The position numbers and the translations under genes were made by a program. 61,511 bases of DNA from Candidatus Saccharimonadota bacterium (lineage in GTDB: Bacteria; Patescibacteriota; Saccharimonadia; CAILAD01; GCA-016700035): NCBI GenBank assembly GCA_046350755.1, contig JAXLZV010000003.1:1-61511 (forward strand). Direction: 5' to 3'. The first letter of the stretch is position 1; each line of letters begins with the position of its first letter. The notes beneath the pieces were generated by a model. It had not been told where the DNA came from. It saw only the letters and a list, made by a program, of their open reading frames with translations, and did no database searches. Positions 1-61,511 of the stretch are shown one piece after another.

Positions 1-486
1 ACCCTTGATACAGCTGAGAAGATTAAAACTCAAGTGGGGGCAGCGCAACCGCCCAAGCCAAAAGATACTAGTCGGATTGATCTAACGAAGATAGGGATTA
101 AAGGGACATTGCTGACTCGTGAGCTGGCGACTATCATTGATGCGCGGCTGAAAGAGATGTGCGCACTGATTAAAGAAGAACTGCAGCGTGCTCACGGTGA
201 CGCTTTGCTTTCTAGCGGTGTAGTGATTACCGGTGGTGGAGCTAAGCTTGATGGCTTGGCGGAGTATATGGAGACAGAGATGGATGTTCCAGTTGCTCTC
301 GGCAGGGCTAATGCGGTGACCGGCATTATTGATCGCATTCATGATCCAGCCCTTACGACGGCTATCGGCCTCATGCTAGAAGATCTGGATCGACCTCAGG
401 GCGGCAAGAGTATTAATGATCGCATTGGCAAGGCTTTTGGTCGACTCGGCTCTATCTTTAAAGGTATTATGCCAGGTAGTCGCTAG
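1..486 (+). CDS. ftsA: Cell division protein FtsA, C-terminal part (5' truncated by window)
   Basis: Frame open from base 1; GVVITGGGAKLDGL actin-fold motif, DPALTTAIGL, C-terminal amphipathic helix; directly upstream of ftsZ. Confidence 0.95.
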   Translation, partial: TLDTAEKIKTQVGAAQPPKPKDTSRIDLTKIGIKGTLLTRELATIIDARLKEMCALIKEELQRAHGDALLSSGVVITGGGAKLDGLAEYMETEMDVPVALGRANAVTGIIDRIHDPALTTAIGLMLEDLDRPQGGKSINDRIGKAFGRLGSIFKGIMPGSR

Positions 487-519
487 TTCATTTTAGGGAA
501 GTAAATCTCGAAGTCTACA

Positions 520-567
520 ATTGAGCTGCTTGTTTACTCATCATATTGAGTAGAAAAGCAGCTCAAT
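520..567. terminator. Long inverted repeat after ftsA, terminator-like hairpin
   Basis: ATTGAGCTGCTT (520-531)/AAGCAGCTCAAT (556-567) with inner TACTCA/TGAGTA; AT-rich downstream. Confidence 0.55.
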
Positions 568-724
568 ATATTTTATGAAAATTTGTGAACACATTATTTG
601 ACTCCGCTGCATAAGACATTTATACTTTTACGTAGAGTTATCGTGTTTTTGAGTGATATATGGGTGTGGCAAGAACTAGCGGTGTGGGCCGCAACTAGAG
701 TCCAAGAATAAGGAGTGGGTGAGT

Positions 725-2293
725 ATGGCAGAAGTACTTCCTGATATTGAAGCGTTTGCTCGTATTAAGGTGATAGGTATCGGTGGCGGTGGTGGCAACT
801 CGCTCAACCGCATGATCCAGTCGAAAATTCGAGGTATCGAATTCATCGCAATCAATACTGATGCGCAGGCGTTGCATTACAGTCAAGCTAATAAGAAGAT
901 TCATATTGGTAAAGAGACCACTCGTGGCCTTGGAGCTGGCGCCAACCCAGAAATTGGCGCTCAGGCCGCTGAAGAGAGTGAAGAGGAAATATACGCGGCC
1001 CTCAAGAATTCGGAGATGGTCTTCATCACTACTGGTGAAGGTGGTGGTACTGGTTCGGGGGCTGCCCCAGTTGTGGCGCAGATCGCCCGCGATATTGGCG
1101 CTCTTACTGTTGGTATCGTAACTCGACCTTTTAAGTTCGAAGGTGATCGGCGTCGTAAGATTGCTGAAGATGGCATCCAGAAACTGAAAGAGAAGGTCGA
1201 CACGCTGATTGTTATCCCGAATGATCGGATTTTACAGATTATCGATCGCAAAACTTCTTTGCTGGATGCTTTTGCTACGGTTGATGATATTTTGCGCCAA
1301 GGCGTGCAAGGGATATCGGATCTCATCACGGTCAACGGCTTAGTCAATCTAGACTTTGCCGATGTTGAGGCGATTATGCGAAATGCTGGATCAGCCTTAA
1401 TGGGAATTGGTCTCGGTAGCGGGGATAATCGCGCCGTTGAAGCGGTTAAGCAGGCGATAGAGAGCCCACTCCTTGAAGTATCTATTCAGGGTGCCCAGGG
1501 TGTGATGATTAACTTCACTGGCGGTCGCGATATGGGGATGCACGAAATCGAAGAAGCTGCTCAATTAGTACATAATTCGGTTGATAGTGATGCCAATATT
1601 ATCTGGGGTATGGTGATTGATGAAAATATGAATAATGAGATCAAGGTGACGTTGGTGGCCACCGGCTTTGAAGCTGAACGGGCTGATCGCAGTCCGACGC
1701 TTTTTGGAGGTATTCCTCAGCCGATTGCTCAGCGTTCGGTGGGAGAATTGGCTGATCAGCATGTTGAAACGACTGCCCAAGATGCCCAAGCTACTCAACC
1801 AGAACCGCAGCCAGCGGAGCCAGCGATTGCCGACCAGTCTGAAGCCTATGTGCCGTCGGCTTTTCGGGGAATCGAGGAGACAGACGCAGAACCAGAGGAG
1901 CCACCGATTCCTTTTGTGGCTGATCGGCCACGTGTCCGTGAGGATGCATTGATTAGTGATCAGCCTTTGGTGCGGGCTGAGCCGGAGTCCCAGGTGCGTG
2001 AGCGCTTTAAGGAGGACGAGATCGCTTCTCCAAGCCTATTTGATGAACCGATTCGACCATTTGATCGTGAGGTCGAGCCAGAGACCACTTCGGAAGCTAT
2101 TCACGCTACTCCAGAGCCAGAGCCAGTGCGCGTTCAGGATAAACCAATCGTCAAGACGTTGTCGTCGCGCTTCAATGATGCTGAGGAAGACGACTTTGAT
2201 CGCCCTGCTTACATGCGTCAGGGTATGAAAGTGGAGAGTTCGATCATTGAGATCGACGACACACCGGCTGAAACTACAAAAAAGACGAAGTAG
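725..2293 (+). CDS. ftsZ: Cell division protein FtsZ with long acidic C-terminal linker
   Basis: [22 protein letters not shown] tubulin signature, NLDFAD; C-terminal peptide [10 protein letters not shown]; ATG 725 after AGGAG. Confidence 0.98.
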
Positions 2294-2302
2294 CTATATA
2301 CT

Positions 2303-2761
2303 ATGCGCTGTCCTGCCTGTGGATCTGCCCGAAGTCGAGTTATAGAATCCCGTGATGTTGATGACACGGCGGCCGTTCGGCGTCGTCGCGAGTGTGATGA
2401 CTGTAATCATCGCTTCACAACCTACGAGCGTATTGAGTTGCCGCGACTCTTAGTAATCAAGAAAAACGGCGAGCGGGAGCTGTATGATCGCTCGAAGCTA
2501 GCGGGCGGTATCTATAAGGCCTGTGAGAAGCGCCCAGTCGGATCTGAGAAGATAGAAGAAGCGATCGCGGATATTGAACGCGACATCTACGGCCTAGGCG
2601 AGTCGGAAATTTCGAGCACCGATCTGGGAGAGCTGGTTATGAAGCGTCTCGCGGGGCTTGATGATGTTGCCTATGTGCGGTTTGCGAGCGTGTATCGCAG
2701 CTTTACGAGTCTCGATAGCTTTGAAAAAGCGTTGGCTCAGATCAAGAAGACGCGTAAATAA
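2303..2761 (+). CDS. nrdR: Transcriptional repressor NrdR
   Basis: MRCPACG...RRRRECDDCNHRFTTYE zinc ribbon, ATP-cone, VAYVRFASVY. Confidence 0.97.
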   Translation: MRCPACGSARSRVIESRDVDDTAAVRRRRECDDCNHRFTTYERIELPRLLVIKKNGERELYDRSKLAGGIYKACEKRPVGSEKIEEAIADIERDIYGLGESEISSTDLGELVMKRLAGLDDVAYVRFASVYRSFTSLDSFEKALAQIKKTRK

Positions 2762-2815
2762 TCAATTATTGTAATCGGCTCGGCATACGGTGAGATATAG
2801 GCTATCATAAGTGGT

Positions 2816-3079
2816 ATGAAGATATTAGTTATTGGTGAGGCAAAATCGCCCGAGCAGCGCGAAGAACTCGACTATTTGGTCGAGCAGTGCGATAAATTGC
2901 TCGATGGGCAGGTGGAACGTCGCTCAAGTACCTCACGGGCGGGAGTTGGTACTATGGAGGCCTATGACATATTGAACACGCCTGCTGTGCTGGTGGTGCG
3001 TGACGACGGCGGTGTGGTTGCTATGTGGCAGCATACTTTGCCGCTCTTTAGTGACGTAAGCTATTATTATCATTCTTAG
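2816..3079 (+). CDS. Small thioredoxin-fold-like hypothetical protein without CxxC
   Basis: YDILNTPAVLVVRDDG...WQHTLP pattern resembles small CPR proteins found near ftsZ/nrdR (recollection); TATCAT 7 nt upstream. Confidence 0.7.
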   Translation: MKILVIGEAKSPEQREELDYLVEQCDKLLDGQVERRSSTSRAGVGTMEAYDILNTPAVLVVRDDGGVVAMWQHTLPLFSDVSYYYHS

Positions 3080-3129
3080 TCGCTCCGGCATCTTGCCGAA
3101 AACAGGCCGAAAGCAGTACAATAACAGAT

Positions 3130-6027
3130 ATGGAAAAATCTTCTCTCTCAACTTTAGCTGCGGCTGAAGAGGCTCAGCTCGCTGTTTGGGCAAAGCAGCA
3201 TACTTTTGAGCGATCAGTTCAGCAGCGTGAGGGCGCCGAGCCGTATATCTTTTATGATGGACCGCCCTTCGCTAATGGTATGCCTCATCTCGGGCATATG
3301 CTCACGTCAACGTTAAAAGACGCTGTAACGCGCTATAAGACAATGCGTGGCTATTACGTTCCGCGGCGGTTTGGTTGGGATTGTCATGGTTTGCCACCAG
3401 AAATGCTGGCCGAAAAAGAGTTAGGAATTTCAGGCAAGAAGGCGATCGAGTCGTACGGTATTGATAAGTTTGTTGGCTACTGTCGTGATTCGGTGCTGCG
3501 GTTCACCGCAGAATGGCACGAATATGTAACGCGCCTGGGTCGCTGGGTGGATTTTGCTGATGATTACCGAACGATGGACGTCGACTACATGGAGTCGGTC
3601 TTGTGGGCTTTCAAGACGCTTTATGAAAAAGGTCTTATTTATGAAGGCGAACGAGTCGTGCCGTATAGCTATGGCGCGCAAACTTCACTCAGTATATCGG
3701 AGACACGCCTTGATGATAGCATGCGTGATCGGGAGGACCTGACGGCGACCATTCGGTTTGCGCTAGCAGATGGTCGTCACCTGTTAGGCTGGACGACTAC
3801 ACCATGGACGTTGCCAGCGAATTTACTTTTGGCCGTTCATGAATCGCTTGACTATGTCGAAATGGGACGGGAGGGTGAGACAGTGGTATTGGCGGCTGAG
3901 GCCCTCGAACGCTATACAGCTGAACTCACTGGCTGGCAGCAGCAGAGGCGCTTCAAGGGCTCAGAGCTTGTTGGACTAACCTACGAGCCACTTTTCCCGT
4001 ACTTTGTAGGTACCGAGAACGCCTTTCGGGTCGTGGCGGCTGATTTTGTCGAAGCCGGAGAGGGTACCGGTGTGGTACACATTGCTCCCGGGCACGGTGA
4101 AGATGATTACTGGCTCGGTAAAGCTGAACAGGTAGCAATTTTGAGTCCCGTCGATGACGAAGGTCGATTTACTGCTGAGGTGAAAGACTACGTCGGTCGA
4201 CTAGTGTTTGATGCCAATAATGAGATTGTGGCCGACTTAGATCATCAGCATAAACTGTTCGCCAAGGCCATCATCACGCATAAATACCCCCATTGTTGGC
4301 GTACTGATGTGCCGATCATCTATCGGGCATTAAGCGCCTGGTTTGTCGATGTACCGAAGATTAAAGATCAACTTCTCAAGGCAAATCAGGAAATACATTG
4401 GTTTCCAGCTCACATTAAAGATGGCGCCTTTGGTAAATGGCTAGAGAACGCACGGGAATGGAATATTAGCCGTAATCGTTATTGGGGCGCGCCTTTACCA
4501 GTTTGGAAAACAGACGATGGTGAAATCATGGTGATGGGCTCGCTCGAAGAGATTCGTGAGCGAGCGGTGAAGCCAGAGTTGGTGACTGATCTGCATCGCC
4601 CGAATATTGATGTCGTGGAGCTTAAGACTGATTCTGGTAAGATCGCTCATCGTATCGGTGATGTGTTTGACTGCTGGTTTGAATCGGGTAGTATGCCCTT
4701 TGCTCAGCTACACTACCCGTTTGAGAATAAAGAGCAGTTTGAGTCTACGTATCCCGCTGACTTTATTACTGAATATGTGGGGCAAACTCGCGGTTGGTTT
4801 TATAATTTGCACGTCATGAGTGTTGCCCTATTTGGGAAGCCGGCCTTTAAAAATGCTGTGGCGCACGGAATTTTGCTTGGCAATGATGGTCGGAAGCTCA
4901 GTAAACGACTCGGTAATTATCCCGAGAATTCAGAAACGTTTGATCAATTTGGCGCTGACGCGATTCGATTCTACTTGCTATCTACGCCACTTGTATCTGG
5001 TGATACGGCCGCCTACGACAGTAAGTCTCTGCAGGAGGCGCAGCGGAACGTCATCCAAAGATTCAAAAACGTACACAGTTTTTATGCAATGTATGCAGAG
5101 GTTGATGCCTATCAACCGAACAAGCAACTTACCCAGCCAAAGTCTGATCACCCGCTTGATCAATGGGTACTTGCTCGGCTTTCGCAGACCGTTACGCAGG
5201 TCTCTGAGGCGGCTGATAGTTTTGATACCCCCCGACTTTGCCGCTCGTTATCTGAGTATCTCGACGATGTCTCCAATTGGTATGTCCGTCGTAGTCGACG
5301 GCGCTTCTGGAAGAGTGGTGATGATACTGATAAGCAGACAGCTTTTGCAACTCTGCACTACGTTCTTGCTACGACCGCCCAGCTGATGGCTCCGTGGGCA
5401 CCCTTTGTCGCTGATGAAATCTGGCAGGCAGTGATGTCGACTACCGACGAGGCAAAGTCGGTACATTTAAGTGATTGGCCACAGGCAAGTGAGCCGGATA
5501 TGGGGACTATTAATAAGATGGCGATTGTGCGAGAGGCCGTCACTCTTGGATTAGCTGAACGGGCGAGCGCGGGCATTAAAGTCCGCCAGCCACTGGCTTC
5601 AGCTACGATACAAGCTACCGAGAAGTTATCGACCGCGTTAACTGAGATCATTGCCGAAGAACTTAATGTGAAGATGGTTAAGTTTAAGTTCAATCCGACT
5701 AACGCAAACGGTGAGGATAGCGCCGCTACCGTCACTCTTGATACCAAGCTCAACTCTGATTTGAAGGCAGAAGGTGTGGCGCGCGATATTATTCGTTTCG
5801 TGCAGGCGGCCCGTAAGTCGGCTGGCCTGCAAGTTGATGATCGTATCGAGTTAGCGCTAGTCGGTGGTGAACAATTGACCTCTGCTCTAGCTGCGCATCA
5901 GGAGCTCATATGTGAAGAGACTCTAGCTACTGAGTTTATGACCGCTCCTACCGACCGGCAAACGGTTTCGACCGTTCAACTCAATGGTGAAGAGCTGACT
6001 ATCGGCCTGGCAGTACGTAAGGGCTAA
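3130..6027 (+). CDS. ileS: Isoleucine--tRNA ligase (type 2)
   Basis: FYDGPPFANGMPHLGH, GWDCHGLP, WTTTPWTLPAN, WNISRNRYWG, KLSKR; IleRS2-style C-terminus. Confidence 0.97.
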   Translation: MEKSSLSTLAAAEEAQLAVWAKQHTFERSVQQREGAEPYIFYDGPPFANGMPHLGHMLTSTLKDAVTRYKTMRGYYVPRRFGWDCHGLPPEMLAEKELGISGKKAIESYGIDKFVGYCRDSVLRFTAEWHEYVTRLGRWVDFADDYRTMDVDYMESVLWAFKTLYEKGLIYEGERVVPYSYGAQTSLSISETRLDDSMRDREDLTATIRFALADGRHLLGWTTTPWTLPANLLLAVHESLDYVEMGREGETVVLAAEALERYTAELTGWQQQRRFKGSELVGLTYEPLFPYFVGTENAFRVVAADFVEAGEGTGVVHIAPGHGEDDYWLGKAEQVAILSPVDDEGRFTAEVKDYVGRLVFDANNEIVADLDHQHKLFAKAIITHKYPHCWRTDVPIIYRALSAWFVDVPKIKDQLLKANQEIHWFPAHIKDGAFGKWLENAREWNISRNRYWGAPLPVWKTDDGEIMVMGSLEEIRERAVKPELVTDLHRPNIDVVELKTDSGKIAHRIGDVFDCWFESGSMPFAQLHYPFENKEQFESTYPADFITEYVGQTRGWFYNLHVMSVALFGKPAFKNAVAHGILLGNDGRKLSKRLGNYPENSETFDQFGADAIRFYLLSTPLVSGDTAAYDSKSLQEAQRNVIQRFKNVHSFYAMYAEVDAYQPNKQLTQPKSDHPLDQWVLARLSQTVTQVSEAADSFDTPRLCRSLSEYLDDVSNWYVRRSRRRFWKSGDDTDKQTAFATLHYVLATTAQLMAPWAPFVADEIWQAVMSTTDEAKSVHLSDWPQASEPDMGTINKMAIVREAVTLGLAERASAGIKVRQPLASATIQATEKLSTALTEIIAEELNVKMVKFKFNPTNANGEDSAATVTLDTKLNSDLKAEGVARDIIRFVQAARKSAGLQVDDRIELALVGGEQLTSALAAHQELICEETLATEFMTAPTDRQTVSTVQLNGEELTIGLAVRKG

Positions 6028-6032
6028 GTCGC

Positions 6033-7148
6033 ATGCAGAGAGGGTTGAGACGCATAGACTGGATTGTCCTGATTGTCGCATTGCTCATCACGGCATTGGG
6101 TCTGCTAGTTCTATATTCATCAGGCATCAAAGCGCAGGAAGTGCGGGCAGAAATCGATGCTACGCGTCAATTCTTGTACGCTGCCGTTGGTCTGGTTGGC
6201 TTGGCGATCGTGGCGCGCATTGATTATCGAGTGTTCAAAAGCTATGCCGTGATTTTATATATCCTGATGGTTGGCTCGTTGGTCGCGGTCGATGTGCTTG
6301 GCTTTACGGCACTTGGCGCTCAACGCTGGATCAGTATTGGCTTCTTTCAATTCCAGCCATCCGAGTTTGCAAAACTGGCCTTGATAATTGTTTTAGCAGC
6401 GTATTATTCACGGGTTTACGATGTGAGTCACCAGCTGCGCTATCTGGTGATCTCACTGCTACTGGTTGGATTACCGATGGCTCTCGTTGTAGCTCAGCCC
6501 GATCTTGGGACCGGACTGGTTTTTTTTGCGATCTGGCTGCCAATGACATTAGCCACCCAAGTCAAAAAACGTTATCTCGTGTTTGGAGCGGCCCTGGGCG
6601 CTGCTGCCTTGCCGCTCATCTATAGCTTATTGGCGCCCTATCAGAAAAATCGTTTGGTGGTGCTGCTGAACCCTCAGGCTGACAAGCTAGGGACGGGATA
6701 TAACGTTACTCAGTCTGTGATTGCAGTTGGTAGTGGCGGTTGGTTTGGTCGAGGGCTGTCATCAGGGAGTCAGAGTCAGCTCAACTTTTTGCCTTCGCAA
6801 CACACTGACTTTATTTTTGCGGTTTTAGCTGAAAAACTCGGCTTTGTCGGGGCAGCTTTGGCAATTACCCTCTATCTCATCTTAATCGTGCGGATATATA
6901 TCTTAAGCACTCAGTCGATAGATCGCTTTGGGGCATATATTTGTATAGGGGTAGCCAGTATGTTGCTCTTTCATGTGCTCGTGAATGTCGGGATGAATAT
7001 GGGTATCATGCCCGTGACGGGAATCCCGCTACCACTTATCTCAGCGGGTGGTACGAGTATGTTGATGACGATGTTAGCGCTTGGCTTGGTTCTCAGTGTG
7101 GCCCGGAATCGCGAATCAAAGCGCCGCCTGAAAGATGAGACCGTATGA
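6033..7148 (+). CDS. rodA: Rod shape-determining protein RodA (SEDS family)
   Basis: GAQRWI, FQPSEFAK, QPDLGT, HTDFIF, GIPLPLISAGG; about 10 TM segments. Confidence 0.93.
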   Translation: MQRGLRRIDWIVLIVALLITALGLLVLYSSGIKAQEVRAEIDATRQFLYAAVGLVGLAIVARIDYRVFKSYAVILYILMVGSLVAVDVLGFTALGAQRWISIGFFQFQPSEFAKLALIIVLAAYYSRVYDVSHQLRYLVISLLLVGLPMALVVAQPDLGTGLVFFAIWLPMTLATQVKKRYLVFGAALGAAALPLIYSLLAPYQKNRLVVLLNPQADKLGTGYNVTQSVIAVGSGGWFGRGLSSGSQSQLNFLPSQHTDFIFAVLAEKLGFVGAALAITLYLILIVRIYILSTQSIDRFGAYICIGVASMLLFHVLVNVGMNMGIMPVTGIPLPLISAGGTSMLMTMLALGLVLSVARNRESKRRLKDETV

Positions 7149-7711
7149 GTCGTCGACCGAGTCGGCGACAGCTGCAGCGGGCTTTATTCGCGATCTTGGC
7201 GGCGATCGTAGCCGCGATACTCTTGCGGGCAGCTCCGCAAAAACCCCCAACGACTCAGTTGCAGGGTGGTGATAGCCTCGAAGTAAAAACCGTTTACGAT
7301 GGAGACACGATTGCTGTTATGCGCGGCTCAACACTCGAAAAGGTGCGCCTACTCGGTATTGATACGCCCGAGACGAAAGATCCACGTAAGCCTGTACAGT
7401 GTTTTGGTCGGGAGGCGAGCAGCCGAACGAAGGAGCTATTAACCGGGCGTCGCGTTAGGTTGGAGCTTGATCCGAGTCAGGGGGAGCGCGATCGCTATGA
7501 TCGACTACTAGTCTATGTTTGGCGAGATGATGGTTTATTCGTCAATAAGTCACTATTGGAAGACGGGTATGCGCATGAATACACCTATCAGTCAGTGCCG
7601 TACAGGTATCAAGCGGAATTTAAGGCCGCTGCACAACAGGCTGAGCAGGCTCAAAAGGGCTTGTGGTCGCCAAATACTTGCTCGGGAGACACAAAGCAGC
7701 CTGCGGGCTAG
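7145..7711 (+). CDS. Thermonuclease (SNase) family protein with N-terminal anchor
   Basis: DGDTI, VRLLGIDTPE, DRYDRLLVYV, LLEDGYA, AQKGLW; hydrophobic N-terminus. Confidence 0.93.
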   Translation: MSRRPSRRQLQRALFAILAAIVAAILLRAAPQKPPTTQLQGGDSLEVKTVYDGDTIAVMRGSTLEKVRLLGIDTPETKDPRKPVQCFGREASSRTKELLTGRRVRLELDPSQGERDRYDRLLVYVWRDDGLFVNKSLLEDGYAHEYTYQSVPYRYQAEFKAAAQQAEQAQKGLWSPNTCSGDTKQPAG

Positions 7712-7744
7712 AGTAGAAGTGGCTTTGGCCTGTATAATGTAGAC

Positions 7745-8677
7745 ATGACAAAAGCTCTCTGTGACGTTGTAATTATTGGAAGTGGACCAGCAGCCTACAC
7801 GGCAGGTATTTACACGGCGCGTGCTGCATTGAGCACGGTGATGTATGCCGGTGACGTGCCAGGTGGGCAGTTATTGCTCACCAGCGAAGTTGAGAACTGG
7901 CCAGGCTTTCGTGATGGCATTATGGGGCCGGAGCTGATGGAGGAGATGAAAGCGCAAACTGAGCGTTTCGGAGTAAAAATTCATCACGAGTTTGTTGCCA
8001 AGGTCGTGCCAGGTAAAGGACAGCACAGTGTTGAGCTCGCGAGCGGTGAAGTTATTTCCGCGCGGACGATTATTGTTGCCACCGGCGCACAGGCTCAATG
8101 GTTGGGTCTTGAAAATGAAACTCGTTTAATGGCGAAGGGTATTTCAGCTTGTGCAACCTGCGATGGGTACTTTTTCCAGAACAAACATGTCGTTGTTGTT
8201 GGTGGTGGCGATACGGCGATGGAAGAAGCCCTGACACTCACGAAGTTTGCCGATAAGGTAACCGTTGTCCATCGTCGGGACAGTTTGCGAGCCAGCAAGA
8301 TTATGCAGGAGCGAGCACGCAAGCATCCAAAAATTTCTTTTATCTGGGATAGCGCGGTAACTGACGTGCTGGGTGAGAATATGGTATCTGGCGTTGAGAT
8401 CACAAATCTTAAAACACAGGCTCAACAAACGCTAGACTGCGGAGGCTTATTTGTGGCTATCGGCCATCTACCAGCTACTGACTTTCTCAAGGGGGTCATT
8501 GATCTCGATGAGAAGGGCTATATTGCCGTTAAAGATAACGTCTTTACGAGTGTTGACGGGATTTTTGCAGCTGGCGACGTGGCTGATAAGCGCTATCGCC
8601 AGGCGATTACTGCCGCTGGCGATGGTTGCAGGGCAGCTCTTGAAGTTGAACATTATCTAGCAAATTTGGACGGCTAA
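7745..8677 (+). CDS. trxB: Thioredoxin-disulfide reductase
   Basis: GSGPAAYTA, CATCDG redox motif, GGGDTAMEEA, GIFAAGDV. Confidence 0.97.
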   Translation: MTKALCDVVIIGSGPAAYTAGIYTARAALSTVMYAGDVPGGQLLLTSEVENWPGFRDGIMGPELMEEMKAQTERFGVKIHHEFVAKVVPGKGQHSVELASGEVISARTIIVATGAQAQWLGLENETRLMAKGISACATCDGYFFQNKHVVVVGGGDTAMEEALTLTKFADKVTVVHRRDSLRASKIMQERARKHPKISFIWDSAVTDVLGENMVSGVEITNLKTQAQQTLDCGGLFVAIGHLPATDFLKGVIDLDEKGYIAVKDNVFTSVDGIFAAGDVADKRYRQAITAAGDGCRAALEVEHYLANLDG

Positions 8678-8687
8678 GGGAGGCGAT

Positions 8688-9290
8688 ATGGCAAATCCCC
8701 CTGATCTAGATGCTTATAAGGCCAGGATTGCCGATCTCCAGGCGCAGGTACAAGAGCTTCAAAAACGGCTTGTTACTGATGAGCTCACCCAAATCCTAAA
8801 CCGTCGAGGACTGATGGATTATCTCGAGGCGATCGCTAGTGAAGTGCGCTTCCAGCAAAAGCACCCCGATAAGCGTCGGTCAGTTGTTATTAAAGCACTG
8901 TCACTCATTTTTATTGATATTGATCATTTTAAGCGGATTAATGATACCTATGGTCATGATGCCGGCGATGCGGTTCTCCGCCAAGTGGCCGATTTGATTC
9001 AAGACCAAGTCCGACAGCTTGATATCGTTGGTCGGTATGGTGGTGAGGAGATCGTTGTAGGGTTAGTTGGGGCTGATGAAAAAAATGCCACCAGGATCGC
9101 TGAGATCTTACGGGCTGAGATTGAAGCCAGTGAGTTTATGGTGCCAAATAAAGATAACCTGAAGCTAACTGCGAGTTTAGGTGTGGCCGAATTAACGAAT
9201 GAAAAGTCGGTTGCAGCCGTCTTAAAGATGGCTGATGAGGCTCTGTATCGGGCTAAAGACGAAGGTCGAAATCGAGTTATTGTAGCTTGA
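8688..9290 (+). CDS. Diguanylate cyclase (coiled coil + GGDEF domain)
   Basis: DELTQILNRRG, IDIDHFKRINDTYGHDAGD, RYGGEEI, ADEALYRAKDEGRNR; RQLD I-site. Confidence 0.92.
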   Translation: MANPPDLDAYKARIADLQAQVQELQKRLVTDELTQILNRRGLMDYLEAIASEVRFQQKHPDKRRSVVIKALSLIFIDIDHFKRINDTYGHDAGDAVLRQVADLIQDQVRQLDIVGRYGGEEIVVGLVGADEKNATRIAEILRAEIEASEFMVPNKDNLKLTASLGVAELTNEKSVAAVLKMADEALYRAKDEGRNRVIVA

Positions 9291-9293
9291 GAG

Positions 9294-9812
9294 ATGATGA
9301 GTATGGGTGGCAATGTGACATATATGAACAAAGTAATTGACAGTCTGAGTATTCGTCCGGCGCGGATAAATGACATTATCAGACTGAATAAATTATTTAT
9401 ACAATCTATTGATTCAGACTTTACATATTTTAGTGATTCCTTCAAGAAAAAGCTTGCTTCGCAGCATAATATACCTCGCCTTGCGAAAGCCTATTTATCG
9501 CCATTTGCACAACTTATTCTGGCCTGGGATGGTCATGAATTAGTCGGCTATTGCTTATTGCGGAGTGAGCCGAAATCGCTCAGTTACTTGCACTGGATGT
9601 ATGTCAGGCCAGACCAACGAGGGCGGAAGCTGGGCGAGAGCCTCTTACAAGCAGCGATTGAAACCGCTGAGTCGCATCATGCCCACGCCTTACAGCTAGT
9701 AACGCACGACAAAGAAGAGTTTTACGCCCGGTATCATTTCACACCGCTACGCCGCATACCCGGATTAATTGGTGGCGCTGATATGACCGTCATGGAGCTG
9801 AAACTTGGTTAA
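9294..9812 (+). CDS. GNAT family N-acetyltransferase
   Basis: MYVRPDQRGRKLGESLL acetyl-CoA binding motif A; FYARYHF. Confidence 0.85.
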   Translation: MMSMGGNVTYMNKVIDSLSIRPARINDIIRLNKLFIQSIDSDFTYFSDSFKKKLASQHNIPRLAKAYLSPFAQLILAWDGHELVGYCLLRSEPKSLSYLHWMYVRPDQRGRKLGESLLQAAIETAESHHAHALQLVTHDKEEFYARYHFTPLRRIPGLIGGADMTVMELKLG

Positions 9813-11154
9813 TCGGCGATACACGACTCCCAGAACCCAGCGCAGGATGTCATCGATGCGGCGCGGCGTATATATATTGCTCTTTCTGATACTACCAATT
9901 GGCTTGATCACTTGGTTGATTTTTAGTGGTTCCAATATCATCGAGCGTCAGCCAGTCGTTGCTTCGACTACCAATACGAAACCAGCCAATAACGCCACGA
10001 CTGGTAAGGTCGTTGAGCAAGGTGCGGTGACTAGCTATACGCCCGAGCAGGTGAAGGCCATCATTAAGGAAACTAATCCTACCTATACTGGGCCGACCCC
10101 AGCTCTGAAAACTCAGACTTTTCGCTACACCATGAATGATACCAGCGGCAAAACGGTGAATGTATACGCGCGTGCCTATGTCCAGAGCGATTTGCCAACT
10201 AGTGGTCAAACGCCCATCTTCGCCTTTGCACCAGGGACAACCGGTATCGATGATCAGTGTGCGGCCTCGACTGAGGTACCCGCGAAGCGTAATTTTGCTA
10301 ATTATGCGAGCCATATGGCCGCCTATGCAGCCCAGGGCTACGCCGTTGTGATTACTGATTATGAGGGGATGCGCGATCCTGATCGGATTCATCACTACAT
10401 GGTGGGGGTACTTGAGGGTCGAGCAGTATTAGATTCGGCACGGGCGTTACGCAACTTATCCTTAACGAAAAATACTGCTGATACAAGCCAGATATTTGTG
10501 GCTGGCTACTCTCAGGGTGGACACGCTGCCTATTGGGCGGATAAAATTGCCGGCACTTACGCCCCGGAACTAGAGATAAAAGGCGTGATTGGTTTTGGGC
10601 CGGTGACTGATGTGCGGCAGACGCTCACTGATGTTACCCGCGGGGCAAATATTCTGTGGTTTGGGCCTTACTTACTCTATTCATATTCAGATTGGTATAA
10701 AGAGACCTATCCCTTAGATCTCATCCTCATGCCGCCGTACTCGAAAAATCTATCGACTGATATCGCAAAGAATTGTATCGACACGAATATTACCTACTGG
10801 GGGAATAAGGATATCAACCGAGTCTATACGAAAGACTTTATCGACGCGATGAGGACTGGCTCAGTGGCTTCGGTCGCACCGAGCTTTGATGCCCGGATGG
10901 TAGAAAATTTGACGGCGAATACTAAGACTTCCAGTCGTAAGCTGATTAATCATGGCAAACTAGATAATGTTGTTTTACCATCGCAATCTGACGCAGCAGT
11001 GAAGCGTTTGTGCAGCCTAGGTAGCCCAGTGTCATATCGACAGTATCCCGATGCCACGCACTACAATACGATGCTTAAGAGCTTCAATGACACACTCAAC
11101 TGGATGAAAGCGGTGCGAACCGGGGGCACCACTTCGAGTGAATGCAAGCGCTAG
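9805..11154 (+). CDS. Membrane-anchored secretory lipase-like alpha/beta hydrolase
   Basis: N-terminal TM; APGTTG, TDYEG, GYSQGG nucleophile elbow, HGKLDNVV, THY. Confidence 0.82.
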   Translation: MVNRRYTTPRTQRRMSSMRRGVYILLFLILPIGLITWLIFSGSNIIERQPVVASTTNTKPANNATTGKVVEQGAVTSYTPEQVKAIIKETNPTYTGPTPALKTQTFRYTMNDTSGKTVNVYARAYVQSDLPTSGQTPIFAFAPGTTGIDDQCAASTEVPAKRNFANYASHMAAYAAQGYAVVITDYEGMRDPDRIHHYMVGVLEGRAVLDSARALRNLSLTKNTADTSQIFVAGYSQGGHAAYWADKIAGTYAPELEIKGVIGFGPVTDVRQTLTDVTRGANILWFGPYLLYSYSDWYKETYPLDLILMPPYSKNLSTDIAKNCIDTNITYWGNKDINRVYTKDFIDAMRTGSVASVAPSFDARMVENLTANTKTSSRKLINHGKLDNVVLPSQSDAAVKRLCSLGSPVSYRQYPDATHYNTMLKSFNDTLNWMKAVRTGGTTSSECKR

Positions 11155-11174
11155 TGCACTAGGCTGCCGACAAA

Positions 11175-11199
11175 CAAAAATCCCCCTCTAGGGGGGATT
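11175..11199 (-). terminator. Intrinsic terminator of rplU
   Basis: AATCCCCC/GGGGGATT stem with an A-run on the + strand (U-tail on -). Confidence 0.7.
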
Positions 11200-11224
11200 A
11201 TGCAGCACGTGCCGTGGTTGAGCT

Positions 11225-11530
11225 TTACGCAGCGATAGACTTGATCGTCAAAACACTCAGGTGTTGACGGTGGCCGTGCATGGTCTTCTGACGCTTTTTC
11301 GCCTTGTATTTGAGGACCATAACCTTGTCTTGTTTGGCGTCTGGTTCGGTGACCGTAGCCACTACCTTGGCGCCAGCTACATTTGGTGTACCGATCTTGA
11401 CGTCGTCGCCGTCGATGATAAGTAGTGGCTCAAAAGTCACTTCTTTGTCATCGCCAACCAACTCAGTTTTGATGGTTTGACCTTGTTCAACCAAGTATTG
11501 CTTGGTTCCTGCTTGGATTACTGCCAGCAT
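11225..11530 (-). CDS. rplU: 50S ribosomal protein L21
   Basis: MLAVIQAGTKQYLVEQG...KYKAKKRQKTMHGHRQ. Confidence 0.96.
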   Translation of the reverse strand: MLAVIQAGTKQYLVEQGQTIKTELVGDDKEVTFEPLLIIDGDDVKIGTPNVAGAKVVATVTEPDAKQDKVMVLKYKAKKRQKTMHGHRQHLSVLTIKSIAA

Positions 11531-11651
11531 TATCTTTCTCGTTTAAGCAAACAATGTTGTATGGTATCAGGTTTGCGTGCAAAAGTAAACCCCCCAAAGC
11601 CGGCTCCACACCTGGTATAATGTGAAGAATGAAAACGGGTGAGCAATTAGG

Positions 11652-12407
11652 ATGGTAGTAATCGCAGTCGCGAACCAGAAAGGTGGGGTCGGTAAGACTA
11701 CCACTACGGTGAATTTGGGTGCGTATTTAGCCAAGCTCGGACAGCGTGTTTTGATTATCGATCTGGACCCGCAGGGGAATGCTAGCTCGGGGCTGGCAAT
11801 CGACAAAGATCATGTTGACCATAGCCTATACGATGTATTGGTTGAAGGTATGCCGCTAGCTGATGTGACGCTGGCGACACGCTATCCGCGCCTCTCGATC
11901 GTGCCAGCCTCACCGGTTTTGGCGGCGGCTGAGATTGAGCTCACAAAGCTGCCACAGCGCGAGCGCCGTTTGCGCGCATCGCTTGAAGCGGCTGACTACG
12001 ACATTGTGCTCATTGATTGTCCACCGTCGCTAGGCCTGCTGACGGTGAATGGTTTGGTGGCGGCCGATCGGCTGTTAATCCCCGTTCAGGCTGAATATTA
12101 TGCACTTGAGGGTTTGGGCCAGCTCCTGAACACAGTTGCTCGAGTCAAGCAGGCGTTGAACCCGCAGCTCAGCCTGGTTGGTGTAGTACTGACGATGCAC
12201 ACGGCACGGACGTCATTATCCTCGGCGGTAGCCGCTGAAGTGGAGCAACATTTTCCAGATATGGTATGCTCGACAGTGATACCGCGCAATATTCGTTTGG
12301 CTGAAGCGCCAAGTCATGGTCGAGCGATTATCGACTACGATCGTTTCTCGAAGGGAGCGCGGGCCTACAAAGCACTAGCAAAGGAGATTCTCGCTCGTGT
12401 CAGCTAA
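11652..12407 (+). CDS. parA: ParA/Soj chromosome partitioning ATPase
   Basis: NQKGGVGKTTT deviant Walker A, DLDPQGNA, IDCPPSLG, RLAEAPSHG. Confidence 0.96.
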   Translation: MVVIAVANQKGGVGKTTTTVNLGAYLAKLGQRVLIIDLDPQGNASSGLAIDKDHVDHSLYDVLVEGMPLADVTLATRYPRLSIVPASPVLAAAEIELTKLPQRERRLRASLEAADYDIVLIDCPPSLGLLTVNGLVAADRLLIPVQAEYYALEGLGQLLNTVARVKQALNPQLSLVGVVLTMHTARTSLSSAVAAEVEQHFPDMVCSTVIPRNIRLAEAPSHGRAIIDYDRFSKGARAYKALAKEILARVS

Positions 12408-13302
12408 AGCATCAAAACCGAGTCGGTTGGGTCGTGGCCTTGATGCCCTCATTCCCACGCAGATTGATGAAGCGACTAATCAAGAAGTCGAGGAAGCAAT
12501 TCATTTACCCACTGACTCAGTTCATCAACTTTCGGTTTATGATATTGACCCAAACCCTTTTCAGCCACGCAAAGAGTTTCGCGACGAAGATTTGGCTGAG
12601 CTATCTGAGTCAATAAAAATTCACGGCGTTGTCCAGCCTCTGGTAGTGACGAAGGCCGGCGATCGTTATCAGCTGATTGCTGGCGAACGCCGCTTACGAG
12701 CCTCGAAGCTGGCGAAAAAAGCCACCGTGCCAGCGATTATTCGGAGCTTCGATGAGCAGCAGTCGCTTGAAGTTGCGGTGGTTGAAAATATTCAGCGCGC
12801 CGAACTTGGCCCGCTCGAGCTAGCAGTGGCCTATCAGAAACTAATCGACCAGTTTAATTTAACGACTGAGGCGATAGCACAACGCGTTGGCAAAGGCAGT
12901 TCTACAATCCGGAATATTTTGCGCTTGCTGAATCTGCCCTACGACGCTAAAAAGGCCCTGCAGGACGGCAAGCTGTCTGAAGGCCAGGCGCGAGCCATTT
13001 TGTCGGTGGATGACCCAAAGCAACAGGTCGAGATGCTCAAGCTGGTTTTGAGTCAGGATATGACGGTGCGCGAGGCTGAACAGGTAGCGCGTGATTATCG
13101 TGAAGATAAGGCACTAGTTTCAAAGCGGGTAGAAAAGAAAGTCTCGGCCTACCAGTCAGTCAAGGATGGTCTCAGTAAGCATCTGAGTACTAAAGTTGAG
13201 ATCGGCAATAATGCTCAAGGTGGGCGAGTTATTATACGATTTTACTCAGAAGAAGAACTCAACCGCTTGTACGAGCAAATTACCGGCGAGAATCTACTCT
13301 AG
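12397..13302 (+). CDS. parB: ParB/Spo0J partition protein
   Basis: LGRGLDALI, QPRKEF, IAGERRLRA, ENIQR, HTH region; overlaps parA. Confidence 0.96.
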   Translation: MSAKASKPSRLGRGLDALIPTQIDEATNQEVEEAIHLPTDSVHQLSVYDIDPNPFQPRKEFRDEDLAELSESIKIHGVVQPLVVTKAGDRYQLIAGERRLRASKLAKKATVPAIIRSFDEQQSLEVAVVENIQRAELGPLELAVAYQKLIDQFNLTTEAIAQRVGKGSSTIRNILRLLNLPYDAKKALQDGKLSEGQARAILSVDDPKQQVEMLKLVLSQDMTVREAEQVARDYREDKALVSKRVEKKVSAYQSVKDGLSKHLSTKVEIGNNAQGGRVIIRFYSEEELNRLYEQITGENLL

Positions 13303-13314
13303 ACGTAAGCTTGA

Positions 13315-14214
13315 TTATTTTGGACTTGTCGAACTGCTAGGGCTCGAGGGTCCGGTGGTTGCGGTGTTGTAGTCGACATGATTAATGCTGCCGAACTCAT
13401 TGACTGGCAAGAGCCGGAGACTAGCGATTCCCACCATTTGGCGCTTCGGAATTGGCCCAAGGAAGCGTGAATCTTGGCTGGCGCCAGGATTACGGTTATC
13501 GCCGAGGACAAACACGCTATCGGCCGGCACGGTCCACTCGCCGTCGCCCTCGAGAGCGATATTGCCAACATACGGTTCATTCAAGACGAAGCCATTTGGG
13601 TTGGCATCATTGATGACTCGTACTTGTCCGTTTCTTACTACCACTTTTTCGCCCGGCAGACCGATAGCGCGTTTTATATAAAAGACATCACGTGCCATAC
13701 CGACCGGCGTGAAGATTACGACATCGCCACGCTGAATATCAAGTTTGTCGGCCTGTCCGGTCATTTTTTTCCAGCTAGCATCAAATTTTGAGACGATGAG
13801 GTAATTACCGTTTTCAAGAGTTGGCTCCATCGAAGAGCCATCAACGTACCAGGCCTGAAAGACGAAGGTGTGGACGAAATAGACGAGGATAGCCGGAACT
13901 ACTACCCAGGAAACAAGAAAACCCAGTACGCGTCGCCAGAGGGGTTTTTCGGTTGGCTCATCGCTGTCGCCGCCACTATCAGTTGAGGCTGCCTCTGCGG
14001 TCGGCGGTGTCTGGCTGGTGGGAGCTGGAGAGGACGGGGGGGTCGGCTGTGGACTCGCTGGTGGCTGAACGGAAAGTGGTTGTGGTTTGCTGAGCTGGCT
14101 GATCGGCTGCTGGGCAGCTGGTACCGACCCAGCCGGTGGCGCTGGTTGCGGCGCGACGGGCTCAGGCTGACTAGGTACTGCTGGCTGAGGGGTAGGATCA
14201 GTGTTTGGATTCAT
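13315..14214 (-). CDS. lepB: Signal peptidase I with Pro-rich N-terminal extension
   Basis: VDGSSMEPTL (Ser), YIKRAIGLPG (Lys), VLGDNR...DSRFLG; one TM. Confidence 0.94.
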   Translation of the reverse strand: MNPNTDPTPQPAVPSQPEPVAPQPAPPAGSVPAAQQPISQLSKPQPLSVQPPASPQPTPPSSPAPTSQTPPTAEAASTDSGGDSDEPTEKPLWRRVLGFLVSWVVVPAILVYFVHTFVFQAWYVDGSSMEPTLENGNYLIVSKFDASWKKMTGQADKLDIQRGDVVIFTPVGMARDVFYIKRAIGLPGEKVVVRNGQVRVINDANPNGFVLNEPYVGNIALEGDGEWTVPADSVFVLGDNRNPGASQDSRFLGPIPKRQMVGIASLRLLPVNEFGSINHVDYNTATTGPSSPSSSTSPK

Positions 14215-14288
14215 TCTTGAACTAGTATACCGACTTTTTAGGCTTTACGCACTTGGAGTCGAGTAGGGCTATCAGCTATACTGTCCTT

Positions 14289-15689
14289 ATGCTAATCCGT
14301 TCTCGTCGTCCGGCGTCTCAGTCTCCCAAAAGTCCACATCCCGCCGAACAACAGGGCTCATATAGTCAATTTCGGATTCGACGTCGGTCGCGTAATAAAA
14401 AACTCATCATAGCAGCAGTTCTCATTGTACTGGTCGGGGTACCGAGTTTTTTGGTGCTAAAAAGCTTGCGGGCGGCGGCCAATGTGCTCCAGGCGCACTC
14501 TGGTGCCACGACTGACGCCCTCAAGCAACCCGCTCAGGCACCCGATGCGAAAGTTGAAGCCGAAGGTCGCGTGAATATTGTTTTACTGGGTGTCGGTGAC
14601 GCCGCACACGCTGGTTCTACACTGTCTGACACGATGATTGTGGCCAGCGTCGATCCTGAGACCAAAGAAGTGGCGATGCTATCTTTGCCGCGAGACCTCT
14701 ATGTGCCGATACCTGGTCGTGGTTACGATAAGATCAACGCCGCGCACGCCTATGGAGAACTCAAAAAGCAGGGTGAAGGCCCAAATCTTGCGAAAGAAGT
14801 AGTTGGTAATGTTCTCGATGTGCCAATCCATTATTTTGTACGGGCTGATTTTACAGGCTTTCGTAAGGCTATCGACACGCTGGGCGGCGTTAAGGTTGAT
14901 GTGCCGGTTGGTTTATCTGACAGTGAGTACCCCTGTGATAATGATGAGCGACGGGCCTGTGGCTTCTCGATCAAGGCAGGTATGCAGCAGATGAATGGCG
15001 CTTTAGCCCTCAAGTATGCCCGTTGTCGGAAGGGTACTTGTGGTAATGATTTTGGTCGAGCCAGTCGTCAGCAGCAGGTCCTTATGGCGATGCGCGAGAA
15101 AGCTTTGACGCTGTCAACTCTATCGAACCCAGCGAAGCTGGCGAGTCTGATTGACACCGTAGGCAGCCATGTTCGGACTGATTTGGGGACCGAAGAGCTA
15201 GGTCGGCTGTCCGAGATTTTGCGAGAAGTTAAGCCAGAGGCGGTAGTCAGTCGGGTAGTTGATGGCGAGCAGGAAAAACTAGTGCGCTCAACGATGATCG
15301 ATGGGGCCAGCGTAGTCGTGCCAGAGCTTGGGCCGAAAAACTATGACGCGATTCGTGCCTTTGCTCATACTCTGTTTTTTGATCGTCATATCGTCAGTGA
15401 AAATATCCCGATAACTGTCATCGATGCTAGTGGCAAGGCCGGACAAGCACAAAAGGTCGCCGACTTACTCAAGACCTATCGATATAATGTCATCGAAGTG
15501 AAGAGCGCCACTCAGATCGCATCCAGTTCGACACTGGTGGCTACAAAGGTCGATTTGGGCTCGTACACGCGCCGCTATCTTGAGCATCGTTTCGGCTTGA
15601 CGGCTTCGGAGGTTCAGGATGGCCAAAGTCCACAGCTGACGCTTACAATAGGTAGTGACTACACTGGCCTAAACGGAAAGAATCAATAG
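14289..15689 (+). CDS. LCP (LytR-CpsA-Psr) family protein with LytR C-terminal domain
   Basis: RVNIVLLG, SDTMIVASV, SLPRDLYV, KINAAHA, DFGRASRQQQV; N-terminal TM. Confidence 0.93.
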   Translation: MLIRSRRPASQSPKSPHPAEQQGSYSQFRIRRRSRNKKLIIAAVLIVLVGVPSFLVLKSLRAAANVLQAHSGATTDALKQPAQAPDAKVEAEGRVNIVLLGVGDAAHAGSTLSDTMIVASVDPETKEVAMLSLPRDLYVPIPGRGYDKINAAHAYGELKKQGEGPNLAKEVVGNVLDVPIHYFVRADFTGFRKAIDTLGGVKVDVPVGLSDSEYPCDNDERRACGFSIKAGMQQMNGALALKYARCRKGTCGNDFGRASRQQQVLMAMREKALTLSTLSNPAKLASLIDTVGSHVRTDLGTEELGRLSEILREVKPEAVVSRVVDGEQEKLVRSTMIDGASVVVPELGPKNYDAIRAFAHTLFFDRHIVSENIPITVIDASGKAGQAQKVADLLKTYRYNVIEVKSATQIASSSTLVATKVDLGSYTRRYLEHRFGLTASEVQDGQSPQLTLTIGSDYTGLNGKNQ

Positions 15690-16472
15690 ATGGTCAAGAG
15701 GGGGAAACAGCGACTTACGCCGACACAACGGATTTTGTTGTGGCATATTGTGTTGCTTACCCCGGCGCTTGGACTATCGCTAGCCGGTAGTAGCTGGTAT
15801 TTTCTTTCGGCCCTGGCGGCGATTATGGTGACAATCTTAACCGTGCGTCGCCTCGTGGTGCAGCGGACGGTTCGTATTATCTTGACGCGTTCGCTTGAGC
15901 CGGCTATGTTGGTGGGCTTTGCGATCGCTTACCTCGGCCTGTCGAATGCGATTGTACCTTTGCCACTTTGGCAGCAAACGCTTGTACTGATCGGGGTGTT
16001 TGTTTTGCAGTTGCGTTATCTCTTAGCGCAATTTCGGGTCCAAACTGTACACATTCAAAGCATTTTCTCAATAATCCTCATTATATTGGTAAATACCGTT
16101 TGGGCGCTGATAGCAACGACCAACGGCGTGGCTGGCTTTGTTGGCTTATTGGTAGTTTGGATCGCCAACTACGTTATCGTCCATTTCTGGTTGGAGCGGA
16201 CTGGCTTTCACAATTCATTCTTAGCTGCGGTGTGGAGTATTATCGCAGTTGAGGCCCTCTGGGTTACCAGTATGGCGCTGGTGTTCTACACCCTACCAGG
16301 AACGACACTCGTGGTATCACGTTCGGCACTCTTTCTGGTTATTATTGCCTACGCCTGGGGAAGTATGTTGATACTACATAGTAAGCGCAAGCTGTCGAAG
16401 CGTCTGGTGGTGGAATATGGCACTATCTGTGCGTTTTTACTACTGATATTGTTGGTGATGACCGGGCAATGA
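15690..16472 (+). CDS. Multi-pass membrane hypothetical protein
   Basis: 260 aa with about 8 hydrophobic segments, starts immediately after the LCP stop. Confidence 0.75.
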   Translation: MVKRGKQRLTPTQRILLWHIVLLTPALGLSLAGSSWYFLSALAAIMVTILTVRRLVVQRTVRIILTRSLEPAMLVGFAIAYLGLSNAIVPLPLWQQTLVLIGVFVLQLRYLLAQFRVQTVHIQSIFSIILIILVNTVWALIATTNGVAGFVGLLVVWIANYVIVHFWLERTGFHNSFLAAVWSIIAVEALWVTSMALVFYTLPGTTLVVSRSALFLVIIAYAWGSMLILHSKRKLSKRLVVEYGTICAFLLLILLVMTGQ

Positions 16473-16512
16473 ACTTTTATTGACAAACAGAAGATTATTT
16501 AAAGGAGGTATG

Positions 16513-17766
16513 ATGAAAGAAGCAGATGAAACACCCAAGGACGTGGTAGCAAAGCCGACCAAATCAGTGGCCGGTGATACGCCACGACGGGCGAGCGCCA
16601 AGCCAGAGCCAGCTGAACCCCCGCGCCCAGTAAATTATTCTTCACGCCCACAGTCGGCTCCTGCTGGCATGAATCTGGTGGTGGTTTTTCTCGTGGCATT
16701 TGTGGCTGGTATATTAGGCGCTGGTCTCTATGCGCGTTATGCGCCGGCTAGCAATAACTCGACCGTCGAACAGTCGAAGCAGGTTACTCTCCAGGAGAAT
16801 TCGGCGACGATTGATCTGGTGAAGAAAGTGGGCCCGAGCGTAGTCAGCATCAATACGAGCTCGCAGGTGCAAGGCTTTTTTGGTAGCCAAGAGCAGAAAG
16901 GTGCTGGCACCGGCGTTATCGTCAAGGACGATGGCCTCATTTTGACAAATAAGCATGTAGTCGAGGGTGCTTCGACCGTGACGGTTATCATGAATGATGG
17001 CAAGCAGTATGACGGTAAGGTGCTGGCTACAGACCCAACTAACGACATCGCGTTTGTGAAGGTGAGCGCTAGTGGGTTGCCAGCCGCTGATCTTGGGGAT
17101 TCTGACAAGGTCGAAGTCGGCCAGCGAGCTATCGCGATTGGCAACGCGCTTGGTGAATACGACAATACCGTCACGACCGGTGTCATCTCGGGAAAGAAAC
17201 GGCCAGTCCAAGCCTCTGATGGCCAAGGCAATACGGAGACCCTGACAAATCTCTTCCAGACTGATGCAGCTATTAACCCTGGTAATTCAGGTGGGCCATT
17301 ACTGAATATCGAAGGTCAGGTAATCGGCATCAATACGGCTGTCGCTAGTGGTAATAATGCCCAAAATATTGGTTTCGCGATTCCTATCAATGAAGTAAAG
17401 GGCGCGCTGGATTCGGTAGTTGCCAAGGGTACCATCGTCAGACCTTATCTTGGGGTGCGCTATGTGATGATTACCCCAACTTTTGCCGAGAAGAATCAGC
17501 TAACTGTTAAAGAAGGGGCTCTCTTGCGAGGGGATACGGAGACGCTAGCGGTATTGCCGAATAGTCCAGCCGCCAAAGCCGGGCTGAGAGAGGGTGATAT
17601 CATTATCAAGATCAACGGCACAGCCGTGACAACTGATAGTCCATTACAGAATGTGGTGGCCCGACAAAAGGCTGGCGATACTGTGACTGTGACCTACGTC
17701 CGTGATGGCAAGGAACAAACTACTCAGGTGAAACTCGAAGAATATCAGGCAAATACTCGGAACTAG
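16513..17766 (+). CDS. htrA: HtrA/DegP-like serine protease with one PDZ domain
   Basis: ILTNKHVV (His), DIAFVK (Asp), TDAAINPGNSGGPL (Ser), PYLGV PDZ; AAAGGAGG SD. Confidence 0.94.
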   Translation: MKEADETPKDVVAKPTKSVAGDTPRRASAKPEPAEPPRPVNYSSRPQSAPAGMNLVVVFLVAFVAGILGAGLYARYAPASNNSTVEQSKQVTLQENSATIDLVKKVGPSVVSINTSSQVQGFFGSQEQKGAGTGVIVKDDGLILTNKHVVEGASTVTVIMNDGKQYDGKVLATDPTNDIAFVKVSASGLPAADLGDSDKVEVGQRAIAIGNALGEYDNTVTTGVISGKKRPVQASDGQGNTETLTNLFQTDAAINPGNSGGPLLNIEGQVIGINTAVASGNNAQNIGFAIPINEVKGALDSVVAKGTIVRPYLGVRYVMITPTFAEKNQLTVKEGALLRGDTETLAVLPNSPAAKAGLREGDIIIKINGTAVTTDSPLQNVVARQKAGDTVTVTYVRDGKEQTTQVKLEEYQANTRN

Positions 17767-17853
17767 CAAGAGTAAATATGGGGATTGGTTGCTGTTCTGC
17801 AGCGAGCAAGATGTGTGTTTCTAGCAAAAAGAGTTCATCAACGGGAGGTAATT

Positions 17854-18672
17854 TCAGCTGATTTTCTCGAAGCCGAGGATAAAATAATCTTGGTAGATTG
17901 GCTTGAGCAGGGTAGCTGCAGCGATCTTGATGAGCTCGGGCTGTTGCCATGGGTCTGACTCGATAAAAACCAGTGCGCGCGAATTGAGATGCACGGGGAT
18001 GTGCTCAAAAAACTTTCGATATAACGCCAGTCCGTCGTCGTCGCCGCCAAAGAGTGCGACATGCGGTTCATTTTCGACTTCCGGCATCAGCTCGATCGAG
18101 CGCGCGACATAGGGTAAGTTAGCTGCGATGGCATCAAATTTTCCAGAGATGTTTGAGAAAATATCTGATTTGATAAACGTAATATCATTCGTACTCGGCA
18201 ATAATCTTGCTGCGTTTTCGTGTGCTAATTCCAGAGCTTCATCACTGATTTCGCTAGCGGTAAGGCTCAGGTCTGGTCGTAAGTACTTGAGTGAGATAGC
18301 GATCGCGCCACAGCCGGTACCCATGTCGAGGACAGAGGCATTCTGCGGTAAGCGCTTGGTCAGCTCGGCTACAATGGTCTCAGTTTCAACCCTTGGAGTA
18401 AGGGCTCGCGCATCGACGGCGAACTCTAGGCCCGCGAATTCGCGATGGCCAAGCACATAACTGAGCGGCTGGCGGCTGGCGCGCTTTGCGGCCAGAGAAC
18501 GGATCGCGGCAATGTCTGAGGCCCCTAACTCATCGTCGCTATGCGCGAGCAGCCAGGCTTTATCTTGATTGAGCACGTCGGCTGCGATCAGCTCAGCATC
18601 AGTGCGCCCGCCAGTTATTCCTGCGGCCACGAGCTTGTCAGCTACCTCTCGAATGATTTCGTCGACGGTCAT
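17854..18672 (-). CDS. prmC: Release factor glutamine methyltransferase
   Basis: [31 protein letters not shown]; overlaps prfA. Confidence 0.95.
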
Positions 18673-19736
18673 GATTGTTCGGCAAGCGCGCGATCGATAT
18701 CGGCTTGATGGAGGGCTTCGTGATGTTCATCGAGCGCTCCGTCCATAAAACGACTGATGCCATGGGTCGTAAAGCCAATCCGATGATCGGTGATGCGGTC
18801 TTGTGGAAAATTATAGGTCCGAATCTTTTCCGAGCGGTCCCCGGTGCCAATCTGTGAGAGTCGGGCATCACCGAGTTCTTTGCGCCGCTTTTCTTCCTCG
18901 AGCGCCAGCAAGCGAGAGCGTAGGACGTTGAGGGCTTTAGCGCGGTTCTTGATCTGGCTTTTCTCATCCTGACAGGTGACGACGATCCCGGTTGGCAGGT
19001 GAGTTAGGCGGACGGCCGAGTCGGTCGTATTGACGCTCTGTCCGCCATTGCCACTCGAGCGGTACACATCGACGCGGATCTCATTATCGGCAATCTCGAG
19101 CTCGGTTTCCTCGGCTTCGGGGAGGACGGCTACCGTCACGGTTGAAGTATGGGTGCGACCTTGAGACTCGGTGGCCGGGACACGCTGCACGCGGTGGACA
19201 CCTGATTCATACTTAAAGGCCGCATAGGGTGCAGCACCGCTGGCCTCGAGAATGACTTCTTTGTAACCGCCGACTTCATTGGGGGATTCGGAGAGAATCT
19301 GGAGTTTGAGGCCATGTGTTTCGGCATAGCGGGCGTACATGCGAGCGAGTTCGCCAGCGAAGAGGGAGCTCTCATCACCACCAGCACCAGCGCGGATTTC
19401 GATAATGGCGGTTTTATTATCGTGCGGATCGATGGGCACGAGAGCAGCACGGACCTTGTCCTGCAAGCTTTCCAGCTTTGACTCAAGCTGTGGAATCTCG
19501 GCGGTTGCCAACTCACTCATCTCCGGATCATGAGCCAGCGTACGGGCCTCCGCAAGATCGTCTTCAGTCTTGGTGACATCTTCAAAGAGGGCAAGCTTAG
19601 TCATGAGATCGCGCTGCTCGTGCACCAAGGCGGCTGCTTTTGGGCTAGCATAGACATCTGGACGTGCTAAATCAGCCTCGATTTGGGCGAGTCGAGTCTT
19701 CATCTTCTCAATGGTGGCGGGATCGATCATACTCAT
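18669..19736 (-). CDS. prfA: Peptide chain release factor 1
   Basis: [22 protein letters not shown] (PAT), [19 protein letters not shown]. Confidence 0.97.
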
Positions 19737-19805
19737 AGTCCTATTTTACAGCAGAAAGACGCCAGGTCAGCGGACCGCAGCGTCTTTCGTGAGCAATGTA
19801 TTTAG

Positions 19806-20177
19806 TTACTTGTCGGCAGATTCGTCGATTTTGGCATCTTTAGCAGGCGCGTCAACGGTATCGGCCTTGATCTCTTTTTTGATCTCCGCGAGAGCCGCTT
19901 TGGCATCTTTCGTCTCGACGGCTGGCTTGTCAGCTTTCTTGCTGGCCTTTGGCTTGGCGGTTTTCTTGATCTCGCCACTCTTCTTGCGGAGAGCCTCGAA
20001 GCGATCCACGCGACCGGCGGTGTCGACGAGCTTCTGCTTGCCGGTGTAGAACGGATGGCAATTCGAACAGATTTCCACGGTAATCTCTGGCACCGTAGAG
20101 TGGCTCGTGAAGGTCGTGTTACAACCGAGGCAGGTTACCTTGGTCTCGACCCAGTCGGGATGAATATTCGCTTTCAT
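19806..20177 (-). CDS. rpmE: 50S ribosomal protein L31 (Zn-binding type) with Lys/Ala-rich tail
   Basis: [31 protein letters not shown]. Confidence 0.96.
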
Positions 20178-20250
20178 AACTCGAGTATGATACCAGGTTT
20201 GATCAGGCGGGTCAAGAACGGATTAGTCGGTAGTATTGCAGGAAAACCAC

Positions 20251-20280
20251 AAAACCCCCACTCGGATGAGCGGGGGTTTT
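20251..20280. terminator. Intrinsic terminator downstream of the Rpf-like gene
   Basis: AAAACCCCC...GGGGGTTTT inverted repeat. Confidence 0.75.
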
Positions 20281-20306
20281 GCTTGTGCCCTATGGCGAGA
20301 GCCGAT

Positions 20307-20879
20307 TTACATCAAGCCAAGCTTACGAGCACATGATGGCCAAGGTGACCAGCCGCGAGCGGCTTGGGTGGCCTGAGCCTTAGCGTCCTGGACGGCCGGT
20401 GGCGCAAGGTCTGGACGGGCATAGCCGCCATAGTTGCCCCAGGTCGACAGGGAGTACTGGTAGGCACCGTAGTAGCCGTTACCAGTGTTTTTGGTGTAGT
20501 CACCGCCAGCTTCACAGAAACGTAGCTTGGCGAAGGCGTCAGCACCGCCAATGATGACAGGAGCGACGGTCGCACGTACGGTCTGGACACGGGCCTTCAG
20601 CTTAGCTTTCGCAGCCGCTTCAGCCTGGGCAGCAGCTTCTTGTTTAGCCTTGAGGGGCTTCACAACCGCGTCGTCAAATGACGGCTTGGTCGAAACAACT
20701 GCTAGGGGTTTATACGATTTTATGTCGTTTGAGATGTTTAAGGTGACGATGTGGGTCGTAGTGCCCGCAGCCTCGGCGCGGGGCGTCAGCTGGGCGGTAG
20801 CCGGGATTTGCACGAGTGAAGTGGCTACCTGGGAAATGAGAATGGCCGCAGTGGCCAAAACTTCTGTGTAGATACGCAT
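20307..20879 (-). CDS. Resuscitation-promoting factor (Rpf)-like transglycosylase, secreted
   Basis: LRFCEAGGDY..NTGNGYYGAYQY..STW..YGG, APPAVQD, GWSPWPSC; signal-like N-terminus; ATG 20879 preferred to GTG 20918. Confidence 0.9.
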   Translation of the reverse strand: MRIYTEVLATAAILISQVATSLVQIPATAQLTPRAEAAGTTTHIVTLNISNDIKSYKPLAVVSTKPSFDDAVVKPLKAKQEAAAQAEAAAKAKLKARVQTVRATVAPVIIGGADAFAKLRFCEAGGDYTKNTGNGYYGAYQYSLSTWGNYGGYARPDLAPPAVQDAKAQATQAARGWSPWPSCARKLGLM

Positions 20880-21056
20880 GAGCGTCCCTAAAGTGGGAAG
20901 AAGTGAACTCCTTTCCACCCTCCGTCGAACCTGTTATCAGGGGTTAGCCTGACGTTTAGAGGTTCCTGCCAGCCTATCTGGAGCACATATAGCTTCCAGG
21001 TAAGCCCCTCTGAAAGAAAACGACCCTACCAGGTAGGGCCATTTCTCCAGAACGGC
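20880..21056 (-). ncRNA. Structured 5' leader, candidate c-di-AMP (ydaO)-like riboswitch variant
   Basis: GGGG-CUUAC-hairpin-AUAGG...GUCAGGCUAACCCC; nested stems and possible pseudoknot; upstream of a cell-wall hydrolase gene. Confidence 0.55.
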
Positions 21057-21060
21057 GGCT

Positions 21061-21089
21061 ATCATACCAAATCATAAGCAGTTTGTCAA
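21061..21089 (-). promoter_or_regulatory. Sigma70-type promoter of the Rpf leader
   Basis: TTGACA (21089-21084)-N17-TATGAT (21066-21061) on - strand. Confidence 0.8.
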
Positions 21090-21161
21090 GGGTTTTTAGG
21101 GCTAGTTTTTAGGTTATACTAGTAAACAACAGATAGTGAATGAGGCTCTACAGGAGGGGAT

Positions 21162-21596
21162 GTGGCGAGAAAAAAGGCACATAAGAAGAAAAAGCGGCAA
21201 GCTAGAGTTCAAGCCGCTCCAAAATCTCAAGCCCCTGTGGTAGGTGAGACGAATTACGTCGAGTCTGGTTCAGTCGTCGGCTCAGCTCAGGCTGCTTCGA
21301 AGAGTAATGATTGGAGCTGGCAAACCTACGTGATTCTGGCCGCCGCCGCGGTTATTATCCTGTTTGCTGGCTGGCTGGTGATTCGCTCGCTAACTACCAG
21401 TCAGATCGCTCCGCCGAAAAGCCCATCTGGGAGTAGTTCAATCCCCATTAGCGGTGAGGCTAACCCGCAACAGTTGCAGGCTGGCACACCTGAGGTGCAA
21501 TCGGGGGGTAATCCGGGAGGCGCCAGCTCATCAGAGAACAATGGCTTACAGGAGCCACAGTCGCTGACGCCAGAGCAACTGCAAGGCCTGCAATAA
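21162..21596 (+). CDS. Hypothetical single-pass membrane protein
   Basis: Basic N-terminus, one TM (YVILAAAAVIILFAGWLVI), low-complexity tail; AGGAGG SD. Confidence 0.7.
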   Translation: MARKKAHKKKKRQARVQAAPKSQAPVVGETNYVESGSVVGSAQAASKSNDWSWQTYVILAAAAVIILFAGWLVIRSLTTSQIAPPKSPSGSSSIPISGEANPQQLQAGTPEVQSGGNPGGASSSENNGLQEPQSLTPEQLQGLQ

Positions 21597-21654
21597 CCTT
21601 GACCGAGAGCCCCAGATAGGGTAAGATAGTCGAGCTAATCTATTAATCACCACA

Positions 21655-21719
21655 GCAGCTTCATGCTTATCGTCTCTACGGAGCATAAGCCAACTTCCTC
21701 CCGCTCGGGACGAAGCTGC
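21655..21719 (+). promoter_or_regulatory. Structured rpsB leader (probable S2 autoregulatory element)
   Basis: GCAGCTTC/GAAGCTGC closing stem with inner GCTTAT/ATAAGC and TCCC/GGGA stems. Confidence 0.6.
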
Positions 21720-21741
21720 CAGGTAACAAGGAAGAGGAAAT

Positions 21742-22494
21742 ATGCCTACTAAAGCAACTGCGTCGAAAACTGACGCTTCTACAAATTTGCAAGAGCTCTT
21801 GCAAGCTGGTGCCCACTTTGGTCATCGCACTGAGCGTTGGCACCCAAAGATGGGTCAGTACATTCATTCTGCCCGCAATGGCGTGCATATCATTGATCTT
21901 ATTCAGACCGAGAGTCAGCTCGAAAAGGCTGAGAAATTCGTTCGTGAGCTGACTGCTGACGGCAAGCTCATTATGTTTGTCGCAACCAAGCGCCAGGCGA
22001 AAGGCATTGTGACTGAAGCTGCTCAATCGGCTGGCATGCCGTATGTGACTCACCGCTGGCTCGGTGGCATGATGACGAACTGGGAGACGATTTCGAGTCG
22101 TATTCGCCATCTGAAGAAGCTCGAAGCTGCAAAGGCCGATGGGAGCTTGGAGCGTTTGACGAAAAAAGAGCGTTTGCTGATTGATAACGAGATCGAGAAG
22201 TTAACTAAAGTGTTCTCAGGGGTGAAAGAACTAACGGCTCCCCCAGCGGCGATTTTTGTGATCGATGTGATGCGTGAAATGACCGCGATTAAGGAAGCTG
22301 GCACTCTGAAGATACCGGTTATCGCAATGGTTGATACCAACGCTGATCCGAGTCTTGTGCAGTATCCGATTCCGGCTAATGACGACGCTATCAAGTCGAT
22401 TGCGCTGATTACTGGTCGAATCGCCCGGGCTGCGGCCGAAGGCCAGGCTGCTTATAACGCCAAAACAAAAGCTGAGACCAAGGAGGAAGAGTAA
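21742..22494 (+). CDS. rpsB: 30S ribosomal protein S2
   Basis: LLQAGAHFGH..WHPKM, RWLGGMMTN, DTNADP, PANDDAIKS. Confidence 0.98.
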   Translation: MPTKATASKTDASTNLQELLQAGAHFGHRTERWHPKMGQYIHSARNGVHIIDLIQTESQLEKAEKFVRELTADGKLIMFVATKRQAKGIVTEAAQSAGMPYVTHRWLGGMMTNWETISSRIRHLKKLEAAKADGSLERLTKKERLLIDNEIEKLTKVFSGVKELTAPPAAIFVIDVMREMTAIKEAGTLKIPVIAMVDTNADPSLVQYPIPANDDAIKSIALITGRIARAAAEGQAAYNAKTKAETKEEE

Positions 22495-22496
22495 AT

Positions 22497-23090
22497 ATGG
22501 CAATTTCAGTAACTGATATTCAGAAGCTCCGGCAGATGACCGGTGCTGGCATGATGAAGGCTAAAGAGGCACTCGAAGAAGCCAACGGCGACATGACCAA
22601 GGCCCAAGAAATCCTGCGCGTTAAAGGAATGGCGAGTGCTGACAAAAAATCAGATCGCGCTGCTAGCGCCGGGATGATTGGTAGCTATGTTCATGGTGGT
22701 CGCATTGGTGTCTTAGTTGAGGTGAACTGTGAGACTGACTTCGTCGTTAAGACAGAAGACTTCCAAGAGCTGGTTGAAGAGCTCTCTCTGCATATCGCGG
22801 CAATGAATCCACAGGTGGTGAGCCGGGAAGATGTTGTGGAAGACGTGCTGGCTAAAGAAAAGAGCCTGTTTGTAGAAGAAGTCAAAGAATCGGGTAAGCC
22901 CGCCGAACATGCTGCTAAGATCGTCGAAGGCAAGCTCGATAAATGGCTTGGAAGCATCGCCTTGATGGAGCAGACCTACTACAAGGATGACTCGATGACT
23001 ATCGAGCAGCTCGTGAAGGCTACCATCGGTAAACTGGGTGAAAATATCGTTGTTCGTCGCTTCGTACGCTTCGAACTTAACGGCGAATAG
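22497..23090 (+). CDS. tsf: Elongation factor Ts (short form)
   Basis: LRQMTGAGMM, EVNCETDFV, ENIVVRRFVRF. Confidence 0.97.
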   Translation: MAISVTDIQKLRQMTGAGMMKAKEALEEANGDMTKAQEILRVKGMASADKKSDRAASAGMIGSYVHGGRIGVLVEVNCETDFVVKTEDFQELVEELSLHIAAMNPQVVSREDVVEDVLAKEKSLFVEEVKESGKPAEHAAKIVEGKLDKWLGSIALMEQTYYKDDSMTIEQLVKATIGKLGENIVVRRFVRFELNGE

Positions 23091-23107
23091 ATCGCGCCTA
23101 CTCGTAG

Positions 23108-23142
23108 AAAAGCAGCCCCAAAGACCAAGCGGGGCTGTTTTT
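23108..23142 (+). terminator. Intrinsic terminator of rpsB-tsf
   Basis: AAAAGCAGCCCC/GGGGCTGTTTT. Confidence 0.75.
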
Positions 23143-23213
23143 AGATAATTGACTAAATGACAATATTATGATATATGTAATCATTACTGTACCTTCGATA
23201 TAAGGAGTTCGTT

Positions 23214-23747
23214 TTGAATCTCAAGCGAGAGTTGTCATTCCTCCGTGAGCGACTGCGTCGCCGTGAGGGGCGCAAGCCCAGCGCGGAAGATGTTTCCATC
23301 AGCTACCCAGGGCGTCCCTTCAATGCTACGCCAAACTTCTATTACTTCGCGCAGTGCGGACGACCCTGCTACCTGCCGATCTACCCGGGGCCTCGTCTCG
23401 GTGGGCGAGACTGGGCGGTGACTGAGGGTTGGCCGTGTGAGTTCTACAGCCGACACGAACGAACTGCCGGCCCGCACTGCTACTGCGAGACCGGTGTGAA
23501 ACCGGGTGACTGGGTCCAAGTCGTAGCCCAGGTGCGTGGTCAGATGATCACCAATGAGATTGGCCATCGGAGCGACATTTGGGACGTGATCCTGCTGCCG
23601 CGCGAGAAGGCCACTCGCAACGTAGGGCTTCTGGTTCCCGCGGATCAAGAGTCCTACTACGGACTTGCTTCAGATATGTGGCTCGGCAATACCGGCTGGC
23701 ACGGTATTCCGTTCCATCGCCTCAATGGCGATCCATGGCCGAAGTGA
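23214..23747 (+). CDS. Orphan hypothetical protein (Cys/Trp-rich, GC-rich codons)
   Basis: 177-aa ORF, TAAGGAG SD before TTG, own promoter-like region and downstream hairpin. Confidence 0.6.
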   Translation: MNLKRELSFLRERLRRREGRKPSAEDVSISYPGRPFNATPNFYYFAQCGRPCYLPIYPGPRLGGRDWAVTEGWPCEFYSRHERTAGPHCYCETGVKPGDWVQVVAQVRGQMITNEIGHRSDIWDVILLPREKATRNVGLLVPADQESYYGLASDMWLGNTGWHGIPFHRLNGDPWPK

Positions 23748-23767
23748 TCTCGGTCATCTCATTCTCA

Positions 23768-23806
23768 AGTCGGGGCGCTTCGTACGCTCCGACTCTTTCT
23801 TTTTTA
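23768..23806 (+). terminator. Hairpin plus U-tract after the orphan gene
   Basis: AGTCGGGGCG-CTTCGTA-CGCTCCGACT followed by CTTTCTTTTTT. Confidence 0.7.
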
Positions 23807-23834
23807 TCGATACAAACCTGATATAATGATCGGT

Positions 23835-24392
23835 ATGCAAGAAATTCTCAAAAACTCCGAAGAGGCGATGAAGCGTGGCCTCGACTACTTTCAGACTGAA
23901 ATGGATGGCGTCCAGGCTGGTCGGGCGCAGACTAGCTTAATTGAAGGTGTGAAGGTTGATGCCTATGGTCAAGAAATGACTATGAAGCAGGTTGGTACCA
24001 TCTCAACGCCCGATCAACGTACCCTTCAGGTCCAGGTGTGGGACACTGCGTTGGTGTCAGCGGTTGAGAAGGCGATTCGTGACAATCAGTCGCTCGGTCT
24101 GTCCCCCGCTACAGATGGCAATATGGTGCGTATGCAGATCCCGGCCATGACTGAAGAGCGCCGTCTCGATCTGGTGAAGGGGCTGTCTGAAAAACTCGAA
24201 GCCGCGAACGTCACGCTGCGAAACGCTCGTCATGATGGTCTCAAGAAGGCTAAGACCGCCAAAGAAGACGGCTCGATGCCCGAAGACGAGTACTTCAAGA
24301 CCGAAAAAGCTCTCGACGAACTGATCAAAAAGTATCAAGCGCAAGCCGAGCAGATTTTCGCGGCAAAAAAACAAGAAGTACTGACAGTCTAG
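23835..24392 (+). CDS. frr: Ribosome recycling factor
   Basis: GRAQTSLIE, MTEERRLDLVK, RNARHD; ATG 23835 is 7 nt after TATAAT. Confidence 0.95.
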   Translation: MQEILKNSEEAMKRGLDYFQTEMDGVQAGRAQTSLIEGVKVDAYGQEMTMKQVGTISTPDQRTLQVQVWDTALVSAVEKAIRDNQSLGLSPATDGNMVRMQIPAMTEERRLDLVKGLSEKLEAANVTLRNARHDGLKKAKTAKEDGSMPEDEYFKTEKALDELIKKYQAQAEQIFAAKKQEVLTV

Positions 24393-24440
24393 CGACGTTT
24401 TTCAGTCCGTCCTCAGAAAATATCAGCTATAATACTGGTA

Positions 24441-25520
24441 ATGATTTTGATTATTCTGCTGGTGCTGTTGGTCTTCTCAGTACTCGTGATCGCTCACGAG
24501 TTTGGGCATTTTATCGTTGCCAAACGTAACGGTATCAAGGTCTATGAATTTGGGGTTGGTTTCCCACCCAAGCTGTGGGGTAAAAAGTGGCGCGGCACCG
24601 AGTATACGGTGAATCTCTTGCCGCTTGGCGGTTTTGTTCGTCTCGAAGGCGAAGATAATGAATCGAAGGGTCCGAAGAGCTTCGCTTCGAAGTCCCTTTG
24701 GGTGAAGACGAAGGTCCTGATGGCGGGTGTTGCGATGAATACGCTGATCGCTTGGGTTATCTTTACTTACTTGGCGGCGACTGGCATTCCGCAGATCTTT
24801 CCCTTTAAGATGCCCAGCCTTGGCCCCATCACCCCGATAGAGACTACAGCGCCTAAACTGGTGGTATTCCAAGTCGGCAAAGACAGCGTGGCAGAGGCAG
24901 CCGGTATTACCACCGGAGACTCCCTGGTTACGATCAACGGCCAGGCTTTTCGAGATGAAGCGGCGCTCAAAGAGTTTACGAGTGCCAATGCCGGCAAATC
25001 TGTAAAAATTGTCTATACCCACAGTGGTGTAGACAAGACTGTCGATGCCACCCTTGGTAATGATCCATCGAAGGGGATACTTGGTGTGGTTGCCATTCCA
25101 CAGACGAAAGATAAGTACGAGTGGTGGGCAGCACCAATCGCCGGGCTGCTGATAATGTGGCAGGCGATGTTGGCAACAGTCGTGGCCTTTTTTGGCGCCA
25201 TCGCGACTCTCCTCACCCAGTTTAAAGTGGCTGAAACGGTGACTGGCCCCGTGGGTGTAACTGCGGTTTTTGGGCAGGTTGTACGTTTTGGCATGGACTA
25301 TGTATTAGTGCTGGTAGCCTCGATATCGTTATCGCTGGCAGTTATTAATGCCCTGCCATTACCGGCGCTCGATGGTGGTCGTTTATTCTTGCTGGTCTTG
25401 AAACGACTTGGTGTTCCGATCAGCGATAAGTCGGAAACCTGGGCTCACGTCGCGGGTTTTGTAGCCTTGATTGCACTAGGAATAATCATTGCTCTCAGTG
25501 ACATCAGCCGTTTCTTCTAG
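24441..25520 (+). CDS. rseP: RIP metalloprotease RseP (M50) with PDZ domain
   Basis: HEFGH, LLPLGGFV, AGVAMN, NALPLPALDGG. Confidence 0.94.
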   Translation: MILIILLVLLVFSVLVIAHEFGHFIVAKRNGIKVYEFGVGFPPKLWGKKWRGTEYTVNLLPLGGFVRLEGEDNESKGPKSFASKSLWVKTKVLMAGVAMNTLIAWVIFTYLAATGIPQIFPFKMPSLGPITPIETTAPKLVVFQVGKDSVAEAAGITTGDSLVTINGQAFRDEAALKEFTSANAGKSVKIVYTHSGVDKTVDATLGNDPSKGILGVVAIPQTKDKYEWWAAPIAGLLIMWQAMLATVVAFFGAIATLLTQFKVAETVTGPVGVTAVFGQVVRFGMDYVLVLVASISLSLAVINALPLPALDGGRLFLLVLKRLGVPISDKSETWAHVAGFVALIALGIIIALSDISRFF

Positions 25521-25524
25521 AGAT

Positions 25525-26247
25525 GTGACCAGCGGCGGTCAAAAAGCTGCCTGGCGGTTTGAGGATGCGATTTGGGTCCTGATATTGCCAATATTGCTGC
25601 CGCTGGTCGTAGTCTTTAGTTTGCAGATATACGCCGGGCTCGGCTTGCTACCAGGCCGATGGCTCGAGCTTATGAGCGCCGATTCGCGACTCGCATTAGT
25701 GGTGCAGTATTTCTTCAGCCTGATGATCTATGGTGCGGTGATTGGCTGGTTGGTATGGCGCCGCCGAGCCCGCTGGCAGGATCTGGGGGTCAAGACTTTT
25801 CAACCCCGTTGGCTAGCGGTGGTGGGTGGCCTCTATATCGTGCAGGTTATCGCAATGATCGCGGTGTTTGCACTTGTCGAGTTACTGTTGCCGCAGGTTA
25901 ATCTCGATGAAAAGCAGTCGGTGCTAGAATTCGGCTTGCAAGGCTGGGGGTGGTGGTTGAGTTTTGTATCGACCGTAGTGATAGCACCGGTACTTGAAGA
26001 AATAATGTTTCGGGGCATAATGTTTACGGCTCTAACATCTCGCTGGCGGGTTTGGCTAGCGGCCATCGTGTCATCGCTGGCTTTCGCCTTCCTGCACGGA
26101 CAGGTAAATGTTGGTATCTACACCTTTATCTTTGGCTTATTGCTCTGCTGGCTCTATCGCAAGAGCCGCAGTATCGTCCCGGGTATTATCTTGCATTTTC
26201 TGAATAATCTGGTGGCATTTTGGCTGTTGAGTCAGGCGGTAACGTGA
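25525..26247 (+). CDS. CPBP/Abi (CAAX-like) intramembrane glutamic protease
   Basis: APVLEEIMFRG, FAFLH, HFLNN; GTG 25525 likely start. Confidence 0.9.
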   Translation: MTSGGQKAAWRFEDAIWVLILPILLPLVVVFSLQIYAGLGLLPGRWLELMSADSRLALVVQYFFSLMIYGAVIGWLVWRRRARWQDLGVKTFQPRWLAVVGGLYIVQVIAMIAVFALVELLLPQVNLDEKQSVLEFGLQGWGWWLSFVSTVVIAPVLEEIMFRGIMFTALTSRWRVWLAAIVSSLAFAFLHGQVNVGIYTFIFGLLLCWLYRKSRSIVPGIILHFLNNLVAFWLLSQAVT

Positions 26248-26290
26248 TAAAGGTTGAGGCCACCTATCTACTCCTGGTAGACTGGTAAGA

Positions 26291-27361
26291 ATGAAACTGC
26301 CACGAGTCCGCCTTCCAGAATTTATTGGGCGGCTGTCCCACGATATTGGTATCGATTTGGGGACAGCCAACACGCTTGTGTATTTGCGTGGTAAGGGCAT
26401 TGTGATCGATGAGCCCAGCGTAGTGGCGATTAATAATAAGACGCGTCAAATTTTAGCAATTGGCGATGAAGCGAAGCGCATGGTTGGGAAGACTCCGGCG
26501 AATATTGTTGCTTCGCGCCCTCTGGTCGATGGGGTCGTCTCGGACTTTGAGGTGACGGAGCAGATGTTGAAGTATTTTATTGATAAGGTGCACAAACAGA
26601 GTTTTGCTTTGATCCCGCGCCCGCGGGTTGTGATTGGCATTCCATCTGGCGTCACGGAGGTCGAAAAACGGGCCGTCGAAGATGCTGCTACCAACGCCGG
26701 TGCGCGTTCAGCGTATTTGATCGAAGAGCCGATGGCGGCGGCAGTGGGAGCTGAATTGCCAGTCCACGATGCCGCTGGCTCGATGATCGTTGATATTGGT
26801 GGTGGTACTAGCGAAGTCGCCGTTATCTCACTGGGTGGCATTGTGGCCTCGCGGTCGATTCGTATCGCGGGTGATGAGTTGACTGAGGATATCATGACGT
26901 TTGCGAAAGAAGAGTTTAATCTCCAGGTAGGTGAGCGCACAGCTGAAGCGATTAAGATTTCGGTTGGCTCCGCTAGTGAGCTTGATCATATGCTCGAGGC
27001 ACCAATTCGCGGTCGTGATATCGTCACTGGCCTACCAAAAGAGGTGATCATTAATTCTGATCAAGTGCGGGCCGCGCTCTCTAAGTCAGTGCGGGCAATC
27101 GTCAACGCCGTCAAAGACACTATCGAAGAGACCCCACCCGAACTGATCGCTGATATTATGGACCGAGGCATTCATCTGGCCGGGGGCGGTGCGCTGTTAC
27201 GCGGCCTGGATCAATTATTGCAACAACAAACCAAGATGCCAGTGGTGATTGTAGATGATCCATTGACGGCCGTTGCGCGGGGGACCGGTGCGGTGCTTGA
27301 GGATCTTGATACGCTAAAAGATGTTCTGGTGTCGACGCAGTACGAAAAAACTCCGCGTTAA
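26291..27361 (+). CDS. mreB: Rod shape-determining protein MreB
   Basis: GIDLGTANT, EEPMAAA, VDIGGGTSE, GGGALLRG. Confidence 0.98.
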   Translation: MKLPRVRLPEFIGRLSHDIGIDLGTANTLVYLRGKGIVIDEPSVVAINNKTRQILAIGDEAKRMVGKTPANIVASRPLVDGVVSDFEVTEQMLKYFIDKVHKQSFALIPRPRVVIGIPSGVTEVEKRAVEDAATNAGARSAYLIEEPMAAAVGAELPVHDAAGSMIVDIGGGTSEVAVISLGGIVASRSIRIAGDELTEDIMTFAKEEFNLQVGERTAEAIKISVGSASELDHMLEAPIRGRDIVTGLPKEVIINSDQVRAALSKSVRAIVNAVKDTIEETPPELIADIMDRGIHLAGGGALLRGLDQLLQQQTKMPVVIVDDPLTAVARGTGAVLEDLDTLKDVLVSTQYEKTPR

Positions 27362-27386
27362 TTGACGCTGAAGATATGGAGGGTAG

Positions 27387-28181
27387 ATGCGGAAAAACTC
27401 AAGAGCGCGCCTAGCGGCAATTATTACAGTCGTGGTAGTGACGGTGATTTTGGCTTTTCAGCTACTTGGTCTGTGGCGTCCTTTTCAAATCGTGATTGAT
27501 GGGATTACCCGCCCGATTAGCGGCGCGTTGTCGGGTATGACGCGCGGCATTGGCTCTGGCATATCCACATTAGGGTCGCTAGCGACTTTATCGAAAGAAA
27601 ACGCTCGCTTGAGCCAAGCTCTGTCCGAAAAGGAGTCACAGCTGGCGGAACGCAAGGAGGTTGAGCAAGAGAACGAACTTTTGAGGCAGCAGCTCAATTT
27701 TTCAAAAAATCAGCCCTTCCAACTGATTGGCGCCTCAGTCGTCGGTTATAGTCCAGATAATGTTCGCCGCAGTTTGACAATCGATCGCGGCTCGAACGAT
27801 GGCATTACTGCCGGCCAAGCTGTCATGAGCTCGGGGGTGATGGTTGGTAAGGTTGATAAGGTCAATGATCGCTCAGCCATAGTGTATTTGGTTAATGACC
27901 CAGAATTTCGTGTCCAAGGCCTCAGTCAATCTGGTCGCGCACGTGGCATCGTTCGTGGGCAATTGGGTAGTGGTCTGCATTTTGAAAATATCGCCCAAAG
28001 TGAAACTCTCGAAAAGGGTGAGTACGTCCTGTCGGCCGGTTCGGAGTTGGTGCCTAAGGGCATTCTTATTGGCGCTATTGAATCGATCGACCGCAGTGAT
28101 AATGAGATTTTTCAGGCGGCAAACTTACGTCCGTTAGTTGATTATCGGCGACTTGAGACCGTCTTTGTGGTGAAGAACTAG
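27387..28181 (+). CDS. mreC: Rod shape-determining protein MreC
   Basis: TM + coiled coil (ENARL, ENELLRQQL), IDRGSNDGI, PKGILIG; follows mreB. Confidence 0.93.
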   Translation: MRKNSRARLAAIITVVVVTVILAFQLLGLWRPFQIVIDGITRPISGALSGMTRGIGSGISTLGSLATLSKENARLSQALSEKESQLAERKEVEQENELLRQQLNFSKNQPFQLIGASVVGYSPDNVRRSLTIDRGSNDGITAGQAVMSSGVMVGKVDKVNDRSAIVYLVNDPEFRVQGLSQSGRARGIVRGQLGSGLHFENIAQSETLEKGEYVLSAGSELVPKGILIGAIESIDRSDNEIFQAANLRPLVDYRRLETVFVVKN

Positions 28182-28684
28182 TGCGTACAGGGTGGCTCAT
28201 TTTTCTGGCGCTGGTAACTGCACTGCTGCAGACCGCACTCCATGGTTTGGGGGCAAATGTGGTTATCCCGAATCTTCCTTTAGTATTAATCGTATGGATT
28301 GCGCCGCGAGTATCCGCAGCCCGGTTGTCGGCAATCGCGGTGACGATGGGGATCATTCTTGAGTCAAATAGTCTGCTGCCATTTGGGACACAGCTACTTG
28401 GGTTACTCGTATTTGTCTTGGCGGCGAAGTTAATTTTGCAGGAAGAAACCGAAAGCCGTCTGGGCTTCCAGGTTGCTCTAGTGGTTGCCGCAACCATGAT
28501 TTCGGTGGCTATTTCCGCGGCTAGCTTGCCATTTAGTGATATCGCTCAATTTTGGACCACAATACTCTTCCAGGGAGCCCTAGAAAGCTTGTATAATGGA
28601 ATTATTATTGTGTTACTTGCTGGCTTGACCAATGGTCGGTCAAGGCGTGGCGATCAGCAGCGTCGTTATCGCTTGCCTGCTTAA
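28181..28684 (+). CDS. mreD: Rod shape-determining protein MreD-like membrane protein
   Basis: About 5 TM segments, PNLPLVL, between mreC and mrdA. Confidence 0.75.
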   Translation: MRTGWLIFLALVTALLQTALHGLGANVVIPNLPLVLIVWIAPRVSAARLSAIAVTMGIILESNSLLPFGTQLLGLLVFVLAAKLILQEETESRLGFQVALVVAATMISVAISAASLPFSDIAQFWTTILFQGALESLYNGIIIVLLAGLTNGRSRRGDQQRRYRLPA

Positions 28685-28823
28685 GTCTCACAGTGTGGGA
28701 ATGAACTAATGTTGAGAGAGAGGGGTAGCTATCGCACGATCTATCTTCGGTAACCACGACCAAAAACTAGCAATCAAGTCCTCTTCAAAAGAGCGAGCGG
28801 TTCGCGATAGCGAGGCGTGGTCG

Positions 28824-30719
28824 GTGGCGATCTTGCCAGGCAGTGGAGAGACATCACGGTCGTCTCATCAGATGGATTACCGGTATGTCCGTTGGTGCTT
28901 GGGGGTAGTAGTTATCAGTGCGTTGCTGCTCATTGGCCAGCTCTTTCAGTTGCAGGTGGTGCAGGGCGCGCGCAACCAAGCCTTAGCTGATGGTAATCGT
29001 ATCCGTCAGAACGTCATTCGAGCTCCTCGCGGCGCGATTTATGATAGCAAGGGTGTGCTGCTGGCACGCAATGTGGCTAACTTTGACCTAGTCGTAATCC
29101 CGGCCCGATTACCAAAAAAAGCACCTGATCGTGATGCGTTGTATGCCAAGTTGGGGGCTATCATTGCCAGGCCAGCCGCCGACATTAAGGCGGTCGTCGA
29201 AAAAGATACTCTGGCTACGCCGCTGCCTGTCTTGCTGCAAGAGAATGTCGATCGTGAGATTGCGTTATCGATCGAAGAGCAGATTACTGACCTACCGGGA
29301 GTTGATCTTGATACGAACCCGGTGCGCGAATATCTTGATGGTGGACAGCTGTCCCACTTTCTCGGCTATACCGGGCGAGTGTCGGCAGATGATTTAAAGA
29401 AAGCTCAAGCCGCTACCAGCTATCGACCGACCGATTTTATCGGTAAGCTGGGCATCGAACGGGCTTATGAAAGCGATTTACGCGGGAATAATGGGGCCGA
29501 GCAAACGGAAGTCGACGCGACTGGCAAACCGATTAAGGTCTTAGCGTCCAAGGATCCAGTGGCGGGCAACTCCTTGAAGCTATCGATTAATTTTGGCTTG
29601 CAAAAAGCGATGTCGGATGCGCTCGCTCGCGAAGTCAATGCGGCTGGCTCCGGTCGGGGTGCCGCGGTCGCTATGGACCCTCGAACAGGCCAGATTTTGG
29701 CAGCCGCTAACTATCCCAGCTACGATAATAACCTTTTCGCCCGCGGCATCAAGCAAGCCGATTATCAATCCTTACTGAATAACGAGAATCGCCCGCTCTT
29801 TAATAAGGTGGCTGGTGGTGGCTATCCAGTTGGCTCAACGATCAAGCCATTCGTGTCGGCCGCAGCGTTTCAGGAAAAGGTGATCAATACATCGACCGTA
29901 ATTCAGGATAATGGCAAGATTGAAGTCCCAAACATGTATGATCCATCGATCGTATATACCTTCAAAGGCTGGAAGCCAGAGGGCTTGGGTAGCGTTGATG
30001 TGTTTAAGGCGATCTCTATGAGCTCGGATGTCTTTTACTATACGGTTGGCGGTGGCTATCAGAATTTTAAGGGTCTAGGCGTGACTCGACTGCTGTCGTA
30101 TTACAGTAAATTTGGTTTTGGTTCAAAAACCGGCCTCGATATCGGTGACGAAACGGCGGGATCAATGCCGAGCCCTGAAAAGAAAAAGAAAGCCACTGGT
30201 GAAACTTGGGGAGTAGGTGACACCTATAATATTTCGATTGGACAGGGGGACTTTATGGCTAGCCCATTACAGCTGGCGACCGCCCTCAGCTCCATCGTGA
30301 ATGGCGGCACACTTTATAAGCCATACTTAGTCAAAGAAATTACCGATGAAAACGGTAAGCTTGTGAAAACTGTTCAGCCACAGGTTACTCGCAGTAACTT
30401 GATAAGCCCAGAGTATCTCGCGCTAGTTCGCAAGGGCATGCGTCAAACCGTAGAATCGGGGACTGGTTGCTGCTCGATTAATCGTGAAGTTCCGGTGCCG
30501 GTGGCCGGGAAAACTGGCACGGCCGAAACGAGTTCGGAGGGCTATGATGGCAAGAATCCCCGCACCAAGCCTCATGCTTGGTTTGAAGCCTATGCACCGA
30601 GTGATAATCCCGAAATAGTCGTCGTTGCACTGGTGGAGTACTCCGGCGAGGGGGCTGAATATGCCCTGCCGGTCGTTCGCGATACCCTCAAGTGGTACTT
30701 TACAGAAGGAAAGAAGTAG
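28824..30719 (+). CDS. mrdA: Penicillin-binding protein 2 (true start may be ATC at 28731)
   Basis: RAPRGAIYD, GSTIKPF (SxxK), SSD, KTGTAE; N-terminal TM. Confidence 0.95.
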   Translation: MAILPGSGETSRSSHQMDYRYVRWCLGVVVISALLLIGQLFQLQVVQGARNQALADGNRIRQNVIRAPRGAIYDSKGVLLARNVANFDLVVIPARLPKKAPDRDALYAKLGAIIARPAADIKAVVEKDTLATPLPVLLQENVDREIALSIEEQITDLPGVDLDTNPVREYLDGGQLSHFLGYTGRVSADDLKKAQAATSYRPTDFIGKLGIERAYESDLRGNNGAEQTEVDATGKPIKVLASKDPVAGNSLKLSINFGLQKAMSDALAREVNAAGSGRGAAVAMDPRTGQILAAANYPSYDNNLFARGIKQADYQSLLNNENRPLFNKVAGGGYPVGSTIKPFVSAAAFQEKVINTSTVIQDNGKIEVPNMYDPSIVYTFKGWKPEGLGSVDVFKAISMSSDVFYYTVGGGYQNFKGLGVTRLLSYYSKFGFGSKTGLDIGDETAGSMPSPEKKKKATGETWGVGDTYNISIGQGDFMASPLQLATALSSIVNGGTLYKPYLVKEITDENGKLVKTVQPQVTRSNLISPEYLALVRKGMRQTVESGTGCCSINREVPVPVAGKTGTAETSSEGYDGKNPRTKPHAWFEAYAPSDNPEIVVVALVEYSGEGAEYALPVVRDTLKWYFTEGKK

Positions 30720-30747
30720 GCTTTTGTTCACGTCAGTCGGCAACTGC

Positions 30748-30880
30748 TTGACCTGCCAATTAACGGCGTGCGATAATACGTCGCGACAAGGATTACAACC
30801 TGAAGGCAGACTCTACGTAAGAGAGGCTCATGGCAGCCTTTTTTACGTAGGGAAGAGCCTCTCGGCGAAAGGAGCTAATT
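30748..30880 (+). promoter_or_regulatory. greA promoter and structured leader with alternative pairings
   Basis: TTGACC-N18-GATAAT; 17-bp stem 30811-30852 versus 9-bp stem 30821-30829/30855-30863. Confidence 0.6.
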
Positions 30881-31342
30881 GTGAATAAGAAATCATTTTA
30901 CGTTACGAGCGATGGGCTGGAGAAGCTCAGAGAAGAACTTGATGATTTGGTCAATGTGCAACGCAAGAAGATTGCCGCTGCGCTGAAAGAAGCTAAAGAA
31001 TTTGGCGATCTATCGGAAAACGCCAGTTGGGACGACGCCAAAGAGCGCCAAGCATTTATCGAAGGGCGTATCGCTGAGATCGAAAATATCCTCAAGAATG
31101 CTGTCGCGATCGAAAAAGGCAAAGGCGATATCGTAGCAGTTGGCTCAACCGTCCACGTTGAGCTAGAAGAGGGTGAGCAGCAGTTTAGTATCGTCGGTTC
31201 AACTGAAGCCGATCCTGAACTCGGCAAGATCTCAAATGAGAGTCCGATCGGAAAGGCACTGTTAGGCAAGAAACCGGGTGATGAAGTTGAAGTCCAGGTA
31301 CCGGCCGGAACAATCACCTATAAGATTACAAAGATCGCCTAA
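30881..31342 (+). CDS. greA: Transcription elongation factor GreA
   Basis: EAKEFGDLSENASWDDAKE, ISNESPIGKALLG; AAAGGAG SD, GTG start. Confidence 0.97.
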   Translation: MNKKSFYVTSDGLEKLREELDDLVNVQRKKIAAALKEAKEFGDLSENASWDDAKERQAFIEGRIAEIENILKNAVAIEKGKGDIVAVGSTVHVELEEGEQQFSIVGSTEADPELGKISNESPIGKALLGKKPGDEVEVQVPAGTITYKITKIA

Positions 31343-31378
31343 TTCCTCGTACGCGCACAGCTTCCGTCATTTGTTCAC

Positions 31379-31405
31379 AAACCCGCTGCGCTATCGGCGG
31401 GTTTT
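31379..31405 (+). terminator. Intrinsic terminator of greA
   Basis: AAACCCGC/GCGGGTTTT. Confidence 0.7.
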
Positions 31406-31447
31406 CTGATAGAGTACATATAATAACGAGCCGTTAAGTTTTTACCA

Positions 31448-33007
31448 ATGAATCCTGAATCCACCCCATCTAAATACTGGCTAGCCCAACTCCTTGACCT
31501 GATTACTGAACGCAAGTCAGCCGGTCGAGTTGTTGTGGCCTCAGGCATTACCCCGTCGGGGCCGTATCATGTCGGGCATTCGCGCGAGATTTTGACGGCC
31601 GAGGCAATCCGCCGTGGTCTTGAGACGCGTGGGCGTGAGGCGCTTCATATTCATAATGTCGATGATTTTGACGCCCTAAGAAAGCGCTACGATTATCTAC
31701 CGGAGCGCTTTGAGACTGAGGTTGGCAAGCCGGTTTATCTCGTGCCTTCACCGACTGATGATGGTTTGAGCTATGCGGATCACTTTTTTAACAGTTATGC
31801 GGCAGCTGCTGAGAAGTTAGCGATTCCTATGGAGATTTGGCGCTCGCACGAGGAATATCAGCGCGGGGTATTTGCCGACGCAATTGTGACCGCTTTAGAG
31901 CGTCGGGATGATATCGCCCGGCTGCTACAATTGATCTCCAGCCGTGAAGTGCCTGCGGACTGGCAGCCGGTGCAGGTTCTCGATGTGACGACCAGTAGCT
32001 TGCGAACCGCCGAGTTTTTACGTTTCGATGCAAGTAGTCGGTCGGTTGAATATCGGGCCGGAGATGGTTCGGTGCATCAGGCCGATATCACAGCTGGACA
32101 GGTTAAGCTCGATTGGCGAGTTGATTGGCCAGCACGTTGGGCCATTCTCGGGGTAGATGTCGAAGGTTTCGGCAAAGAGCATGCCACGAAGGGTGGTAGC
32201 TATGATACGGGAGCGGCGATAGTGCGAGAAATATTCCAGGCTGAGCCACCGATTCCTGTACCCTTTAATCCCATCCATCTGCACGGTGAGACGAAAAAGA
32301 TGAGCTCTTCTTTAGGTAACCTGATCACGATTGAAGATGCCCTCGAGGTTATTCCTCCCGACATTCTGCGCTATTTTGTGTTTAAGAGTTTGCCGAATAA
32401 AGTCCTGAGTTTCGACCCGGGCTTGGGTATGGCGCAGCTGATTGATGAGTATGCGGCTACTGAGACGGCGGCTCAGGCTGGAGAGCCGGCCGAGTTTGCG
32501 GAAGCATGGGCAGTATCGGTCCTGGATGCCGCACACGCGACGGTTTCGACGGTACCTTTCACCCATCTAGCGACGGTATATCAGACGGCTCGAGGTGATG
32601 TCGGGCGGGTACTCAGCTTGCTGCGGGGAACTCATCCGGGGGCGGTTGATACACAAGCTAGCGTGATTGAACGCGAGCTTGTGTATCTCGAGCGCTGGCT
32701 GCAGCAATTTGCTCCCGACTCAATCAAATTTGAAATTCAAGATGCACTGCCTGCTTGCGAGCTTGATAGTGACGAGCAACGTTACGGCGACGAGCTGGCC
32801 AATCGGCTCGAGCAGACAGCTTGGGAGGGTGAAGCGCTACAGGTGGTTATTTTTGCGACTGCTCAGGCGCAAGGATTAGCACCGCGGACTGCCTTCAAGA
32901 CGCTCTATCGACTGTTTCTTGATCGTGAGGCTGGTCCTAAGCTGGGGCCATTTCTGGCTAGTCTTGAGCCAGAATTTGTGATTCGGCGCATCCGTCGACT
33001 TGGCTAG
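31448..33007 (+). CDS. lysS: Lysine--tRNA ligase, class I
   Basis: SGITPSGPYHVGH (HIGH-like), KLDWRVDWPARW, GKEHATKGGS, KMSSSLGN, GPKLGPF. Confidence 0.95.
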   Translation: MNPESTPSKYWLAQLLDLITERKSAGRVVVASGITPSGPYHVGHSREILTAEAIRRGLETRGREALHIHNVDDFDALRKRYDYLPERFETEVGKPVYLVPSPTDDGLSYADHFFNSYAAAAEKLAIPMEIWRSHEEYQRGVFADAIVTALERRDDIARLLQLISSREVPADWQPVQVLDVTTSSLRTAEFLRFDASSRSVEYRAGDGSVHQADITAGQVKLDWRVDWPARWAILGVDVEGFGKEHATKGGSYDTGAAIVREIFQAEPPIPVPFNPIHLHGETKKMSSSLGNLITIEDALEVIPPDILRYFVFKSLPNKVLSFDPGLGMAQLIDEYAATETAAQAGEPAEFAEAWAVSVLDAAHATVSTVPFTHLATVYQTARGDVGRVLSLLRGTHPGAVDTQASVIERELVYLERWLQQFAPDSIKFEIQDALPACELDSDEQRYGDELANRLEQTAWEGEALQVVIFATAQAQGLAPRTAFKTLYRLFLDREAGPKLGPFLASLEPEFVIRRIRRLG

Positions 33008-33025
33008 AGCTGGTATACTAGAAGT

Positions 33026-34252
33026 ATGATAAATTTACAGTTTCTACGCGAGAATCCTGATGTGGTTCGTGAATCAATCTTGCGTCGTGGTATGAAGGTC
33101 GATCTTGATCGATGGTTAGTTCTTGATGCGCGCCGGGCTGAACTGATTCCTGAAGTCGAGGCGGCACGGTCAAAGTTTAAGCTCAAGGGTAAGCCGAACC
33201 CCGAAGAGTTAGAAGCATTACAGATAGCCAAGACTCAGTTGGCCGAGCATGAAGAAGAGCTGAGTTATGTTGAGGCCGAGTGGCAGCGCTTACTCGAGGA
33301 TTTACCGAATATCATTGCCGACGGTACGCCGGACGGAGGCGAGGAAGCGAATCGCGAAGAGCGCAAAGGTGGTGTCCAGCCGAGCTTTGACTTTCAACCA
33401 AAGGATCATCTGGAGCTCAATGACCAGTTGAGATTTGTAGATTTTGAGTCAGGCGCAAAAGTAGCCGGTAGCCGTTTCTACTATTTGCGCGGCCCAGGAG
33501 TGAGACTTTGGGACGCCATACTGACCTTAGCTAAGCAGGTACTCACTGAGCATGGTTTTGAGCTACTGTATGTCCCGCATATGGTGAATAGCCGGGTAGC
33601 TGCCGGGACCGGATTTTTGCCGCGTGGGGAAGAGCGCCAAATCTACAAAACTGAAGATGTCGATTTGAATCTTATTGCCACGGCCGAGCTACCATTGACC
33701 GGCCTCTATATGGACTCGGAAGTAGACGTCACAGAGCCGACTAAGTTGGCAGCAGTGAGCCCGTGCTACCGGATGGAAGCCGGCACGTATGGTAAGTTTT
33801 CAAAGGGTCTCTATCGAGTGCATCAGTTTGAAAAGCTCGAGATGTATGTCTATGCGCAGCCGGGGCAGGGCGAGTCGATTCTGGAGCAGATTTTGGCGGT
33901 TGAGGAGGAGCTCTGTGAGCGACTGGAGATCCCTTATCGTGTCGTTCGTATCGCTGCCGGTGATCTGTCGGCACCAGCTTATAAAAAATACGACGTCGAG
34001 TATTGGAGTCCGGTGGATCAGAGCTATAAAGAGCTGACGAGCTGTAGTGATTGCACTGATTATCAGGCGCGACGCCTGAATGTTCGCGCTCGGGCCGAGG
34101 ATGGCACTTTGACCTATCCTCATACGCTGAATGGCACTGCCGTCACCTCGAGTCGTACGCTCATCGCGATTCTTGAGAATCATCAGACGGCTGAGGGTCG
34201 CGTGAAGTTACCAGCCGCATTAGCCGAAATTTATGGAGGAGAATTTTTATGA
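33026..34252 (+). CDS. serS: Serine--tRNA ligase
   Basis: N-terminal coiled arm, LIATAELP, YRMEAG..GLYRVHQFEK, ELTSCSDCTDYQARRL, HTLNGT. Confidence 0.97.
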   Translation: MINLQFLRENPDVVRESILRRGMKVDLDRWLVLDARRAELIPEVEAARSKFKLKGKPNPEELEALQIAKTQLAEHEEELSYVEAEWQRLLEDLPNIIADGTPDGGEEANREERKGGVQPSFDFQPKDHLELNDQLRFVDFESGAKVAGSRFYYLRGPGVRLWDAILTLAKQVLTEHGFELLYVPHMVNSRVAAGTGFLPRGEERQIYKTEDVDLNLIATAELPLTGLYMDSEVDVTEPTKLAAVSPCYRMEAGTYGKFSKGLYRVHQFEKLEMYVYAQPGQGESILEQILAVEEELCERLEIPYRVVRIAAGDLSAPAYKKYDVEYWSPVDQSYKELTSCSDCTDYQARRLNVRARAEDGTLTYPHTLNGTAVTSSRTLIAILENHQTAEGRVKLPAALAEIYGGEFL

Positions 34253-34605
34253 TTAAACACACTATTACCGCTCGCAAATTAGAAGTTGATCAGGAGCTCA
34301 AAGAATACATCGAGCGCAAACTCGGTCGACTTGATAAATATTTCCCACGTACCCATCAGCCGGAGTCGATGCGGGTTGAGCTCCATCGCGACGAAGCGGC
34401 CGAGCCGGATAAGCGCTATCACGTTACGGCGCAAATTTCCGTTAGCGGACCAGATTTGCAGGCTGAAACGGCTACCATTAATCCGCATAGTGCAGTCGAC
34501 ATCATCGAAGCCAAGCTCAAGGACAAGATTCGCAAATATAAGGCGAAGCATTCACCGCGCCGTTTCACGCTCAAGCGTGAAACTCCCCAACCGCAAGAAG
34601 ATTGA
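34249..34605 (+). CDS. hpf: Ribosome hibernation factor HPF/RaiA (short form)
   Basis: LKEYIERKLGRLDKYF, HSAVDIIEAKLKDKIRKYK. Confidence 0.9.
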   Translation: MIKHTITARKLEVDQELKEYIERKLGRLDKYFPRTHQPESMRVELHRDEAAEPDKRYHVTAQISVSGPDLQAETATINPHSAVDIIEAKLKDKIRKYKAKHSPRRFTLKRETPQPQED

Positions 34606-34691
34606 CGCATTCTGTAGCCTGGAGTATATTCTGGGTATTCTGAACAAACCTGTTCGATGTACCCAGAATCTTCTACCCCCAGGAGAAAATC

Positions 34692-35111
34692 ATGGCACTT
34701 GTACGAGCTACTTGTGATAGTTGTGGTGATGTCGAGCTCAAGTCTCACGACATCTGGACGAATCGCATTACCGATGGAGCAGTCACGATCCTGCGTCAGT
34801 ATGGCTTCCAATGCCCGGCTTGCCGCCAGTTCACTTTGCGGCCAGCTGATGAGCATGTCATCAGTGTTCTCCGTGCGACCGGCGTGGTGATGCGCGAGAT
34901 TGATGCGCGGTCAGTTTGGCCGACCGGTGTCGACCTGGCAGCTAGCCCGTTCAATCATGATGATTTGCTCGAATTCCATCGCCGACTGTGGGGGAGTTTT
35001 GAGAATTATCCCCCCCATAACTCTCCGGTCATGGATGAGGCTGCCGCCGATTTGGATTCGATAGCACTCAAGCGTGGCTTGGCTCGGATTCGGAGAGCCT
35101 TTGTTAGCTAG
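34692..35111 (+). CDS. Hypothetical zinc-ribbon protein (CxxC...CxxC)
   Basis: RATCDSCGDVEL...FQCPAC...HDDLLEFH; TTGACG-N17-TATATT promoter, AGGAG SD. Confidence 0.8.
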   Translation: MALVRATCDSCGDVELKSHDIWTNRITDGAVTILRQYGFQCPACRQFTLRPADEHVISVLRATGVVMREIDARSVWPTGVDLAASPFNHDDLLEFHRRLWGSFENYPPHNSPVMDEAAADLDSIALKRGLARIRRAFVS

Positions 35112-35130
35112 GTCAGTCAATCGCTGATGG

Positions 35131-35162
35131 CCCGCCCTTATATAGGGGGCGGGATTTTTTTG
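35131..35162 (+). terminator. Intrinsic terminator
   Basis: CCCGCCCT-TATAT-AGGGGGCGGG followed by a T-run. Confidence 0.75.
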
Positions 35163-35186
35163 TATCTGGTATAATAATCAGGTTAT

Positions 35187-37811
35187 ATGGCAAATCTTTT
35201 TCAGAAAATTTTTGGTGATCCCAATGAGCGCGAGGTAAAAAAAGCTCGCGTGCGGGTTGAGCGTATCAACGCTCTAGAAGCCGAGATCAAAGCACTATCT
35301 GATAAGGACCTCAAGGCTGAGACCGCAACACTCAAGGCCGAACTTTCAGCCGGTAAGAAGCTTGATGACGTACTTGAGCGCGCTTTTGCAGTTGTCCGCG
35401 AAACTAGTCGACGCGTCCTGAAAATGCGTCATTTTGACGTTCAGCTGATCGGTGGGATCGTGTTGCATGAAGGTAAGATCGCCGAAATGAAAACCGGTGA
35501 AGGTAAGACACTAGTTGCCACTGCCCCGGTTTACCTCAATGCCCTAACAGGCAATGGGGTGCACGTGATTAGTGTGAATGATTACCTAGTACGTCGTGAT
35601 GCCGGCTGGATGGCGCAAATATACCATTTTCTTGGCTTGACAACTGGTATTATTACTCATGAATCGGCGTTTATTTATGATCCTACGTATGTCAATGAGG
35701 AGCATACTGATGTCCGGCTGCGTCACCTGAAGCCAGTGACGCGTCGCGAGGCGTACCAAGCTGACATCACCTACGGGACAAATAATGAGTTTGGCTTTGA
35801 TTACCTGCGCGACAACATGGTGCAGGACATTGATCAAATGGTCCAACGCGAGTTATCGTTTGCGATAGTCGACGAAGTTGACTCAATTCTGATTGACGAA
35901 GCCCGTACGCCGCTGATTATTTCGCAGCCCCATGCTAAGTCGACCGACCGCTACTATACGTTTGCCAAGATTGCGAAGAGCCTGGTGCCGGGCGAGGATT
36001 ACGAGCTGGACGAGAAGCAAAAAGCCGTTAGTATCTCGGAAGACGGCATTACAAAGATTGAGAAAGCCCTCGGTGTAGATAACGTCTATGAAGCGGGTCG
36101 TATCGAGGATGTACATCATATTGAATCGGCTTTGAAGGCTGAGGCGGTTTTTCTCAAAGATCGTGATTATGTTGTGACGCCCGACGGCGAGATCGTTATT
36201 GTTGATGAGTTTACCGGTCGTCTCCTACCGGGTCGTCGCTATAGCGAGGGTTTGCACCAGGCAATTGAGGCAAAGGAAGGCGTACAAATTCAGCAAGAGA
36301 GTCAGACGCTGGCAACGATCTCGTTTCAAAATCTCTTCCGACTTTACACTAAGCTAGCCGGTATGACGGGTACCGCCGCCACTGAAGCTGAGGAATTTGG
36401 CAAAATTTATAAACTCGAAGTAACTACCATCCCGACTCATCAGCCGATGATTCGGCAGGATTTGCCAGATCGCGTGTATAAGACACTGAAAGGTAAGTTT
36501 ACGGCCGTGGTGGAAGATGTGCGCGAGCGCCATGAGAAGGGCCAGCCAGTGCTGTTGGGAACCGTTTCAATCGAGAAAAATGAGTTGCTCTCTCGTATGC
36601 TTACCCAAGCCGGAGTCAAACACACCGTCTTAAATGCCAAGAATAATGAAGCTGAGGCCGACATTGTTGCGGCGGCGGGTCAAAAAGGTGCCGTCACCTT
36701 AGCGACTAACATCGCCGGTCGTGGTACGGACATTGTGCTGGGTGAAGGTGTGACCGAAGTTGGTGGCCTGCATGTGATTGGTACAGAACGTCATGAGAGC
36801 CGTCGAATCGACAATCAGCTGCGAGGTCGGGCAGGACGACAGGGCGATCCAGGATCGAGCCAATTCTACGTATCGATGGAAGACGATCTGATGCGTATCT
36901 TTGGGAGTGAGCGGTTGAGCTCGATGATGGACAGCTTAGGTTTGCCGGAAGACACGCCGATTGAGAATAGTATGGTGAGTCGGTCGCTCGAATCAGCTCA
37001 GAAGAAGGTCGAAGGGCACAACTTCGATACCCGTAAACACTTGGTCGATTATGACGACGTCATGAACCAGCACCGCGAGATTATTTACGCCCGTCGTCGA
37101 GCGATTCTCAAACAAGATTCGTTGAAGGATGATCTTATGCCACTGTTTGAGGCCGAATTCCGGGGTGCTATCACCGCTGCCACCGACGTCCAGACCGAAC
37201 ACTTAGATCTGGATAAACTGGCAGATCAGATTCGAACCGTCATCCCGCTCGATAGAGATTGGGTGAAGCAGCAAGACCGACGCGATGCTGATCATCTGGT
37301 GGATAGGTTTATGAAGCAGGCTGAGGAGATGTACCGCCAGCGCACGATGGAGTTTGGCGATGATGGCATGATGGTGATCGAGCGCCTGGTGAGCCTCAAG
37401 ACGATTGATTCGGCTTGGCTCGAGCACCTTGAGGCGATGGATCACCTCCGTGACGGCATTGGTCTGCGGGGCTATGGTCAGCGTGATCCATTGGTTGAAT
37501 ATAAGCAGGAAGCATTCCGAATGTTTGGTATGCTTCAGGCACGGATTGATAGTGAAATCGTTCATACTCTCTTTAAGGTGAAACTCGAGCTGAATGCTCC
37601 GAGTGAAGCGCCGATTGAGACCGAAATAACGCGCGGTGCTGATCGAGCGATTGCCTCCGGACCGAGTGAGTCAGGGGCAATTGAGACTGAGAAAGCGGTT
37701 GCTAAGGCTAAGCGTCAAGCCGAACGTTCTGGCCATGAGGCGGGTCCGATTCATCGGGTTGGTAGTCAGTCGGTCAAGAAAAAGATGAAGAAAAAGAAAA
37801 AGCGCCGCTAA
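35187..37811 (+). CDS. secA: Preprotein translocase ATPase SecA
   Basis: [49 protein letters not shown]. Confidence 0.98.
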
Positions 37812-37831
37812 AGCTGGTTTCGTAACGTATG

Positions 37832-37859
37832 AATATCCTCCAACTGGAGGATATTTTTG
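37832..37859 (+). terminator. Intrinsic terminator of secA
   Basis: AATATCCTCC-AACT-GGAGGATATT followed by TTT. Confidence 0.8.
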
Positions 37860-37884
37860 TGTGCTATCTGGTATCATAAGGGGA

Positions 37885-40683
37885 ATGAATAGTGAAGCAC
37901 CACGCATTGATCAGGATTTTCCACCAGCCGCCGGCGAGGCCGCTCGACAACTCAGAAAAACATTAGCCGAGATTGCACTGGTCAAGATGCAGCTTGAGTC
38001 TGCCCTTAAGAAAGAACGCAATCCGGCTCGACGCGAGCAAGTGGCGGCCAGTACCGAAGCCAAGCTGACCGAGCTGAACCAGGCGAGACAAGACGCTTTG
38101 GTAGCCATGCGTGAAGGGCTGGAGGAAGTACCCGAGCATGCGTCCCCAGAAGTGCCTCGTGATCAGGTGGGCATAGAGCTCCCCGCGACTGAGGATCCCT
38201 ACAGGCTGGCTGGTCAGCCGCTACCGCGCATCGTGCAGACTCTCCAAGCGACGAAGGGTTGGGCGGGAGTTGAAAATCGCATTAATCGTCACTATGGCTC
38301 GTCCGGCACCGGTATAACCGCTGAGGATTACGTTCAAGAGCTGGCTCGCCAGATACAATCGGGTATGCGGCCGCTCGATGGCCAGATATGGCAAGATGTA
38401 TACGATCGATATGATAGCCAGGGGCAGGTAATTGCAGAGCCACAGCCGGACTTGCCGTCAGTAAGCGTAAGCGGTTATGATAAGCACGATACACAACCTA
38501 GGAGTGACGGAATGCCCAACCCAGAACACAACCCATCAGAGCCGCCGGCTCAAAATCATCAGGAGGCGGTGGCTGATGATCTTGAGGAAATCTTAGCTCA
38601 GCAGGGTGGCTACCAGCCGCGGTATGAGGCTCATGTGCCGCGCAGTCCACTCGAGCAAGCCCATCAGCCGGAAGCTTCGGCTAGTCAATCACGTGGTTAT
38701 AACGCACGAGCTACGGAATTTGCTCGTCAACGACCCGAATCGCAACAAGCTGTGCCCCGAGCTACGGCAGAGCCAGAAGCTCAACCTGCCGCTGAGCGCG
38801 TCACGGCGGCTGAAACTGAGGCTTTCGAGCGTTCGAGTACAGCCGAGTTTGGCGGTCAGTCGTTTGAACGGGGTGATCGGATAGTTTATGAATCTGATTC
38901 AGGGCGGATAGCCGAGTACTATGTCTTATGTAACTCGTTTGGTGATCCTCCGGGCCTCGTTGTTCAATCGACCACTAATGAGTCGATGGTGTTTGCTATC
39001 GGTGGTGATACTGAAGCCGGACGGGTCCGTCGAGTCCTCGGTGCCCCTGGCGAAGACGAGCCAGGTCCACCGAGTGGCGGTGGTGCTGGTCCGGGTGAAG
39101 GTGAACCAGGCGAAGGCCCCGGTGAACGTCGACGGCCGGGTGGAGAGCAATTTGTCCCAGAAAATCTACTCGAGAGAATTCCGCGCATACCAAATCGCGA
39201 GGAGATGCTCGCCGCGGGTGATGTGATGCGCGGGATGCTGGACCAACGGATTCAGGACGTTGCCCAGGCCAAAGAGCAGCGCGAGAAGTTATTTGGTAAG
39301 TTTGGCGATAAGGCGGCCTTGGCTGAAGCGGCCGAGGATTTAGGCGCAGCTTATAATCAATATCTTGAGAATTGGGCGTCACAACTAGCAACCTATCGCA
39401 ATATCGGCAATGAAATTTCGACGACGAAATCAGGTTTTCAAAACGAGCTTCAGTCGCGGCGCGAATCTCTCGAACGCCTTCAGGCCGATCAAGATCTCGA
39501 TCCCGCAATCAAGGAAGATCGTATTCGCGTTAAGCAAGCTGCGATTCGCGATACGGAAGCTGCTATCGACGAGTGTGACACTCGTCTAGCTCAGTTTGAG
39601 GAGTCGAAGGAGCTGATTGAGCGGGTCACGCGTGAAGTTGAGATTCAGATCACCCTCGAACTCGCTCAAGCCCGTACGAAGATAGAAACTGCCCAGGCCG
39701 AGCTCAAGGAAGGCAATAAGGTTCAGCGTGCGATCAAATGGGCGAAGGACGCTTGGCGTAAACATCCAAAGACTCGTCTAGCAATAACCGTAGGTCTTGG
39801 TGTCGCGTCGTTAGCTACTGGTTTCGCTGGTTTCGCCGTGGCGGCGGCTGGGATGCGCGCGGTTGGCGCTGGAGTTGGTACCGAGCTAGGTGTGAATACT
39901 CGAAGGCAGTGGTGGGCCAATCGCAGTGAGTCCAAGGGTGCCGAAAAAGCTTGGGGCCAGACTGATGAAGCTACTCGCACGGAAGCGGAAGCGGTTGGTG
40001 GCTGGGTCGGTGAAACTACCCCTGATCTGAGTCAGCAGGCCAAAACTGACCTTGAACTTTTCCAGCAGCGCCATGGTCGCGAAATCTACAGCGAAGATAT
40101 GATTTTGAAGGTCTTGCGGGGCGACCCAGACGCCTCGGCTGAGGTTGCAACGATGTTGGTGAGTGATCAGATCGGTGAAAAGGGGCGTGTCCAGAAGGAT
40201 GCCTCATCAAATCGACGGGCCAAAGTCGCGGCGGTAGCCGCCGCGACAACCGTTGGGCTGTTTGGGCTCTATCGCTCAGTAGGTTCGTCGGGACGCGCTA
40301 CGGACAGCATGGAGAGTAATGTTCGGCCCAAACCACCAACGGCTGATTATGATCCGAATGCCGACCGCTGGTATGGAATGGCCAAAGTGAATCCAAATAC
40401 GATGAACGCTGACTGGGAGGCTATGCACGCGGGAGCCACTCCGGCAGCTGAAGCCGCCGCCCACGTCGGTGAAGGCGCTCTCGACACCGCCTACAATTCG
40501 GCTTCGGAAGGCATGAATCTTGCCCAATTACGTCAACTCAATCAGATCATTGGTACTGGAGCGCGAACTATTGGCAATGATCGCGTGGCCGAGCTGATGC
40601 CAGGAATCGCCCGCCAGGTCGTCAACGGACGCTCAACGGATCAGATCTTAAGTCTATATGGCATACCGCCAACGGCAGCCTAA
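37885..40683 (+). CDS. Large orphan protein (about 930 aa) with coiled coils and Gly/Ala-rich hydrophobic segments
   Basis: Long uninterrupted ORF; TATCAT 7 nt before ATG 37885; heptad-rich region then LAITVGLGVASLATGFAGFAVAAAG. Confidence 0.85.
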   Translation: MNSEAPRIDQDFPPAAGEAARQLRKTLAEIALVKMQLESALKKERNPARREQVAASTEAKLTELNQARQDALVAMREGLEEVPEHASPEVPRDQVGIELPATEDPYRLAGQPLPRIVQTLQATKGWAGVENRINRHYGSSGTGITAEDYVQELARQIQSGMRPLDGQIWQDVYDRYDSQGQVIAEPQPDLPSVSVSGYDKHDTQPRSDGMPNPEHNPSEPPAQNHQEAVADDLEEILAQQGGYQPRYEAHVPRSPLEQAHQPEASASQSRGYNARATEFARQRPESQQAVPRATAEPEAQPAAERVTAAETEAFERSSTAEFGGQSFERGDRIVYESDSGRIAEYYVLCNSFGDPPGLVVQSTTNESMVFAIGGDTEAGRVRRVLGAPGEDEPGPPSGGGAGPGEGEPGEGPGERRRPGGEQFVPENLLERIPRIPNREEMLAAGDVMRGMLDQRIQDVAQAKEQREKLFGKFGDKAALAEAAEDLGAAYNQYLENWASQLATYRNIGNEISTTKSGFQNELQSRRESLERLQADQDLDPAIKEDRIRVKQAAIRDTEAAIDECDTRLAQFEESKELIERVTREVEIQITLELAQARTKIETAQAELKEGNKVQRAIKWAKDAWRKHPKTRLAITVGLGVASLATGFAGFAVAAAGMRAVGAGVGTELGVNTRRQWWANRSESKGAEKAWGQTDEATRTEAEAVGGWVGETTPDLSQQAKTDLELFQQRHGREIYSEDMILKVLRGDPDASAEVATMLVSDQIGEKGRVQKDASSNRRAKVAAVAAATTVGLFGLYRSVGSSGRATDSMESNVRPKPPTADYDPNADRWYGMAKVNPNTMNADWEAMHAGATPAAEAAAHVGEGALDTAYNSASEGMNLAQLRQLNQIIGTGARTIGNDRVAELMPGIARQVVNGRSTDQILSLYGIPPTAA

Positions 40684-40698
40684 TAATAAGGAGTAATT

Positions 40699-41040
40699 AT
40701 GGATACCACTCAACCTCAAACCCAAGCTGATATTTTCACACGTCTAGGCATGGCTTCGGCCAGCGATGAACAGAAGCAAAAGCTGGCTGAACAACTCGCC
40801 GAGCTCACGATGGTGCGCGTTATGGAGAAAGTCTCGAGTACCATCCCCGAAGAGACGATGGACGAAATTGAGGCCCTGATTGATAAGGGAGCCGATGATC
40901 AGGTAGAGGATCGACTGCGTCAGGCGATTCCTGGCTATGATGAACTAGTCCAAACGACCGCCAGTGAAGTGGCCGATCAGATCGTAGCTGACCAGCAAGC
41001 GGTGCTGGCTAAAGTGCGCTCTCAGACGACCTCGGCCTAG
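40699..41040 (+). CDS. Small acidic helical protein, DUF5663-like
   Basis: DIFTRLGMAS.SDEQKQKLAEQL...RVMEKVS...IPGYDELV pattern recalled from CPR DUF5663 proteins; AAGGAG SD. Confidence 0.7.
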   Translation: MDTTQPQTQADIFTRLGMASASDEQKQKLAEQLAELTMVRVMEKVSSTIPEETMDEIEALIDKGADDQVEDRLRQAIPGYDELVQTTASEVADQIVADQQAVLAKVRSQTTSA

Positions 41041-41130
41041 TCAGTAACCAGTAAGTTAGATTGACTTTACCCTGAAAAAATGGTAAAGTTTTTCTGTTTT
41101 TCCTGCACCTTCCAACCTTAGGAGGCCCAT

Positions 41131-42324
41131 ATGGGCAGTACTCATTCAGCCAAGAAAGGCATCACTGATCCCGCCGATCTCACAGCCGCGCTGGCGGCCG
41201 CGCAGGTGAGCAGCAATGGCGCCAGCCCACCGGTCACCGCCAACCAGACTGCCTCAAGCTTGTCTGGAGGAGACGAGCCGGCCGTCATGGCTACCGAAGC
41301 AGTCGCTCCCCGGAAGCGGGTTGGCGATGTCATTGATGCCTTGCATGTTGCCGGCATTCTGCCGCCGGATGATGACGGCATTGGTTTTATCCAGTCGATC
41401 TACCGCACGTTGAATCTGATCAAGTTGGACCAACCACTGCCCAAGATCAACCGCGGTACCTTGGTTCGGCCAGCCATCATCACTCACGTCGATCTGCTAC
41501 TGGCACAGGGCCACGCTTCGGCCACAACGCCAGTCGCGACGGCTGCATCTTCAGCTCAGACTCCGCGGATCAAGCAGCACGCTCAGTTTGCGGAGTTGAC
41601 ACCAGAGCTGCAGCAGCTGGTGCTGCTGGCTGATGAGGCGCGTGGCCGCCATCAGATGGTGGTCGCCCTGCAAGGTAAGCCTGGAGATGACAATGATGAG
41701 CTCTATCATCAGGAGTCTGCCGACGCGTTTCAGGCGGTTTCTGATCAGATGCGAGCAATTGCGAGCATGATCCCCGGTATCACGCCGCGCTACTTGGCTA
41801 GCTGGTTGCGACGAGTCGGTGTGTATTTCGAAGCAGTTATCAAGTCTGACGAGGACTTGGTGACAGCCGTGAGCACGCTGCGCTGGCCGAAGGCACGACC
41901 TGAAGCAACAGCGGTACCGGTATCGACGCCCCCATCTGCGTCAGCTCCGGCTGAGGTGGAACCTGCAGTTGCTGAACCAAGCGACCGAGCCTTCGTGGTG
42001 ACGTCGACTGGTGGGGTCACCGAGCCTGCGCGTCATCGAGTGACGAGCGGGGCGAGGCGAGTAGCAGCCAGTCAGCCGACAGTCGAGACGCAAGCGGTGA
42101 GCCAGGAATCAGCTGATTCCGAGCAAGAGTTGGTTGAGCCGACTGCCAGTGAATTCACCGACCAGCAGCTCATTGAGCTGGTGGGCGGCGATGAGGTCGA
42201 TCAACTCTTCGACGCGATCTACCAACGCTATGGCTGGGACTCTCCTGACATGGACGCAGTTGAGGCCGAAGTACGGTCTCTGTTGATTGCTCGAGCCCGC
42301 GAACTGAGTGTGTCGCCGGCGTAA
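41131..42324 (+). CDS. Orphan hypothetical protein with low-complexity linkers
   Basis: 397-aa ORF; TTGACT-N17-TAAAGT promoter, AGGAGG SD, downstream hairpin. Confidence 0.8.
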   Translation: MGSTHSAKKGITDPADLTAALAAAQVSSNGASPPVTANQTASSLSGGDEPAVMATEAVAPRKRVGDVIDALHVAGILPPDDDGIGFIQSIYRTLNLIKLDQPLPKINRGTLVRPAIITHVDLLLAQGHASATTPVATAASSAQTPRIKQHAQFAELTPELQQLVLLADEARGRHQMVVALQGKPGDDNDELYHQESADAFQAVSDQMRAIASMIPGITPRYLASWLRRVGVYFEAVIKSDEDLVTAVSTLRWPKARPEATAVPVSTPPSASAPAEVEPAVAEPSDRAFVVTSTGGVTEPARHRVTSGARRVAASQPTVETQAVSQESADSEQELVEPTASEFTDQQLIELVGGDEVDQLFDAIYQRYGWDSPDMDAVEAEVRSLLIARARELSVSPA

Positions 42325-42330
42325 ACGATC

Positions 42331-42363
42331 GGGGTGGTTTGGATCTATTTCCAAGCCACCCTT
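42331..42363 (+). terminator. Hairpin after the 41131 orphan
   Basis: GGGGTGGTTTGGA-TCTATT-TCCAAGCCACCCT. Confidence 0.6.
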
Positions 42364-42483
42364 ATTCATTGGTGCGCATGTATGGCATAAGTTTATTGAC
42401 AAGCTATAAAAGTATTGCAAAATATACATTTTTATGCTATAGTGCGCGCAGTACCTTCATTCCTCAACAGAAAGGGGATCGGC

Positions 42484-43209
42484 ATGGCCGACCTCACGCA
42501 ACGCAACAACGCCGCTCGCCACCGTGAGCACGATCGCAAGCATCGGCTGCTCAACGAGCAGTACGAGCTGGTCACTGGTCAGGTCACCGACCTCCAGGGA
42601 CGGATCACACGGCTCGAGCAGGCTGGCGCCTCCGATGAGACGCTGGCCGGCATGCGTCAGGAGCTCGAGCGCTTGCTCGGGATCCAGACCAGCTTCGGCA
42701 ATCAGCTGACCGAGTTCTCGACCCAGTTGGCTTCGGTCGACGGTCGCGTCTCGTCACTCGAGCGCTGGAAGCCGCATGTCAACGAGCGGCTCGAAGCCGT
42801 CGAGGTGAGCAGCAATGCCCACGCCACGGCGATCGCTCGGCTGAGTGACGCCAATGGCTGGGTGCCCATCGCTGCCGCCGCGGTGGCTGGTCTCATCACC
42901 TACGTGGTGATCGAGGTCTTCCACGACACCGCCACCCACATCCAGTGGGCTTGGGTGTTGGTCTTGGCCGCGGTGGCTGGCATCGTTGCCAGCTTCTTGG
43001 CCGGTTCGGCGACCAGCCGGGCCTCGGCCTCCAGCCAGGCTTCGGCCACCGTCGGCACTGCGCCGGCTCCGGCCGACCAGGCTCCGGCTGAGCCGCCCAC
43101 GGCGACCGTTCCGGTTGCCGATGCTCAGCCGCCTGCGCCACCCATGCCGGCACCAGTTCCTTCTCGCAGGAACGTCAGTGCCAGTGCGGCCGCTCAGGTC
43201 AACGGCTGA
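42484..43209 (+). CDS. Orphan coiled-coil + 2-TM membrane protein, GC-rich
   Basis: TTGCAA-N17-TATAGT promoter, AAAGGGG SD, ATG 42484; heptads, two TMs, Pro/Ala tail. Confidence 0.8.
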   Translation: MADLTQRNNAARHREHDRKHRLLNEQYELVTGQVTDLQGRITRLEQAGASDETLAGMRQELERLLGIQTSFGNQLTEFSTQLASVDGRVSSLERWKPHVNERLEAVEVSSNAHATAIARLSDANGWVPIAAAAVAGLITYVVIEVFHDTATHIQWAWVLVLAAVAGIVASFLAGSATSRASASSQASATVGTAPAPADQAPAEPPTATVPVADAQPPAPPMPAPVPSRRNVSASAAAQVNG

Positions 43210-43218
43210 TCATCCCTC

Positions 43219-43248
43219 GTGTTTGGGGGTCTTCGGACCCCCAAACAC
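43219..43248 (+). terminator. Perfect 13-bp hairpin with C(UUCG)G loop and no U-tail
   Basis: GTGTTTGGGGGTC-TTCG-GACCCCCAAACAC. Confidence 0.7.
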
Positions 43249-43303
43249 ATCATTCTAGCTTTTGGTATTATTCTGATGACGATTCTTCGCCGTCAGAACC
43301 CGT

Positions 43304-44497
43304 ACCTGAACACCGCCGCAATCCCGCGGCCCGTCCATGAAAGGGGGCCGCCATGCGCGCGCCCAACTCTCCGCAGCAGAAGTTCTTCTTCTCGCTGCTC
43401 GGGGCGGCAGCTCTGCTGCTGATCACCCCAACCCTCTACCATCGTCTGGTGGATGACGACCCGGCTTCGGCCAGTCCCACCACCACGACGACTGCCGCCC
43501 CGGCTCCGGCCGGAACCTGCGGCAGCTCTCCCTGGTTCTACGCCCGGGACACGGAAGGTAACCAGTTCGGTCCCGCCGCTCCGGAAGAGGTGAATGCCGC
43601 CCAGGCGGAGTTCACCAAGCGCCGTTGCGTCGATCCGGCCCTGCTGGTCGCCGACTCGGAGTATCTCTTCAACGAGTTCTCCGATCCGACTGCCCGCGTC
43701 GCCAAGACGCAGGACTTCATCGCCAATCCCGACCACTGGGCCCTCAGTGAGCTGCGCTTCCAGCAGAAGCTCGGGACGGCCACGAAGGTCGAGGTGGCGA
43801 CGATGTCTGGCGGGTACCAGACCATGGACATGGTGGATCGGGATCGTTCGATCCCGGAGATCTACCAGATCCCGGTCGAAGCCGCACCCTTCCGGGTGCT
43901 GCGGTACACCTTCCCCGATGGATCGGTGAAGAACTTCAAGCTCAATTGTGGCTTCCAGCCCGTTGAGCAGTCCTTCCCGCCCAGCGTGCCCGGCAAGGGA
44001 GCTCCTCCGGCGCCCAACCAGCCGGCTGGACCGGTCACACCGTCCCGGCCCGGTGGCCACAGGCCGCCGACGCCGCCGGTGGGACCCACGGTTCCGCCCA
44101 CTCCTGGCAAGTGCGCCAATCAGCAGGGTCAGTACTGTGGTACTCCCGACTCCGGACCGGAATTCGATCCGGTTCAGTCGAACCCGCAGTCGCCCACGCC
44201 GGGCTATGTCCCGGGGAATGCCGAGACGGTGATCAATCAGCAGCAGAACGATGCTGCGATCACTGCTGGAGGTGGCGATCCCTATCGCCCAACCCAGTAC
44301 GGCACCCCCGGTACCGGCACTGGCTCCGGAGTGACGACCCCCTCGGGTCAGACCTCCGGTCCGACCGGCAACACCACTGGTGGGACGGTCGGGGCTTCCA
44401 ACCCCGACAACAACACCAATACGGCTGGCCAGACCAGCTCGGGTACGGTGGCACCGCCTCCGTAACCCATGCCTGATCGCTCTCGCGGTGTTCAGGT
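43304..44497. repeat. 13-bp perfect inverted repeat bracketing the 43353-44465 gene
   Basis: ACCTGAACACCGC (43304-43316) and GCGGTGTTCAGGT (44485-44497). Confidence 0.85.
43353..44465 (+). CDS. Orphan secreted/anchored protein with Cys-containing domain and Pro/Gly/Thr-rich tail, GC-rich
   Basis: N-terminal hydrophobic segment, PTTTTT linker, five Cys, AAAGGGGG SD. Confidence 0.82.
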   Translation: MRAPNSPQQKFFFSLLGAAALLLITPTLYHRLVDDDPASASPTTTTTAAPAPAGTCGSSPWFYARDTEGNQFGPAAPEEVNAAQAEFTKRRCVDPALLVADSEYLFNEFSDPTARVAKTQDFIANPDHWALSELRFQQKLGTATKVEVATMSGGYQTMDMVDRDRSIPEIYQIPVEAAPFRVLRYTFPDGSVKNFKLNCGFQPVEQSFPPSVPGKGAPPAPNQPAGPVTPSRPGGHRPPTPPVGPTVPPTPGKCANQQGQYCGTPDSGPEFDPVQSNPQSPTPGYVPGNAETVINQQQNDAAITAGGGDPYRPTQYGTPGTGTGSGVTTPSGQTSGPTGNTTGGTVGASNPDNNTNTAGQTSSGTVAPPP

Positions 44498-44502
44498 CAA
44501 CA

Positions 44503-44532
44503 GCCCTCGGGGCGCTTCGGCGCTCCGAGGGC
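44503..44532 (+). terminator. 13-bp hairpin with C(UUCG)G loop
   Basis: GCCCTCGGGGCGC-TTCG-GCGCTCCGAGGGC. Confidence 0.7.
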
Positions 44533-44748
44533 AACCTCATTTACTGACCAAAATAAAACCATAAGCAATACCATTGACAAACCACAACAAATCTGATACA
44601 ATACAGCAGTCATTCACACCAGGTGTGGAGTCGCTACTTAACAGCTCAAATAGTCTTCCCAACAGAAGCAAGCAATTCTTGACGAAAGCTTAAAACTATC
44701 CAATAACCATAAGTATTATTCCTCACCAAGTGAGAGAAGGAGCAAGCT

Positions 44749-45912
44749 ATGAAGTTTGTCGCCAAACTCCGCACACTTGCCGCTGCTGCAGCCCTGGTAC
44801 TCGTACCAGCCGCCGCCGCCGCTACTGGCCAAGTTGCGATCGAAGCCCGCACCGCAGTTGCTAACCAAACTGCCGGCGATACGGTCTATCAAAAAGCCGT
44901 AAATGCCAAAACCGACGAAGTCGTAAAAGTCCAAGTCTGGTATCACAACAAAGAAGAGGCTAACTCGAATAAAGTAGCCAATAACCTCAAAGTCAAAATT
45001 GACCTGCCAACTACTACTGGCAAAAGCCAGGTAGTGAAGGGTACGGTCAGCGCCGATAACAGTAATACTGTTGTCGACACCGCTAACGTCAACCTTGCCC
45101 TCGACCAGAGCCGACTCGAGTATATCCCAGGCTCAGCTCAGTGGCGCCACAACACTGGTACCAATGAAGCTCCAAACTGGGTAACCGAGAAGATCAGCGA
45201 CCAAGTCGTTGGTACGGGTATTACTCTTGGTAACGAGAAGCCTTGCTTTAACTTTGAAGCTAACGTAACCGTTCTAGCCCGTGTCAAAACTCCTGCAGTT
45301 TCGATCACGAAGCAGGTTCGGGTGCTTGGCGAAAAAGATTGGAAGACTGAAAACACCGCCAAAGCCGGTGACACGCTCGAGTACTTGATCTCGTTCAAAA
45401 ACGAAGGTAACACTACGCTGAACAACGTTATCATTGCTGATAACATGCCAGCTAACGTCACCTACGTACCAGGTACTACCATGATAAAAAATGGTGCGAA
45501 CCCAAATGGTACTAAGATTAACTCGGACAATATCACCAAAGGTGGCGTGAATGTAGGTAACTACACACCAGGTGCCAACGGTTACGTATGGTTCCAGGCT
45601 AAGATTGACTCAAATCTCAAGCCAGGTAACTACACTTTCAAAAACGTTGGTATCGTGAAGCCTGAAGGTATGGGCGAGTACTTTAACGCCGCTCAGACTA
45701 AGGTTAGCGTGGCCGGTCCTACAACCGTCCCACCAACCACTCCTGTGACTCCAACTACCCCAACCACTCCAACTACCCCTGCCCTTCCGCAGACTGGTGT
45801 TGAAGCTGGTGCAGCTGGCCTCATGGGTACAGGTGCCCTGACCTACGCTGGTTACTTCTACCGGAAGAGCCGCAAGGGTCTGACCGAAGCTCTCAAAAAC
45901 GTTGTTAAGTAA
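44749..45912 (+). CDS. Cell-surface protein with Ig-like DUF11-type domains and LPXTG-like sorting signal
   Basis: Signal peptide; SITKQV...AKAGDTLEYLISFKNEG...IIADNMPANVTYVPGT; LPQTG + hydrophobic stretch + RKSRK; AGAAGGAG SD. Confidence 0.88.
   Translation: MKFVAKLRTLAAAAALVLVPAAAAATGQVAIEARTAVANQTAGDTVYQKAVNAKTDEVVKVQVWYHNKEEANSNKVANNLKVKIDLPTTTGKSQVVKGTVSADNSNTVVDTANVNLALDQSRLEYIPGSAQWRHNTGTNEAPNWVTEKISDQVVGTGITLGNEKPCFNFEANVTVLARVKTPAVSITKQVRVLGEKDWKTENTAKAGDTLEYLISFKNEGNTTLNNVIIADNMPANVTYVPGTTMIKNGANPNGTKINSDNITKGGVNVGNYTPGANGYVWFQAKIDSNLKPGNYTFKNVGIVKPEGMGEYFNAAQTKVSVAGPTTVPPTTPVTPTTPTTPTTPALPQTGVEAGAAGLMGTGALTYAGYFYRKSRKGLTEALKNVVK
45730..45780 (+). repeat. Degenerate 9-bp tandem repeat encoding Pro-Thr-Thr stalk
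   Basis: CCAACCACT/CCAACTACC units giving PPTTPVTPTTPTTPTTP. Confidence 0.8.
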
Positions 45913-45930
45913 CGTTTGAGCGATCACCAC

Positions 45931-45964
45931 AAACTCCCCAAGGGATTTCCCGAGGGGAGTTTTG
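45931..45964 (+). terminator. Intrinsic terminator of the surface-protein gene
   Basis: AAACTCCCC...GGGGAGTTTTT. Confidence 0.75.
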
Positions 45965-46003
45965 GTATCTGGAAAGAGATCTTGCAGGTATAATGAGAAA
46001 CGT

Positions 46004-47086
46004 ATGAAGCCGACGATTGATACATTATCGCGTTTACTCGCCGAAGTCCGCGAGGCCAAAGCCCAGCTCCAGCTCGATGACGAGCGGGGGCGGCTTCAAG
46101 TGCTCGAAGACCAGATTGCCGCTCCAGATTTCTGGAATGATGCGGAAACCGCGCAGAAAATCAGCCAGGACGCCGCTCAGCTCCGGAATTATCTAGCTGA
46201 TTGGGATAAGCTTGAGGACGAGCTGACAACAAATCTAGAGCTAGCGGAGATGTCAGACGAGTCGCAGGCTGATGAATTTACTGAACTCACGACCGATCTG
46301 GAGTCCCGAGTGGCCGCCGCTATGATCACCGTGAAGCTCTCGGGAGCGCATGATAAGCTGCCGGCGATTATGCAGCTGTCAGCGGGAGTTGGCGGTACGG
46401 ATGCCCAGGATTGGGCCGAGATGCTGCTGGCGATGTACACTCGGGCGGCCGAGAAGCTTAGCCTCAAAGCCGAACTCGTTGATATCTCGCGCGGTGAAGA
46501 AGCCGGTATAAAGTCGGCCACCCTTGAGTTCACTGGGCCTTTTGCTTTTGGCAAGCTCAAGAGTGAAAAGGGTGTGCATCGGTTAGTCCGACTGTCGCCA
46601 TTTAATAGCGATAATCTCCGTCAAACCAGTTTTGCCCTGGTGGATGTAGTGCCAGAGATCCCAATGGAAGAAATTGAGCTGGACGAAAAAGACTTGCGGG
46701 TTGATGTCTATCGCTCCGGCGGGCACGGGGGACAGAGCGTCAATACCACTGATTCGGCGGTGCGGATTACGCATCTTCCGACCGGCACCGTTGTAGCGAT
46801 TCAGAATGAACGCTCGCAGTTGAAGAATAAGCAAAAAGCCATGAGTATTTTGGCGGCTCGCTTGGCCGAATTGGCGCGTGAACAGCATCTGGAGTCGGTT
46901 GCGGAATTACGTGGCCAGGTAAAGTCTGCCGATTGGGGTGCCCAAATTCGCTCTTATGTCTTGCACCCCTACCAGAAAGTGAAGGATCACCGCACGGACT
47001 ACGAAACCAGCGATACCGATGGTGTCCTGGCTGGCGAGATCGAACCGTTTATCGAAGCATATCTTACCAAAAATCTGAGTCAATAA
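46004..47086 (+). CDS. prfB: Peptide chain release factor 2 (no programmed frameshift)
   Basis: GVGGTDAQDWAEML, GVHRLVRLSPF (SPF), [27 protein letters not shown]. Confidence 0.97.
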   Translation: MKPTIDTLSRLLAEVREAKAQLQLDDERGRLQVLEDQIAAPDFWNDAETAQKISQDAAQLRNYLADWDKLEDELTTNLELAEMSDESQADEFTELTTDLESRVAAAMITVKLSGAHDKLPAIMQLSAGVGGTDAQDWAEMLLAMYTRAAEKLSLKAELVDISRGEEAGIKSATLEFTGPFAFGKLKSEKGVHRLVRLSPFNSDNLRQTSFALVDVVPEIPMEEIELDEKDLRVDVYRSGGHGGQSVNTTDSAVRITHLPTGTVVAIQNERSQLKNKQKAMSILAARLAELAREQHLESVAELRGQVKSADWGAQIRSYVLHPYQKVKDHRTDYETSDTDGVLAGEIEPFIEAYLTKNLSQ

Positions 47087-48340
47087 TTATTCTCGGTGTT
47101 CAAGTTGCGCGCCGAGAGCGGTCAAGCGTTCTTCGATGTGCTCGTAGCCGCGGTGGATGTGCTCGATGCGATCTATGACGGTTGTACCTTGGGCAATTAA
47201 AGCCGCAATAAGCACGGTGGCACCAGCGCGAATGTCAAAGCTCACGAGATCAGCGCCAATCAGTGGCGTCGGGCCGGTGATGATGGCCGTGTGGGCATCG
47301 CGCATCGCCGCGGTTGCCCCCATGCGCTGGAGCTCAAAGAGGTATTGCAAGCGGCCTTCATAGAGGGTTTCGAAAATCTCAGAGGTGCCATCACACTGAG
47401 TGAGGAGCACGGACAGTGGGGCTTGTAAGTCACTAGGAAAATTTGGATACGGCTGGGTGCGAACTTTGATTGGCCGATACTCGCCACCGGGCATGATGTG
47501 GACCTTAGTCGGACTGTCTATCCGGTAATTCACGCCGATTTGGTCAAAAATCGTGAGCAGCGAATCATGCTCATCGACCAAAAAATCTTCGATCATGACG
47601 TTGCCGTGGGAGGCGGCAGCGGCGATCGCAATCGTGCCACTTTCCAGCTGGTCGGCCGAAACCCGCCAATCAGTGCCGTGCAGTCGGTCGACACCACGGA
47701 TCACCAGGTCATGTGTGCCGACTCCCTCAATGTGGGCGCCCATTTTGATGAGCAATCGAGTTAGCTCGATAACGTGTGGCTCAACGGCGACCATGCGGAG
47801 CTCAGTAGTGCCCTCAGCCAGCACGGCTGCCATGATCGCGTTCTCTGCTCCAGTGACGGTGAGCTCACCGAGGACGACTCGAGCTCCACGCGGACGGCCG
47901 CTGATAGTGGTATGACCCTGTTCGCGACGGACATCTAGGCCAAGTTGGGCAAAGGCCTTGAGGTGGCTGGCGATTGGTCGGGCGCCGATGATGTCGCCAC
48001 CAGGCTGGGCGATCGTTATTTCGCCGAGACGAGCGACTGCAGCACCAAGGATGAGAACTGACGCCCGCATTTTGGCCGTCAGCGCGTCGGGGATCACGCG
48101 AGAGTGTAGTTCGCGGGCAGTGACTTGTACCGTATGGTCATGGCGCTCGACATCAGCTCCGAGCGACTCGAGGATTTCGATCATCACCCCGACATCGCTA
48201 ATTTCGGGAACATTATGAATAGTGACAGTTTCGTCGGTCAGTAGGCAGGCCGCGAGCATTGGGAGAATGGCATTTTTTGAGCCGGCCGTTTGCCATATGC
48301 CTTCGAGCCGGGTTGGCCCGGAAATTGCAAGTTTTGTCAT
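47087..48340 (-). CDS. murA: UDP-N-acetylglucosamine 1-carboxyvinyltransferase
   Basis: GSKNAILP, KMRASVL, PGGDIIGARP, PYPNFPSDLQ, DIRAGA, HRGYE; ATG 48340. Confidence 0.95.
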   Translation of the reverse strand: MTKLAISGPTRLEGIWQTAGSKNAILPMLAACLLTDETVTIHNVPEISDVGVMIEILESLGADVERHDHTVQVTARELHSRVIPDALTAKMRASVLILGAAVARLGEITIAQPGGDIIGARPIASHLKAFAQLGLDVRREQGHTTISGRPRGARVVLGELTVTGAENAIMAAVLAEGTTELRMVAVEPHVIELTRLLIKMGAHIEGVGTHDLVIRGVDRLHGTDWRVSADQLESGTIAIAAAASHGNVMIEDFLVDEHDSLLTIFDQIGVNYRIDSPTKVHIMPGGEYRPIKVRTQPYPNFPSDLQAPLSVLLTQCDGTSEIFETLYEGRLQYLFELQRMGATAAMRDAHTAIITGPTPLIGADLVSFDIRAGATVLIAALIAQGTTVIDRIEHIHRGYEHIEERLTALGAQLEHRE

Positions 48341-48402
48341 GTTCGTATTGTAGCAGTTCATAAGCGGTTTCTGGCCAGCGAATATGCTAAAATAGAACGA
48401 AA

Positions 48403-49083
48403 GTGATCCTCTTAGACCGCGTTACCGTTATGTATCCCAATAAAACCGTCGCACTTTCCGGCGTCAGTTTGCATATTCAACCAAAAGAGTTCGTAACCGT
48501 AGTCGGTTCTTCCGGGGCTGGTAAATCAACGTTAATTCGCTTACTTATCAAGGAAGAAGTTCCGACCAGCGGGAAAATCATTGTTGGCTCAATTGACTAC
48601 GACACGATCGATAAAGCGAGTATCCCTCACTTGCGTCGCCGTATCGGCGTTGTTTTCCAAGACTTTAAACTGCTGCCTAATCTGACGGTTTATGAAAATG
48701 TGGCTTTTGCGCTCGAAGCCAGCGGCGTGAGTAACCACGAGATCAAGCGGGCGGTACCGAAGATTTTGCAGCTGGTCGGCCTAGCTGAGAAGGCCAATAG
48801 TTATCCAAAAGAAATTTCTGGCGGTGAAAAACAACGGGTGGCAATCGCCCGGGCGCTGGTGCGTAATCCGAAGATTTTGATTGCCGATGAGCCGACTGGT
48901 AACCTCGATCCGAAAAACTCCTGGGATATCATCGAGCTCCTGCTGAAGATCAATAAATTCGGCACGACAGTGCTCTTGACCACCCACAATAAGGAAATCG
49001 TGAATGCTTTAAAGCGTCGGGTGATTACTATTCAGAATGGTCGGATTCTGAAGGATGAGAAAGTGGGGCGCTACGTTTTGTAG
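48403..49083 (+). CDS. ftsE: Cell division ATP-binding protein FtsE
   Basis: GSSGAGKST, VVFQDFKLL, ISGGEKQR, ADEPTGNLD. Confidence 0.95.
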   Translation: MILLDRVTVMYPNKTVALSGVSLHIQPKEFVTVVGSSGAGKSTLIRLLIKEEVPTSGKIIVGSIDYDTIDKASIPHLRRRIGVVFQDFKLLPNLTVYENVAFALEASGVSNHEIKRAVPKILQLVGLAEKANSYPKEISGGEKQRVAIARALVRNPKILIADEPTGNLDPKNSWDIIELLLKINKFGTTVLLTTHNKEIVNALKRRVITIQNGRILKDEKVGRYVL

Positions 49084-49107
49084 CGTAAATATGGAGGGTA
49101 TGCAGGC

Positions 49108-50022
49108 ATGATTACACTGTGGCGCGTCTTCAAGACCGGTTTTCGCAATCTCTTTCGCAACGCTTGGTTGTCAATCGCAGCGACGGCGATCATGGTGGTG
49201 ACACTCGTGATCGTGGCTTTCTTCGCTTTCTCGGCTCTCTTTTTGCAGAATCAGCTCCAAGCCGTGAAGGAAAAGATTGATCTGACGGTTTTCCTGAAAG
49301 ACGAAGCTACGCCAGATCAAGTCAAGCAGTTACAGTCGACGATTTCTTCATACGACAATGTGAAAGAAGTGAAGTATGTTTCCAAGGCCGACGCGCTCGA
49401 GCGTTTGCGTAAGAGCTCTAAAGATGGTGAACAGCTAGCTAAGACCGCTACCGAGATCGGTAATCCGTTGCCAGCGTCTCTTGAAGTTCGCACGGTCACG
49501 TTGGATAATCTCGATGGCCTCAACTCGCAGATCAAGGCTGGCTCGTCAGCGGCGATTATTCAGAGTACTAGCAATGACGACAGCGATGTCCGGCGTAAGG
49601 TGGTTGATCGTATCGTATCGATCTCGCGGGGCGTATCACGTGTCGGTACCATCATCTCCGTCGCTTTCCTATTTATTAGCCTGATGATTATCTTCAATAC
49701 GATTCGGATGGCGATCTTTACCCGACGCGAGGAGATCGAGATTATGAAGTTAGTTGGCGCAACCAACTGGTTTATTCGTGGGCCATTCTTGATAGAAGGG
49801 GCGATGTATGGTGTTATTGGCGCGACGATTGCTTTGGCGATCACCTTGCCACTGATTTCCGCCACCCGGCCGCTCTTCATTAGCTATTTTAATGCCAGCG
49901 ATGTGCTCAACTTTGTGTCCGATAGGATTGTCTTGGTGGCCTTGACGACCTATGCGCTCGGGATTTTAATAGGCATTATTTCGAGTTTTCTGGCGATCTC
50001 ACGACACCTCAAGCTGACTTGA
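49108..50022 (+). CDS. ftsX: Cell division permease FtsX
   Basis: FRNAWLSIAA, NPLPASLEV, IFNTIRMAIFTRREEIEIMKLVGAT..FIRGPF. Confidence 0.95.
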   Translation: MITLWRVFKTGFRNLFRNAWLSIAATAIMVVTLVIVAFFAFSALFLQNQLQAVKEKIDLTVFLKDEATPDQVKQLQSTISSYDNVKEVKYVSKADALERLRKSSKDGEQLAKTATEIGNPLPASLEVRTVTLDNLDGLNSQIKAGSSAAIIQSTSNDDSDVRRKVVDRIVSISRGVSRVGTIISVAFLFISLMIIFNTIRMAIFTRREEIEIMKLVGATNWFIRGPFLIEGAMYGVIGATIALAITLPLISATRPLFISYFNASDVLNFVSDRIVLVALTTYALGILIGIISSFLAISRHLKLT

Positions 50023-50115
50023 AGCATGAGAAGATTTCTTATACAATAGTGGGGATTGCATTTCGCAAGGGGGCTTCTGATAACGCTGTGCAAAACAGAT
50101 AGGAGGGTGAATAAC

Positions 50116-51204
50116 TTGAATATACACAAACCGAAACGCAGACTCGTCTTTGTAGCTATCTGGCTAGCGGCGTTCATCGGGTTTGCACCAGTTGCGTTAG
50201 CAACCGACTTCGACGCTCAAATTCGTGAGCTACAAGGGAATATCAACCAAAATCAAGCAGCCGCCAATCAAAAGCGGGCCGAAGCTGACACTTTAGCGAA
50301 TAAAGTGGCGGCTTTGAACGCTGAAATCTCGGCCGCCCAAAATGCCCTCAATCTCACTCGCACCGAGATCGCAAAGACGACCAGCGAGATAGCCGCGCAG
50401 ACGGCTGAACTGGCCAACCAGCAAGACAATATGCGGGAGAGTTTGCGTTCGATGTACAAAGATCGTGACGTTACTCCGATCGAAGTTTTGGCATCGAGCG
50501 ATAATCTGTCAGATTTTGTCGGCAAGCAGCAGTACATGCAGCAGTTGAAAGATAAGATCGATGCGACCATTGCTTCCATTACTAAGTTAAAGGCTGAGCT
50601 AGAGACCAAAAAAGCGGCTTTAGCTAGTAAGGCTGATCAGGAAAAAGGTCAGGTCAATGCGATTGCGGCCAAACGAGCCGAACAGCAAAATCTTCTCGCT
50701 CAAACGAAGGGGCAAGAGGCTGCCTACCAACAACAGGTTGCTCAGAATAAAAATCAGCTCTCAGCTGTGTTTGCCGCCCGCGCTGCGGAAATCGCCCGTC
50801 AGCAGGCTCAGGGTGGTAGCTATCAGGGTGGCGGCGCTTGTGGTGGTGGCTATCCCGGCTTCCTCTGTAATCGGGCTCAAGACAGCGTAGTTGACCCCTG
50901 GGGCTACTATAATCGTGAATGCGTGAGTTATGCCGCTTGGAAGCGCTCGGCGATTGGTCGCTCAGTACCGATGTACTGGGGCAACGCTGGCGATTGGTAC
51001 TGGCGCGGCTCGGGTGGGTCACCTAGCTACGGTGATATCGCGGTGTGGGCCTATGGACCTGGTTACCCTTACGGACACGTCGCAATTGTTGAATCAGCGG
51101 GCGGAGGCATGATGACTGTGAGTGAATATAACTATGGTGCACCTGGCGTGTATTCGACTCGTACAATCCCGGTGAATTATCAAGGGGTTCGCTTCATCAA
51201 ATAG
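50116..51204 (+). CDS. Coiled-coil CHAP peptidoglycan hydrolase (PcsB/CwlO-like), copy 1
   Basis: Signal peptide, long coiled coil, RECVSYAAW (Cys), GNAGDW, YGHVAIVE (His); AGGAGG before TTG 50116. Confidence 0.9.
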   Translation: MNIHKPKRRLVFVAIWLAAFIGFAPVALATDFDAQIRELQGNINQNQAAANQKRAEADTLANKVAALNAEISAAQNALNLTRTEIAKTTSEIAAQTAELANQQDNMRESLRSMYKDRDVTPIEVLASSDNLSDFVGKQQYMQQLKDKIDATIASITKLKAELETKKAALASKADQEKGQVNAIAAKRAEQQNLLAQTKGQEAAYQQQVAQNKNQLSAVFAARAAEIARQQAQGGSYQGGGACGGGYPGFLCNRAQDSVVDPWGYYNRECVSYAAWKRSAIGRSVPMYWGNAGDWYWRGSGGSPSYGDIAVWAYGPGYPYGHVAIVESAGGGMMTVSEYNYGAPGVYSTRTIPVNYQGVRFIK

Positions 51205-51235
51205 TCCGTGCTCAATTAATATCATCTGAATCAAC

Positions 51236-52339
51236 ATGCTCAAATCAAACAACAAATTCATTCGCCGATACTCGTGGTGTTTCGGGCTAGTTCTCGGCGT
51301 CTGCCTTTTACTACCTGGCATTGCCCGCGCCGATGATTTGCAGCCTTTGATTGATGCAGTTACCAAGCAGATTGCCGATAACCAAGCGGTTGTGAATCAG
51401 AAGCAGGCCGAAGCCGACACGCTACAGAACCGCCTGACAGCAGTACAGGCTGATTTGGCGGCTGCGCGGTCAAATCTTGAGCTCACCAAGCTGCGGGTCA
51501 AACAGATTGCCCAAGATCAACAAAACACTCGCAAGGAGCTCGATTACCAGACTGAATTATTGCGCCAAAGCATAGCTTCGGCTTATAAGCAGGGGAATGT
51601 GACGCCGATGGAGGTGCTGGCTTCGAGCGATAACTTGTCTGAGCTTGTCAGTAAGCAAGAATATTACAGCTCGCTCCGTACGAAAATCTCGAGTAACCTC
51701 AACCGAATAAAAGATGTTAATAAGCAGCTTGATGACCTGAAAACCCAACTCAAGATTAAGGCCGAACAAGAAAAGCTCGAGCAAGTGGCCATTGCCGAAA
51801 AAGAAGCCCAATTGCAAATACTGGTCGCCCAGACGCGGGGTGAGGAGGGGGCTTATCGACAGCTTGTCGAAGCCGATAAGCTCAAGCTGTCGACTTTGCG
51901 AGCGCAACAAGCTGCGGCGATCGCCGCTTCGAGTGTTGGTCGCGATTTTGCATTGACGAGTGAGTATCCTTGGGCCAGCGTGGAGCCCTTTCCAAGCTAT
52001 GGAGTTGATCCGTGGGGCTTCTATTATCGGCAGTGCACTAGTTATGCGGCTTGGCGTCGGGCGAATCTTGGTCGGCCAATCCCGGCCTGGGGCTTTTTAG
52101 GGCCGGCTAATGCTAAGCAGTGGCCTGGTTGGGCGCAGAAATTTGGTATGCGGGTCGATAACCAGCCGGAGGTTGGGGCGCTCGGCGTGTATCCGGCCGG
52201 TGAATATGGCCACGTCATGGTGGTAGAGGCGATAGTTGCTAATGGTGAACAAGTGTTAGTTTCGGAGTTTAACGCTGATTGGGGCGGTCGTTACTCGCAG
52301 TCACTTTGGCCATCAAGCGTGCTGCAGTTTATTCATTAG
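51236..52339 (+). CDS. Coiled-coil CHAP peptidoglycan hydrolase, copy 2
   Basis: Signal peptide, coiled coil, RQCTSYAAW, NAKQW, YGHVMVVE. Confidence 0.9.
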   Translation: MLKSNNKFIRRYSWCFGLVLGVCLLLPGIARADDLQPLIDAVTKQIADNQAVVNQKQAEADTLQNRLTAVQADLAAARSNLELTKLRVKQIAQDQQNTRKELDYQTELLRQSIASAYKQGNVTPMEVLASSDNLSELVSKQEYYSSLRTKISSNLNRIKDVNKQLDDLKTQLKIKAEQEKLEQVAIAEKEAQLQILVAQTRGEEGAYRQLVEADKLKLSTLRAQQAAAIAASSVGRDFALTSEYPWASVEPFPSYGVDPWGFYYRQCTSYAAWRRANLGRPIPAWGFLGPANAKQWPGWAQKFGMRVDNQPEVGALGVYPAGEYGHVMVVEAIVANGEQVLVSEFNADWGGRYSQSLWPSSVLQFIH

Positions 52340-52410
52340 TCATTCTGAGCACAAACTGAGAGTCGAGACCACTTCCGCCAGATTACGAAAACCGGTACAA
52401 TGGTTTTTAT

Positions 52411-53631
52411 ATGGGTGAGGAAAAAGATCTGTCGAAGTCGCCAGCCAATCCGGCTACTCGTTCGACTCCGACGTTTTCGTTTGGCAAAGTAGTTGCGATT
52501 AGTGCCGCGTTATTAGTCGTCGGCTTAGTCGTCGGCTGGTTTACTGCCCGAGCGTATCCACAATTCACCTTGGCTCAATCGGCTTCACCATTGGAGACTC
52601 AACAGTTTCAAGAGGTTCGATCGATCCTGAAGAATAGTTATGATGGTGATCTAGATCCCGCCAAGCAGGGAGAGGGGGCAATTAGCGGTTACGTTGCGGC
52701 TCTCGGTGACCCTTATACTACCTATCTCAACCCGCAACAGGCAAAAGAGCTGGCCGATGACTTGAAAGGCGAACTGTCGGGTATCGGGGTTGAAGTCGGC
52801 ATCAAGAAAGATCGCTTGACGGTCATATCGCCGATCGATGGTACGCCCGCCGCAAAGGCCGGCTTAAAGTCGGGCGATGTCATAGCCTTGATCGATGGTC
52901 AAGACACCTCGCAAATGACTCTAGATGATGCGGTCAAAAAAATCCGTGGTGAAAAGGGGACCGAGGTAAAACTGACTATTCTGCGCGGTACCGAGTCCCC
53001 AAAAGAGATAATCGTGACGCGTGATACCATCACCGTTTCGAGCGTGAATGTCGAAGTTAAAGATGGCAATGTTGGCTATATACGCTTGCGGCGATTCGGC
53101 GATGATACTGATGAGGCGATTCGTAAAGCCACTGCTGATCTGGCGGCCAAGGGTATCAATAAAATTGTGCTTGATCTGCGAGATAATCCCGGTGGTTATC
53201 TCAACAGTGCGGTGACGGTGACATCTGAGTTCTTGGCTGACGGAACCGTGGTTGAGGAGCGAGGTCGTCATATCGCGACCAAGAAGTTGACCGCCAACCC
53301 GGGTGGCAATCTCACACAAGCTAAGCTCGTCATATTGATTAACGAGGGTTCGGCTTCGGCTTCAGAAATTACGGCTGGTGCCCTTAAGGACAATGGTCGA
53401 GCGATACTGGTTGGCGAGAAGAGTTACGGTAAGGGCAAGGTCCAGGAAGTGAAGGAGTTAAGCGGGGGCGCCCAGCTGAAGGTTACTGTGGCAAGTTGGT
53501 ATACGCCGAATGGTGTGAACATTTCCAAAGAGGGTATTAAGCCAGATATTGAAGTTAAAAACTCGAGCGAAGACTCAAATGCTGGACGTGACCCTCAGCT
53601 TGATCGCGCGCTGCAGGAGGCCAAACAATAA
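52411..53631 (+). CDS. ctpA: Carboxyl-terminal processing protease (S41)
   Basis: LGDPYT, GIGVEV PDZ, LDLRDNPGG, SASASEI, SYGKG. Confidence 0.94.
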   Translation: MGEEKDLSKSPANPATRSTPTFSFGKVVAISAALLVVGLVVGWFTARAYPQFTLAQSASPLETQQFQEVRSILKNSYDGDLDPAKQGEGAISGYVAALGDPYTTYLNPQQAKELADDLKGELSGIGVEVGIKKDRLTVISPIDGTPAAKAGLKSGDVIALIDGQDTSQMTLDDAVKKIRGEKGTEVKLTILRGTESPKEIIVTRDTITVSSVNVEVKDGNVGYIRLRRFGDDTDEAIRKATADLAAKGINKIVLDLRDNPGGYLNSAVTVTSEFLADGTVVEERGRHIATKKLTANPGGNLTQAKLVILINEGSASASEITAGALKDNGRAILVGEKSYGKGKVQEVKELSGGAQLKVTVASWYTPNGVNISKEGIKPDIEVKNSSEDSNAGRDPQLDRALQEAKQ

Positions 53632-53669
53632 TCGCGTAGCCGCCAAGCGGCTACAGGAAGGAGCGGCAC

Positions 53670-55325
53670 ATGCCCACCAAGCCACATCAACCCAAGTATA
53701 TCTTCGTCACTGGAGGGGTTGTTTCCGGCTCCGGCAAGGGCATCACCGCCGCTTCGATAGGAGCTATCCTTAAGGCTCGCGGTTTGCGCGTCAATATCCA
53801 AAAAATGGATCCCTATTTTAATTTTGACGCCGGGACATTAAATCCCGCCGAGCATGGCGAAGTCTTTGTGACCCGCGATGGGGGCGAGACGGATCTGGAT
53901 CTCGGGCACTACGAACGCTTTCTTGATCAGCAGCTGACACGTTCGAGCTCGGTGATGAGTGGACAGGTTTACTCTAAGGTTTTCGCTGATGAGCGTGATG
54001 GTGTGTATCTCGGCAAGACAGTTCAGGTGATTCCCCATATCACGGATGAGTATCAGCGTCGCATCGTTGAGGCAGCTAAGAATTTTGATGTTCATATTTG
54101 TGAAGTTGGTGGCACAATTGGTGATTATGAGTCGCTCGCCGTCATCGAGTCGATTCGGCAGTTTAAGCGTCGGGTTGGCGCCGATAATGTACTCTATGTA
54201 CACGTTGTCTTCTTGCCCTACCTCGCTGCTAGTAAAGAGGTAAAGACCAAACCCGCTCAGAATTCGGTGCGCGATCTTCGCGAGGTAGGTATTCAGCCGG
54301 ATATCCTAGCAGTACGGACCGATCACGAGGTTCGGGCCAGCGTGTTTGAGAAGCTGTCGATGTATTGTGACGTTGATAAAGAAGCGATTGTGGCTTTACC
54401 GACTGCCAAGACAGTGTATGAGGTGCCATTGCGCGTCGAGGAGTCTGGCGTGGGTGAGTATATTTGTGCCCGCCTGGGCTTAAGCTGCAAGAATCCCCAA
54501 CTGCATGATTGGGAGAACTTAGTAGAGCAAATCAAGAAGCCAAAAGCCAAGATTACGGTCGGGATCGTTGCCAAATATCTTGATCATGAAGATACCTATA
54601 TGTCGGTGGTCGAAGCCTTGCGCAGTGCGGCCTGGGCGAATAATCATAATCTTGAGTTTGAGTGGATTGATGCCGAGCAGCTGACCGAGTCAACCAAGCC
54701 GCTTGAGGTAGTCGATGGCATTGTGGTGCCAGGAGGTTTTGGGGTACGCGGGGTGGAAGGTAAGATTGTTGCCGCCCAATATGCGCGCGAAAATAACTTG
54801 CCATATCTTGGACTCTGCCTGGGCTTACAAATTGCCGTGATTGAGTGTGCTCGCAATCTAGCACATCTGACCGGCGCTCATTCAACCGAGTTTGATCATG
54901 ACTCACCGCACCCAGTAGTACATATTATGCCCGACCAGATCGGCATTCCGTTAGGCGGGACGATGCGCCTCGGTGATTATGATGCCAATATTACTCCGGG
55001 CACTCGAGCCGAGAAGCTATATGGGTCGTTAAGTATTACCGAGCGGCACCGCCATCGCTACGAGGTGAATAATACTTATCGAGAATTACTAGCGGCGGCG
55101 GGGCTGGTTTTCTCGGTGACGTCACATGATGGTCAACTAGTAGAGATGATTGAGTATCGGGATCATCCCTTTTTTGTCGCCAGTCAGTTCCATCCAGAGT
55201 TTACTTCGCGTCCGATGCGGCCAAATCCGATGTTCCATGGCTTCATTGCCGCTTGTACCCAGGCTTTGCCTGGTATCGTAAAAGTCGCTACAATGAAGAC
55301 AACGACCAAACAGAAGCGAGGGTAA
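53670..55325 (+). CDS. pyrG: CTP synthase
   Basis: VTGGVVSGSGKG, DLDLGHYERF, GLCLG, ERHRHRYE, QFHPEF. Confidence 0.98.
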   Translation: MPTKPHQPKYIFVTGGVVSGSGKGITAASIGAILKARGLRVNIQKMDPYFNFDAGTLNPAEHGEVFVTRDGGETDLDLGHYERFLDQQLTRSSSVMSGQVYSKVFADERDGVYLGKTVQVIPHITDEYQRRIVEAAKNFDVHICEVGGTIGDYESLAVIESIRQFKRRVGADNVLYVHVVFLPYLAASKEVKTKPAQNSVRDLREVGIQPDILAVRTDHEVRASVFEKLSMYCDVDKEAIVALPTAKTVYEVPLRVEESGVGEYICARLGLSCKNPQLHDWENLVEQIKKPKAKITVGIVAKYLDHEDTYMSVVEALRSAAWANNHNLEFEWIDAEQLTESTKPLEVVDGIVVPGGFGVRGVEGKIVAAQYARENNLPYLGLCLGLQIAVIECARNLAHLTGAHSTEFDHDSPHPVVHIMPDQIGIPLGGTMRLGDYDANITPGTRAEKLYGSLSITERHRHRYEVNNTYRELLAAAGLVFSVTSHDGQLVEMIEYRDHPFFVASQFHPEFTSRPMRPNPMFHGFIAACTQALPGIVKVATMKTTTKQKRG

Positions 55326-55327
55326 GT

Positions 55328-55807
55328 ATGGATAAAAAACCAATGATTCTTCTCGTCGAAGACGATGAGGAGTTAGCCAGTGTCTATCGGGCTCGGTTTG
55401 AGGCCGAAGGCTTTGCTACGGCTTGGGCAGAGAACGGCGAATTGGCATTAGCGCGTGTCACCGAGTCACAACCAGATTTAATCTTGCTCGATATTATGAT
55501 GCCGCGCGTATCGGGGTTTGATGTCTTGGACATCTTGCGCAACACGCCCCAGACACAACACGCGAAGATCGTCATGATGTCAGCGTTATCGAGCGATAAG
55601 GATATCGCCAAGGCCAAATCACTTGGTGTGGATGACTATCTCGTCAAAAGTCAGGTAGCGATGGCTGACGTGGTGCATATCGTCAAGAAGCATTTGGGGA
55701 TGTTAGACGATGGTTCTCGGCCGGCTCAAGCAGCCGGTGATATGCCGGCCGATGCCAGTATGACACCGCCGAGCCCACCGCCAGTTGAGCCGACATCGAC
55801 TACTTAG
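55328..55807 (+). CDS. Single-domain response regulator with Pro-rich tail
   Basis: ILLVEDD, LILLDIMMP, DYLVKS; no output domain. Confidence 0.92.
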   Translation: MDKKPMILLVEDDEELASVYRARFEAEGFATAWAENGELALARVTESQPDLILLDIMMPRVSGFDVLDILRNTPQTQHAKIVMMSALSSDKDIAKAKSLGVDDYLVKSQVAMADVVHIVKKHLGMLDDGSRPAQAAGDMPADASMTPPSPPPVEPTSTT

Positions 55808-55808
55808 A

Positions 55809-55850
55809 AACTACTCAAAAACCTCTCAGGCGAGAGGTTTTTGAGTAGTT
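55809..55850. terminator. Bidirectional terminator between convergent genes
   Basis: Perfect 19-bp inverted repeat AACTACTCAAAAACCTCTC-AGGC-GAGAGGTTTTTGAGTAGTT. Confidence 0.85.
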
Positions 55851-55859
55851 GAGTTCGGG

Positions 55860-56141
55860 TTATTCAGCCAAGGCGACGGATACAACAGTCTTGCGCTGCT
55901 TTGAGCCGGTGAAGTTCGTCTTACGAGCCTGGCGGAAGCTAACCACCCCGGCTTCAGCTGCGTGGATGGTGTAATCTTTCCCGACAAAGGTGCGTTCACC
56001 AGCTTCATATTTATTACCACGCTGACGCAAGATAATATCGCCTGGCTTGACGACTTGACCACCGAATAGCTTAACTCCGAGGCGGCGGCCAGCGGAATCG
56101 CGTCCGTTTTTTGTTGACCCACCAGCTTTTGTCTTCGACAT
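55860..56141 (-). CDS. rpmA: 50S ribosomal protein L27
   Basis: KAGGSTKNGRDSAGRRLGVK, IILRQRG, DYTIHA. Confidence 0.97.
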   Translation of the reverse strand: MSKTKAGGSTKNGRDSAGRRLGVKLFGGQVVKPGDIILRQRGNKYEAGERTFVGKDYTIHAAEAGVVSFRQARKTNFTGSKQRKTVVSVALAE

Positions 56142-56147
56142 GGCGAA

Positions 56148-57299
56148 TTAATCCTTGCTTAATTTGATGATTGAGCGCCCGACGGATTGATGACTGCGGT
56201 GATAACTGAGTCGATCGAGCCCGCGGGGCGCAAACTGCCTAAGAGTATACCCCATATCAGATAGATCGTCAAGGATATCAAGCTGTAAAACCGGCTTGCC
56301 GCTAGGGTGCCATTCAGGTAGGGCGAGTACGATCATCAGCGGCCCGTCAAAGCGCTGCAGACGACGGAAAAAGTCTAGGTAGAGTGGCTTGAGCTCAAGG
56401 GCTTCACGCTGCATGCGCGCCAGCTCAGTTTGTGCAAAGTCAGGGTTTCCCAGATAGCCCTCGGCGACAATGTGCGTAGTTTGCGGTGGCAGGCTGAGTT
56501 GGCGAGCATCTTGCTGGCGGATCAAAGCTTCGTGGTGAGGTAAATGATACGTGGCTTCCAGCCAGGCTAAATTTTGTTGAGTAGCACGCACCATGGCATC
56601 TGAGATGTCGCTCCCCGATACGCGTGCGTCCATGAGCCGTGCTTCTTGGAGCACTACTCCAGTACCGCAGAATGGGTCATGAACGTGTGATTGGGGGGTG
56701 ATTTCGGCCAAATTTAAGAGGATTTGGGCAAGTTTTGGGGGGAGCATACCGACGCGGGCATCACGAGCTGGTCGGCCGCGATCACGTAAGCCATAGGATT
56801 CGATATCTTGAAACCAGGTGGTTCGACCAATCGCGAGCTGCTGATCGGGCCCCTCGAGGATGATGAGCTCGGCGTTCGGGGTGTCGACTAAGCGATTATT
56901 CAAGAGTTGGCCGGCATTTAAGAGGTTATCGGTCTTTGGGTAAACGAGGCGGAGCTTGCGGCCGTAACGCTCGGCATAGGCCCGCTTGAACTTGCCTCCT
57001 ACCCGCATGAGCTCACGAGCCGGTAGGGCCGGCGCCGACAAGCCGACACTCACTTTTGAAGTCTCAGCATCTATTTCCCCAAGGGCCACGACCAGCTCGG
57101 CGGCAAGGTGGGTCGATCGTTTGAGGGCAGATGCCACAATTTTGCCACCCCGCATAACTCCCCCGAGACGATTCCAGGCTGGAGTGGCACCGAGACCAAA
57201 GGCGACGTTGTGAGTAAATACCAGCTCGCCTTGGGTTTGGGCGGCCAATTCAGCTTCTGAAAGTGCGGTCTCACGACCAAGTAGGGCAAACCATTGCAT
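56148..57299 (-). CDS. TRM11-like SAM-dependent (tRNA) methyltransferase
   Basis: GMLPPKLAQILLNL, DPFCGTGVVLQEA, GSDIS, EGYLG; ATG 57299. Confidence 0.85.
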   Translation of the reverse strand: MQWFALLGRETALSEAELAAQTQGELVFTHNVAFGLGATPAWNRLGGVMRGGKIVASALKRSTHLAAELVVALGEIDAETSKVSVGLSAPALPARELMRVGGKFKRAYAERYGRKLRLVYPKTDNLLNAGQLLNNRLVDTPNAELIILEGPDQQLAIGRTTWFQDIESYGLRDRGRPARDARVGMLPPKLAQILLNLAEITPQSHVHDPFCGTGVVLQEARLMDARVSGSDISDAMVRATQQNLAWLEATYHLPHHEALIRQQDARQLSLPPQTTHIVAEGYLGNPDFAQTELARMQREALELKPLYLDFFRRLQRFDGPLMIVLALPEWHPSGKPVLQLDILDDLSDMGYTLRQFAPRGLDRLSYHRSHQSVGRSIIKLSKD

Positions 57300-57375
57300 A
57301 GCGTCCACTATACGGGCTGACTGCGGTAGCTACAACAAGGTCGCCAAAATTCGGCTGAGGCCGTAAACTAGGATT

Positions 57376-58401
57376 ATGAAGTTTCGTCATTTCGCTTTTT
57401 TCCTGATGCTCATCTTGCTCGGATTGCTGGTATTGCGTAACCAAGGTCAGATTCAGCAGTTTATTGATCTCTTTCGTGAGCTCAATTTTCTGATCCTACT
57501 CCTGATTTTGCCGGTGCGGTTTGGGTATTACTGGTCAAACAGTCGCTTTTACGAACATTTCTTTAAGCTCTATCGTAAACATATTCCTTTTAAGGAGTTG
57601 TTTGCGGGGGTGGTTGGTATGAATTTTGTGAATACTGTGGTGCCGACTGCTGGTCTGTCGGGAGCAGCCTATTTTGCACAGATATTTAAGCGCGATGTTA
57701 CCCAGCGTCAGTCATATTTGGCGCAGTTTTTTTGGTATATTGCCACTTTTCTCAGCCTCGTGATTGCGCTGGGGATTAGTTTTACTATCTTATTCTTCTC
57801 GCAATCAATTGCCCAAATCAGCTTCCGGCTGACACTCATCGTGACGAGCTTCGTGTTGCTGGTTGCTTTAGCGGTCATCGCAGTAACCTTAAACCCACGT
57901 CTATTTGAGAGGCTGTTATTTATTATGACGCGGCCAATTAACTGGCTGCTGAAGCTCATTCGCAAGGGCGCAATCGACGAGCGACAAACCAAGCGTTTCG
58001 TGGACGGCTATACATCATTAATCGAGTTATTTTCAACCGATCCTCGTCAGGCGATACGGCCGTTTACTGATGCCTTACTATGTATCGGCTTCGAAGTCTT
58101 GAGTATCTATATCGTCTTTCTCGCGTTTGGTAACTGGGTGAATCCGGGCGCGGTCGGCGCTTCGTATGTCTTTGCCCTGTTGTTATCTGGACTGTCCTTC
58201 TTCACGTCAGGCATCGGGATGTATGAGGCAACGATGGTAGCAGTCGCGGTGGCTCTGGGTATACCTTTTAACTTGGCGTTCGGCGTGACAGCTGTCTATC
58301 GCTTGATTGCGCTCTGGCTATTTATCCCCATTGGCTTGTATTTTTACAAGCGACAAACCATTGATAAAGTCCATCAAGCTGAGCAGTCAGATGGAAAATG
58401 A
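57376..58401 (+). CDS. Lysylphosphatidylglycerol synthase TM-like (UPF0104) membrane protein
   Basis: FVNTVVPTAGLSG, GIGMYEATM, YRLIALWL; about 8 TM. Confidence 0.85.
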   Translation: MKFRHFAFFLMLILLGLLVLRNQGQIQQFIDLFRELNFLILLLILPVRFGYYWSNSRFYEHFFKLYRKHIPFKELFAGVVGMNFVNTVVPTAGLSGAAYFAQIFKRDVTQRQSYLAQFFWYIATFLSLVIALGISFTILFFSQSIAQISFRLTLIVTSFVLLVALAVIAVTLNPRLFERLLFIMTRPINWLLKLIRKGAIDERQTKRFVDGYTSLIELFSTDPRQAIRPFTDALLCIGFEVLSIYIVFLAFGNWVNPGAVGASYVFALLLSGLSFFTSGIGMYEATMVAVAVALGIPFNLAFGVTAVYRLIALWLFIPIGLYFYKRQTIDKVHQAEQSDGK

Positions 58402-59590
58402 AGTTCTCAGCGTAAGTGAGTTACGCGACTACATCAATCAGACTCTTACCTATGCATATCCACTGATTGTCGTACAGGGTGAAGTCTCTGGCTATAAGGT
58501 CAATCAAGGTAAATGGGTATTTTTTGACCTCAAAGATGCCGAGACGACGATTAGCTGTTTTATGACCACATATCAGTTGAAAACGGTACTTGAAGACGGG
58601 ATGCTGATTCGCGTAGCGGCGACTCCGAACCTGACGAAGTGGGGGCGTTTTTCATTAACGGTGAAGTCGGTCGAATTGGCGGGTGAAGGTGAGGTGAAGC
58701 GAGCCTTCGATCTGCTGAAAGCTCAGTTTGAACGAGAAGGGCTGTTTGATCCGGCTCGTAAGCGCGTTTTGCCCGCCTTCCCGCAGCGCATCGGACTGAT
58801 TACTTCAACCGAGGCTGCTGCTTACAATGATTTTGTGACGATCGCACGCGATCGCTGGCCGCTGGTTGAGATCATGCACACTCACGTTCATGTTCAAGGC
58901 ATGCAGGCTCCAGCCGATGTGGTGCGGGCGATTCAATCGTTCAATCTCAATCAAGCTGACTTGGATGCTCTGGTGGTGATTCGGGGTGGTGGGAGTGCCG
59001 AAGATTTGCAGGCCTTTAACCATGAGGATGTGGTGCGGGCGGTGTATGGGAGTCATATTCCGACTATCGTTGGGATTGGACATGAAGATGATGTGAGTTT
59101 GGCTGAGTTGGCGGCGGACGTGCGCGCGGCAACACCGACTGACGCCGCCCGACGATTACTGCCAGATCAACATGATGTGGCGCGGCAATTACGGGCCTTG
59201 GCAGAACGGCAAAGCCGAGCCACCCGTGATCACTTGCAAGCCGTGGCGCGTCAGATAGCAATATTCGAGTCGCATGTGCGGCGAGTATATCGAGTGGCAG
59301 GTGGCCAACTCACTACGCTGTCTGATCGACTGGATCGAGCCATGCAGCGACGCCTGACGGATTGGCGACATACCCTAGATCTAATGCGTCGAACGCTGGA
59401 TGGTGCGAACCCGAGTCGAATCCTTGCTCGGGGCTATGCCATAGCGCGGGTCCGTGATCAGGTAGTACATGCCCCCGACCAGATTCGCCCAGGAGATGCG
59501 GTGATGCTACAATTGCATAAAGGAACAATAACGTTGCATTCAGGAGGGGAAGATGACCAAACCGATAGCCAAATCAGCCTCGACCTTTAA
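58391..59590 (+). CDS. xseA: Exodeoxyribonuclease VII large subunit
   Basis: LSVSEL, VQGEVSG, RIGLITS, RGGGSAEDL, GIGHEDD, TPTDAA, LARGYA. Confidence 0.95.
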   Translation: MENEVLSVSELRDYINQTLTYAYPLIVVQGEVSGYKVNQGKWVFFDLKDAETTISCFMTTYQLKTVLEDGMLIRVAATPNLTKWGRFSLTVKSVELAGEGEVKRAFDLLKAQFEREGLFDPARKRVLPAFPQRIGLITSTEAAAYNDFVTIARDRWPLVEIMHTHVHVQGMQAPADVVRAIQSFNLNQADLDALVVIRGGGSAEDLQAFNHEDVVRAVYGSHIPTIVGIGHEDDVSLAELAADVRAATPTDAARRLLPDQHDVARQLRALAERQSRATRDHLQAVARQIAIFESHVRRVYRVAGGQLTTLSDRLDRAMQRRLTDWRHTLDLMRRTLDGANPSRILARGYAIARVRDQVVHAPDQIRPGDAVMLQLHKGTITLHSGGEDDQTDSQISLDL

Positions 59591-59810
59591 AGAAGACCTA
59601 GCCGAGCTCGAGACGCTAACCACTCAGCTCGAATCTGATGATATTGATCTAGATACGGCCCTCAAAGCATTTGAGAAGGGTAGTGAGTTGGTTAGTCGAC
59701 TGCAGTCTCAGCTTGAGGCCGCAGAACTGAAAATTACTCAGATACAGGCTCAGGCCAGTGGGTCGACTCGCGAGGATGCCCCAGAAGAGGAATCCTTGGC
59801 AGATAGCTAG
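59553..59810 (+). CDS. xseB: Exodeoxyribonuclease VII small subunit
   Basis: FKEDLAELETL..LE..DIDLDTALKAFEKG..L..AELKI. Confidence 0.93.
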   Translation: MTKPIAKSASTFKEDLAELETLTTQLESDDIDLDTALKAFEKGSELVSRLQSQLEAAELKITQIQAQASGSTREDAPEEESLADS

Positions 59811-59843
59811 ACAAAAACCTACAATTGTGGTATAGTACCGCGC

Positions 59844-60254
59844 ATGCACAATGATTATGCCACTATTCTCTTAAAACAGTACTCCAGCGCCAGCAATGAG
59901 CGCTCGGCTGCCCACGCTATGCGCGTGCTTGATCGTCATATTCTGGAAGCCTTTCCGGCTGAGAAGCGCGAGGTAGTTCAGCAGCTCTTACCAGGCCTGA
60001 CCCGTCGTCGCCTAGGGGCACGTTTTGGTCTCACTCGTAAGTTACCAACTGGCGAGGCTTTGGCTTACCCGGTGCTGATAGATAAAGTTCGTCGTGAACT
60101 GAGTTTAACTGACGAAGCCGAAGCTCAATCAATGTTTGATGCTTATCTCAAAGCTCATTTGTCGCTCATGACCAATAGCACCCGTCTGCAGTTTGCTTCA
60201 CTGTGTGAAGGCGATATACTGCGCTCGTATTTGCGGACCGTCGACGTTAGCTAA
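59844..60254 (+). CDS. Hypothetical protein
   Basis: 136-aa helical ORF; TATAGT 7 nt upstream of ATG. Confidence 0.7.
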   Translation: MHNDYATILLKQYSSASNERSAAHAMRVLDRHILEAFPAEKREVVQQLLPGLTRRRLGARFGLTRKLPTGEALAYPVLIDKVRRELSLTDEAEAQSMFDAYLKAHLSLMTNSTRLQFASLCEGDILRSYLRTVDVS

Positions 60255-60258
60255 GACC

Positions 60259-61119
60259 ATGCGTGAGGGTGAACCACGACTCATACTACAGACCGACCAA
60301 GCGCCGTCGGCTGGTTTATTATTTACATTATTGCCCGGACCCGCCACACGATCGCATCCGGCGCTAGTGGGTGGTAGTCGGCAGGGCTTTGCGCAATTGT
60401 CGGCAGCGTTTGAGTTGACACAGCTCGTAAAATTGCAGCCAAAGCTCATCGCTTCAGCCGAATTAGCTCATGCTCTGGCAGCGTTACCATCGGTCGCAGT
60501 ATTACCCGTACAATCACGTGAGCTACTCAGCTCGAGTGGCTGGCAGGCACTTCAGGATAGCGACTGCGTATTCATTGGTCTCGACATGCATCTTGCAAGT
60601 AGTCAGCAGATTATACTCTCGCAGGTCATGCGGACGTTGAGTACGCTCATGGTGTGCACCGATGAGCTCGCCGCGATGTTTCGATTTGAGCCAGAACTCT
60701 TGCGCCTATCAACAATTATCCCATTTTTACGCGTTGAATCCCTGAAGCGCCAGGCACTCGGACTACAAGTCCCGGTGCGCTCGACCGAGGCGCGTGGGGT
60801 CTATGGAGTAGCTGACGTGCTGCGGAGCGTTGATGCTTTAGGGCCACTACTGATTGCCTACACCGATAATCATTGGTATAGCTATGTCCGATCTGAGGAT
60901 TGCGTTGTACACTCGCCGTTGCCCGCGGGGAGTACGGTGGAGGAATTTATTCGAATTTATTGGGTGGCACTTTGTCTGACGGTATTTGCTCGTGGGCAGG
61001 TGGCATCATTGCTCGAGCGTGTACAGGTGGCACATTATTTGACTCACCAAGTGCTTGCTCAGGCGAACCCGTTGACGAGTGATCAAGCTCACTCACTCAC
61101 ACGCCTCCTAGAGGGCTAG
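60259..61119 (+). CDS. Hypothetical protein, possibly degenerate NnrD/YjeF-C (ribokinase-like) fold
   Basis: LVGGSRQGFA and DCVFIGLD positioned like the NnrD-like proteins of CPR; canonical catalytic GxGD not seen. Confidence 0.5.
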   Translation: MREGEPRLILQTDQAPSAGLLFTLLPGPATRSHPALVGGSRQGFAQLSAAFELTQLVKLQPKLIASAELAHALAALPSVAVLPVQSRELLSSSGWQALQDSDCVFIGLDMHLASSQQIILSQVMRTLSTLMVCTDELAAMFRFEPELLRLSTIIPFLRVESLKRQALGLQVPVRSTEARGVYGVADVLRSVDALGPLLIAYTDNHWYSYVRSEDCVVHSPLPAGSTVEEFIRIYWVALCLTVFARGQVASLLERVQVAHYLTHQVLAQANPLTSDQAHSLTRLLEG

Positions 61120-61511
61120 GCCGGCTCAGGCAGATAGTTACGCTTTGGGGCGGCCGGGCTTTGGCTAGGGCTCGGAGTTTTAGATTCGGTTGGCTTACCG
61201 AAGCCAAAAAAACTTTTTACTTGATCGAAGAATGAAGGGGCATTGCCCGGCAGGGCGGCCTTGGTGTCGTTAGCAGTGATGGCCACAGCAGCTTTATCTT
61301 CCGGTTTGACCGGTGATGGTTGAATCTGGTTGGCAGTAATGATCAGCCGCTTCCAGCTTGTTCCTGGAGGTGTACAGGTGATCAGCGTTAGAATTGGCTG
61401 AGTGGTTGGCTGCAGGACGGATATCTCGGTTGGCTCAACGACCTTTGAGCCAGCCACTTGGTAGACATATTTGCGCTTTTGATAATTGATTTGAATCTGG
61501 TCACCGGGGGC
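61116..61511 (-). CDS. Sortase, C-terminal part (5' end beyond window)
   Basis: Frame open to the window edge (APGDQIQINYQKRKYVYQV), LTLITCTPPGTSWKRLII = TLxTC...R catalytic motif. Confidence 0.9.
   Translation of the reverse strand, partial: APGDQIQINYQKRKYVYQVAGSKVVEPTEISVLQPTTQPILTLITCTPPGTSWKRLIITANQIQPSPVKPEDKAAVAITANDTKAALPGNAPSFFDQVKSFFGFGKPTESKTPSPSQSPAAPKRNYLPEPA

Follow-up and report, generated by a model that had tools for sequence, protein, structure and literature searches.

Genomic setting of the target gene

The stretch analyzed here (the window, 61.5 kb in length) is an unremarkable part of the chromosome of an uncultured Candidatus Saccharibacteria bacterium. Its genes include ftsZ, ileS, ftsW, parAB, prfA, rpsB-tsf-frr, mreBC, and a penicillin-binding protein gene, together with greA, lysS, serS, secA, prfB, aroA, ftsEX, and pyrG. 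Pfam scans of 52 window ORFs returned housekeeping and envelope genes and left some ORFs unmatched. A lineage-specific gene block lies between secA (positions 35187 to 37811) and prfB (45962 to 47086), and within this block, on the plus strand, is the ORF considered here (the target; 43353 to 44465; 370 amino acids).

We characterized the target with Pfam, a homologue search, and AlphaFold2. The protein matched no Pfam family. The first-pass annotation, which was made from the letters of the sequence, had described it as an orphan gene, a description that we do not retain, since 25 homologues were found and the same gene order, between secA and prfB, recurs in every Candidatus Saccharibacteria locus recovered. 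All 25 homologues are metagenomic or come from metagenome-assembled genomes (MAGs). In the AlphaFold2 model, pLDDT exceeds 90 at approximately residues 60 to 210, and a helix at residues 7 to 33 is the predicted N-terminal membrane helix of the protein. The modeled layout thus comprises a membrane helix, a confident domain of ~150 amino acids, and disordered regions rich in Pro, Thr, and Gly. Comparison of the ~150-amino-acid domain with PDB folds gave no significant match (best E value = 0.1). We read the target as a putative Saccharibacteria-specific protein that would be either a membrane-anchored envelope protein or secreted.

The gene immediately upstream encodes a hypothetical protein of 241 amino acids (42484 to 43209, plus strand) and, according to gene calls in the orthologous loci, always adjoins the target. 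An anomalously high GC content at third codon positions (GC3) is common to the two genes: it is 0.78 for the target (versus ~0.53) and 0.80 for the upstream neighbor, the orthologues of which range from 0.75 to 0.87. The two genes are probably cotranscribed.

To place the locus among its relatives, we used a comparison set of 14 distinct loci, consisting of the window and 13 further orthologous loci with 42 to 71% protein identity; besides these distinct loci, the window's own species contributed 23 contigs. Gene order was constant in all 14 loci (DUF5663, hypothetical, hypothetical, target, CLIPPER/DUF11 surface protein, prfB, and aroA), and the orientation of the target was identical in all 14 loci and in the 23 own-species contigs. 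Gene order was also conserved around the most distant homologue, P0023, which lies outside the DNA comparison.

An inverted repeat around the ORF

An inverted-repeat search confirmed the repeat that had been noted from the sequence: ACCTGAACACCGC (43304 to 43316) is the perfect 13-nt reverse complement of GCGGTGTTCAGGT (44485 to 44497), and the spacing between the two is 1168 nt. We refer to them as the 5' arm (ACCUGAACACCGC; 43304 to 43316, plus strand) and the 3' arm (GCGGUGUUCAGGU; 44485 to 44497, plus strand). As the first-pass annotation had also stated, the arms bracket both the Shine-Dalgarno sequence AAAGGGGG (43340 to 43347) and the ORF (43353 to 44465). The end of the 5' arm is 36 nt from the AUG, and the 3' arm starts 19 nt past the TAA stop codon (44463 to 44465) and ends 5 nt before the stem of the terminator. 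The motif GTACCT (43302 to 43307) overlaps the 5' arm.

As a chance control, we counted perfect 13-mer inverted pairs lying 50 to 2000 nt apart in the window and in block-wise dinucleotide shuffles of it. The window holds 3 such pairs, compared with 2.1 ± 1.9 in the shuffles, and 32% of the shuffles give 3 pairs or more; by itself, the bare 13-mer repeat is not above chance. What is unusual about it is its placement around an ORF. When the 120 nt upstream of each crudely called ORF was compared with the 80 nt downstream, the longest perfect complement between the two flanks was 13 nt at the target and 5 to 9 nt at 55 other window ORFs, a set that omits the target because the caller picked an antisense ORF at that locus. 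The standing of the feature derives solely from its position and from the comparative data.

Organization of the leader, tail, and promoters

The layout of the leader is the same in all orthologues: a U-rich box is followed by a hairpin, a single-stranded stretch, a small hairpin, and the start codon. The U-rich box TTTTGGTATTATT (43260 to 43272, plus strand), recognized by orthologue comparison, is kept in 12 of 14 orthologues as TTTTGGT(A/T)TTATT(C), directly 5' of leader hairpin 1. Elsewhere in the window it has one match, on the minus strand and with two mismatches, which is the level expected by chance. The box may serve as a -10-like element, as a terminator U-tract that has become displaced, or as a site of processing.

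Leader folds, computed as single-sequence minimum-free-energy structures of each leader alone, gave two hairpins in the window. Hairpin 1 (CUGAUGACG...CGCCGUCAG; 43273 to 43296, plus strand) is present in all 14 orthologues, with CUG...CAG or an equivalent closing it, and varies among them from 24 to 52 nt in length. Hairpin 2 (GCGGCCC...GGGCCGC; 43326 to 43351, plus strand) overlaps the Shine-Dalgarno sequence, and in most orthologues a small hairpin, whose sequence differs, separates the 5' arm from the Shine-Dalgarno sequence. The A/C-rich stretch left single stranded between hairpins 1 and 2 contains the 5' arm. The strong Shine-Dalgarno sequence of the target, its 5' hairpin, and its GC-rich ORF are all kept across orthologues.

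The 3' untranslated region (UTR) of the target is short (about 70 nt) and ends in a terminator hairpin that was found by folding (44503 to 44532, plus strand). This hairpin has a 13-bp stem (GCCCUCGGGGCGC / GCGCUCCGAGGGC) and a UUCG loop and is followed by a weak, displaced U-tract; the orthologous hairpins in loci L010 and L016 were called as intrinsic terminators. The inverted repeat had been described as lying inside a promoter and this final hairpin. The part concerning the hairpin stands; as to the promoter, scans of the window, L010, and L016 detected no sigma-70-like promoter in the interval from the upstream gene to the 5' arm, and none is predicted between the two arms.

A promoter scan located tandem sigma-70-like promoters upstream of the neighboring gene (42396 to 42443, plus strand), with the sequences TTGACA-16-CAAAAT and TTGCAA-17-TATAGT, and the same tandem pair is found 5' of the orthologous neighbor in L010 and L016. 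Strong conserved promoters precede both the upstream neighbor and the downstream gene. Given that no promoter is recognizable directly upstream of the target, read-through from the neighbor's promoter may supply it, and the neighbor's tandem promoters would be the only recognizable ones able to drive the target in this way. The read-through transcript is possibly processed afterwards at the U-rich box. Between the two genes is a GC-rich hairpin (43219 to 43248, plus strand; 13-bp stem and 4-nt loop) that has no adjacent U-tract and has an equivalent in the orthologues; it is a candidate terminator or stabilizer.

Several other candidate elements in this region were considered and rejected. The sequence CUGAUGA at 43273 resembles part of a hammerhead ribozyme, but there is no GAAA core, the motif is missing from L010-type leaders, and it has no Rfam match. 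Across the whole window, Rfam gave nothing at gathering score, and the best sub-threshold matches in positions 43150 to 44750 were noise. The direct repeat TCAGGTCAAC, which occurs where the upstream gene ends (43195) and again at the 3' arm (44491), is absent from the orthologues and is therefore attributed to chance. A tail that masks the Shine-Dalgarno sequence, as in icaR, was likewise set aside: the Shine-Dalgarno sequence (43340 to 43347) lies 24 nt past the 5' arm, and neither arm has an anti-Shine-Dalgarno run. The match of ACCU in the 5' arm to AGGU in the Shine-Dalgarno sequence amounts to 4 bp only and is not conserved.

Conservation and covariation of the arms among relatives

Complementarity between leader and tail, in the same register, is present in 14 of 14 distinct loci. 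It amounts to 10 to 15 contiguous pairs, counting G:U, in 12 of these loci and is weaker in the other two: L016 has only a weak, bulged helix that is shifted to the 5' side, and the helix of L025 has two internal mismatches. Across the orthologues, the 5' arm ends 24 to 46 nt before the AUG, and the 3' arm lies 0 to 37 nt past the stop codon, always closely preceding the terminator hairpin. In primary sequence, too, the region of the 5' arm is well conserved.

The core of the helix common to the loci is CCUGAAC/GUUCAGG, around which paired changes are seen. For example, L009 and L027 carry ACCCGAACA/UGUUCGGGU, in which a T:A pair has become C:G by a double change (ACCUG/CAGGU to ACCCG/CGGGU). 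One helix position varies among U:A, U:G, C:G, and A:U across the orthologues, and another flips from A:U to U:A. The side on which the helix is extended also differs by lineage, being the 3' side in the window (ACACCGC/GCGGUGU) and the 5' side in L010 and L021.

For a quantitative assessment, we used an alignment of 16 pairs (alignment A3) that was anchored on the four-base core alone. In this alignment, 82% of the cells are paired, compared with 24 to 43% when the partner columns are slid, and 9 of the 16 pairs change on both sides, compared with 3.9 ± 1.2 in column shuffles that preserve each arm's own conservation. None of 500 such shuffles reached the observed value in any of five measures. 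RNAalifold, applied independently, returned the same helix with 11 pairs, 6 of which show compensatory changes. Some of this covariation is inherited rather than independent, as the 14 sequences are related. Pairing of the 5' UTR with the 3' UTR, which the first-pass annotation had offered as one of two explanations of the repeat, is borne out at the level of sequence: complementarity is kept through compensatory changes in homologous loci, and no locus among the 14 retains the gene while having lost complementarity.

The other explanation offered there, that the arms are terminal inverted repeats bounding a mobile cassette, is not sustained by the comparison. The gene and its arms occupy the same place in 14 of 14 orthologous loci, without presence/absence variation, and no inverted orientation occurs among the assembled loci (23 own-species contigs and 13 other lineages). 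Such constancy of gene order and orientation rules out a mobile cassette, and nothing in it points to inversion. Within the window itself, the bases immediately outside the arms (CCCGT and CAACA) form no direct repeat, so that a target-site duplication is absent; no further copy of either arm or of the leader motif occurs in the 61.5 kb; and no transposase or recombinase family was matched among the 52 ORFs scanned with Pfam, a few short ORFs being outside the scan.

Folding and energetics

The duplex formed by the two arms in the window has an energy of about -24 kcal/mol, and the best local duplex across the orthologues ranges from -18.5 to -26.3 kcal/mol. When leader and 3' UTR are folded jointly, all 14 orthologues form the arm helix, and the energy gain is -10 to -20 kcal/mol, which one control gene equals. 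In full-length folds (~1.25 kb), the helix is part of the minimum-free-energy structure, with a probability of 0.75 to 1.0, in 13 of 14 orthologues (for L016, P = 0.01). We give full-length folding little weight, since end-to-end pairing, with at least 7 expected inter-UTR pairs, was also seen in 4 of 12 control genes.

The energies of the sense and antisense duplexes do not differ (P = 0.10), and G:U and A:C cells number 11 each over the 16 positions; among the mismatches inside the helix alone, G:U exceeds A:C by about 4-5 to 1. We assign the helix to the sense mRNA on the basis of arm position, since both arms lie just outside the ORF and between mRNA hairpins.

A leader-tail helix as the probable explanation

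Taken together, the placement of the arms and their covariation suggest that they are probably the two halves of a single long-range RNA helix within one mRNA, closing the cistron. The 5' arm, single stranded between the 5'-proximal hairpin and the hairpin that overlaps the Shine-Dalgarno sequence, would pair with a segment in the 3' UTR located a few bases before the terminator hairpin, and the resulting 13-bp helix would loop the whole cistron. Neither arm overlaps the ORF, and in most orthologues neither would be covered by ribosomes that are initiating or terminating, so that such a helix could last during translation.

We infer that a single transcript carries both arms, which pair with each other in the cell and thereby stabilize the mRNA. 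An effect on stability or processing had been suggested from the sequence at the outset and may indeed accompany the pairing; the direction of that effect (stabilizing or repressing) and the ribonuclease involved are a matter of conjecture. The most likely role would be to hide the exposed A/C-rich segment of the leader and to tie down the 3' end, away from ribonucleases. By analogy with the hbs mRNA of Bacillus subtilis, such masking and 3'-end anchoring would block decay and make the mRNA of the putative envelope protein long-lived. The 5' hairpin, the strong Shine-Dalgarno sequence, and the GC-rich ORF are consistent with stabilization without proving it.

It is also conceivable, though we consider it doubtful, that the helix, the 5' hairpin, the U-rich box, the coding sequence with the high GC3 that it has in common with the upstream gene, and the terminator form a conserved package for an unusually nuclease-proof, closed-loop mRNA in these bacteria with reduced genomes. 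If so, terminating ribosomes might return to the start site, and the arrangement would parallel the closed loop of eukaryotes in a bacterial form made of RNA only. It would then also be the first bacterial 5'/3'-UTR interaction to be under selection across a lineage and not in a single species.

Alternatives to pairing within one mRNA

Covariation of the two arms would be expected as well from pairing in trans as from pairing in cis. The 3' arm could belong to a small RNA that is derived from the 3' UTR and pairs with the leader of its own mRNA, providing negative or positive feedback. Its location directly before a strong terminator hairpin is the typical place of the seed in such small RNAs, and their use in autoregulation has precedent in OppZ and CarZ of Vibrio cholerae (PMC7398697). 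We regard this explanation as unlikely, however, because the target site, at 24 to 46 nt before the AUG, would leave the ribosome-binding site uncovered, because no processing site or chaperone is known in the lineage, and because pairing in cis is kinetically favored when both arms are on one molecule.

Pairing in cis might also act in the opposite direction from that proposed above. The duplex could be a site for RNase III-type cleavage or a block to translation, down-regulating the cistron or excising it, as has precedent in icaR (PMC3868564). A processing duplex is conceivable in that no promoter of the target itself is recognizable and its transcript may span two genes; nevertheless, the Shine-Dalgarno sequence is not part of the 5' arm, and a C-rich anti-Shine-Dalgarno motif is absent from the 3' arm. 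RNase III usually needs roughly two helical turns, and at 10 to 15 bp in every orthologue the helix is shorter than that. We therefore consider a destructive or processing duplex to be quite improbable.

The arms might instead be two opposed sites for one DNA- or RNA-binding protein, or their match might be fortuitous, arising over flanks that are each conserved independently. Such readings would accord with the chance-level frequency of the 13-mer pair and, for a protein site, with the primary-sequence conservation of the 5' arm region. They seem to us very improbable, as 0 of 500 column shuffles that kept the conservation of each arm reached the observed pairing, and the coordinated double changes and the lineage-specific extension of the helix are what base pairing, not protein binding, would be expected to produce.

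Finally, inverted repeats that bracket an envelope protein gene could be recombination sites at which a segment encoding a surface protein would be inverted for phase variation, or they could bound a mobile cassette as its terminal repeats, with recombination keeping the arms matched, but this is hardly credible given the same position and orientation in 14 orthologous loci and 23 own-species contigs, the lack of a recombinase or transposase family in the 52 scanned ORFs and of a target-site duplication or second copy in the window, and the presence of arms as short as 10 to 11 bp, of G:U-type mismatches, and of the bulge in L016, all of which RNA tolerates and the core sites of a recombinase would not be expected to.

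Significance and comparison with known systems

A 2021 review lists just three bacterial mRNAs that have an interaction between their own 5' and 3' UTRs, namely, hld/RNAIII, icaR, and hbs, and asks how general the mechanism is (PMC7821165). The leader-tail helix described here is a candidate fourth case of such a cis interaction and is distinguished from the earlier ones by natural compensatory evolution in 14 lineages. Its host belongs to the uncultured Saccharibacteria, within the candidate phyla radiation, and our literature search returned nothing on posttranscriptional control in Saccharibacteria and nothing on the helix itself. The flanked gene encodes a putative lineage-specific envelope protein that may matter for episymbiont life on other bacteria. 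More generally, this case suggests that comparing gene flanks across MAGs could reveal such interactions without transcriptomics.

Short complements more than 1 kb apart are known to join the ends of RNAs in other settings, such as the stems flanking 16S and 23S rRNA and the cyclization sequences of flaviviruses. These serve rRNA maturation and genome replication, respectively, and not a bacterial mRNA, so the likeness is one of topology only.

OppZ and CarZ of V. cholerae are autoregulatory small RNAs derived from 3' UTRs that act in trans, after RNase E cleavage, on a ribosome-binding region (PMC7398697). They resemble the arms in that a segment just before the terminator complements an untranslated part lying upstream in the same transcription unit. 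OppZ and CarZ reportedly depend on Hfq. For the helix described here, in contrast to these small RNAs, no processing or chaperone is known.

In icaR of Staphylococcus aureus, the 3' UTR pairs with the mRNA's own 5' UTR (Ruiz de los Mozos et al. 2013, PMC3868564). The motif UCCCCUG pairs there with the Shine-Dalgarno region, which blocks initiation and creates a substrate for RNase III (PMC3868564). The likeness is that the tail of an mRNA pairs with its own leader. In contrast to icaR, the Shine-Dalgarno sequence of the target lies outside the helix, and the 3' UTR is ~70 nt long rather than >100 nt.

The closest counterpart is the hbs mRNA of B. subtilis, which has a 14-nt interaction between its 5' and 3' UTRs with an energy of -19 kcal/mol (Braun, Durand and Condon 2017, PMC5737220). 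There, a segment just 3' of the leader hairpin pairs with a segment just before the terminator, and this pairing, proven by compensatory mutagenesis, limits cleavage by RNase Y in the leader (PMC5737220). Both systems show full complementarity over 13 to 14 nt and duplexes of similar energy (-19 kcal/mol for hbs versus -24 kcal/mol here), and their geometry is essentially identical, with the 5' arm after a leader hairpin, the 3' arm before the terminator, and a strong Shine-Dalgarno sequence that is left out of the helix. Complementarity of the flanks, placement of the arms, and natural compensatory changes, which are among the features that would mark an hbs-type interaction, were found at the target locus. 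The gene, the protein, and the phylum are unrelated to those of hbs, and the pairing is predicted here from sequence comparison and folding. On the other hand, the 3' UTR of hbs is not conserved in close relatives (PMC7821165), whereas the helix described here covaries across 14 species-level lineages.

Codon composition and gene block conservation

The target gene (43353-44465, plus strand), which encodes a 370-aa protein read as an envelope protein, and its upstream neighbor (42484-43209, plus strand) have GC3 values of 0.78 to 0.80, compared with a genome GC3 of ~0.53. Both genes were similarly elevated in all nine orthologous loci checked (L009 to L029; GC3, 0.70 to 0.87), whereas the adjacent CLIPPER gene and prfB in those loci reached only 0.37 to 0.57. 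The two genes form a codon-composition island (42484-44465), and its persistence without return to the genomic mean, even among lineages whose protein identity is as low as ~42%, suggests that it is actively maintained.

Between secA and prfB, five or six lineage-specific genes make up a block that contains the island (37861-45912). They encode a 940-aa protein, a DUF5663 protein, a 397-aa protein, the 241-aa hypothetical protein of the upstream neighbor, the target protein, and a surface protein (CLIPPER/DUF11) that carries LPQTG. The order of this block is identical in all relatives, including the contig of the most distant homologue. In some other bacteria, e.g., B. subtilis, secA and prfB are direct neighbors.

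Possible domain replacement and features spanning the arms

In two homologous proteins, P0014 (encoded at orthologous locus L027) and P0019, unrelated sequence occupies the place of the conserved N-terminal globular domain, and the C-terminal part is retained. Locus L027 also retains the leader, both arms of the inverted repeat, and the gene order, which suggests domain replacement within a fixed mRNA scaffold.

A minus-strand open reading frame of 415 codons (43293-44540) extends almost exactly from the 5' arm (43304-43316) to the 3' arm (44485-44497). It is probably a side effect of the high GC3 rather than a gene, since the length of the antisense stop-free run differs among the orthologues (188 to 398 codons). 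Two further perfect 13-nt inverted pairs were found in the window, both within coding regions (40599-40611 with 40923-40935 and 31833-31845 with 33632-33644); their partners are less than 2 kb apart, and their number matches chance expectation.

Transcription signals

Near-consensus promoters precede both genes flanking the target gene, and no sigma-70-like promoter was found directly 5' of the target gene itself (43210-43352) or at the corresponding sites of two orthologous loci (L010, 2833-3000; L016, 2796-3000). The target gene is probably transcribed by read-through from the tandem promoters of its neighbor (42396-42443) across the intergenic hairpin (43219-43248). A short CGTACC(T) motif, the GTACCT motif of the first-pass annotation, lies ~8 to 15 nt 3' of the upstream neighbor's -10 box in most orthologues (42448-42455 in the window; leaders of this neighbor in L010 to L025). 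In about half of them it occurs a second time at the 5' arm, on its 5' edge (43301-43307 in the window).

Several of the gene-end hairpins in this region are overlooked by a simple terminator scan. Here (43219-43272 and 44503-44546) and at the orthologous sites, the hairpin is followed by a spacer of ~6 to 15 nt and then by a U-rich tract, as in the arrangement of hairpin, TCATCC, and TTTTATT, and it is this spacer before the U-rich tract that distinguishes them from canonical intrinsic terminators.
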